Origin: Bugula neritina
Lineage: Eukaryota > Animalia > Bryozoa
Direction: 5' to 3'
DNA length: 64,000 nt
NCBI GenBank assembly: GCA_964035545.1
Contig: OZ037773.1
Span: 3,563,751 to 3,627,750 of the forward strand
A model generated the notes under the pieces. The model did not search any database. It was not told the origin of the DNA and saw only the letters and a program-made list of their open reading frames with translations. The position numbers were made by a program, and so were the translations under genes. This document shows positions 1 to 64,000 of the stretch, one piece after another. Position 1 is the stretch's first letter, and each line of letters opens with the position of its first letter.

Positions 1-714
1 TTTTATAGCAAACTTATTCTTCCTGTAAAAATTAATTTTAAATAATACAATGTAATAATATTATTAAAATTTTATTATTAGTAATACTAATAGTAATAGT
101 TATAGTAATACTAATAGTAATACTAATAGTAATAAACCAATAGTAAAAGTAATACTGATAGTAATAGTATAACTATAAGTATGAGTATAACCATAAATAT
201 AAGTATTATCATTATGTTATCACCAGTTATGTAATATTGTATTATTCAATTATTTATATTTATAAATATTAATATATTAGTATTACATATTTATGTCCTT
301 ACATTTAAATTGAACCATCCAGCAAAAACTTATTGATTAAACATCTTAGAAGTATAATGAGCAAAAAATAAATAAAAGTTACTTCTAGAGTCTATACTAA
401 TACAGTAATAATACTAGTTAATACTAATACTAATAGTAATACTAATAGTAATACTAATACTTACAAAATCTAATAACTAGTTTCTACAACTTTCTCTCGA
501 TCATTAAACCTATTAATGATGAAATGAAAATCGCTGTTGGATGTAAACTCGGTCTCTTCTAAATCTTTATGATTATGACTTTTAGAGAACTGATATATCA
601 TCGCAATTGTATTAGTTAACATAGTTTTTCATTTCTCCTTTTTATAATTTAAGGCTAAGCTCTTTTCAGAAGCAGCGATTCGAGTTATGGCCTTAAATTG
701 AAGCTTCAAATAAA

Positions 715-850
715 TCTATAAGCAGCTGCAATTTCGGGGTGAATGAGTGCAGTAGTTAGAGTTCTCAAGTTTACCAACAGAGGTTTATTAGACCCCCCAA
801 ATTTAAACTCGAGAGCTTTAATATACTGCACTCATCACCCCCCAATACAG
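715..850. mobile_element. Degenerate MITE-like inverted repeat related to 21407-21535
   Basis: GGGGTGAATGAGTGCAGTA ... TACTGCACTCATCACCCC; shares TCTATAAGCAGCT and TGAGTGCAGTAGTT with the 21.4-kb element. Confidence 0.5.
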
Positions 851-1001
851 CCGTTCTGAAGTTTTTTTTTTCTCCATGATCCACAATGGTATACTGCTGC
901 AGAAAAAAATCAATACGAATTAAATGAGTTTGTATGAAAATTTAAATGACTTTAGACATTGAAATGATATTGTGACTATAGAATGAACACTAGGACAGCC
1001 A

Positions 1002-1073
1002 AGATCAGTCAGCACCAATAATAACTGCTATTATAACAGCTTCTTGCCACGGACAATCCGTGACCTTAAAGGG
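1002..1073 (+). mobile_element. Possible 3' remnant of a non-LTR retrotransposon ORF2
   Basis: Translates as STNNNCYYNSFLPRTIRDLK, resembling the SFFPRTIRDWN C-terminal motif of CR1/L2-group LINEs. Confidence 0.4.
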
Positions 1074-1603
1074 AACAATCTTTGCAAGACTAATTTACAC
1101 ACAGAATAATCTAAACATTGACAGGTTAACTTACCTGTACTAATAAACAATATTGCAACACACACTGCAACCAATTTATGGACTATTGTATGCATTTTAC
1201 TTTCTGACCAACCGTAAACATATGAGGCATGCCGCTTCTGCTACCTAGTGGTCTAGCATGATCGTAATCTGGAGGTAACTGGAGGTATAACGGAAAAATA
1301 ATAAAAAATCCAATAGCCGATAGGGTCGTTAAATAACCTAGAATTTTACTATGGCTTAGTTTCAATGTGTTGACAATCACAATGAGTATGACTGTTACTG
1401 TTACTAACAGTAACAGTGTTAGTGTTACACTTACTGTTACTGTTAGTGTTACAGTTACACTTAGTCTTACACTTACAGATATTTAGTCAGTTACTGTTGC
1501 TGTTAGTAAGACGAAGTCAAAATTAGACTGCAAGTCGAGCAACTAACAACTATTTCTAACACAATAACACTAACAGTAACTACTAACTTACTGTTAGTAA
1601 CAG

Positions 1604-2290
1604 TGCTATAGATGTATTCAAGTATTATTTTATATTTGACATTTTGTATGCTATACCACTACAATATAATATACTACAGATATAGCATCCTGCTTCCCTG
1701 CAACCGTAGTTAGAGCTTAATATTGTTTTGTATTGAATACTTCCATGTATTCTATCTTTTCCCCATTTATAATATCTCTTTTCTTCCATACATAGTGTAT
1801 GTCTACTATATAGAATAACAGTAACATTAAATAGACACACACTTACAAGGTTATACACCATGATACAGGACATACAACTAATTATTGGAGATGGTACAAC
1901 ATTAGCCCTAAAAGTATACTTCCACATATATGATGTTTCGCAACAGGACTTCTAGCCTAAGGATTATAGCACTTCGCTCTTTAGCTATAAGATACTTATC
2001 ACTTTCGTACCCTTACCTTTTATGTTGAGTGACGGAGCTCTGGCTACAAGAAGTAAGCAATGAGAGAACCTTCTGTCTAAACGTGGCAGCTTTGGTGCAG
2101 GATTCCAGATCTCTTGTACACTAGAGTCCGTCGTAAGCAGATGTGACTGAAGAGAAGAATAATACCGGTAAGTGTGATACCAACTATCAACGCGTTATAG
2201 TTATACACATGTAGAATATTCTAATTGTATGCATACCCTGTGTTATATTAGGTACTTAGTAGTTGAAAACCCCCAGTACTCAATATAACA
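1604..2290 (+). repeat. 5' LTR (687 bp)
   Basis: TGCTATAGATG...CAATATAACA; matches 8619-9305 with 6 substitutions counted by eye (about 99% identity) and no indels. Confidence 0.97.
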
Positions 2291-2293
2291 TTT

Positions 2294-2308
2294 TGGAGGA
2301 GGCACTGG
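2294..2308 (+). promoter_or_regulatory. Primer-binding site (tRNA-Cys-like, tentative)
   Basis: TGGAGGAGGCACTGG lies 3 nt after the 5' LTR. TGG pairs with tRNA CCA, and the rest resembles the complement of a metazoan tRNA-Cys 3' end (TGGAGGGGGCAC). tRNA identity is from memory, not searched. Confidence 0.7.
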
Positions 2309-3410
2309 CTTTTGCCCAAGGTTGCCCTTGTTAAATATTGTGTCCAGCTTTGAATTAATAGCTCTTGACACTTGGTTAACCACCCCGTGCGCCAGGGGAT
2401 AAAATTATATTAATACTTTAAATAGTGTTGATCAGGCCTCATTTGGCTGTTCACTAATATTTTCCTGTAGGTTTTATATTCGCTGAGCTCATATTTTGCT
2501 CGTGGGTAGACCGTAGAAGTGCTAGGCCGCACTGAGAAAATATTAATTGAAGCCAAAAAGGATCAACTTTTACATATTACCCCAAAACAATATACATCCA
2601 TAGACTAATAGTAATAGAGCGAGAATTCCTATATGTTTAATTTTTCTCTGCTGCTTAAAAGGTGAAAACAAGCCAGTTTTAATTTTTTTTAGCTTAGAGA
2701 TAATTAATTGTAGAAGTGAATTACCTCCCTTTGCTAATAGGCTAATTTAGTTGTATAATTGGGTGAGCTGCAGATAAGGTTAACACGCTCCTTATTTAGC
2801 AGTTAATAAATTCCAAACAGATTCAGTTTACGACTGTCTGCTGAGGTATAGGCGCTGACAAGTACTATAATTAATAGTCTTGTCCTAAACATAATTTCTT
2901 ATAATTATCTACAATTTACTTTGCAGTGCATTGCCAATCAGAGCATCACTGAATTGTATATTATATATTTACACATTATACGAATATTACATTGCAGTAC
3001 TAAGTATCGCAACACCTGCAGTGCAGTCAGTGTATTATAGTACAAAGCATTGTCCTATTAAGTATTATAGTACCTAAGTACAACAACCGCCTTACTACAT
3101 AGTACGAATATCAAACTAATTAATTACTGTGGTTGACTAAATTTAGATTTTAGACTAGGCTTGAATAGCAGAAATAACTGAATAATTTGTAGTGTACAGA
3201 GGTCATAATAAAAGACTTCCACTAACTTAAAGTATTTAACTGCAAGCCACACCTTGTCATATATACAGGCTAGTACATGCACACATATCGTTTAGTAAGA
3301 AATAGACACATAATTGTACATTAGCACAAAGTATAAACATTAATAACATTGCAAACAAGTAGTGCTGAACTCACTTATTAATTGAAAATTATAAGTCACG
3401 CACCAACAAT

Positions 3411-4289
3411 ATGAGTACCGGAATCGTGACCACCGCCACAACTACAGTCACCACTAGTGTTAGTACTATTGCGACACCAGGTAGTGCCACAAATGTAGCC
3501 ACGGGCTTAGACACTCCTACCCTCTCACAAGACTCCACAAGAGAAGGAGCTCACGCATTGGTTGAGTTGTCCGAAAGACGACTCCCAATGAACCCGCATG
3601 AAATTGCAAGGTTCTACGAGTTAGAATACAAGAAACTTGTAGAGGAGCAGGAAAAGCAAAAGGATGTATGGAGATATGAGCAAGAACAATGGCGACAGTA
3701 TCAACAAACGAAAGAGCATGAACTGGCGGAACAGTTTCAGCGCCTCGAGGTAGAAAGACAAGAGCAAGCAAGAAGACGGTACGAGATGGAGGAAAGTTTT
3801 GAAATCCAACGAAGAAAGTTCTATGAGGAACAGAGCGCTGTTCAAGAACAACAGCAAAATGAGTTCCTGGAAAAAGAGCATCGGCTCACAATCCAGCAAC
3901 AAAAGTTACAACAACAACTTGAAGATTTTCGGAATCTCACCTTGGGTCAAAGATCTACCAATGATGCAAATGTCATGCCGGAACCAACTCCGCCACCTCG
4001 AACTCGCCTACCTCCACCAGTTACGCCACGGAAAACAAGTAGAAGACAACTCCATGAACAACCAGCACCTACACCTACAATTACTAACTTGGAATTCACA
4101 TCAAGTTACCCCCACATTGCTAATCAACAATCACCAAAACCTCAAAACTCACCAATCCAAAACTTAGCTGAAACACCATCTGAACACAGCATTGGAGTAG
4201 CTGATGCGGGAAGATTTCACAACTCACCTATTATTCTGAGAGAGCCTCCACAGGACATTAAATTTAAAGGAACTCCTGGTTCCAGCTAG
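3411..4289 (+). CDS. gag: Gag N-terminal part (Thr-rich, Q/E coiled coil, Pro-rich); ends at an in-frame TAG inside the capsid motif
   Basis: Same frame as the 4320 ORF (offset 909 nt). Reads FKGTPGSS*ELFLEKWEKNMKKL across the stop, which resembles the Gypsy capsid F-x-G-x(n)-W-x-x-F motif with W (TGG) replaced by TAG. Confidence 0.8.
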   Translation: MSTGIVTTATTTVTTSVSTIATPGSATNVATGLDTPTLSQDSTREGAHALVELSERRLPMNPHEIARFYELEYKKLVEEQEKQKDVWRYEQEQWRQYQQTKEHELAEQFQRLEVERQEQARRRYEMEESFEIQRRKFYEEQSAVQEQQQNEFLEKEHRLTIQQQKLQQQLEDFRNLTLGQRSTNDANVMPEPTPPPRTRLPPPVTPRKTSRRQLHEQPAPTPTITNLEFTSSYPHIANQQSPKPQNSPIQNLAETPSEHSIGVADAGRFHNSPIILREPPQDIKFKGTPGSS

Positions 4290-4319
4290 GAGTTATTTCT
4301 TGAAAAATGGGAAAAGAAC

Positions 4320-7300
4320 ATGAAAAAACTGCAGCTTAGTGATTATCAGATGGCACAAAACCTTCCAGATGCCCTGGAAGGTGGTGCCTATCAGGTTTTC
4401 AAGGCAGTAGTTGCAAAGGAGCCCACGCTAGCGATTAGTTACAAGAGTCTTCGAGAGAGGTTATGCAAAGAGTTTGTCGACTCAAGCAAATTAGTGTGGA
4501 ACATAAAGATGGGGAAGAAAAGCGTACTAGAATATTATGGCGAATTTATGGAAGCTGCCAACACCCAATGGCCTGACCTCTCCCTTGAACATAAAGATAG
4601 CGTGCTAGTATCTGCTTTTATTACTGGTCTACGACCAGGATTGAAGAGGCACCTCCTCTCTAAAAACCCCACAACTGTAGAAAGTGCTAGGAAACTTGCA
4701 CTTAAGCAAGAAAATGTAGAACATCAGATGGGAGATGACACCCAGAGAATAGTGGCAACGGTAAACTCATCTGACTCAGTTCAAAAGCTAGAAAAAGAGG
4801 TAGAATGGTTGAAAACTTTAGTGAACAACCAAGCTAAAGAGCAACGGCAGCCTCAATACCAACAGCACCAACAACAGAGTCAAGGGTTTGGAATGAGAAA
4901 TGACAGAGGTAGAGGTGGTGGATGGAGAGGAACAACAAACCGAGGAAGAGGACGAGGTAGATACTTCAACCAGGGGAAGCCTCAACCCTACTACCAATCT
5001 TCTCCCCGGTACCCTCATCCACCAGCACAACTTCCTTCCTGCCCACCTCAACCACCCTCTCACCAGCAACCACAACGTAATCAGTGCTCTGGTCAACAGA
5101 GCAAAACCAAAGATCACAGTGGGACGCGACACATCAATGCTATTGAGAGCCTGGAGGGTGATGAATTTGCTGAGGCCCTTCTGACACAACCTCCTCAAGA
5201 TGACATAGCTGAGGAATTAGTGAATTCAATTCAAACCTCTCCAAATGAATTCATCTCTGACAGGAAACCCAAAAGAACGAGAAGCAGAGGACGGGGGACT
5301 GGTTTGTCAACAATGCAAACCTACATGTTGTCACTAGTGGCAATGTGTATGCTGATCAGTGTAGCCGCAGCCACTGCACCAGTAAAAGGCACAGCTCTCC
5401 TGGGGCCAGCGTTGGCCAGTCAGACTCTCACCGGCATACTATCTGTGTTAGTGTTGACAGCAGTAGTGAATGCATTGTCTAACACGACTGTTTTTAACAC
5501 TACACAGAAGGCACAGCCGCAGTATGCCAGGTATCCTTTGGTGTGTAGTTCCAGTGAAGTTAGGCGACCATCTATTCATCAATTGAATCATGACTTCCAA
5601 TGTGATCCAACTCCAAGACTCAATAGTACTCATGCGCCAACCCCTGTGAAGGCTACGGTTTACAGAAAAAATGTAGTGGAATGGCGTACAGCAGCCCATC
5701 AATGCACTAAAATGCTGTACACCATCTCCACACAGATATCACTTTTTACGGATGTGAAAACTAAGAAGGAATCTCACCGGTCACTGCCAGTTAGTCGCAG
5801 CGAATGCGAAAATATGGTACTAGAGAAGAGATGCAATGAAGGTGCCCTATCTGGAAGTGATGGTGCATACACTACAAAAAACAAAGCTGCAGGATTAGCT
5901 TATGTTTGGTGCTGCAAGTGGCATGACTTTGAAGTGAAACAATGCAGTTATATTTCGGCTTCGGTATACAAGACATTTGGAAAAAGTTCTTTTGAAAACA
6001 CCGCAGGTGACGTTTCCCATTGCAACTCATACTCTGATGGCTACTGCAAACTCAGAGATCAATCTATGCTGATATGGGAAACAGAACGAGAAGCTAATTG
6101 TCCATACGAGGAGTGGTATGAAGTTGAAGGAAGTTTCCTTGATGGCTATTTTGTTAGTGATCAAGAAGACTTGGCTTTAACTTTCCGCAAGAACCCCTTT
6201 GGGAATATCACCACTTGTGACGGCAAGTCAGGCACAATGTCGGACCAAGGTTTGCTTGTCGTTTTTAATACTTCAGACCTGTTCAACACTACTCTAACGC
6301 AACACGTTGAAAAGGCTCCTGGATTAGAATGGGACCGCAGGAGTCGTCTGAGTCCAGCATATGCTGTCATGGACGCTATAGCTCAGTCCCTAGAAGTACA
6401 GATTCTCGGAATCGAATCGAAACTGTATTGGACATCTTATCAATATACCTGTAAAAACATAGTTCAAGTCCTCAAAACCGTAGCTCTACTCGCAGAGCAA
6501 CATGCGACGAGTACAGCCAGATACTTACTAGGGGTAAGCAATATCCGAGCTGAGTCTGGTCCTGGTTTTCTAAAGATTTACCCATGTACGGAAATAAAAA
6601 GCTACAAAATGCTCCCTATGCCAGAGAATAATTGCACCATGTTTATTCCAGTAGAATTGGAACTCAATGGGGAAACGCACACTGGTTTCATGGATCCAAT
6701 AGATAACATTATTCACACACAAAGTGCACAAGCACCGTGCACATCCAAATCAGCAATTGCATTCCGGATGAACGATGAATTGTTTTGGTATAACCAAGAT
6801 GGTACCGTAGAAAAGGTTAATCTTGGAGAAGACCTGAGTTTACCTGGAATTTCCCTAGGTGCACACCCTCTTAAAATCCATGAAACAATCTACAGCCGCG
6901 CCCATCACCTAAGTTGGCCTGACCTGTCAGCACACTCTGACTTGAATGAATTGCTAGCTACTTTGTCAAGACAGAAACAAGTTCTAGAAGCAATGGGAAT
7001 TCAATCCAACAGACATGTTTCCTTTAAAAACAATGTCATTGAGTCGAAAGAGAACTTGATAGGGAACTCTTGGTTTGCTTTTCTGTTTGGAGGGCATGTG
7101 GCGAGTGCATTCGAATTGTGGACTTTGATATCCAACTGTTTAGTCACCATATTGTCAATTGCATTGCTAGGTATTTTCCTATATAATCGTTGTTGCCAGC
7201 AAAGGAGAAATATTGTAGCAGCTATCGACATTGAGGACACAGAGGACACATCTGACAATGATGTTGAGGCAGGAGAACAGGATGGGTTCCTGGACGCTTC

Positions 7301-7424
7301 CGATCAGACTAGCTTCACAGAATTCGTAGATATGGTAGAGGTGGACACTAGACCAACACCTAGTGCTCCTTCGCCTGCATCTTCAATTCAGCAATATCGC
7401 CCCCTCTATCCGAAACTGCAATGA
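4320..7424 (+). CDS. Gag capsid + RGG-rich nucleocapsid-like region fused in frame to a class III viral fusion glycoprotein (Env)
   Basis: Capsid-like ...SVLEYYGEF...AFITGLRPGLKRHL...PTTVESARKLA, then an RGRGG region. Hydrophobic signal-like segments from about 5313. Cys-rich ectodomain with N-glycosylation sequons, RRSR at 6336-6347, and a gB-like C-terminal half (YTC...ATSTARYLLG...LKIYPC...NNCTMFIPV...GFMDP...APC). TM at about 7116-7184, then CC and a cytoplasmic tail. Confidence 0.85.
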   Translation: MKKLQLSDYQMAQNLPDALEGGAYQVFKAVVAKEPTLAISYKSLRERLCKEFVDSSKLVWNIKMGKKSVLEYYGEFMEAANTQWPDLSLEHKDSVLVSAFITGLRPGLKRHLLSKNPTTVESARKLALKQENVEHQMGDDTQRIVATVNSSDSVQKLEKEVEWLKTLVNNQAKEQRQPQYQQHQQQSQGFGMRNDRGRGGGWRGTTNRGRGRGRYFNQGKPQPYYQSSPRYPHPPAQLPSCPPQPPSHQQPQRNQCSGQQSKTKDHSGTRHINAIESLEGDEFAEALLTQPPQDDIAEELVNSIQTSPNEFISDRKPKRTRSRGRGTGLSTMQTYMLSLVAMCMLISVAAATAPVKGTALLGPALASQTLTGILSVLVLTAVVNALSNTTVFNTTQKAQPQYARYPLVCSSSEVRRPSIHQLNHDFQCDPTPRLNSTHAPTPVKATVYRKNVVEWRTAAHQCTKMLYTISTQISLFTDVKTKKESHRSLPVSRSECENMVLEKRCNEGALSGSDGAYTTKNKAAGLAYVWCCKWHDFEVKQCSYISASVYKTFGKSSFENTAGDVSHCNSYSDGYCKLRDQSMLIWETEREANCPYEEWYEVEGSFLDGYFVSDQEDLALTFRKNPFGNITTCDGKSGTMSDQGLLVVFNTSDLFNTTLTQHVEKAPGLEWDRRSRLSPAYAVMDAIAQSLEVQILGIESKLYWTSYQYTCKNIVQVLKTVALLAEQHATSTARYLLGVSNIRAESGPGFLKIYPCTEIKSYKMLPMPENNCTMFIPVELELNGETHTGFMDPIDNIIHTQSAQAPCTSKSAIAFRMNDELFWYNQDGTVEKVNLGEDLSLPGISLGAHPLKIHETIYSRAHHLSWPDLSAHSDLNELLATLSRQKQVLEAMGIQSNRHVSFKNNVIESKENLIGNSWFAFLFGGHVASAFELWTLISNCLVTILSIALLGIFLYNRCCQQRRNIVAAIDIEDTEDTSDNDVEAGEQDGFLDASDQTSFTEFVDMVEVDTRPTPSAPSPASSIQQYRPLYPKLQ

Positions 7425-7907
7425 CTAGAAGCCGACACACCCAGTACTAGTAGCCGCATTGAAATAGTAGCAGGAATAAATGGTAATCAATGTAGGAGTG
7501 CATTAATTGACGTCAAAATAGCAGGAAAACCGTATCAAGCATTAGCTGATGCCGGGGCTACGGTGACACTGATGCGCTCTGACATTGCTAAAAGATTGAG
7601 TCTACCATTATATTCAGGTACCTTGACTGCAAAAGGGGTTAACAGCTCTAAACTTCATATACTAGGACGCATGGCCGCTGAGATTACAATTGGATCGAAA
7701 GTGTTTAAGCAGTGTTTTCATGTAGCTGATGATATTGGCCATGAGGTACTGCTTGGAACTGATTTTCTTAGCAAACTGGGTGATGTAACCTACAATTTTG
7801 CAAAAGGAGAGTTTCGTTTCTCTGGCGAAACTTTACCCATGAGAGAAACCAACGCACTAACTACTTTTAAAATAAAAACTATGAATGCAGTACACATACC
7901 ACCATAA
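7425..7907 (+). CDS. pro: Retropepsin-like aspartic protease, in frame after the TGA-CTAG stop
   Basis: Open frame from 7425: ...LIDVKIAGKPYQALADAGATVTLM...HEVLLGTDFLSKLG. Catalytic motif reads D-A-G (7548-7556) and the LLGxDFL motif is present. Confidence 0.85.
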   Translation, partial: LEADTPSTSSRIEIVAGINGNQCRSALIDVKIAGKPYQALADAGATVTLMRSDIAKRLSLPLYSGTLTAKGVNSSKLHILGRMAAEITIGSKVFKQCFHVADDIGHEVLLGTDFLSKLGDVTYNFAKGEFRFSGETLPMRETNALTTFKIKTMNAVHIPP

Positions 7908-8610
7908 TCTCACCCGATTCATCACTTTACATAATCATGCAGATATACCAGATATACTAATATTTACTGCCATATTAATAATCAAGTTTTTCAATGGAAC
8001 ACAGGAGTTTTCCTGTTGTTCACAGGAGGGAGTACTTTAACATTTTTTTCAGCATTACAGGTTAACATCTTCTACAGTTTTGGCTTCTTATAAAACAAAC
8101 TTACTAAAAATTGCAGAAATCAAATTGACTTTTGATTAAAATAAAATTGAGTAAGCTCTGTATTGGGAAAATTGAATCAAATCAAGCGGAATTTTTAAAT
8201 ATTCAAAGTTGGATAAAATGCGGAGTCGATTGTTATCACCACCTCCTGTGACTTATGTTTATAATATTCATAATTACTGTATAGCTTAAAATCTTGTTTT
8301 TTTATTTTATCAACAGATAAAGTTCATCAAAAAAAAATGAAAATATGGTTACAAAAAAAGGGAACAGTGTAAGAAATGAGTGAGAAAAAAAAGATTATGT
8401 GACCAGAAAAAAAAAAAAAATACTCACTCTAATCGATGAACTCACTAGTACTAATAGAATACATATATGCAACAGCTAGTAAACATAATTTTCAAATTTT
8501 ACTCATTTTATTGTGAAAGGTTTCTCTTCCTTTTTTATTTCGGAGTAGTAATGCTTAATTGTTTATGCTTTCAACTAGCATGAGCCACCGGAGGTGTCTT
8601 TCTCTAAATT

Positions 8611-8618
8611 GGGGAGGA
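8611..8618 (+). promoter_or_regulatory. Polypurine tract
   Basis: GGGGAGGA immediately before the TG of the 3' LTR. Confidence 0.85.
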
Positions 8619-9305
8619 TGCTAGAGATGTATTCAAGTATTATTTTATATTTGACATTTTGTATGCTATACCACTACAATATAATATACTACAGATATAG
8701 CATCCTGCTTCCCTGCAACCTTAGTTAGAGCTTAATATTGTTTTGTATTGAATACTTCCATGTATTCTATCTTTTCCCCATTTATAATATCTCTTTTCTT
8801 CTATACATAGTGTATGCCTACTATATAGAATAACAGTAACATTAAATAGACACACACTTACAAGGTTATACACCATGATACAGGACATACAACTAATTAT
8901 TGGAGATGGTACAACATTAGCCCTAAAAGTATACTTCCACATATATGATGTTTCGCAACAGGACTTCTAGCCTAAGGATTATAGCACTTCGCTCTTTAGC
9001 TATAAGATACTTATCACTTTCGTACCCTTACCTTTTATGTTGAGTGACGGAGCTCTGGCTACAAGAAGTAAGCAATGAGAGAACCTTCTGTCTAAACGTG
9101 GCAGCTTTGGTGCAGGATTCCAGATCTCTTGTACACTAGAGTCCGTCGTAAGCAGATGTGACTGAAGAGAAGAATAATACCGGTAAGTGTGATACCAACT
9201 ATCAACGCGTTATAGTTATACACATGTAGAATATTCTAGTTGTATGCATACCCTGTGTTATATTAGGTACTTAGTATTTGAAAACCCCCAGTACTCAATA
9301 TAACA
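8619..9305 (+). repeat. 3' LTR (687 bp)
   Basis: TGCTAGAGATG...CAATATAACA; direct repeat of 1604-2290. Confidence 0.97.
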
Positions 9306-9783
9306 ACAGTGTTACTTGTTAGTGTTACATAATTCATGATGTTAGATAACTTTTGCATCTCTAACAAACCTTTATATATGTATAAATATTTAAGACTAAT
9401 AAATGATTTTTTAGTGAAAGCAAAACTAGTGAAGCAAAAGCTCCTAAAGTGACAAGATCGTACACTCCCTCAGCAGTAAGTTTGTTACAATTCTTGCTAT
9501 GTGTTCGCAAAATAAATTTAGTATAAAATTTAACATTAGGGTTCATAATATTTATTTTTTAAGTTATAACAGATTATATATCTTGAATTATAGGGAAGCT
9601 GAAAGCGCTACACTACTTTAAAACCCTCAAAATGACAATGAACAAGACCCAGCAAAGTATGTATTATATCATCGCCTACATTATTTCATTTTACTAGCAC
9701 AGATATTACATTTTCCATTCTATTGTATTGTAAAAATCATTCCTTAATTAATGCTTTGATGAACTATTTATTTTCATTTTAGG

Positions 9784-10350
9784 ATTGATGATGATAAGCA
9801 AATTTACCTACAAGATGAAAAAACGTTTCAGGCAACAAAACTGACTTTCCATAGGGAAGCTGATAGGGTTATTATAACCTACAATCACGAAAAACAATTT
9901 AACATTAAATCTTCTGAGTTCATAGGTGAGCTAAAGTGTTATACATACACAATACCTAATGGTGGCCCATGCTTGTATGCTAAGAAAAGTAGAGTTCTAG
10001 AAAATTTGAAGGGTCAGGCTAGTAAAATAATTGGAAAAAAGGTAAAATTCCATGGCAAAAATGAGAGCAGCCCACTCTTTGGCTTTTATGTAGATGTGGT
10101 ATGTAATTTAGAGGACAAAATGCCGCTTATATGGAAAGGTAGTTTTGTTGCCAGTTGAAGAGCTGGAGAACTTGTGCATGAAGCTTACAGCAGGTCCGGA
10201 CCTATAAAACTATATAGTAATGAATATCTCTGGGCATTAGACTTATGTGAATTTATACAGTTATAGGACCTCGGTCCTAATGAAAAAGGCTATTTTAGAG
10301 TTAATAAGCCAAATCTGAAATTCCTTTTGAATTTTTCAAGATTTTTATAA
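9784..10350 (+). pseudogene. Decayed ORF of unknown product
   Basis: About 188 codons after a TTTTAG acceptor (9782), reading IDDDKQIYLQ...LLNFSRFL*, interrupted by in-frame TGA (10156) and TAG (10264). Upstream GTATGT donor at 9657. Confidence 0.35.
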
Positions 10351-11574
10351 TGTATATTAACCATTATGATAATATTTTATATTTGTTTTTAATGGTAATA
10401 CTATATCTATAGTTATATATACTCAATACACCGTTATCTGTTCATTTTGCTGGGAATAGTTATATTAATGTTATAAATGTTATTTAAGTAATACCACAAG
10501 CCATTACAATAAACACTTCAGCTTTTGGTAGTTAGTAATCTAATAAAGACTGTTGACTATTTCTAAATGACTAGTACCACGGCTAGTCAGGGTGTAAACT
10601 GTTTTAAAACGTCCTTAAACGTGGCTTACTATACTATTAATGTGCTGCTTCAAATGATTACAAATAAAAGTTGCTAAATGATACAACCGAAATAAACGTC
10701 TTATGTGTATAATACAGTTTTTATTGTTATTCATCATGTATACCAGTTATAACATTAAGAAGACAAATCCTAACTTAATTATGTTTTCTAGGAAATTGAA
10801 ATGCATTGTATATGATTAGAAGCAGCATGATCAGCAGTGAATGTTCTAAAGCACTTAAATTAACCTTCGTTGTTGAAAGCAGACTTAAAAATCTCCAGAC
10901 TAAAGTAAGCATTGATTAGCAATCATTATAATGATTTCATGTCCAGTGCAGAGTACAGCACATCACTCGTGTGATAGGTACTATTTGCTATAATTATATT
11001 ATGCACTATTATCTACTCTGTCTTGTACGCTGCGTGACCTCCAGGACAAGAGCTGCTGTCACAAAAGTGCGAAGTTACAAAGTTAGCCTAGGGCCACACT
11101 GTGCGTATTTTCGCATGCTAACATTTAAACCACAAGTAGCAAAGGTGTCCACTGTATGCGTTGAGGAAACATTCGCACTTGTCGCTCAGCATTCAGCATT
11201 CGAATCGTCTCTGTCGTAGTCACCTAATTGGCTGGTAGTTATTTAGCGAGCCCAATTCTTTTATTTTTAAAAGCAAGTGCGATTTAAAAATGAAAGCTTT
11301 ATTTATTTCGCATCACTGATGCTACAGTGAAATTAGAAGAGTCTGTAAATTAATCTTGGCTGTCCCATGATCACATTGTCGTTAGCAGAGAATCAGTTTT
11401 AGTTACTTATATGTTGTAGTCAATAAATAGGTGTGCAAGTAATAAAGAAAATTATCCAATGAGAAAGAAGATGTAATATTATGAAAAGCTATCTACTCTT
11501 GGTATTTCAGACAATAATTACCAGTGGGAGTGTTCTTAAAAGAATTAGTAGTTATATGAATAAAATATCGCCAT

Positions 11575-11660
11575 TAGAGGGCCCAGCCAAGTTTGAAAAG
11601 CCCTTCCATCAGGGGTTTTCTCACAGGGAGGGTGACTATAAACTTGCGTGAGTTTTTTTT
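11575..11660 (+). mobile_element. SINE 3' fragment
   Basis: CCATCAGGG...GGTGACTATAAACTTGCGTGAGTTTT matches the tails of the SINE copies at 19.8 kb and 31.9 kb. Confidence 0.55.
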
Positions 11661-12688
11661 ATTAAAGGAGTAAGATATTCTATTAACATCCGGTACTGCC
11701 GATTGGGTACTGCCGATTGTTTGCAAGGTTGCTCCCTCACCTGGCCTCTCTGTTACAAATGCTGTTGTGACATTCCAAGAGCATTGAGAGCATTCTTGCA
11801 TTATGCTAGTATATATGTAAACAGCAAGCACGCATTATTACAGCTTTAATGAGAGTTTTGTAGCTATGGTAACTATTCTGTGCAGCTTGTTCTGTATTTT
11901 GTATGGCACAGCTCATGTACAGCTATTTTGGCTAAAAAATTACTTTTTAGACAATTATACAAACCCAGCTCGCTATCTCATTCATTATTTTTCATTTACG
12001 CAGTCTTTGGTGGTCAGTACATCTACTACAGCGCAGTAAATGTTATTTTCATGTAGTTTTGAATTGTGATTATAACTATAGGAAAAAGAAAATATTTAAA
12101 ATGTAATAAATTGAGAAATATTAATTTGTTACCCAATTATCTTTAGGTTGTCATAATTTTATTGATTACATATATTACCTTTGGGTGAATTTGTCACAGA
12201 TATTAAACAAAGCGACATACTTATTCATATTAATGTCAAAATTCAATATAATTATGTTTACATATAATATATAGATTTCAGAGGATGTAAATTAGTTTAG
12301 ATGTTTAGTACAGGTCGTTGGATGTTATAATTAGGCTGCTTAATTATGTCTAATTGAAAATATTGAAGTTTTAGCAAATAATACTTACTCGTTCAAATTT
12401 AATTGATGCTTTAGCAAATACATACCTACTCGTTCAAATTTAATTGAAGGTTGTGATTCATGCATTTGTTGATAAGCAATGCTATGTATATTTTTTACGC
12501 TAATTTTCCTTCAGCATTTTTTTTGAAGTAGTAAATAACTTTAGCCTCTTTCAATAACAATCAATGTTCATAATATTTCACATCAATTAGTTATACATGC
12601 TATGGTTCTACAGTCTCCTGGCTGGTGAAATTTAATCTTCCTTATAGCACAACGTTCTGACTCAACTTAAATTCAATTATTGGCATCT

Positions 12689-12747
12689 ATTCGAACCGGA
12701 GACCTCCGGCTTGCAAGCAAGTGTGCTAACCAGTACATCACAGGCCC
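12689..12747 (-). mobile_element. tRNA-derived SINE head
   Basis: Minus strand GGGCCTGTGATGTACTGGTTAGCAC...CCGGTTCGAA has A-box and B-box-like motifs but no complete acceptor stem. Confidence 0.5.
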
Positions 12748-15705
12748 ACTGGGTAATTACCATACTACAGTGCCATATGTTGTCTCCGTGTACAACCCGT
12801 AGCTGAAATGACGAAATAAAATGCTCCACTACTATAGGTGAAAGGTGAACTCTTTGGCTAAACCTCTTAATTTTTAGGTTAGGCTAGTAGGGCAGTACCT
12901 AAGTTTATATACTAGGTATAAAGAAAATTGGAACTTCAGGGGTTCGGGCAAATAAACTATTTCAGTAGTTCAAACAAAGTTTTGAAGATTAATTTGAGCA
13001 GCCAAGTTAAAAATGTCTATCTAGACTTCATTGGGGGCAACATATGGGTCATCCCTTTATCAACATGAGATTCTGTAATTATTGTTGTGCATCTTTAAAT
13101 TTATAAAACTCTTAAAATATGGATTTTTGGACCACTTATCTCCTTACATTGCCTGCAACAGCACTTTTCATCTGCTCACCAACTTAATTAGCTTCGCCAG
13201 CACACCTCTGATGGAGCTCTAAGAAACCGAGCTACATCTTGCAAGTTTTCACACTAAATTCAGCACGGGGTGGGGGGGGGGTAAATATAGAGTATTTCTA
13301 CTTGAGAGCCCTGAATACACCATTGAGATATTAGAACCTTTCTAATCATATGAATGTTTAGTATGATCCACAATGAATATATAAGTAGCTGGTAGTTCAT
13401 TTGGTAAACCACAAGAATGCTCAGCCAGCTGACAACACCGGATTACTCAGAGGTAAGCTATAAAATGTATAGTGAGTATTGTTTTGCAAGAGATATTCAG
13501 CAAGCATGCATTAGCTGGCAAATTTTCTATTAACAAATCTACAGTTTAACTGCAAACTGGAAATCCATGTTTTTCTTTAAAATGGTTTGTAGCTTGCAAT
13601 ATTATGTTGAAACTGATACTTTGGCCGTCAAGTTAAGACTTTCCAATAAATTTGTAGCGGTGTGTATATGGAAATACATTTACATAATATTATATAAAGA
13701 AGAAATACAACTATATAAGCAGTCATCATAGAGCCTTGATTAGATAGTAAGAAAAGGTATTACATGATATATAAGATATACTGATCTTGCTGTAGGCAGC
13801 TAATACCAATATGATGACGCTGCCTGTCATCCCAGGAGACAGGTTATGTTAACAGACCAAATATCAGTAAAAACAAGTAAAAGAGTTCCATGTTTGTGTG
13901 TGATTTAGGCTAGAGAATAAGGTACAGGAAGTTGTTGTTTGTGATAGTTTGAGGTGAAACAACAAAAGTAGCCAGCATAATGTAAATATAATGTGACACT
14001 ATAATATTCCAAGTATGGTATATACTACAGCATGCAACTATAGTGTCACTTTAATATATATTATATATTATTATTATATCACTAATATAATACAGTATAT
14101 ATTACAACAATTATAATGTAATATTACCCAAATAGTATATATACTACAGCTAATATAATATTATATTATAATGTTGCAAATATGATATATATTACAGCAA
14201 CCATATCGTATAATGTTACAAATACCTATAATATATATTATAATATAATTTCATCAAAGTAGTAGATAATATTACAACAATTATAATAACGGAACATCAC
14301 AAATATAATATATGTCACAGCAATTAGAATAATAACACAGTTATGGTATGTATTTTGGCAATTAAAATACAGTATTGCAAATATATTGCAATATGTAACT
14401 CAATAAATGTAATATAAGTTAACAAATTTGATAACTGGTTTCAAAATCACAGTCTAGTAAACTCCTGATCTATATCAGTTGAATGTCTGATTGGAATCAA
14501 TCCCTTTCATAAATTATATACAAAATATAATTTTTATTTAAACTTGAAGTTACCTCAAAATTAATAGAAATTGATTGATTATAGTAACATGCAGTTAGCA
14601 GCTTACATGAAAATATTAAAATATTTGCCATATCTAGCTCTCAAAAATAATTATTATAATATATTTCCCACAACATTGATATAGTTCTTTAGCAATTATT
14701 ATGATTTCCATAAAGAAAACATAAAATACAGTAAAAACTCCCTAAAATAATGGCATAAGTTGCAGGTAGCAGATGGTGCTATATAGCAGGTGCATCCTGC
14801 TGTTCTTTCCACGTAACACTTCTAATTCTTCCTAGTAAGGCATAGTATAGGTCAACAGCACTTCAAACCTGATGACCTACCTATATAATATCACTGCCTA
14901 AAGGCAGCAATCAGTGTTCCTACACATCAAGTGATATCGGCTGCTCCTATAACTGGCTCATCAAACACTTACATTCAGCTGTCTAAGCCAGAGCTTCGTA
15001 GCAATTACTCAGTGGTAATGCATTTATAAAATAGAACATTACATTGTATAAGCTGTTTCAAGTAAGTTTTAATTATTCGTCTTAAACTCATGTTAGAAAA
15101 AGTCTTAAAGCAAATAATTTACATAGCTAGAAGTAAATTGTAACAGGGATGTACTTTGGTGAATCATTAAAACTGTTTATGTTTAGTTGACGTTGCGGTA
15201 TTCTACAATATACGAGTAATAATGTTGTATGTAATAAAAAAATATTAATTGAAACCAAAACTGTTGCTATACAAAATAATGATAAGGTAAGAAATAGCTT
15301 TCTTGTACAGTCTGCAGCAAAAATAAAAGATATCATTTATATGAATTGTTATACTTCGTATTTCTGCATCTAAAGTTAACAAGAACTTTTCATACCTTTA
15401 CAGTTTTTAGGTAAAAGTTACCAGTATGCAATACCCATAATATGTTGAACATTTAATTCACATGTATTAAAACGTATTATAAGAATTATATTTTGAACAT
15501 GTCACATTGCAAATACTTCACAAATAGTTAAACACATGTACGCTTCTCCTGTCCTGAGCTTATTTGTAGCATAAAATACATTGCTATTATTTTTATTATG
15601 ACACTTTTATTGAAAGAAAAGTTAGTTGCTTAAATTAGTATTACATAAGTTTCATCATTAAAAGCTAATTGCCTGCAATTTGTTTCAGGTCCTTCTTCTA
15701 TCACA

Positions 15706-16911
15706 ATGACGGGCCTATTAGATAACACAACAGGAAATGCTACGGCGGACATATCGAACACTAACATAAGTGATATTCATCGCTTTTACTTCCTAATGAC
15801 TGGAGTTGGGGGACTACCAATATGCTGTGTTGGCATCTTATCTAATATCATAAACGTTCTGGTCTTATCCAGTATGTTGCGCCGTTACCGATGGCCGTCC
15901 ATGTACTTCCTGCTGGTTCTGGGTGTTTCCGACATGTTTGTGCTGACTTTTTACATGATCTACATCGTTGTATGTGTGTTAGCGCCAGTCCAACCTCTTC
16001 TCTTTAAGCAGGATTTCGTCAAACACGAAGGCACGTCTGCTCATATTTTCTGCTCAGTCTGGTATATTCCTGCAAATATATTTGTGACTCTCTCCAACTA
16101 CTGCATCGTGTCAATGATGGTGTTTAGATTCCTAGCAGTATACTTCCCTTTGAAAGTTAAACAATTGTGTACAGTCACTCGGGCTAAGCTCACTTTAGCT
16201 ACCATTTCAATATTTTCATTTTTTCTTGTCTTTCCGGAGTTCCTCACCCATCGGCTGAAAACTGATGCATCAACCAAAAAGATATTTCTGGAAACTCTTC
16301 CTCTTTTCTCTAACAAAAATTTCAACAAGTATTATTATGGTGTATTAGAAGCATTCAACAGTATTATACCATTCATTGCGTGCGTCTTATTGAGTGTAAT
16401 GTTAATAAAAGCTTTATACTATGCTGGTGGCTCATTAAAAGGGCAAGGACAATTAAGAAAAAATTCAAAACGAAAGGCAGAACACAGAAAAGTAACTTTA
16501 TCGTTACTGAGCATAGCTTTGCTCTTCATAGCCTGCTCTCTCCCCAGTTTTGTATGTCGAGTTGTCAAGACATTGTTACAAGGTAGCGATACATCTGGGT
16601 ACTTAACATGGGCAAAGTTCAGGGCTGTTGCCGATATATCTCTGCTGATAAACCACTCGGCTAACTTCATACTGTATGCTGCCACCAGCAGTCTCTATAG
16701 GTCAACCTGTGCAAATTTGTTTTGCTGTCGAAACCACAGAGATTTGGCTAGGCAGGCGTCAGTTGCTATGTCTCTGAGGAATACGTCCCTCAGAGAATCT
16801 GTTGGCATTAGAAATAGTCCTCCGCTATGCCATAGATATGAGAGGAGGGCAAAGATTAATGGCAGCCCTGCTAAAACGACGTACAAGGCTGTCTCAAATA
16901 ATGAAAGTTGA
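15706..16911 (+). CDS. Class A (rhodopsin-like) neuropeptide GPCR, FMRFamide/sex-peptide receptor-like
   Basis: 401 aa, single coding exon, 7 hydrophobic segments. GILSNIIN (TM1), LGVSD (TM2), FRFLAVYFPLK (DRY position), CSLP (TM6), NHSANFILY (TM7), N-terminal sequons. Splice acceptor TTTCAG just upstream of the ATG. Confidence 0.92.
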   Translation: MTGLLDNTTGNATADISNTNISDIHRFYFLMTGVGGLPICCVGILSNIINVLVLSSMLRRYRWPSMYFLLVLGVSDMFVLTFYMIYIVVCVLAPVQPLLFKQDFVKHEGTSAHIFCSVWYIPANIFVTLSNYCIVSMMVFRFLAVYFPLKVKQLCTVTRAKLTLATISIFSFFLVFPEFLTHRLKTDASTKKIFLETLPLFSNKNFNKYYYGVLEAFNSIIPFIACVLLSVMLIKALYYAGGSLKGQGQLRKNSKRKAEHRKVTLSLLSIALLFIACSLPSFVCRVVKTLLQGSDTSGYLTWAKFRAVADISLLINHSANFILYAATSSLYRSTCANLFCCRNHRDLARQASVAMSLRNTSLRESVGIRNSPPLCHRYERRAKINGSPAKTTYKAVSNNES

Positions 16912-18230
16912 AATGTTGGGGTGAAGATCTTTTATTGTTATCTTATGTCAAACTGCTGAAGTGCAGGTTGTAATAATCATGTACTAGGTAGATGTGTAAA
17001 TAAAATTATTAAATATATTTAACAGCTTTATGGTAGTACAAGTACAGCACTGTTTGTTCTTAACCAATAGATGTTCAATAACTTGTGTTGTTATATAATC
17101 AGTTATGCAAGTTATATAAGAGCCTTATTTTATATGCTAAAACAATCCTTAAAAATGTAAAAGTATTTAATATAAAATTTGTCAAAATGAGTTATAATTA
17201 TAATTAATTGATAGTATTCATGTTATGTCAGTAGAAAAGTATGTTTATGCAAAGCAGAACCAATCAAGAAGTACTTAGTACCTTTTTAGCTTTATATCTA
17301 ATTTACTATCTTTTAATTTTATTTATATGATGGATCTCTGCATATTCTCATTTAGAGGAAATGACAAAACATTGTCTGTAGTATCGTTATGCAGAATATA
17401 ATGTCTTCGATTCTTAGGGATGTTTAGCAAAGTTTATATATTTAAATGTATTATCTTTTTGCTTTTGACAAGGTCTTAGTAAATAAAGTCTGTATCAAAG
17501 TAGGCACTTTAGAAGTTTTACTACATATGTTTCTTTAAAAAGTTGGTATCTAATTAACAAAGCATTGCAAAAACAGAATTACAAAAACACAACCAATCTG
17601 TTTAAATAATCTTTAGAAATTTTTTACATGCTGTATAGATAATAATTATGTTATAATATTTTGAATGATTATATAATTGTAACATACCATAAAATATACT
17701 ATAATGCAACCAATAAATATACTAAAATATATTGAATAAATATGCTATACATAAGAAATTCAACAAATATATTATAATATATTCAATAAATTTACAACAA
17801 TATAATATATTGAATAAATAAATCAATAAACTGTTATAAACAAAACAGCTTAGAATTGTTTTACCTTTTAGAATGTATTATGTTTCTATAAACTGTTTTA
17901 TTTGAAAACTGTTGCAAGTTGACACTTACAGGCAGGCACCAGCTTTTAGTTAAATAAAATTGATTGTAATTTTAGTAACATCTCAATCTTAATTAAGAAT
18001 GTGAAACTTTTCCAAAATTTATAATATACTGCAGATAACAACAAAAGCTGGGAGAATATGTTGAATACCTAACATTTGATTAGTCATAGAAGTTTAAGCA
18101 TAAAATCAATAAACAAAAATTGCACTTCCATTAAAATAATGGTTGAGAATTCAAAGTTTTGTTTCCGTTCGTGATAGCTCACATTTATTATAAAAATGCA
18201 GCTAAAATCTTCTCCCGAGTTATTAAATAT

Positions 18231-20203
18231 TTACCGGGCAGACATTATCTTCACAAACTCTGCAAAAAAAAAATAAAACTTCATATTAATATTCTGTTAG
18301 TACAGTTGTCATGAAGTTGCCTACTCTTTGTTTATATAATATTTCATATTTACAAGAACGTTTTCATACTGCTCACAGTTTTGATGTTTGGTTTAGACAG
18401 CAGGCCTAAAAAGTTGCCACTCTGGTTTGAGAAGAGTACAGTAGATGGTTGATGCAGCAAATACCGATACATACAATCATGGTGGGTATATGCAGTCTTT
18501 AAAACACAATGGTTTTCATAGCAATCTGTTTTGTTATATTTATAATAGCTGCTTCATAAATTACAAATTATACTATGTATGCATGGATGCAATTATTTTT
18601 TAATTTTAAGTAATTTAAAAGAATAGACATCAATAATTAATTCAGGTTTCAATTTTTATTCATACAAGTATTATATTACATTCTACATAATCATGCATTG
18701 CGTTTTACATAAGCACATATTATTATAATATACATAAGAATGTACTATAAACTCACCTTCATAGTTTACAAGACCATCGCCATCAAAATCCGCTTGCTTC
18801 ATCATTTCTTTCACCTCAGCATCTGTTAGTTTCTCACCTAAGATCTTCATACCTCTGCGCAGGTCGGCTGCCGTGATATACCCGCTGCCGTCTCTATCAA
18901 ACATCTGAAATGCCTCCATTAGCTCTTTCTCTTCTCCCTCATTAGCATCCATTTTCTGCTTCATCATGGCAAGAAATTCAGGGAAATCAATAGTTCCGTT
19001 TCCTAGAAATTCGCATAGCTTAATGCATAATTTCTAAAAATGTTTTTTAATCTTGTAATACACAGCCTAGCAGCAGCAGCAGCAGTAGCAGCAGCAGTAG
19101 CAGCAGCTACTTCTCATGTAGGAACAGTGATTAGCTATCGAAATATACTGTTCATTAAAGATAATGACAGATCATAACATCGCATAGTAGTAGCAGATTT
19201 CTTTGCAGGAATTAGTACCTAGCTGCGCTATAAAACTGAACACATAAAAAATGTATTCTAATATTTTATTGTGTAAAAATACTTCAACACGTGAACTTGA
19301 ACTTTTCTAAATTTTATCGCAGTTAACAACACCACATCTATTGCAACCAGCACCATCATTATCTGCTGCAGATCATACTGCATCATGGTGCGCAGCAGAT
19401 AACACACTCATTATCAACAACAGAAAATGAAGGTGTTATCTGCAGCAGACAACAATACTGTTATTATCTGCTGCAGATAACAAGCTCACTATCTGCTGCA
19501 AGTAATATTGTCACTATTGGCTGTGGGCCGAAGCAAACTGAAGCAAGGTAAACTAAACTAAACTCTCTCACCGTTAGCGTCCACCTCATTAACCATATCT
19601 TGTAGCTCCGATTCAGAGGGGTTCTCACCCAGTGACTTCATCACAACCCCCAACTCCTTGCGGCTGATCTTCCCGTCTCCATCTTTGTCAAACAGCGAGA
19701 AAGCTGCCTCCAACTCGCTCTTTTGAGTGCTTGAAAATCCATCAGCCTTTACTCATGTAACAAGAAAATATTTCAGTACACATGACACAGTGGGGAGATA
19801 ACCTCTAGCATCAAAACACTGCAATATTTTTAATACAGACAAGAGCAGCCGTGGCCTAGGGGTTAGAGCGTTTGCTTAGTGAACATGGAGTCATGGGTTC
19901 AAACCCTGACAAAGGGCATTGGTCATGTTAGGAAGAGCATCCAGCCATAATTGCTCCTGTGCCTCATATGAATAAGTCCTTAGCCCAATTTAACAAAAAC
20001 CCTTTCCATCAGGGATAGAGACTATAAACTTGCATGAGTTTTACTATAATCCTCACCATAGTATTATCTCATATTTTATTATGTTCTATATATTATGCTC
20101 TACATAACAAAGTCACCGTACAGTATGAACTGTATGAACCATTGCTTATAATACTCAATACTACAAAGTAAATAGGAAAAGTTCTATATATTATACATAC
20201 CAT
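18231..20203 (-). CDS. Calmodulin-like protein (150 aa, 4 EF-hands), tandem paralogue of the calmodulin gene
   Basis: Exons 20203-20201 (ATG), 19746-19572, 19002-18757, 18259-18231 give [33 protein letters not shown]...[13 protein letters not shown]...[12 protein letters not shown]...[20 protein letters not shown]. Same intron positions as the neighbouring CaM gene. Confidence 0.9.
19843..20045 (+). mobile_element. tRNA-derived SINE (in intron 1 of the CaM-like gene)
   Basis: A-box-like TGGCCTAGGGGTTAG, B-box GGTTCAAACC, core TGTTAGGAAGAGCATCCAGCCATAA; tail shared with other copies. Confidence 0.75.
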
Positions 20204-20904
20204 TGCTGTAGGCCTTAGATAGTAACAGCTGCACTAGTCTCACCCCTAGAGAACTTTCTAACTTTATTCTGATAAGTGTATGACTATATTTTATTCTATT
20301 ATGAAAAAATGTTACCCAAATATTTCAAGTCAATATAGGAAAATAGCTTTTGTTGATCTATTAAAGCTAGTGACAGGAGCTGTTACTTTGAAAGTTATGA
20401 AGAGTATATTTATGATTTTTTGTCTGCCAGCCACACAAATAGTTCAATAGAATTGATTTTGTTTCGTATATCGCCAGCTGTAAAGCTATGGATTACTTAA
20501 TAGTAAAACAATAGCCGTTATTGATTTGCATTATTATAACTGTTGTCTAGACATTACTATATTAAATATGCCCATTATTTGCGAATATAGCGTTGCTTGG
20601 GATAATTTACTATGAAGAATTATTTAATCCATTTAGGGACACATTATGTAATCTTATGATGCGTTTATACTTTTGATATTTTTACATTGTTGGTGTTGAG
20701 CCGTGACTTTTATATCGAATTTAAATCAACAGTAAAAATCTATGATTTGGGTATTATAATTTTATTATAGTTCTATTTTCCCATACAAATAGATGCCACT
20801 TTGAATAGATTCAATATTATATATTCATAACAAGCTATGGTTAATTTAGAAGATATCAGACATGGAATGCTAGAGATCAATGATTGCTTTGATGTCTTGA
20901 GCTC

Positions 20905-20933
20905 TTAGCTTGCTGTCATCATCTTCACAAACT
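20905..20933 (-). CDS. CaM: Calmodulin alternative last exon C (EFVKMMTAS*)
   Basis: TTTACAG|AG TTT GTG AAG ATG ATG ACA GCA AGC TAA; phase 1; AATAAA downstream at 20766-20761. Confidence 0.8.
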
Positions 20934-21406
20934 CTGTAAATCACAGAAGAACATGAGAGTAAATCACAGAAGAACCTGAGAGTATAGGGAGATTTAACTT
21001 AAGAGTATTAGTCATAACATGGCGACCATCAAACTAAAAATTTGCAATAGATTTCATCACTAGCCATGAAATAGAAACCAAACTGTTTAAATTATATCAT
21101 CTATAACACTTTTAATTTTCCAATTTATTTTGTTATGTTCGATGTCTTAGATGAGGGAAGCTCATATAAATTTAATTAGCATACATTTAATTTAATGAAA
21201 CTCAACATGAATGGTTATGCAAATCAATTTATATATCAAACAGTAAATTTCTACAAATGCCGCAGCTTAGGCGAACACTTCAACACTTCTAAGGAAGGCA
21301 ACTTATTTTTACACAAACTATAGTGACTCCAATACATTCCGTTGACAGCAACACAATAGACAGCTTGGTGAGCAACTGATGTTTGCACCAGGTGACTGGT
21401 TTAATC

Positions 21407-21535
21407 GAATGGTTCTATAAGCAGCTCCAAGTTGCGAGTTGGGGGTGACTGAGTGCAGTAGTTTGCCACACTCCAGTCAAGAGCATAAATTGCAACTCAG
21501 AGCCCCCCAACTCGGGGGTGCTTATAGAACCATTC
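21407..21535. mobile_element. MITE-like element with 17-bp terminal inverted repeats
   Basis: GAATGGTTCTATAAGCA ... TGCTTATAGAACCATTC, with internal GAGTTGGGGG/CCCCCAACTC inverted motifs. Confidence 0.7.
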
Positions 21536-21988
21536 CATTTTGCAAGAATTTGCAGTAAGGGCTATATCAGAGTATACGTCTCATAATTTAAATCAAATCA
21601 TTGTAACAGAAACACACCAACTTGCTATGCATGATAGTATTATAATTTATTGATTGTAGCAAATAACTACATGACTCATATATTAAGAAAAAGAGCTAAG
21701 CTTTCATGGTTGAACACAAAAGATATCTTCATGTGAACCATCTACTAACTACAGTTAGTATAAGTACATATCCAAAGAAAAAGTTTACAAATATATACCA
21801 AAAAATAAAGTACATGCATACAAATTTTATGAAAAAAGAATAGTTGTAATGGAGTTAGTTAATACAGCTGCGAGGAAAATGTCCTAATGTATGATGGAGG
21901 AGTTGTCCCATTCAAAGCAAGTGCTGATAACTCTAAGCTGGTATTAGTGGTGTTACGTCACTCAACAAGGCTGATAGGTCTGCTGTTA

Positions 21989-22017
21989 TTACTTAGACAT
22001 CATCATTTTGACAAACT
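21989..22017 (-). CDS. CaM: Calmodulin alternative last exon B (EFVKMMMSK*)
   Basis: TTTGCAG|AG TTT GTC AAA ATG ATG ATG TCT AAG TAA; phase 1 matches the exon 3 donor; AATAAA downstream at 21651-21646. Confidence 0.85.
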
Positions 22018-23318
22018 CTGCAAATGGAGATTATTAGTTAGCAACGTCACACAGTCATGGGTTAGATTGTTGGGTTCGCAAGATACAAACTCAGAAACAT
22101 TAGAAATAGCTTTGGTATTGCCAGGTAACACCGCAAACAGACTAGCTGTAGTACTGCTCAGTAACACAGCAGACAGACTAGCTGTAGTACTGCTCAGTAA
22201 CATAGCAATGGTGAAATCTTCTGCTATTCAGCATTGTACAGCTTAGAAGATTTGAGATTAACCAACTGGCATACAGCTACATGCTACACTGTGGAGCAAA
22301 AAGGGCGTTTAAAAATATTTATGACGAGTTTTCCAACAAATTGTAAATTCTTTAATGCCATAAGAGTGCTGAATAACAGAAGATTTTGTGCTCACACTGC
22401 ACCATTGGCCAATGACACACCGACTAAAGAGATAACCTTAGGCACCACAAATCAGAAAGGAGCACCACAACACTTGGAGTTCATGCTTTGGACAATCAGC
22501 TATTTACAGAGAAAATTAATACTGATTGAGATTTTCATATAATAAACTATCTATTATATAATATATCACACTATATATTAATAATATATTATATGCTGTA
22601 TAATATTATTATCACTATAGGTGGCAGAACGGCAGCAATTGGGCAATAAGTCCAATGAGCAGCGTAGTGTTAGTTTAGAACATTTACAACAAACTCAACA
22701 CAGATCTGGGTTAGCAGCAGCACAACAGAAACATATCAACATAGAAGACAAGTTAGCTGTACCAACATACAAGGTTAGTGCACATGCTATGACAGGAATG
22801 GTAGAGATGGAGGAAAGAGAACATGGTGGTAAGGCAGGGTGATGGTGGTGTCTGGGCTAGACATAATTTTATTAATTTTTTCAACGTAAATCTTAATTCA
22901 ATTATCGCCAATAATTGCGGTGAAGAACTTTAAATTTTCATTTTAGTACATTTGAGCAGATGGCCATTACTACATTTAGTTAGGATGCTGTGCATGTTTA
23001 GTTATACTGTATATAGTTACAGCAAACAGAGAGTTATTCCAATACTGGAATTAACACCAGAATTCGACAGGGGAAAAGATGGAGAGATTGGGAAGACAAC
23101 CCCAAGTGATAAATTGTATAGCTGATTTGATGATGCAACCACAACAACATTTAGTAATGATAAAATTTGTGAAATTTGCATTGTATAGCCTGCGACAATG
23201 ACAGAAGTGAAGAGGGTGGGGTAAGCGAGAGCGTTGGCTAGATGACAGCATGCAGCAGCAGGAACTAGGTCTAGGCAAGTTACCTAAAGACAGTGTAGAC
23301 TGTAGCAGCACGTGCCTA

Positions 23319-27275
<3,957 letters not shown>

Positions 27276-28899
27276 TTTTGGAGGATTAATATTGTGAATA
27301 CCACACTTTGTAAAACGTAAGAACACTGAAGTGAAATATTTCAAGTGTGGGCAGGGCTACTTCCTTCTCATTAACAAGCCAACAATGTTAGTGCGCAATA
27401 GAAATGCAACGATATTGCCAAATCTATTAGTTTTCTTTTTGTAATTTATATAAAATACTTTTAAAAAAGTATATATAAATAAGATATAAATATTAAAAGT
27501 ATGTAAAAGTTTTTTGATAATTTGTTTGAATTAAATTTTAGTCTATAAACTCCACACAGCGAATTAATTTGTTGTTCTTCTGCTGGTTATAGCTTGTTGC
27601 TGTGCAACGAACGACAGTAATTTTGACTTCGTTCATTGGATGTATCAACGCGCATTGCGACTACCTTTGTTAATTCGGATGAATAGGTCCATTTAAAATT
27701 CAAAAGCGAATGCTGTAGCTTTTGTCACCCAACTCCCGTGCCATGCTAAAATAATAATTATAGTAAACTGCGAAATAGTATAAAAGTAGGTCGTCACCAG
27801 TTACGTACACGCAGCGTGCTATATGCCCTTTAACCCTTTGATTTCAAAACATTGACTCTTCAGTAACCCGGAAATTCCTGCGTAAACAATAATTCTAAAC
27901 AAGCGAACGTGACCGAAATGCGTGCAACTGTTGAAATTTTAATTATGAAAAAGTCAAAAACGTACTATATTTATTTCTATAAATTTCTATAATGTATATC
28001 ACAAGACGTTTGAAAGTTTTAGCTTTCAAATGCTAAGTAACAGTAATAATATTGGAATTGTTATAAATTATAATAATTTATAATCATATTTAGTAATTTA
28101 CTTTTAGAGTTTTAGTTTTACAAATTACATTTGCCTTAGCATTATCATTATGACAAATTTATGATAATGATCATATAAAATTGAATGTCATTATGATATT
28201 GATAATAGTCACTTTTATTATAAGTTATAGTTTTTATGAATATAATTAATTTTAAATACTTGACGGTTGTACAGTTAACACAAGTTAATTCATGTACTTG
28301 TAGCGAGTTAATACTTAACTTGCTCACTAAGAGTAACACTAACTGTAGACAGTACGAGCACCCATAACCATAATCCTAATCATAGCGTTAAAATTGATGA
28401 GTATAAGGCTAAACATAAAACGTCTGTACCAAGAAACTAGTTATAAACTCACACTCACAGTCATAGGTAGTGATAGTGATACTCAGTATGAGTATGAGTA
28501 TAACTATAAGTATAAGTATTAGTGTAGATAAGTTTCAACGTGATAAGTTACTCCTTGGTGTACACTGTATAAGTATAAGTATAATTAAATTACAGTTATT
28601 ATTTCACGTTATTATAATCATGATTATCATTCTGAATACAGAATTGCAATATAAATATTCATGATCGTATTGACTTTGTTATGAAATACAGAAATAGTTG
28701 CAACTGTAAGCCAAAAGTGTAATGTATCATGCGTGTTTTTGTATTTTGAATTATATAACTAATGGGAATCAAACTCAATTTTCGCCATGAGTATCTTATA
28801 AGTTAATCATTAGCTTTGAGTGTCCTCATTTCTTGTATATTGTAAATTATGCATAAGTTTATTTTTAGGTGTGTATGCACTTTGTAGCGTTTTAGAAGC

Positions 28900-38105
<9,206 letters not shown>

Positions 38106-38116
<11 letters not shown>

Positions 38117-38595
38117 TTGGTTACTTTACCCTCTCAGGGACAATTTGGACATGTGTTAACTCTACTGATTGGTTACTTTACCCTCTCAGGGACAGTTTGG
38201 ACATGTGTTAACTCTACTGATTGGTTACTTTACCCTCTCAGGGACAGTTTGGACATGTGTTAACTCTACTGATTGGTTACTTTACCCTCTCAGGGACAGT
38301 TTGGACATGTGTTAACTCTACTGATTGGTTACTTTACCCTCTCAGGGACAGTTTGGACATGTGTTAACTCTACTGATTGGTTACTTTACCCTCTCAGGGA
38401 CAGTTTGGACATGTGTTAACTCTACTGATTGGTTACTTTACCCTCTCAGGGACAGTTTAGACATGTGTTAACTCTACTGATTGGTTACTTCACCCTCTCA
38501 GGGACAGTTTGGACATGTTTGAACTCTACTGATTGGTTACTTTACCCTCTCAGGGACAGTTTAGACATGTGTTAACTCTACTGATTGGTTACTTT
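38106..38595. repeat. 52-bp tandem repeat (about 9.4 copies) beginning at the TRIM stop codon
   Basis: Unit AACTCTACTGATTGGTTACTTTACCCTCTCAGGGACAGTTTGGACATGTGTT; near-identical copies with no spacers. Confidence 0.97.
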
Positions 38596-40059
38596 AAATT
38601 TTGCTTATCTGTTGATGCAGTTTGAATTCAGAATTGTTTGCTCATGTGATTACACAGCGTTTTACAGTAGGCATACTGTCTAACTTTTATCATAATGCAT
38701 TTTATTTGAATATGATCTGTAGTTTATTTCAGCCATGATTATAATATTGTCTATTTTATACTCATTATACCAGTTTAAAGGAGATTTTCATGATACTTTT
38801 ATCAGCATTTTTGCTGTATCATAGAATCTGTTTGTTTTGGTTGTTTTACAAGCAGAGATCAAGCTTTTTAATGAAGATGTCTAGCTTCACCTTAACCTAT
38901 ACAATATCGCATGCCGTGTGATATACAATATCAAGCTTATGAGTGCTCAGCTTATTTAAACTTTTGGTATATTTTTATATTGCATCATTTATTTCCATTA
39001 AGTTTCTCATATTTGCATGATCCTTTTTTTAATACAAAACTTTTTTATCACAGCTAAACATAGAGATTTTAGTGGTGCAATTTGTTAGAACTTGAAAACT
39101 TTCAACTATTGTAATGTATTGTCCCCTTCCAACTAGTCTGCTCCCACCTGACTGTTTCCTCCCACAGCGTTGTTCTCTTCCCATTTAGTTAGCCCCTCCT
39201 CGCTTCAACAATAATTTTCAACCAGTAGATTGTTGAAAAGTTATCTCAATACTGTTATTAATATTATCTGGCTGTGTTTATTTTAACTTTTAAAATTAAC
39301 AATCAGAGAGTGTTTCTATCATGACATGCTGATATTGGCTACATAGTATTAACAGCATAATACTTATAAATGCTTATAGATGGAGAATGTTGTATAAAGT
39401 CACCATTTACTAACAGAGTTGGGAAATATTTTATTGTTTTCCATGGAGCTAGACTACCTTTTGGGATGTTTCCAATTACTAATAGGGTTTAGTCCATGTT
39501 ACTAACACTGAAATGCTGTGACGTGGAACTCCATTCAAATTTCAAACCTCTTCTTTGTCATCCTTAATATGAAAGATGATGACATTTATACACATTATTT
39601 TGCTAACTCAAAACATACAAATAAGATGCAAGTTTAGTGGAAGGGCACATGTATACGTTAGTGTGACTATTCCATTCACTGTACAGCTTGCTTGTTACTT
39701 GCGTGACATGGACATATCGTCTTTAACTGCTAGAATTTGCTCTTTTCTCTTCCACTTTTAGTGCTGATATTTTGGAACATTCCAGCTGACTCAAGACATC
39801 ACACCTTAATCATGTGATCTTTGTCACTGGTTCACCTGAAGTAGTCGCATGTCTCAGTTAGCTATTTCCTTCTTCCTGGTATGACTAGCAGATTTTCACG
39901 GGATTTCCCACTAGATAATAAATGGGGCACTCTAAAATGTATTGCATCATATCATGTTGCTTAAATGTATTGGATTGGGCTGTTAAGTTATCATTTTATT
40001 AAACTATCTAAACCTGAGTGGACCATTTCAAACGTTTCAAACTGCCACACAAGATTAAC

Positions 40060-43000
40060 ATGGACGGCACTCAAGAAACTCTACCAACTTATAGCCAAAG
40101 CTACTCCGAGCTTAACTATGAGGTAGGATTTATCTTCTAGTGTGTAAAGTTGAGATACAGTCTACGGTACCTAGATAGGTCTATTAATACCATATAAACT
40201 GTATATACATTAAATTTGATTTAGTGACATTTTATCACATTTTAGATTTTTATAAATAAAGTAAATAAAAAAATATAAACAGTATCTCCATAAACACATG
40301 TGCGGCACTTAATTTAATCCATAATATTTTATAATAACAAAACCTAGTGGTAGAAAATTTAGTATACATTTCATATATTTTCAACTCTAGTATTTCTGCA
40401 AGCTCTTAGTCTTTTTTGCTTTTAGTTAAAATAAAATGCTTAAAATGTGAACATAAATTTTCTATGTTAAACTATTACATGATGTTCAGTATTCCTTGTA
40501 GTCAATTTAATAGATTGCATCAGTTTAATCAGTCATCAATATAAAATCAATATTTATATTGATTTAGAACTCGCCTTCAGGAGAAACCCTGAGATATGCT
40601 GACTCAGAATCAGATGACGACAACGAGACTCAAATAGCTGCACCTCACCTGTTGACAGAGGTCAGTCTCTTTTTATATCCTGACAGCAGGTTATTTATAT
40701 GCTGCCAGCTAACTTTAACTTTTTTTGCAATTTATGCAGCTGTGATTTTGATATTCACAGTTTCACTCCTATGTGCACAGTGAGAATATCTGTTATCGTT
40801 AAGAATGGCAAGTGCTTCCTTAAGGCAGTAGTTGCTATAATTCAACATAAATGGTTTTTTGGGACTGTCAATTTGCTATAGAACAATTTGAATTTCCTCT
40901 CAATTTATTTTAGCTATTCAAGTAAATGAGTTTGCAAGTTCAATGTCTTTGCTGATGTTCATAGCATGTTGGGTTTCTATAAGTTGTGAATAAGTCAGGC
41001 TTACTTCTTTAAACCCACCAACACCCCATAGAAAACTTTTAGTACTTCTACCAGGGGCAAAGGTTACCTTTTCATTCACTTATATTAACATTTATTTAAT
41101 CTTTATTTAAAACTCACACTCTTTATAATACATAGACTTTATATTTCCAAAACCTAAATGTCAGTAGAGTTTTTTCTTACAGTTGGTGAACTACTAAATT
41201 TACAAGTTTTTATTCAACTGATTAATACTGACACATTTAGCTTTTTTAACATAACCCACACCTACCTACTGATTAGTACCCTTTTTACATCCATAAAGCT
41301 CTACAAATTTCTACTAGATAATCCAGTATATTGCTGTTTTACTGGAGACATCAAGGTAATGTCTAGTACGTGTATTGTTTGTGTTTTAAGGATGAGTCAA
41401 CCGTGGTGACTGAAAAAGAGGTTGCGAGGTCTCATCCATCTTCCAATCCACCCCCTTACACTGATCATGTAAGTACATCCACCCCTTACACTAATCATGT
41501 AAGTACATGTATTACATCCACCACTTACACTGATAATGTAAGTACATCCACCCCATACACTAATCATGTAAGTACATGTATTACATCCACCACTTACACT
41601 GATTATGTAAGTACATCCACCCCTTACGCTGATCATGTAAGTACATCCACCCCTTGCACTGATAGTGCAAGTAGGCTATATGTATTACATTCACTCCTTG
41701 CACTGATCATGTAAGTACATGTATTATATCCACTCCTTGCACCCATCATGTAAGCTACTTAGTTGTTAGTATCTACCTTTACCTTTAATTATGTATATAC
41801 ATGTATATAGATTTACCTGTTACACTTATCATGTAAGTAAATGTATTTATATCTGGCCTTTGTATACTGTACATGTATGTATTTACATTTATCTGTATAT
41901 ACTGATCATTATGTAATAGTAAGCCTAGTAGTATAGGTCACATTATCATATAATGATATTATCATATGACATATTGTTTGCATTCTTTAGGTATATCATG
42001 ATAGAGCAGATAACATTGCTGCAAACTTCCAATGGAACAATGGTGCTCATGATATGAAAAATAACTTTCATCAAAACGAAACTAAAATGTAGGTATTTGG
42101 AAAGTTTAAAAATTTTGTTTATTTTTATCTGTTCAAATACTTTGAAGCAATTGATTAAATTATTTTATTTCATTGGACCTGAAGAAAAGATTTGTTCTCA
42201 TGATGTCAACCAGTAGGTATTTAATTGACCTTCACCTTTAAGTGATGTTTGACAGCTACAATAGAACAAATAATCTAAGCTGTTTTTGTTGTCGGCAAAA
42301 GTTAAATCTGATCCTGTTATTTTGGTGCGTTTTTAATATTTTATTGAATTCTTGAAATTGTAAGCCTGTGTTCTACAGCAAAGACGAGGGCGCAGAACCT
42401 GTGCTAGATCAGAGTTCAGAAGTTCGGCGTCGCCGCTGCAGGTCAATCTCTCGCTCGAGCATGTGTGACCCCTGCTTTTGGAAAAACATGACTATTGTTG
42501 ATGCCACAGCCTACTGTGAGAAATGTGATCATTGCTATTGCATTACACATGCAAAGGTATGTGGGACTTAGTGTATTATAATTTGTATTATTGTATTATG
42601 TTATTGTATTATATTATTGTATTGTGTTATTGTATTGTATTATTGTATTGTATTATATTATTGTATTATGTTATTGTATTGTATTATTGTATTGTATTAT
42701 ATTATTGTATTATGTTATTGTATTGTATTATTGTATTAGGTTATTGTATTATATTATTGTATTATGTTATTGTATTATATTATTGTATTGTGTTATTGTA
42801 TTGTATTATTGTATTGTATTATATTATTGTATTATGTTATTGTATTGTATTATTGTATTGTATTATATTATTGTATTATGTTATTGTATTGTATTATTGT
42901 ATTAGGTTATTGTATTATATTATTGTATTATTTTATTGTATTATATTATTGTATTATTTTATTGTATTATATTATTGTATTTTTTTATTGTATTATATTA

Positions 43001-46000
43001 TTGTATTATGTTATTGTATTATATTATTGTATTATTTTATTGTATTATATTACTGTATTATGTTATTGTATTGTATTATTGTATTATTTTATTGTATTAT
43101 GTTATTGTATTATGTTATTGTATTAGATTATTGTATTATATTAATGTAACCATGTGATTATTAAGGTTTAAGGATTTTGTATAATTTCATATTTTTTCAA
43201 AATATCAGCCTAAAGCTGAATACAAAAACAGCTCCTCATATTCTAATCTAAATTTTATTTACTTAGTGAAACCTCACAGAATGTTCATTTTTAATACTGC
43301 AAACTTTAGGCTCCAATGTATATAATTTATTTCATATGTATTATTGCATGATGCAAAAAAATAATATATTTATTTTATATGTATTTACTTTAAACTGTTG
43401 TATTTATAAATCATTTTCACTGCATGTGCAGAATCAAAATAAAGTATGTATTCTGAGTGTAAATCTTTCATGCCTCAAGTTTAAACGTTATAGCTTTATA
43501 TTACTTTAACTTTACGTTAACTTTATATATTTTATTACTGTTCAACTACTTGCAGTATCACGACGAGGTACACCAACATAAAGTAATGCAGACTTCTCTC
43601 AAAAGGCACTCCGCTGTCACTCATGATGTGAGAATTGGAAATGGACGAAATGGCTTTAGAGGTATTGCAATTACATGAATATATTTCTGTCTTTTTTGTT
43701 AGGTATTGCAAATAACTGCTTTTTTGAACTTGTAGTTTAATTTGATTTCTGAAAAAATTAGTTGTTACTAGCCTATCTTTTTTGTTAAACAAATGGAATG
43801 ATTGCATGAAAATGAAACGTATTTTAATTGTTTTCTTGTTTAGATGAACAGAAAAACAGACAGCTTAATTTCGGTGGCAGTTCGCTGTCCATTGTTATCC
43901 AGCCCTCTTGTGATGTCACCAACGTATCAGGTGCTGTCGCAGGGTCCAGCCGGAACCTTTCTCACGCTGACAGTACCATAAGTCTACATCTACAGGATAC
44001 GGCCATATTGAGAAGAAATCGAGAGTCGTCTTCTTCTGGCATTCGATCTGTCGAGTCAATTTCATATGGGAGCTCAATTTCAGGGGTCGTCACAGAAGGC
44101 TGGCTTCACCATAAAAGTATGAGCTATAACATAATAACAATAATAAGAGTGTCAACATAATATAATAGCTAAACCTAAAATGTACTGTTCTAATAAAATA
44201 TAACTTTTTATAATAGACCTTAAATACAAGGTGTAATTATAGATATAAGTATAGTAAAGATTGATATACTTAAATATGCAATATGATTCAAACATTTAGT
44301 AGGATGCATTTTAATACAATAGGTATTTAGCTATAATATGATTATCTAAATAGCATTTTCATTATCTTCAACCATAAAGGATTTGTGTTAGCTTTTACCA
44401 TCCGTGATTTTTGAAACTATTTTTTTTTAAGTTAGGTGGACAGAGTGTTGATATGTGCACCTTGTCTAGCTTTAACATCGCCTCAAATTTTCAGTCAGGT
44501 TTGCATATAAGTCTTGGCTTTATATAAAGGGAGAGTGAGAAGGGGAACTATCCAAACCTATTTCAAATGTAACAATATTTTCTACATGTGGCAGTTCCTA
44601 AGGCTATGATAATCAGTCTTACTAATGCTGTGTGACACAATGTTATCTATGTTATCTAATAGGTGAGAATGTTGGAATGCAGATTGCCGTGTCAGCAAAG
44701 TTTTGGGGATTCCCAGTGTATTGGGTAGTTTACAAGTTCATAATAGTATATTAACTTAGCTAAATTGAAGCAAAGTTGAGCACCCATCTCTCTGTTTTAC
44801 AGCCACTGGCATGATAAAGGAGTACAAAGAGAAGTACTGTGTGTTGTACGGAGATGGCACTTTGCTTGGATTCCAGTCAGAAAAACCTCCTAATTTCAGC
44901 GTCAAGTTTGCCCATCTTTATCTCAATCTCAAAGGTAAGCTGCGGTTAATTTAATATATGAATTTTCATGATTAACCATTAGTTACATATGTTTCATGTT
45001 ATTACAAGTTCTTATACAGTATGTTGTATATTGAATATTACTTATGCTATGTAAGTGTAGGTTTTGTTTGATCTATATACATGTATGTTCTCTGTCAGCT
45101 AGAAGTTTTAGTAAATAACATATCCTGTTGACCTAGATAACTTACATATCCTGTTGACCTAGATAGCTTACATAGCCTGTTGACCTAGATAACTTACATA
45201 TCCTGTTGACCTAGATAAGTTCCATTGCCTGTTGACCTATATAACTTACATAGCCTGTTGACCTATATAATGCACATATCTTGCTGATCTAGATAACTTA
45301 CATAGCTTGTTAGCTTAAGTAAGTCACATATCCTGTTAACCTAGATAATGTACATAGCCTGTTAACCTAAGTAAGTCACATATCCTGTTGACCTAGATAA
45401 CTTACATATCCTGTTAACCTAAGTAAGTCACATATCCTGTTGACCTAGATAATGTACATAGCCTGTTAACTTCAGGTTTGCTCTGTTGTTTGCTACAATT
45501 TGTGTAAGAGAGATATTTTAAGTAAAGCATAACCTATTCTGATCTTGGTTTGCATATGTTAAGAGTGAAACATTCAGTGCTGCACTTACTTTGCTTACTT
45601 ACTGTACTTACTTTTCTGCAGACGCCAAGGTTGTACCCAGAGACCAGCCTGCTAAGGAAAGATCGTTCCTTGTGACGGGAATTGTTGACTACTCCAGGGA
45701 TACAAAGGAGAGAAAGTTTTATGCTTCTTCAACCAGCATCAGGTTTGTTGCACTTACTCTGTGTGTACTTACTGTGTGTACTTACAATGTGTATTACTTA
45801 CTATGTGTGTACTTACTCTGTGTGTACTTACAATGTGTATACTTACTCTGTGTGTACTTACAATGTGTATTACTTACTCTGTGTGTACTTACTATGTGTA
45901 TTACTTACTCTAGATCTGTGTGTACTTACTCTGCATGTAATTACTCTATGTATACTTACTAATATATTGTTTATACTTTATGTAATATAATATCTATATG

Positions 46001-46230
46001 ACATATTATAGAGATAGTATATTATTACACAGATACCTAACATACTAGCTCTGTAGTATATTATCTATACATTATACTATATAGATCATAGACAGCGTAC
46101 GAACTGTATAATATAATATAATTTAATATTAATTATATAACACACTATTTAAAGAAAATGCTGTGATGCTGTGTATATTTCTTTCAGACAAAGCTGGCTG
46201 CATGCAATCAACATAGTGAGTGGCACATGA
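40060..46230 (+). CDS. B-box + Akt-type PH-domain protein (no kinase domain)
   Basis: Phase-consistent exons 40060-40122, 40568-40660, 41391-41468, 41991-42088, 42379-42556 (CDPC...ATAYCEKCDHCYCITH), 43556-43661, 43844-44116 (...EGWLHHK), 44803-44934 (MIKEYKEKYCVLYGDGTLLGF), 45622-45742 (SFLV...ERKFYA), 46188-46230 (RQSWLHAINIVSGT*). Confidence 0.75.
41440..41760. repeat. 30/39-bp tandem repeat of an exon end plus its GTAAGT donor
   Basis: Unit CATCCACCCCTTACACTGATCATGTAAGTA; donors at 41469, 41499, 41538, 41568, 41607, 41637. Confidence 0.85.
42570..43145. repeat. TTGTA/TATTG low-complexity tandem repeat
   Basis: Direct reading of the sequence. Confidence 0.95.
45115..45470. repeat. 26-bp minisatellite; 15-bp TACTTACTCTGTGTG repeat at 45750-45960
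   Basis: Unit TATCCTGTTGACCTAGATAACTTACA, about 13 copies. Confidence 0.93.
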
Positions 46231-49200
46231 AGTGTCATGGGCTGTCAGCTGGTAGAGATTGGCTGAAATTTTTTCTCAGTTTATTGATTAGACGGAAGAT
46301 ATTTGCTCAAGAGCTGTTTTCTGATTGGCTGAAAACTGACCGCTCTGTTGGCTCTGCAGCCCCAATTAACTATTGGCTTACTGTGAAAGTTCTGTCTTGT
46401 ATGGTTTATATACTAATCATAGCGCCAGTAGGTACTAGTGTTCAGCCAAGGGTCAAAACTAAAGGTCGAGGCCAAAGGTCACGGTGGCCGGCTCACTAGA
46501 ACTAAGGCTATACTAATCACTGCTACTGCTACATTATTTTCCTGTTTTCTTTTTAAAGTTATTCAGCTATGCCCAAAACAGGGTTGGTTAGAACAAGGTT
46601 GTCCTGTTTTATTGACTATAAGCCACGTTATTAACCTCGCATATATGCATGTGGGTTGTAGTAATTTCAAACTTGCAGAGTATTTTGTATTCATTAAAAT
46701 AAGTAAAAGTGTGTTCCGTTCTATGTTTTTATTTATAGCTAAATATTCAACTCATGGTTCTAAACCTTTTATACACACTTTTTTAGAATATCTTTATAAT
46801 TAGCAATCTCAATGATTTCATATATAATTGTACCTCTGCATTTTATTATGCATATCAAATTGTATATTGAAATCATGTTTTTGTGTTATAAGCCGTTACA
46901 TTATATTTAGATTCTTTTTTATGTAAATTAATAATATGCAGTGAAATATATTTCTACCTGCTCTATAAACATGGTTATCTCTTTTCCACCAACTCTTGGC
47001 TAGACAAGTGGCTGGATTTTGCTAGCATAATAAATAAATACATTTATGGGATTTTATTAAAACCAGTTTTGTATTTTTTGCACTTGTATGTATTTTCACA
47101 AAACAATGTGTTAGTTAGAATCAGCAACTCTAGAGCTTTCTTATCATACAAAAAGTTGTGGTAACGGAAGATCTTAAAATGGCAAACAAATTGAATAAAA
47201 CTGATACATACAAGCAAATGTAAGGAAGCTAGAGTGCAAATTTTCAAACACACCTTGCCATAGCAATTATTCCATTCAATCAATCACTTTCACTTGGTTT
47301 AAGTTGTTAAAGAGTAGATAATCAGGTTATCAATTTAATTCCTGTGTTGGTATCACAATACAGTGAATGCAAATTGGTTCTTCTTTGTAATCACTTTTAC
47401 TACAGTTTAATGTAATTCAAGCTGCAGGTTCAACACTGGGCTATCCAATAGAAATGCATCCCTATGAGTGGTTTGCTTTGACTGTGTAACACAATTAAAT
47501 AATTTGCTTACTCTTACAGCTAGTTGTTCAAGTGATTCAATTTCTCACAAAAGACCCCCAAAATTACAAGTTCTATATAACCAATTGTTCTGTCATGTAT
47601 ACCTACCATTGTAGCATATGCAGCTTTGCTATCAAATACAGTGTGTGTTCATGCATTATAAGAACGTATAAGTCTATGTGCTTCTTGTAAGTTTATGCTT
47701 AGCATTTTCATTTTTTAATTATTATTGGTCAGATGTTACAGCTTGCTGTCACTTTCGGTAGAAAGTGACAAACTAGTGCAAGTTCCAGCTAAATATATAG
47801 GTTTTCCCAGTTTTTAACACGATAAAGAGGTTTTCTCAAGACTACAGAGATATCCCTGTGGTCTTGTTTAGTGTACTATATGGTTGAAATATATCCTATG
47901 AAGAGAAAGAGCCTGTGAGCATTAGGACGGTGTATGTAATTCTATATAGTCTCTATATAACTCACACGAAAGTTATGAGAAATGCCATGGCAAAGGCTTA
48001 AGATAGGCTTCAGACTGCTCTTCTCTCCGTGCCTGCAGTATGAATTTGACGCAAGATCTATTATGGCAATTGCTCTTCCTTGCACCACGTATGGCCTTTT
48101 CCAGAATTTGAGTCTACAACCTGCTCTATATTGTGTTTATCTGGTCGATGGTAAAAGATGCAAAAGTTTGGTTCACTTATAAGCTACTGTAATGAGTTAT
48201 TACAAACAGCATCTTACCACACATATAGACACAGGAACATCAACGTCAACGTCAATGTCAACGCTTAAATAAACTATATCACATAAAAGTTCATTTAAGC
48301 ATGTATTAAACACCATGTGATGATTTAACCTTTTATTTGTAAATCTTTGTTTTTTAATATATAATTGTAAGAATGAAATGAATACATGTATATAGTATGG
48401 TATCATAATAAATTTAATGTTAAAAAGCATTGCTGAGATCAAAAACTTTAGTCTCTCTAACAACCGGCAACATTTCATCTCTCTGAAAGAACTTTCTTTT
48501 AATTAGTTCACAAAGCCATTTAGCTTTTGTTCATTTAAGTTGAACAATTTATTTGAAAATCTTTGAAAAGGAAACAGCAGTGATGCGATATATTGTGAAT
48601 AAGAGAATCATATATTTTATCAGAATACTATTAATAACTATATACCTCAAACTAAATATTCCTTTTGTTATATAAATTCAATCGATGTGTTTATAGTAAA
48701 GTTTTTTGGTATATAAAATATGTAGGTATATTACATAATACTTTCTGTGTAAAATATATGACTATAAAGAGCCAAGTTGAATTAGAGACATGGCTGTAAA
48801 ACTATGTAATTATTGGTTTGTCCAGGAGTTTCCATTCTACAAGAAAATATTGTATCGGAAAGATTTGTGAGTCCAAAGTTTCCATAGTATTCTTCAGTAG
48901 ATAAATGGGATTTACCTAGTTCTGATGACATCCACATTCATTAAACTAATTTAACATGCGAGAACGTGAACGACTATAAAGTGATTTTGATGAAAAGTCT
49001 TATTTTTACTATTAATACCTGGAGTTTTTAAAATTTTACATTATGATACTGTCTTTCGATTACTACCATGTTGGCAAAGCTCCAAAAGCTATTCTTCAAT
49101 ATACAAGAATTTTCTAGATTACTAATGCCCTTTCATGAACCTTTGTCACTTACATATATAGGCACATTTTTCCCCTCTAGTTAAAATCAATTGAATTTGC

Positions 49201-50371
49201 TATTAGAAGTGTTTAGCGCCATTTATTTCACTTCAATGCCACCTAACAATAAATACATTATGGCAACGACTGACTCTCTTAATCCATAGCTTGCTACACT
49301 AACTTTCCTGAATAACAAAAAATGTTATACGTTTGAAAATTTCGATTGCATACGTGTGGAACCTTCCACGAAGGAAGTGGTATATTTGATATTTTTTGCG
49401 TACATGTACAGAAAACGTGACTTTCTTCCGTATGTCCAGCTTCCTGCATATTGAGCATTATTAAAAAAAGTGGTAACTTTTTAAAAAATATTCTACTACT
49501 TGGAGTAATAGTCGTTACACATTATACACATTGGAATGTAATATGGGTATTAGATGGCATGTTATACTATATAATAATTAATCACCAATAATAATAATAA
49601 TATCACAGTATAATATAAGTTACTAACAAAATGAATATACTAAAATATATATTAAGCTAAACATAATTCTGACAAGCTATGTTTGTAATAGAACATATTC
49701 TAAATTTTCTGCCACCAAGTATGTTAATACACCATATGGAGGGTAGGTGAGTCACTTATTTTAACAAGCAAAGTGTCTGGTGTACTGAGAAGATAATACA
49801 ATACTTTGCAATGCAAGAAATCTGTACAATACTTGAAATGGTGATGATAGGGGCGATATATATATGGTGATGGTAGGGACGATATGGTGATGGTAGGGGC
49901 GATATATATATGGTGATGATAGGGACGACATGGTGATGGTAGGGGCGATATGGTGCTAAGATATACAGTGACAAGACTGCTACACTAAACACAGACCAAC
50001 TAGCTACAGAAGGCAAAAATATAGTCTAGTTTTGCTGCACTTTCTTTATAAAATACTCATTTCATAATATGCTTTGTTAGAATAACTAAGGTATTCAACG
50101 TATTGTAACTAACTATTTCAATCAATTCAAATAAAATAAAAATATTTTCGTAGATAATGCTATTCTATTTGCTCATTAACACATGTCACTGTGTCTACAG
50201 TATCATTGTGTTTCAAATTCATTTCAGATCAGTTTGTGATGTAAGATGTAACAGTCAGCAGCTAGCACGGAGAGGCTGCTGAGAAACTGGAGGCAGCTGA
50301 TAAATTAGAAAAAAAGACTAGCTAACTGTCATTGACTACGAAACTGCTATTCATCTCTGAAACAAGAGATC

Positions 50372-51943
50372 ATGAGTTCGGAATGTCTTGAAACAAGAAG
50401 GCGACGAGTAAGAAATTGTTGAAATACATTTTATGTGTAATAAGTCAATTTTCATTTATAAACCAACTATTGTAATCATTGCTTATCAAATGAAATTATG
50501 AATTGTCATAAAACATTTCAGAGAAGCCTAATCTGTGATTTCAGTGCAATAACAAAAAAAAAATTAATAGTTTAAATTTCTAAATATATTTTGAATTTTG
50601 GTTTGGGGAGAGGGTTGAACTCATTTGCTCTACTTTTTATCAGAAACAGGCTTTTCCCAAAATTTCTGCATTACAGCAGCATGATCTGTGGTGTCTCCTC
50701 TGAATCTCTTGTAAGGCTATAACAGTGCATGATTTGGTCCCTATATAACCGTCTAGGTCAAGCAACGTCATTTTTAAATGTAAAATTCACACTTTATTTG
50801 TGTTTCTAGAGTTTCAGCAGTGATGAGGATGACCTTTGTGGAAATTGCAAAATAAATCACGGATTTACCCTCCATGGTGGGCATGTCTACTGCTATCAGT
50901 GCCTTGGAACACTCAGTCCAAAAGAGATAAGAAGAGCAAAAGAATCGGAGAAGAACTTTTCCTCAAAGACCATCAACCACAGGTAAGCAGCAGCCACTTT
51001 CCACGCCTTGAATTAATTGCTGTCATTGGCATGCAATATTGGTATTGCTGCAATAATTATATTCTATTTTTCTTGGTTCATATTTTGATAATTTAAATTC
51101 ATCACTTTGTCCTCATGCATATATATGACAGCCAGCTTCAATTGAATAAAAGCACAACCAAAGCACAATCGAAAATCCATCCCATACGGATTCATTCAAA
51201 TTATGGAAATGTATTAATTAAAATTGATTATTTATATATAGCCGTGAAAATCTCTTAAAACACATTTTTACTTAATGTATGAATGTAAAATTGCTTAAAT
51301 TTGTTTGTTTAATAAAAATATTTAATACAAATACTTGTAAAAAGGATGTGACGAAACAAATGCACATCGTTGCGTTTCATTTACTTCAACTACATATATA
51401 TTAACTGTGAACATTAATTGGACTCTGAGAAACTTATTGGTTTTGAGTAACCCCTTAGTTTTAACTAAGGCCCCCCAAACTCTCATCTATGCAATAAACA
51501 AATTAAAGTGTGTACTTTGTATTTATTTTCTCACACCATATTTCAAGATCATTCAACCAACTTACAAAACAGATTGTAATACGGAGTTTCTATCCTTATA
51601 TTATATTGTGTAGCCGACACTTTTTGAACACACAGTCGAGGGCACTGAGGAACAATTTATCTGCCAGCTTAGCCAGTGGTATCAACAATGCATCTCACTA
51701 TGATGAGTCTCGAAAAAGGAGATCTCAGGCTAACCAGCAGGAGGTTGTAGAGGTTGGTGTAATGAAGCTCTCTAACTACAGCAGCTTGTTCATCAAGCTA
51801 TTTACACTGTGCACTATACTACATATATATATACACTACATACACTATATTACGTATATTATATACATATATATACAATACATACACTATATACACTATA
51901 TTACGTGTATATACATATATATACACTACATACACTATATGCA

Positions 51944-51987
<44 letters not shown>

Positions 51988-54772
51988 CGTGTGCGCGCGT
52001 GTGTGTGTATACACTATATGCAATATACTACATATATATACACTACATACACTATATGCAATATAGTACACACACACACACACGCACACGCACACGCGCA
52101 CGCACACGCGCACACGCACACGCACACGCACACACACACACATATATATTTAACAGTTCTGGTTTGTATATTTGTGTAGTCCTCCGGAAGTGATGATAAA
52201 GGTGTCAGACCAGTTGAGCAAATGAAAAAGTCTGCATCTTTGAGTGATATGTCTGAAGCAGGATTGAAAAGAATTGATGAGAGAAGTAATCACACGGAAT
52301 ATTATAGAACTACGTTATATAATATAATATAATATTATATATGCAGTATAATATAGCATAATATAGTATAATATAGGATAATGTAGTATAATATGGTATA
52401 ATATAGGATAATGTAGTATAATATAGTATAATATAGCATAATATAGTATAATATAGCATAATATAGTATAATATAGGATAATATAGCATAATATAGGATA
52501 ATGTAGTATAATATAGTATTATATAGGATAATGTAGTATTATATAGTACCATATATAGTAGAGTAGAGTATCATATATAGGATCATATAGTATTGTATAT
52601 GCAGTATAATATAGGATAATGTAGTATAATATAGTATCATATATAGTAGAGTAGAGTACCATATATAGGATCATATAGTATAACTTATTATACATTATAT
52701 ACATATGTGTAACCTCAGACAGTCTAACAGATTATACCTAATACCTGCATAAATGTCATAATAGAGTAATACTTTATGGTTAGAGTGTAGGTCTAATGTG
52801 ACGCGGGTTCTAGATAGGTTCAAATCCGGTCTGGTGATGTTAAAAAAAGCATCTGACATTACTTTTGCTATGCATCAGTGAAAACCCTCAAATCATGTTT
52901 CTGGCATGGTAAAATGCACAGTCCTTAGGTATACTTAAACCTTTGTAATCAGGGATCCTCTAAAAAACTTAAATTTCTTAAATACTAGGTGCACAAATTA
53001 ATAACAGCTCAATGTGTGTACATGAGAAAGTAATTCTTTTTTGCAATGTGTCATTCATTACAGTATATGAAGCAAAGTTCCCTTTTCAGTGGGTACAACA
53101 AATAAATCTTTTCTATTAAAGTTACGTTTTCTGATTTCTATTATTTGATTATATTTCTCACAGACTCTCTTCTAAGACAATCAGAGAGACGTAAATCGAA
53201 ACAAAGTTCAACTGAGAGGAAGAGTTTGGATAATCCACCGGCAGCGATTGAAGAAGAGCCGACATCGCTGACTTCAGACCAACAAAACACTGACCCGGCA
53301 GTTCACCCAAATACTGCGCAAAATTTTCTGTCCTTCCACCAGCCGACGTTTCAGCTAAAATCAAAACTTGATGATCCGCCGACTATTGTATTTTCAGGGT
53401 ATCTTTACAAAAAGCGTGAGTATTCAAGTGCGATTAGGTTTTGCATTTTTATATTGGTTAATTAGTTTACTGAGCCTAGGTTTATATTTACCAGAAACAG
53501 CTGACTCCAACGCCAACAACACACAATAATTGGCCGGGTAATCGGTGATGAAACTATAAAATGTAAATATTTGTTGCTTGTATGCTTGATGAAACTTAAC
53601 ATTCATCAATCAAAGCAAGTGTTATTAATGAATTCTTTTGAATTTAAATTGGTATTATTGTAAAAATGTTCCTCGTATCAAATTTCAAGGCAGTTTTCTA
53701 CCCTAAAAGCAATTTTGAGAAAACTATATTTTGTTTGAAAATACTACAAAGATAGCCAATCATAATAAAGCAACAGTGTAAGAATACAATAACTATATAC
53801 TGTCCATGCTCAATATAGAAAAGTACAGTTTTGCTTACTTAAGTGCAATATATTTTCTTTGGTTCGTTTTAGCATCTAATCGCCTTTTCTTCAGATGGAA
53901 CAAAAGACTTTTCACTTTATTATCAAATGGGCAATTTCTGGGATTTGATAAGGGAGAAACGCCTACATTTTATCCTGTAACTAATTTTCGTAATTCATTC
54001 AGTATTAAAGGTAAGAAAATATCACATAGCTACCAAGTTTAGTTTAACAGTTATAATGTACTCAAAAATAATACACATTTCTTCTTGCTACCAAACATTT
54101 TAAAAGGAATTGACAAAAATTATATATAGCGCAAAATGCCATCATAGTTTTAGAAAATGAAGCTAATGTTTATAAATTACCAGTTGTTTTCCCGCATTGA
54201 TTTTAACTCCACATTGTTTTTCATGCATGCAACATTTAACTTTCTTGTTTTGTTAAAAACTTAAGTTTTTGAACGAGTATACAACGATCTTAATATTTTC
54301 AACATTACTATGGAAATTACACACTGACTAAATTCATACGTTTAGCGCCTTATGTAGATGCTCTATACTCAGTAGCTCATGCTTTCCATTATCATGTAGT
54401 AGAAATTACTTAAATTAGGTTAATGAAATATTTAACAGGCGCTGAGCTGTTTGTGAGAGACACACCGAAGAAGAAAAGAACTTTTATTGCCAGGTGCATA
54501 GAAGTAGATCCGAACAGTGATAAAGAGAAACAGTTTTACGCTGAAACTGAATCTGAAAGGTGACAATTAGTTGGCTAAACCTGATAATAAACTACATGAA
54601 AACTGTTCTGTCACTAGTATTAACTTGCATGTATGTGTATAGCTCATAAGAAGTGTGTGATCATTAAGCATAACAACTTTGTCATTGCAGAGATGAGTGG
54701 ATTCGTCAAATCAGATTGCTGCAAAACCAACTTAACAAATGTCGAGGGCCTGACGCAGAAGATTGCAGGTAG
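50372..54772 (+). CDS. Degenerate RING-like zinc finger + Akt-type PH-domain protein (no kinase); paralogue of 40060-46230
   Basis: Exons 50372-50407, 50810-50982 (CGNC...GHVYCYQCL), 51614-51752, 52180-52285, 53164-53415 (...FSGYLYKK), 53873-54010 (RWNKRLFTLLSNGQFLGF...NSFSIK), 54439-54559 (TFIARCI...EKQFYAETESE), 54691-54772 (RDEWIRQIRLLQ...*). Same PH intron phases and same 121-nt exon as the upstream paralogue. Confidence 0.75.
51820..52700. repeat. Mixed TA/CA/ATATAGTATA simple repeats flanking the 52180-52285 exon
   Basis: Direct reading of the sequence. Confidence 0.85.
52775..52965 (+). mobile_element. Degraded tRNA-derived SINE
   Basis: TGGTTAGAG...GGTTCAAATCC...GGTGATGTTAAAAAAAGCATCTGACAT...ATCAGGG, similar to the 19.8 and 31.9 kb copies. 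Confidence 0.55.
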
Positions 54773-54789
54773 TTTCATGGCGCTCGCAC

Positions 54790-55010
54790 AAACATGGAGC
54801 ACACAACTCTGGATAATATACAATTCTCAGACAAAGAGCACGCAACTCTGGATAATATATAATTCTCAGACAAAGAGCACACAACTCTGTATAATATGCA
54901 ACTCATAAACATAGAGCACGCAACTCTGGATAATATATAACTCTCAGACATAGAGCCCACAACTCTGTATAATATACAATTCTCAGACAAGGAGCACACA
55001 ACTCTGCATA
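54790..55010. repeat. 39-bp minisatellite
   Basis: Unit GAGCACACAACTCTGGATAATATACAATTCTCAGACAAA, about 5.5 copies. Confidence 0.9.
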
Positions 55011-57279
55011 ATGCCTGCAAGAAAGCAAAACATATTTACAGAACTTTTGTTTTAGACAAGTTAACTATCTCTCAGTATTAAGTTTTATCTTTGTATCACT
55101 ATTTTTGTAACTCCCCTGTATTATTTTATCAATATATATTTCTATGCCTGAGTTTATGTTGTCGCAAGCCCGGTGATGAAGCTCCTTTTGACTGCAGGAT
55201 TTATTGACGAGAAGGGGTAGGGGGCAATTGCAGGTTGTTATTTTTGTGACTATGATTTATTACAAGCTTCACATCCCATTTTTGTATCCATATGCATTAT
55301 TTATAAATATACAGTGTTATGGCTTTGATTGACTCAGTTACGGCATATGCATTAATTTTTCTGTATGTTTCATCTTACAGTTTTCACGCCATACCATACT
55401 GTATAACCATTTTGAATTGACTTGGTGATATATGGAATGTTTGCTAATATTGGTTGATATGCTATACAGCAAAATAAAACACTTCATACTTATGAAATGT
55501 GATCAGCCCACAATTCTGTTTCAATCAATCAACATTGTAACAGTTTCGTAGTTAATTTATGGCCAATGTTTACCTTCTTCCTACTACATTCCTATTGAGC
55601 CACAGTAATGAATAAGGCAATTGCAAGCTGCAAACTTGTTTGGGTAAATGGTAAATGGGGCAGCTCGGGTGGCCAATGGGAACAGCGGACGTTATCCTGT
55701 AATATCCCACTGTGGTCCTACTTGGTCTAGAAAACTGAATCTTGGTCATTAGAGTATTTTTAGGCATTAGAATATGATATTGATGCATGTGATTTATGAC
55801 TATATTATTATACTTTATCCACCAATCAGAAGCTAGTTTAAGGCAAGCTACAGGAGAACACAAGTTTCCCTACGCTCATTCATCTTCCTCTAATAATTGT
55901 TTTGTAATCTCATGTAATTTGCTTTGTAATTTACTGGAATTATTTTATATGCTGAGTTAATAGCCTTTAATACATTTTTTCTTTGCCATGTTTCATATTA
56001 TATACATATTATATACTATACAATATATTATATATTATATTATATTATATATTATGTAATATACATTACTCAACCATACTGTATTTAAATTATAATGCTT
56101 ACCCTAATTTTACTATTATTACAAACTTCACTGTGTTGGTTTATGAATTTAAGTGTTAGTGATCTGTAAAGTTGGTAAACTACAAATAAATTATATTAAT
56201 ACCAACTTTCACCTGTCCCATCTAACTACGCTCATAAAGGCACTAGTAAAATTCAATCATCTAAAAAAGCTTGCTAGGTCCTTAGCAGACTGTTAAAACT
56301 GCTACAGTGAAGTCTTTTCCTCATTGGAGACTAAAAGCCAAGAGTTGGTGAAGAAAGCTCGTTACGCCTTCACTTTGCTACTCAGCTGCGAGAGTCCACT
56401 GTATATGCTGAGATCAGATGGCTGCTGAAACCACCCGCCACCACTACCCAGTCGAAGGACAGATAAGTACCTTCTTTACCTGTACACTAGTTTGCCTACC
56501 ATCCTAACAACTAAATAATAAATTCATTAACTGAGTGGCTGAGAACATTACAAAATTTCCTATGATATTAGACCATATTTTAATTTTATTTTATTGCTTT
56601 GCATAATTTTTAAATTATTCCAAACTTGTAAACTGACCAACCAGGAATCAGCGTTTTTGCTGAGTATAGAGCATAAGCAATTTACCAAATCGAGTGTTCA
56701 TTGTGCTGGCCTCATAGTCATTGTGCCTTTGTGAGCTGATCTGGCTGGCTGATTGCTGAACACTTTCTAGCAGCATTCACACTTCAACTGCATTTGACTT
56801 GTGACAGGTCTTCTGGTGGCTCGGCTGTGCCTAATTAATCATTGTGGTTTAAAACAAACAACTAGATACAGCAGAGTCAATCCTAAGTAATAAAAGTCAA
56901 ATTATTCGCTATTATTATTAGTTATTTTTTAGCAATTTTATCCTTTCGCAACTGTTTGCTAATTATTCACAAGCTTGTTGTGTTGTCAAACTGTTGCTGA
57001 TTTAGTCATAGAAGTTCGATTCTTTGCTATTATTATTAGTTATTCTTCACCAATTTTATCCTTTCGCAACTGTTTGCTAATTATTCACAAGCTTTTTGTG
57101 ATTTGTAATAAACTATTTATAACACTACACACACAATATTTTACTGTTGTTTTGGTTCAATTTCTTCTGTCCTTAACGCGAAATGAGCTCAAATGAAAGT
57201 CTTACGGATCTTGATTTTTTGACAAGCAAGTGCAGCCTGCACAGACCACCTTTCATGATGTAATGTTACATACAGCCAG

Positions 57280-58215
<936 letters not shown>

Positions 58216-59807
58216 TTTATATCACATTATTTTTAAAATATATACATTTATTACCTACCATACTTAATGCCAACTACATGCTCAAATAAATCGGTATGCG
58301 CCATCAACTATGTTCACAGGCACGCATTGCAAATCAGCACAAGTGTACAGGTGTTGGAGTTTAAAGGAGTTGTCACACTGTAGAATATTGTACAAGTAAT
58401 TCCTAAAATGTAGAATTTATCGCTCAGCTGATTTATTTAATGTTGATATAAACTTAAATCGTTTGGTTGTACAATTATCTATACAAGTTTGATTAGGTTA
58501 TGGTGCCTGCATGTGCCCCTCAAAGTTTCATGAAGGAAAAGCTATTTATTTGATTATTTCTTTTGATTCAACAGCCATGTGGTAAAAGACATTCTGATAT
58601 ATGAGCAGTGAAATGAGACATTTTCATGAAACTAGTCTTTCAACATAGATGTGCAGTAGATAATCTGCATTGTAGAAACTTTACACCTGAATAATCATGG
58701 CTGTGTTTTGTTAATTTTGATGATGAGTTTTGACTTTGACTTTGCAAAAGTTGTGAAGAATTATGAATGATCATGAAAAGTTATGAAACGGGACTTGATA
58801 TGTGTGTAGTGCAAATTTGTTTTTGACAATGAAATTACTTCAGGAACCCAGTTTCTGGCATTTTATAATATTTTGACTTCAGTTAAGTTTCTAGGTTTAG
58901 TTTAAAATTTAAAAGTCAAGTTTGAACCATTAACTTTGTCTTCAAATACGGTTTCTTGTAGTTAGATATTTTTTTAACTTTTAACTAATGTAGTTAGATA
59001 TAATTTTTACTTTATTCATTTGCTGTACATTTTGTGCCTGAAACCAGCAGCTTATAATAATGTTACAAATGTCTACACAACCAAGCAGCTACAATAGTCT
59101 AAATTAGTTTATTGTATCTATTTCAGGAACAAGCCTAAAAAGGCATGTGACCTTTTACAAGGTCATACCCCTGTTTTCAGCTCCTATAAATGCTTTTTTC
59201 ACAGCCATTCATGCTTCCTTTACAAATCATAAAATATAGTTTCTTATTGATATGTGAAGGTATTATTAGTAAATATTGAAGCTTTAAATTAAACATAATT
59301 CATATAGTTTTAGACTAAACTATAATTCAGACCTTTAGAGAGAAATCTGGAAGTCTCCATATAACGCTCTAAAAGTATTTAAAGTTTGTCACATCTTTGG
59401 CAACTGAACGGTATTCATTCTTATCTTAGCTGGAGATACTGGCCATTAAAAGTTTGTCACAACTAAAGCCGATTTATTCTTATATCTTAGCTGGAAATAC
59501 TGAAGTTACTATATAATTAGCACATGTAGCATAATTTGGTCACATATAAGGACATAAACATCATAATCCATTGTAGGTTGATGGTTTGTTCCTTTTTAAT
59601 AACAATATTTTGACCAATAATACCTCAATTCTTATTGGTCAAATGTTCAAAATAGACCAATGGTGTTTGCCTATAACGTGAAGATCACAACAAGATATTT
59701 AGTCATTGTTACAGTAGCTACTGCCGTAGCACATTGTTTATACAATTTCAAGTACAAATGCACATTCTATTCTAACTCTTGTACAAGTTGAAGTTTCAGC
59801 CGTAAAG

Positions 59808-62800
59808 ATGACTATTCTAGAGGACTTGGCGGCGAAGTCCCAGCTCCACTGGTCTGACTACATTGTGTTGATTGCGTACTTTGTTATTGTCATTGGAGTG
59901 GGAATTTGGGTGAGTGTAGACTGTAGCATGTCTTCGTACAAAGTATTAGAACAATATCATAATCGTTAAATTCCGCATTATTTTGATTATTTGTGCATAA
60001 TTTGTATCTGATAAATGCCATTGGCAAACAGTTCCAGTTTACTGAGAAAAAGCTAACTAACAGCTGATGTTCAAGTTGGTGTTTAAGAAGCTATAAGTAG
60101 TAGTTGTTCTACAATTTTTTATTGTGTACAAACATTATTGATAATGATTCAAACCACGTAGCCATACTAAAATTAATGAAAACTTCTTAGCTACTACTGG
60201 AACTGATATATAAGTCAGAGCTGAAATCTAATTGATAGCTGTGGCTTAATTATACCCATCAGTTCACGTTTTAAGGCTGTCTAGTAAAAGCCCCTTCCTG
60301 AAAATAGTATTGCGGTGAAATATTTTCTAAAAGCTGTAACTGGTGTGTCAGCAACAAACGTCATTTGAGTCGACCAACATTCTGAAATATTTTACTTTGA
60401 GACGTTTAGAGGACATATCTTATCAAAATCATGCCTCGATCTACTTGCAGTTACTACTGTAGAATTATAATAAATATATTTTATTACTTGCAAGACATGT
60501 AAACTGGTTGGACAGTACATGCAGAGAGTCAAGACATTATTATACATGAAACATCAGCTATTTAACTGATAGCTTTTCGTAGCTTTTCTCTGAAAGCTTG
60601 GATAGCTACAAAGCTATAAACAACACATAATTGCACTACAACTACTTACTATACTATCATTCTTATTTAAAATGCAGCTAATATATCTTACAATGTTTAT
60701 TGATATGTAGGAATTTCACAGGACAATATAAACTGCATAAGTAGAATATGTAAATGAGCTCCAGTATCATGTATGTGTAGCGTGGGGGACAGTATCATAT
60801 TAGTTGAGGATGACAAAACATTTTAGTTTCAAGTTCAAGAATGTAGCCTATAATTGTAATATAAATAGGGGAAGTTCTATCCCACCCCTCAAACCAATTA
60901 ATATGAGCATGAAAGAGGGTTAGAGCCTAAAATATTAAACTTATATGTTTATTTCCATGACTTTGTTTTCTGACTTTTAAAATAGGGAAAAGAAATTGAT
61001 TCAAATTCACAAAAAGACAGTTTTTATAGTGCAGATGGTGTGACTAGCGCACAGCAGGTTTAGGCAGTGTACAGTTGGATAGTCTACCTTAGTTATGTAA
61101 TGCACTTGCAGCTTGTATAAGATATCTAGTATAATATTTCACTAAGCATACCTTAGGTACTTGTTTTCTACTGATTATAAGTTATGTTGTGCTCCAACAT
61201 AACATAGCTGATTGCTACCTGTCCAAGGCTATATTTTCTGTGTATTGATAAGTAGACACATGGGCAGATAACTCTGACCTGCTTGACTTGAAAGTCTACG
61301 AGAAAACTAACAGAACACAAGCATTTGGTTTTTCTTATCCAGATAGGTTTTTTGTCACGGAGGTATGGGCAGAGATTTTATAAAAATATTTAAAATTTAA
61401 AACTGGGTTACAGAATAGGCACTCTCAACATGCGCCCCAAACCGTGAAGCATGAATTTAATGTAAATAATAAAGCAACACCATTAGACTGCCTTCTGTTC
61501 TCAAGAATGCTGTATCTAGTGCAGAGTTTTCTAGAATATTCAGTAGATTAGTAGAGCAGCTGTTGTGTTTGTCATATTCTTTGCTAGTAACATTATATTT
61601 AATTACATAAACACTGCTCTTGACATTCTATTACTCCGTGTTTAATCAATGGTCAAATAAATATAGAGTGTTTGCAAAAAATATCAATGTCAGTTTGCCT
61701 TGGAGTTCACCTTTTGTCTTTATAATATCATGCCAGGAATGGGTGGGGAGGGGAGGGGCTTGTGGTAGGTGGGATCACAGGCAACTCATATAATATACAC
61801 TTGACAGCCAATATTGAGCAAAGACTATATTAGACCGTTGGCCTTGGCTCCAACATTCTAATTAATTATTGATATAATTTCATTCCGACAAAAAAATTTA
61901 ATGCAAATCCTAGTCTAAAGTCTACTTCTGCATAAGTTGCAGCCCAGGGGTAAGGCTGAAGTCTCAAGGTTAGCATTTTGCTGAATAAGAAAGGATAATA
62001 CTTTGGCTGAAAAGTTCATACTGGCAGATCCTCTATACTGCCTTCACTACTAACAATAATTTTAGGTATTAATGGCAAAAAATGGAAAATTAGGTGAAAA
62101 TGGCACACTGGTGTTAAATTTTCCCAAACTACAAACTCAAACCCCCATTCCCACCCCGAACCCTAATATTGGAGATACGTCATTTTTACCTACTTTGCGT
62201 TTTGTGCCATCGAATTACCTGTGCAATTTTCACTGATGCCATTTTTACCGGACATCCCTAACAATAGCTATAAGAGTATATTTATTTCACATTTCATTAA
62301 ATATATTTCTATTGCTTATGGAAATGTATACTGGAAGTTTTTTATAGGGTAAATTTCCTTTCCCCCATCAAACTAATGGCTAAGTTGAGAAGACATTATA
62401 TACCTTTGATAGATTACAGCTGCATTATAATATAGAAACTATACTGTTTGGTTTTAAGTGCATAGATTTTGTATAATTTGGGTTTGGAGCGTATAATTGC
62501 TTTCCTCCATAGTCAAACGACTTCTCATGCTAGAACTTACACTATCCAAGAGGTGTATAATTCTGCACCTCCTATTAACTCTAGGGTGTTCAGTGACATG
62601 ATCTTATCACAGTTTAGTAGAGACTGTTATAAGTATAGATTAGGTAGACTATACCTAGCTTGGCGTAGCTGTGCTGTATTTACTCTTATTTGTTAGTAAC
62701 ACATCAGAGGTTATAAAATCCGCATCAAGTTCTTGTTTATAAGAAATATAAAACTAGAAATATGAAGAAGGGGAGATAGATATGCCCCCCAACATTCCGT

Positions 62801-62912
62801 ATAAGTTCACATTAGTGATTATTTCTACACACCAAGAACAAAATAATGTTTAAAATAGGATTTTAATCATTTATACTAACATTAGAATGTTACGTACTTA
62901 ATTATAGCCTAG

Positions 62913-62967
<55 letters not shown>

Positions 62968-63057
62968 CAACTAAACATTTACTTGCAGTCGTCATGTCTG
63001 AACAGAGGATCTGTTGGAGGATATTTTCTGGCTGGAAGAAACATGCACTGGGTGTTG
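59808..63057 (+). CDS. SLC5 sodium/glucose (sodium:solute) cotransporter, first two coding exons; gene continues beyond the window
   Basis: Exon 59808-59909 MTILEDLAAKSQLHWSDYIVLIAYFVIVIGVGIW and exon 62989-63057 SSCLNRGSVGGYFLAGRNMHWVL; matches the SGLT-family signature NRGxVxGYFLAGRxMxW. Confidence 0.9.
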
Positions 63058-64000
63058 GTAAGTGTGATAACTTCATAGTAGAGTTGTTGTAGTTTGCTAA
63101 AAAATGCTGCTGTTCTAAAGACATCTGAAAACCTGGCAGCATGCCCTAGAATTTCAGCAATAAATTTAGATTTATGACAAGTGGGTTGGTTCAAAGAATG
63201 TTGCGGCAGCTGCTGCCTAAGAATGTGAATTGGTTTAAAATCAAAGTACTGGATTGGCAGCTTTCTGTTCAACTGTACAACTGCTCCTGTTTTTAGACGC
63301 TTTCAATCCATTTAACAAATATTTTCTGACAGCTATGTGGCACTGATTTCCTGGTAATTGTATTCTGTTCTGTGGTGGCCTAGATAAACTATAGATCTTA
63401 GGGTAGCTGACACTGTTTCTGTTGGAAGCAACTGCTCTCGTTGTGTTCAGTATTATTATTCATTAGGTAAGATTTCAACCCATACGCCAAGTCAAACATT
63501 TAAGAACCTAGGTTATACAATGTTCTCCAATTTCTTTCAATTTGATGCTGATTGTTAAACAGTATCCTGATTTATGGCTTAAAACCTGAAAGAAAGGTTA
63601 TTATGATACTTAATGATATAATCATAAAGTTTCTATTCTCGTAAACAATGGATATGGTCAAAATATAGCAAAAAACATTCTTCCTCAAGTAATAAGTTGT
63701 TGATGAAGTAAAGAAAAATTGCTTCATACATCAGCTTGCATCTAAGTAAAATAGATGTCCTACATTTTGTGCCTGATTAATGTCAAACATAGCTGAGGCT
63801 ATGGTTACCATGGTAACAGTGTGAGGCTACGGGTGCCATAGCAACATGGGGACAATGCTGACTATAAAATAGCACTCCTGTTTGTCTAAGGGTATAATAA
63901 AATGTTATGTAATGATGTTTATTCCCACATAGAGACATTTAACCAGTAATTCAATAGTACCCCCTAATCACCCTGATCCTACTGTTATAATTGTAAACTT

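Follow-up and report, generated by a model that had tools for sequence, protein, structure and literature searches.

A recently inserted, pol-deleted copy of a probable GAG-ENV-POL errantivirus family, and a conserved candidate readthrough stop between its Env and protease

The LTR element at 1604 to 9305 of the window (the whole 64-kb stretch of DNA analyzed here) encodes Gag, a membrane glycoprotein and a protease and lacks the rest of Pol, which raises the question of whether it is a working non-autonomous element or a broken one. The gene order itself has precedents; GAG-ENV-POL Ty3/gypsy errantiviruses are known from bryozoans, nematodes and flatworms according to the sections searched of PMC13524379, which give the order and, in that text, no expression mechanism. 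The wider question addressed is how stoichiometry is controlled and how enzymes are loaded when Env sits between Gag and Pol. The window element probably belongs to a family of GAG-ENV-POL Ty3/gypsy errantiviruses, likely bryozoan, as a copy that inserted recently, has lost pol and has a disabled Gag; intact members of the family have a Gag-Env ORF and likely make Pol by readthrough. Taken alone, the copy is broken and of little interest by itself.

A preliminary description of this DNA had reported intact cis elements and recent retrotransposition, and both points held up. The 5′ LTR (1604..2290, + strand) and the 3′ LTR with which it is paired (8619..9305, + strand) are each 687 bp long, run from TG to CA and differ by six substitutions, and they are flanked by a 4-bp target site duplication (TSD; 1600..1603, repeated at 9306..9309, strand unassigned). 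A primer binding site (PBS)-like sequence with a TGG start lies 3 nt past the end of the 5′ LTR (2294..2308, +), for which the primer may be tRNA-Cys; no tRNA genes were detected in the 64-kb window, and an Rfam search of 1500-9400 returned a single match at chance level. The leader (2291..3410, +) is 1120 nt long with 34% GC and two upstream ATGs, and a purine run at 8611..8618 (+) was assigned as the polypurine tract (PPT). The TG...CA LTRs, short TSD, PBS and PPT, together with a Ty3-type capsid and an aspartic protease, place the element in Ty3/gypsy (Metaviridae). The element family is multi-copy, and one sequencing run (X1) contains a contig without the insertion at a depth of 89, with internal contigs at 415-630; this empty-site allele, the TSD and the near-identity of the LTRs support recent retrotransposition.

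A single frame leads from an ATG at 3411 to 7907 in the order Gag, class III glycoprotein and protease, with domain matches to Retrotrans_gag (E 1e-6), Monjiviricetes_fusion (E 2.5e-6) and gag-asp_protease (E 1e-13). This order had been described correctly; the openness of the frame had not, because it is interrupted twice, by a TAG at 4287..4289 (+), already known from the preliminary description, and by a TGA at 7422..7424, which went unmentioned there. Gag (3411..5312, +) consists of a coiled, Q-rich N terminus, a Ty3-type capsid (~4338-4733) and an RG-rich nucleocapsid region that lacks a CCHC knuckle. The missing knuckle was considered as a mark of non-autonomy and rejected, as two intact relatives (L007 and L008) are also without it. 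The premature TAG falls in the capsid region, where 11 Gag-bearing relatives are open at the same place, and cuts the frame to 292 aa. From the Gag start the window copy therefore cannot produce capsid, Env or protease, and the earlier reading of it as a 'structurally complete virion-builder' fails, because the frame is truncated ahead of the capsid core. The informative feature of the frame is the TGA and not the TAG.

Env opens with two tandem hydrophobic segments that resemble an internal signal peptide (5313..5495, +), where relatives mostly have one. This double segment, shared by the window copy and one other protein (P0002), is at odds with a simple one-signal topology. The ectodomain follows (5496..7097, +), with seven N-glycosylation sequons from residue 691 on and 16 cysteines that are invariant in all 14 aligned proteins, and then a predicted transmembrane segment (7098..7196, +) and an acidic cytoplasmic tail (7197..7421, +) that has PSAP at 7359-7370, YPxL at 7407-7418 and, following the membrane, a predicted protease-type site. 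A search of the PDB with the Env sequence gave 0 matches, and the fold therefore needed a structure search. An Env model (pLDDT 64) matched a nyamivirus G (Foldseek E 1e-23) and HSV gB (E 2e-15), and VIA aligned 345 residues with EBV gB (Z 11.2, rmsd 15.7); TM-scores reached only 0.3-0.4, owing to uncertainty in how the domains of the model are oriented. Judged by this model, Env is a class III (HSV gB-type) fusion glycoprotein. Of 14 Env proteins, 13 have late-domain-like motifs of the PTAP, PPxY or YPxL type within their final 60 aa, compared with 5 of 256 other windows; the lone protein without one ends just past the membrane segment. In retroviruses, ESCRT late domains sit in Gag.

The glycoprotein could in principle be a separate nested insertion, or the region an assembly chimera, either of which had been named beforehand as grounds for giving up the original reading. 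Nothing was found in support of these explanations, and both are refuted: the same fusion is present in 11 of 13 Env homologues (39-53% identical), with a CCHC-bearing Gag in the same protein and the stop after the Env tail; capsid, Env and protease share the same nearest relatives; and independent contigs span Gag-Env in run X3 and Gag-Env-protease in run X5, where one contig reaches from 4146 to 7502.

The TGA lies within CAA-TGA-CTAG (7419..7428, +), a type II readthrough context, and its position is kept in intact relatives. Relative loci were taken at 22 sites, eight of which were decayed or too short; the other 14, with an intact Env/protease junction, represent six lineages, and all 14 show one in-frame stop followed by Pol. 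Gag-Env is thus a single ORF closed by an in-frame stop in seven of seven lineages (the window and six intact relatives with Env 39-54% identical). PR-RT-RH-IN, the Pol order of Ty3/gypsy, was recovered behind the stop in each of the six relatives scanned (1289-1312 aa), and the window copy has PR alone. These six run from the same protease into RT-RH-IN, as the preliminary description had proposed looking for, and they bear out its suggestion of descent from an autonomous gag-env-pol lineage, an order that is also published. Full-length cluster members are equal in length, and the stop is therefore fixed in those families. CAA precedes the stop in six of the seven lineages and C follows it in all seven, the contexts being UGA-CUA (three), CAR-YYA after UGA or UAG (three) and UGA-CGC (one). 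CAR-YYA is the general form of the CAAUUA readthrough motif. UGA-CUA, UGA-CG and CAAUUA-type sequences are named as readthrough contexts in the parts consulted of a review (PMC13517186). From codon frequencies the chance of these contexts is ~1e-9, a figure that overstates the case, since related lineages were treated as independent. A conserved in-frame stop, a known leaky context and an open frame behind it, the sequence hallmarks of programmed readthrough, occur together in all seven lineages, and in the intact relatives Pol is likely made by stop-codon readthrough as a fusion to the Env tail.

Alternatively, the stop could be a true one, and Pol could be expressed by reinitiation or from an mRNA in which Gag or the LTR is spliced to the protease. 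In seven of seven lineages an AG is found 4-12 nt past the stop, the proline-rich tail makes the DNA upstream pyrimidine-rich, and the LTR has a donor-like GGTAAG at 2167, all of which would suit splicing; a true stop would also agree with the lack of any significant stimulatory RNA structure 3′ of the stop (z -2.1 to +1.7; no pseudoknot or stem-loop). However, the phase of the first AG varies among the lineages, with three phases represented; Pol keeps the frame of Gag-Env in every one of the seven; and the site is occupied by three different known readthrough motifs. Distant relatives, moreover, have no stop and encode a continuous Gag-Env-Pol protein (7 of 21 long matches scanned). Reinitiation at an AUG would drop the catalytic Asp in six of seven lineages, where the first Met past the stop sits downstream of that residue. 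A true stop is accordingly considered quite improbable, and readthrough is the preferred reading. In a literature search of titles and abstract openings, with subscription papers mostly outside it, readthrough after Env in a GAG-ENV-POL element was not described.

Behind the stop, an aspartic protease (catalytic motif 7548-7556) and a post-protease linker of ~40 aa occupy 7425..7904 (+). Pol similarity ends at 7904, near the pol-less junction previously placed at about 7910, and gives way to an AT-rich non-coding tail with poly(A) runs (7905..8610, +), where relatives have ~3.4 kb of RT-RH-IN. The stretch 7905-8618 measures 714 nt with 28-31% GC, compared with 45% for Gag-Env, in line with the ~700 bp of AT-rich DNA without pol enzymes first described. 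A tblastn search of all frames of the 64-kb window with eight Pol proteins of relatives found no RT, RNase H or integrase, and no Pol remnant was found in the tail by tblastn or two profiles (best Pol-profile E 0.45).

Such a structure could arise in an ordinary single dead copy, that is, an autonomous GAG-ENV-POL insertion in which one later deletion of RT-RH-IN joined the protease to a long 3′ UTR of the parent. The window copy does carry a nonsense mutation, about 20 post-insertion substitutions would be expected per 4.5 kb at the LTR rate, so that decay may be under way, and deletion derivatives of the family exist (contig 25 of X5). Furthermore, none of the contigs listed crosses the junction: long contigs end at 7887 (X3, X5) and 7906 (X1), at most 20 nt from it in these three runs, with 7904-7910 unbridged. 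Such ends are compatible with ordinary variant bubbles and also with other copies branching into pol there. What speaks against a single later deletion is, first, that four lineages with a visible PPT-like run have only 91-169 nt between the pol stop and the PPT, not ~700 nt, and that the conserved Pol C terminus is absent from the tail. Second, no pol-skipping joint occurs among the joints listed (15 of 32). Third, the tail is covered in all four runs examined, and from 7957 on it was found in runs with Gag-Env ~4% different, at a depth near that of the internal region, with almost no depth on the flanks in X3 and X5, which may be RNA runs (no RNA run was identified among the 20 listed). Even tail depth would, however, be uninformative on the junction for a parent with a long AT-rich 3′ UTR of its own. 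A single dead copy is therefore regarded as a minority possibility of some weight, and the balance leans towards the pol-less form itself having transposed. No autonomous parent or partner was found (the best protease-bearing Pol was 55% identical, in a database from which this family is missing altogether, its best Env match being 53%), and viral contig and genome contig collections yielded no relatives.

Selection might maintain a mobile pol-less lineage in the role of helper, with capsid, fusogen and protease coming from it and RT and integrase from a partner. In favor of this, neither Env nor protease is damaged; the 16 cysteines are all present, as is the context of the leaky stop; indels add up to multiples of three in each of the two longest variant contigs (18 and 9); and four of five Env ORF differences are synonymous among the differences listed. 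On the other hand, the capsid of the window copy has a premature stop, only 10 of 19 coding differences are synonymous among those listed (19 of 579, tool-chosen), and intactness may simply be left over from an autonomous parent in the recent past. In addition, if Pol is tethered to Env in this family, a Pol-bearing partner would come with Gag-Env of its own, making a helper superfluous. Maintenance as a helper is hence thought unlikely.

Returning to a recently inserted derivative of a readthrough-using GAG-ENV-POL family, a route of particle assembly can be proposed. Gag would remain cytosolic, while the internal signal peptide would direct the class III fusogen to the ER, where signal peptidase would split Env from Gag, and the transmembrane segment would bring the chain back to the cytosol. 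Most ribosomes would halt after the Env tail, whose late-domain-like motifs may recruit ESCRT for budding; a few percent would read on, so that Env, not Gag, would be the tether by which protease, RT and integrase reach the particle, and they would be released at V/I-N/A-A-V/I-type sites. The window lineage appears to have lost RT-RH-IN ~40 codons past the protease, which would leave the copying of its RNA to an autonomous partner acting in trans. The clade's candidate answer to the stoichiometry and loading question would then be a leaky stop after the Env tail, with the fusogen as both the anchor for Pol and the bearer of the budding motifs. It is proposed tentatively, at somewhat less than even confidence, that this clade builds its particles inside out, with Gag-Env split at the ER, late domains on the Env tail and Pol as a rare readthrough extension via three leaky-stop motifs, and that one lineage dropped RT-RH-IN, kept Gag, Env, leaky stop and protease, and still spreads as an enveloped non-autonomous family. 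If true, such a mobile pol-less, Env-bearing family would amount to a passenger of the defective-interfering type that could pass from cell to cell.

Among known systems, the nematode NERVs reportedly (Sacco et al. 2022, J Gen Virol) have a continuous gag-env-pro-pol ORF and a nyamivirus-like Env. They are said likewise to place Env between Gag and protease, and an Env of that type fits the top BFVD match of the Env model; the window clade, however, has a conserved leaky-type stop after Env and so falls outside the NERV definition. NERVs are cited in the text of PMC13524379 (Chary & Hayashi, eLife), whose bryozoan C2b errantiviruses (Cpal_errantivirus_4, _5 and _6) are, as presented there, likewise Ty3/gypsy elements with the order Gag-Env-Pol and a class III (HSV/gB-type) Env. 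Env between Gag and Pol and a class III Env are the marks of the GAG-ENV-POL errantivirus lineage found here, and a published 210-aa segment of the Cpal C2b Env, matched by eye, seems to have the same ten-cysteine spacing and shared motifs (PMC13524379). The bryozoan assignment of the family derives from this match; a search with a neighboring host GPCR returned no taxon, and neither did look-ups of the protein clusters. Unlike the Cpal elements, the window copy has a nonsense codon in its capsid and is without RT-RH-IN. Under the inclusion rule given in PMC13524379, an intact errantivirus has a continuous ORF in which RT and integrase are both full-length, which makes the window copy a defective derivative. 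Readthrough and fused frames go unmentioned in the main text and supplements searched of PMC13524379 (figures and GitHub sequence files lay outside the search), and 'in-frame', 'polyprotein' and 'non-autonomous' are absent from its main text, as is 'frameshift' from the supplements searched. Two intact LTRs without RT or integrase are the defining structure of a non-autonomous LTR family of the TR-GAG type, and TR-GAG and other truncated non-autonomous plant LTR elements likewise keep two LTRs and a structural gene (PMC9784723, in the part seen); the window element differs in also keeping Env and protease and in its animal host, and it belongs with them by structure, its mobility being putative.

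The closest parallel in expression is with gammaretrovirus gag-pol and alphavirus nsP3-nsP4, which likewise have an in-frame stop before the polymerase in a UGA-CUA, UGA-CG or CAA-YYA context, and in which readthrough sets the structural-to-enzyme ratio (PMC13517186, in the parts consulted, which make no mention of retrotransposon, Metaviridae or errantivirus). In contrast to those systems, the stop of the window clade has no detected pseudoknot or stem-loop and follows an Env cytoplasmic tail, so that the fusion partner of Pol would be a membrane glycoprotein. If this is true, LTR retrotransposons and type I contexts would join the known animal readthrough cases, with UGA-CUA, UGA-CGC and UGA/UAG-CAR-YYA as natural variants at one homologous site.

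The LTR retroelement at 1604-9305 is bounded by two LTRs of 687 bp each with TG...CA ends, and six substitutions separate the 5' and 3' copies. A 4-bp duplication flanks the LTRs. Internally, a PBS-like site starting TGG lies 3 nt past the end of the 5' LTR, and a purine run leads up to the 3' LTR. A single frame (ATG 3411 to 7907) encodes, in order, a capsid of Ty3 type, a fusion glycoprotein (Env) of Monjiviricetes type and an aspartic protease, with two in-frame stops, TAG 4287-4289 and TGA 7422-7424. The LTRs and domain matches confirmed the preliminary description of a complete set of cis elements around a Gag-glycoprotein-protease frame without pol, and neither a second copy nor any pol was found within the 64-kb window. 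The proposed 'virion-builder' supplying capsid, fusogen and protease does not hold for this copy, which is dead as a source of protein, since the TAG ends translation at 292 aa. That position is open in all 11 Gag-bearing relatives. The LTR rate predicts ~20 substitutions over 4.5 kb, so that a single nonsense change after insertion would be unremarkable. The CCHC knuckle is absent from the window Gag and likewise from an intact element at loci L007 (995-4408) and L008 (1468-5001), which carries a full Pol and a similar RG/YN-rich nucleocapsid. The final 50 nt of each LTR (2241-2290 and 9256-9305) are bracketed by a 9-nt inverted repeat, giving a terminal hairpin, and the insertion lies within a low-complexity host repeat (1400-1603) that is very abundant in the aligned runs. 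Elsewhere in the window are an intronless rhodopsin-family GPCR ORF (15649-16911; PF00001/PF10324; 90% identity to a JGI protein), two long fold-back (inverted-repeat) elements (29933-30399 and 34560-35165; self-complementarity 84-89%) and a 250-aa ORF beginning at 35263, directly past the second.

Sequence searching with Env gave 13 matches (39-53% identity), and in 11 of them a zinc-knuckle Gag was present in the same protein, which makes the Gag-Env fusion a family trait and rules out a nested glycoprotein insertion. A metagenome scan yielded 22 loci, 14 with an intact Env/protease junction and eight decayed or cut short; the 14 form six lineages (98-99.8% identity within, at most 73% between compared pairs). 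A protease that runs on into reverse transcriptase (RT), RNase H (RH) and integrase (IN), the arrangement that the preliminary description proposed to look for, was found in all six relatives scanned; Pol is 1289-1312 aa where complete. In the Env tree the window clusters with L002, L003 and L008 (support 100/98), a grouping with which the identities of capsid and protease are consistent. Farther out in the family the stop described below is missing: 7 of 21 long matches (chosen from 150) are continuous Gag-Env-Pol proteins. Three distant relatives known from proteins alone (P0035, P0036, P0063) contain Gag, Env and protease and end without RT; they could be frameshifted, truncated or further pol-less forms. 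Related Envs also occur in other settings: P0080 fuses one with two SPRY domains, P0040 and P0047 have it behind a protease or flanked by proteases on both sides, and P0164 is a BEL/Pao polyprotein that also includes a poly(A) polymerase-like domain.

At all 14 intact junctions Gag-Env ends at one in-frame stop, after which the same frame runs on as Pol. With the window included, the preceding codon is CAA in six of seven lineages and the following nucleotide is C in all seven; the contexts are UGA-CUA in three, CAR-YYA in three and UGA-CGC in one. The available text of PMC13517186 gives UAGCAAUUA as the type I readthrough context, UGACUA and UGACGG as type II contexts and UGACGC as an alphavirus variant, with readthrough at UGACUAG of at least about 1.3%. 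By codon frequency the chance of the stop context is near 1e-9, a figure that treats the related lineages as independent and so overstates the case; the stronger point is that three different motifs occupy one site. The earliest Met behind the stop is already beyond the catalytic Asp in six of seven lineages, no RNA structure 3' of the stop stands out in the lineages compared, and the nearest AG differs in phase across them. Taken together, these sequence features indicate that Pol is very probably made by stop-codon readthrough after Env.

The predicted Env ectodomain (pLDDT 64, pTM 0.44) matches class III fusogens in structure comparison, with nyamivirus G at E 1e-23, HSV gB at E 2e-15 and EBV gB at Z 11.2 (rmsd 15.7, 345 residues); TM-scores are low, so that domain orientation is unsure. 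An Atlas feature search also returned negative-strand virus glycoproteins, at low recognition value. All 16 ectodomain cysteines are invariant across the 14 aligned proteins. The protein is hydrophobic at residues 635-695 and again at 1230-1262. Two tandem signal-peptide-like segments (5313-5495) precede the ectodomain in the window and in the homologous protein P0002, where most relatives have one; this doubling is at odds with a simple topology based on one signal. Of the 14 proteins, 13 have PTAP/PSAP, PPxY or YPxL motifs within their final 60 aa, versus 5 of 256 other windows; in retroviruses these are ESCRT late-domain motifs, and host trafficking signals employ them too. V/I-N/A-A-V/I-like sites recur at four places, behind the capsid, behind the nucleocapsid, ahead of the signal peptide and shortly past the membrane segment, as expected for sites of the element's own protease. 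In the proposed scheme, the Gag portion would stay cytosolic, the internal signal peptide would translocate Env and the transmembrane segment would bring the chain back to the cytosol; the protein would usually terminate in an acidic tail, to which readthrough would attach protease-RT-RH-IN.

Pol similarity stops at 7904, ~40 residues beyond the protease. The 714-nt tail has 28-31% GC versus 44-50% in pol, matches no Pol profile and lacks the basic C-terminal motif present in all nine Pol proteins listed; from pol stop to PPT, relatives (L002/L020, L003, L008/L009, L012) have 91-169 nt. Contigs from four sequencing runs (X1, X2, X3, X5) were aligned to the window. In run X1 one contig shows the empty site (depth 89) and contigs from inside the element have depths of 415-630, indicating a polymorphic insertion and a multi-copy family; contig depth there does not equal copy number, and this best-matching run may be the source sample. 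The other three hold a ~4% divergent variant, and the tail bins are covered in every run, X5 pieces at 7957-8118 being among those listed. One X5 contig spans 4146 to 7502, ruling out an assembly chimera across Gag-Env-protease. Among the contigs listed none crosses 7904-7910, with ends at 7887 and 7906, and other copies may still fork into pol there. No autonomous parent was found in sequence collections that lack this element's family. On balance, the pol-less form is somewhat more probably mobile itself than not. X5 contig 25 (3434-3615), at ~4x the depth of the rest, joins the LTR near 2146 to Gag at ~3434 and jumps from 3615 to ~3943 with microhomology and no GT-AG. This contig represents a shorter family member derived by deletion, and X3 carries the same diagnostic indel at 3484.

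Sacco 2022 reportedly described gag-env-pro-pol as one continuous ORF. Among the titles and abstracts listed in our literature search, none concerns readthrough at the Env/protease junction. The Gag-Env-protease order of the preliminary description was observed but is not novel, as PMC13524379 describes GAG-ENV-POL order with a gB-type Env for Nematoda, Bryozoa and Platyhelminthes. Readthrough or related terms are not mentioned in its text, its preprint or the supplements searched. By eye, the Env segments of its bryozoan members Cpal_errantivirus_4, _5 and _6 resemble the window Env in cysteine spacing and motifs, which makes a bryozoan origin of the element likely. The gene order is therefore already known; what is new and testable is the conserved, apparently leaky stop together with the Env-tail motifs.

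Follow-up and report, generated by a model that had tools for sequence, protein, structure and literature searches.

The locus described here raises the question of how an element with a fusion protein of viral type joined to Gag would make its envelope, bud and package its enzymes. The window (the whole 64 kb stretch of DNA that was analysed) contains a feature at 5313-7424 that the initial annotation, made from the letters alone, took for a captured class III viral fusogen fused in frame to Gag, and every feature that it named was found in its place. The locus as a whole can be read with good confidence as a recent, defective copy of a GAG-ENV-POL element of Ty3/gypsy type; its Gag shares one frame with an Env predicted to be of class III, and Pol is probably made via programmed readthrough.

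Architecture of the element

The feature is enclosed by an LTR element of 7.7 kb that is complete at both ends. Its 5′ and 3′ LTRs (1604-2290 and 8619-9305; 687 bp each, TG...CA) are 99.1% identical, with 6 mismatches over 687 bp, and are flanked by a target-site duplication, ACAG (left copy 1600-1603, right copy 9306-9309; this feature has no strand, all others are on the plus strand). A primer-binding-site-like TGG motif (2294-2308) begins 3 nt past the 5′ LTR, and a polypurine tract (8607-8618) lies just before the 3′ LTR. Since the LTRs are nearly identical and the target duplication is intact, the insertion is young. These structural features are those of Ty3/gypsy elements (Metaviridae), and a Ty3-type Gag capsid (PF03732 and, weakly, PF19259) and a retropepsin (PF13975) were detected by Pfam. 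A single reading frame extends over 3411-7907; stops interrupt it twice, at 4287-4289 and at 7422-7424. The 1044-codon stop-to-stop ORF between them (4290-7424) encodes the Gag capsid first and then Env in the same frame, the Env part (5313-7424) being a 703-aa in-frame continuation of the Gag ORF.

GAG-ENV-POL Ty3/gypsy elements with a gB-type Env have been catalogued in Nematoda, Bryozoa and Platyhelminthes (Chary & Hayashi, eLife 2026, PMC13524379, citing Sacco 2022). The operational group of that study is defined by the order gag-env-pol with an HSV/gB-type Env inside the LTRs, and this is what is found in the window and in its relatives. Within the GAG-ENV-POL elements of Ty3/gypsy type, the element is likely to belong to the bryozoan group. 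An internal Gag fusion upstream of the protease had at first been considered unusual; the fusion exists, but the gene order is already known, and the element is a member of a catalogued kind.

The fusion is also common to the relatives. Specifically, 10 database proteins of 1134-1374 aa (P0002, P0003, P0006-P0012 and P0014) are single Gag-Env ORFs, and none of these full-length relatives has a stop between Gag and Env. The full-library search gave 441 matches at E up to 0.001, and continuous Gag-Env-PR-RT-RH-IN polyproteins exist among the 25 long distant matches that were scanned (P0094, P0097). At the nucleotide level, 14 of 21 metagenome loci have Env followed by an in-frame protease, and they represent 6 distinct elements whose Env proteins are 37-62% identical to each other and to that of the window. 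Beyond the Env stop, the Pol of the three intact relatives scanned is PR-RT-RH-IN of ~1290 aa, and none of the three matched the BEL/Pao families. A search for Env-less Gag relatives returned 8 short proteins of 52-137 aa, which say nothing on where Env was inserted.

Lesions of this copy

The Gag region starts at its first ATG (3411) with an N-terminal part that is coiled-coil and Pro-rich (3411-4286) and is interrupted by a premature stop at 4287-4289. It continues (4290-5312; PF03732, PF19259 and alignment) with the capsid domain (PF03732, E 1.4e-6), a coiled coil, an RGG-rich region, a zinc knuckle, an acidic spacer (5151-5195) that is kept across the aligned relatives, and a basic patch. 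The CCHC knuckle is degenerate in the window, but 11 of the 15 scanned sequences have one. Relatives are open at the site of the stop, and single spanning contigs in 4/4 runs of the same organism are free of it; the stop is therefore a private lesion, and its being a programmed signal is ruled out on the same grounds. Indeed, sibling copies that are 95-99% identical exist with different flanks, and they do not carry the Gag stop.

The second lesion affects pol. The aspartic protease (7425-7907; PF13975 in 7425-7904, E 1.4e-13) follows Env in the same frame, and pol ends at a deletion junction at about 7904-7906. RT, RNase H and integrase were not found anywhere in the 64 kb window, and a tblastn search with the Pol of an intact relative gave a window match confined to 7431-7904. 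Contigs end or switch to other sequence at 7904-7906, with loose ends at 7904 and 7906. Because the Pol match stops where the contigs break off or diverge, the three missing domains have been deleted from this copy, which is non-autonomous and unable to replicate alone. The inclusion rule applied in PMC13524379 (intact ORFs, full-length RT and IN) takes in the intact relatives and leaves the window copy out. Both the Gag stop and the absence of RT, RNase H and integrase from the window had gone unnoticed in the initial annotation.

The envelope protein

The ectodomain of Env (5475-7067; placed by Pfam, structure model and alignment) is of a class III, gB/Nyamiviridae G-like type. It had been described as Cys-rich and glycosylated, and its ~530 aa do contain 16 Cys and 7 N-glycosylation sequons; none of the 16 Cys varies among the 11-13 closest sequences covering them. 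The segment downstream (7068-7196; alignment and scan) agrees with what had been proposed, i.e. an aromatic membrane-proximal stretch (SWFAFLFGG at 7068), a TM helix (about 7125-7175) and a Cys-Cys pair (7191-7196).

The assignment to class III, which had come from pattern recognition, was followed up by comparison of predicted structures. At the profile level, PF24664 (Monjiviricetes_fusion) matches within 5313-7421 with E 1.5e-6 and 26.9 bits, just below the cut-off of 27. An AlphaFold2 monomer model of 5499-7139, built from a 57-sequence alignment, has a mean pLDDT of 81 and a pTM of only 0.54; it is built of long beta hairpins, with a central helix of 50 residues and a beta crown. When the model was compared with the PDB by Foldseek, every match listed was a herpesvirus gB (best E 2e-20, TM 0.46), and VIA-align of the model against HSV-1 gB gave a Z of 12.5 and an rmsd of 7.1 Å with 399 residues aligned. 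Among the predicted viral proteins of BFVD, the best matches were the G proteins of Beihai rhabdo-like virus 3 (E 2e-28) and Midway nyavirus (E 7e-28); G proteins of orino-, nyami-, chu-, borna- and rhabdo-like type, and gB, ranked next. A sequence search of the PDB with the window Env gave no match, and a search of viral contigs gave 4 pattern matches, none of them a relative. The two predicted fusion loops within the ectodomain (SLFTD and YVWCC, about 5739-5753 and 5901-5915) are located at strand turns in the model and are aromatic in relatives too. The modelled structure thus supports the Env ectodomain as a predicted class III fusogen with the five-domain fold of gB and G.

The furin-type motif RRSR is present at 6336-6347 as reported, and falls in the model within a low-confidence loop ahead of the central helix; it is carried by 1 of 15 aligned sequences, that of the window itself, and is therefore not a feature of the family, which rules out furin processing as a family trait.

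Signal region and topology

Between the basic patch of Gag and the ectodomain lies an internal signal region (5325-5468) with two hydrophobic segments, H1 (5325-5375) and H2 (5418-5468). Both of the signal-like segments that had been noted are therefore present in the window; the second does not hold as a general feature, being found in 2 of 15 scanned sequences (the window and P0006). Most relatives have a single hydrophobic segment after the basic patch, as expected if it acts as an internal signal and Gag is left in the cytosol. Were both segments to span the membrane while the chain is joined to Gag, the ectodomain would end up on the cytosolic side; in the window and P0006 one of them would have to be skipped, re-entrant or flipped.

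A different expression route deserves consideration at this point, namely that Env is made separately from the AUG at 5313, by leaky scanning or from a spliced or subgenomic RNA, that the frame shared with Gag is incidental, and that Pol arises by reinitiation or from a spliced RNA. The position of the window ATG just before H1 could suit this route, as could the two hydrophobic segments, and the database protein P0001 was called from an internal Met. It is nevertheless unlikely. A shared frame that is stop-free in 10 full-length relatives speaks against it, and 4 of 9 relatives have no Met just ahead of the signal, which argues against a separate start of Env. With respect to Pol, 6 of the 7 elements have no Met in its frame until past the catalytic Asp, so that reinitiation could not yield a whole protease. 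Against splicing, no sense GT-AG joint was listed in four runs, a weak indication since it comes from contigs. The sequencing records that contain the element include none labelled as RNA, which speaks neither for nor against its expression.

The stop between Env and Pol

Synthesis of Env as a continuation of Gag would leave one barrier before the enzymes, the single in-frame stop between Env and the protease (CAA-TGA-CTAG, 7419-7428). Both UGA-CUAG and CARYYA are experimentally established readthrough contexts (PMC4132726), and the window stop has the former. Exactly one in-frame stop separates Env and Pol in 7/7 distinct elements (the six and the window); the count leaves aside 7 of the 21 loci (L014, L016-L021), which are broken or end before the protease. 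More specifically, the contexts are CAA TGA CTA G in the window, CAA TGA CGC in L001, CAA TGA CAA TCA in L006, CAA TGA CAA CCA in L007, CAA TGA CTA in L010 and L012, and GAA TAG CAA CTA in L013. A C directly 3′ of the stop occurs in 7/7 (background 21.5%), stop-CARYYA or TGA-CTA in 6/7 (background 1.5%, 45/3000) and CAA before the stop in 6/7, these being counts over related elements and not independent events. The exception, L001 (TGA-CGC), shares the +4 C alone. At the true pol terminators, which served as a control, a readthrough context was found in 1 of 6 (CARYYA in L013). Judging from these sequence contexts, it is likely that programmed readthrough of this one stop, at the end of the Env tail, gives rise to Pol.

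The cytosolic tail

The end of the cytosolic tail of the window Env carries two late-domain-like motifs in a motif scan (7359-7418), PSAP at 7359-7370 and YPKL at 7407-7418. Such motifs recur in the relatives: of 16 proteins, 15 have PSAP/PTAP, PPxY or YPxL in their last 75 aa (shuffled sequences would give 1.06), and YPxL is found by itself in 12 of 16 (0.31 expected), compared with a single occurrence in the remaining ~16,000 residues of 15 proteins. PSAP/PTAP and PPxY are each found in 8 of 15 tails, and the motifs replace each other; P0005 and P0009, whose full tail is missing, are not part of these counts.

The stop and the tail can also be given a more conventional reading, in which the stop is a plain terminator, Pol has a different origin and the tail motifs act in endocytic sorting in place of ESCRT-dependent budding. 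YPxL agrees with the general Yxx-hydrophobic pattern of sorting motifs and could be a tyrosine-based signal of that kind. A plain terminator would also agree with the CARYYA at the pol terminator of L013 and with the lack of a conserved structure downstream: a shared RNA hairpin 3′ of the stop was not found in the 7 elements (z -3.3 to +2.6; 2/7 below -2). Against it, elements that are 37-62% identical use one or the other of two known readthrough classes, and either UGA or UAG, yet the frame is always kept; and the tails also hold PSAP/PTAP and PPxY, which substitute for each other. This reading therefore appears improbable, slightly more so than a separate start of Env. The idea that the host has domesticated the Env of this pol-less copy for use as its own fusogen draws on Env being the sole fully intact gene of a copy with a Gag stop and a deleted pol, and is very improbable given the nearly identical LTRs and intact target duplication of a young insertion and the close sibling copies with other flanks and no Gag stop.

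Returning to readthrough and budding, the tail also offers a candidate for the separation of Pol from the membrane. Just past the TM helix lies VAAI (7215-7226), an instance of a recurring motif, [VI][NA]x[VI], that is a candidate retropepsin site. It occurs in this position in 13 of 14 relatives (0.5 expected); P0016 and the L007 ORF missed the anchor used for the count, and L007 has the motif by eye. Its density is ~10 times higher between zinc knuckle and signal (20 in 903 residues) than in the ectodomain (15 in 7214). As the motif was defined post hoc from the alignment, it is best regarded as a putative protease site.

A model of the intact element

Taken together, the probably leaky stop, the late motifs of the tail and the candidate protease sites provide a testable model of assembly, budding and enzyme packaging in GAG-ENV-POL elements. 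An intact copy would be translated from one mRNA into a Gag-Env polyprotein, in which the internal signal sequence would thread Env into the ER, leaving Gag cytosolic and membrane-anchored, at about one Env per Gag. The PSAP, PPxY or YPxL of the cytosolic Env tail would recruit ESCRT for budding, the role played by Gag p6 in retroviruses. A few percent of ribosomes would pass the UGA-CUAG or stop-CARYYA and add protease, RT, RNase H and integrase to the tail of Env and not to Gag. The protease might then cut at recurring [VI][NA]x[VI] sites, located behind both capsid and nucleocapsid, ahead of the signal and close behind the TM helix, which would free the core proteins and Pol.

In this joint reading, which is somewhat favoured over the other possibilities taken together, a class III fusogen would have been inserted in Gag between the nucleocapsid and a p6-like late-domain peptide, so that capsid, spike and budding signals would come 1:1 from one ORF. 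Pol would be a readthrough extension of the Env tail (Env-Pol in place of Gag-Pol), and clipping after the TM would free Pol and may activate the spike in the manner of the MLV R peptide. The layout suggests that the capture took place by insertion of a glycoprotein like those of negative-strand RNA viruses into the end of gag. Since the budding signals have been kept across elements that are 37-62% identical, it can be argued that the elements exit the cell in enveloped particles, which might be infectious; the transmission route of the gB-carrying elements was left open by their describers (PMC13524379, discussion). A literature search, with subscription papers outside its scope, found no publication that describes GAG-ENV-POL elements as having readthrough or late domains, and the expression and budding design of the clade, as drawn from the intact relatives, is apparently undescribed.

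Comparison with known systems

The closest described counterparts are the bryozoan ‘errantiviruses’ of configuration C2b, Cryptosula Cpal_errantivirus_4, 5 and 6 (PMC13524379), which share the gene order, the gB-type Env and the LTR flanks. In domains I-II the window and the Cpal elements have in common the SxFTD loop, the CC loop, AGDVSHC and SDQG; counted by eye, ~97 of 210 residues of the window Env match Cpal_6 there (about 46%), and the Cys pattern, likewise compared by eye, matches Cpal_4-6. From this resemblance the host would likely be a bryozoan or a close relative of bryozoans. Unlike the published Cpal elements, the window copy is defective. The main text of PMC13524379 contains no description of an in-frame Gag-Env fusion, a leaky stop or tail motifs.

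Compared with the G proteins of Nyamiviridae and Chuviridae and with herpesvirus gB, the window Env resembles them in its predicted fold, with putative bipartite loops and a long central helix, and in having a TM at the C-terminus; it differs in its low identity (11-20%), in a signal that is internal instead of N-terminal, in its fusion to Gag and in belonging to an element without gH/gL. Among retroelements, the nematode NERV of Sacco et al. 2022, a member of the Metaviridae, is said to encode a glycoprotein resembling those of RNA viruses, placed behind gag and ahead of pro-pol within one continuous gag-env-pro-pol ORF. The position of the glycoprotein would then be shared, whereas the clade of the window has a stop before PR in 7/7 elements in place of a continuous ORF.

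Readthrough itself is familiar from other systems, murine leukaemia virus producing its Gag-Pol in this way. The Gag-Pol of Candida Tca2 is also made by readthrough (PMC2194720). In both, as would be the case in the clade of the window, how much enzyme is made per structural protein depends on one in-frame stop; the stop of the clade differs in that it sits behind the cytosolic tail of a membrane protein, with no pseudoknot or hairpin detected. A similar displacement concerns the late motifs. The late-domain classes of retroviral Gag p6 are PT/SAP, PPPY and LYPXnL (PMC10144533), and in the clade, as in p6, all three are represented just upstream of the protease; here they are found behind the TM helix of Env, and not directly past the nucleocapsid as in Gag p6.

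Putative antisense RNA over gag and the 5′ LTR

In contigs from sequencing runs that we guess to be RNA, position 2146 is joined directly to 3434, and contigs from the same runs break near 3615 and 3941. Since both of the resulting gaps (2147-3433 and 3614-3940) carry GT...AG ends and a pyrimidine tract when read on the minus strand, these contigs point to a spliced antisense RNA that extends into the 5′ LTR and stems from a sibling copy whose gag is frameshifted. Such an antisense transcript could possibly be a silencing RNA, similar to a piRNA precursor.

Organization of the element and its relatives

Between the nucleocapsid and the Env signal, alignment reveals a short acidic segment (5151-5195, resembling xDEFAxxLLTQPP) that is kept in all 11 aligned proteins and has candidate protease motifs on both sides. 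The hydrophobic signal region (5325-5468) is doubled in the window, and among the 15 sequences scanned the only other one with this doubling is the related database protein P0006. At the other end, the pol break is separated from the 3′ LTR by approximately 700 nt (7907-8606), whereas intact relatives have 1.6-1.9 kb between the end of pol and the terminal repeat. In L013, a metagenome locus with a related element, the pol terminator (8334-8342), like the stop between Env and Pol, lies in a CARYYA context, and is followed by just 10 more codons.

Among more distant database proteins, P0113, P0129 and P0137 are predicted to combine an Env relative with other domains (SPRY, NADAR, poly(A)-polymerase-like) in a single polypeptide, which in one case is a BEL/Pao polyprotein; the extra domains may be gene-model joins or cargo. 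Four distant Gag-Env polyproteins (P0030, P0034, P0097 and P0155) apparently contain more than one aspartic protease domain each.

Other features of the window

An intronless host rhodopsin-family GPCR is found at 15649-16911 (Pfam 7tm_1, E 6e-17; Srw-type, E 5e-11), and numerous microsatellite and minisatellite arrays, with periods of 2, 10, 13, 23, 24, 26, 39 and 52, lie within 29800-58100.
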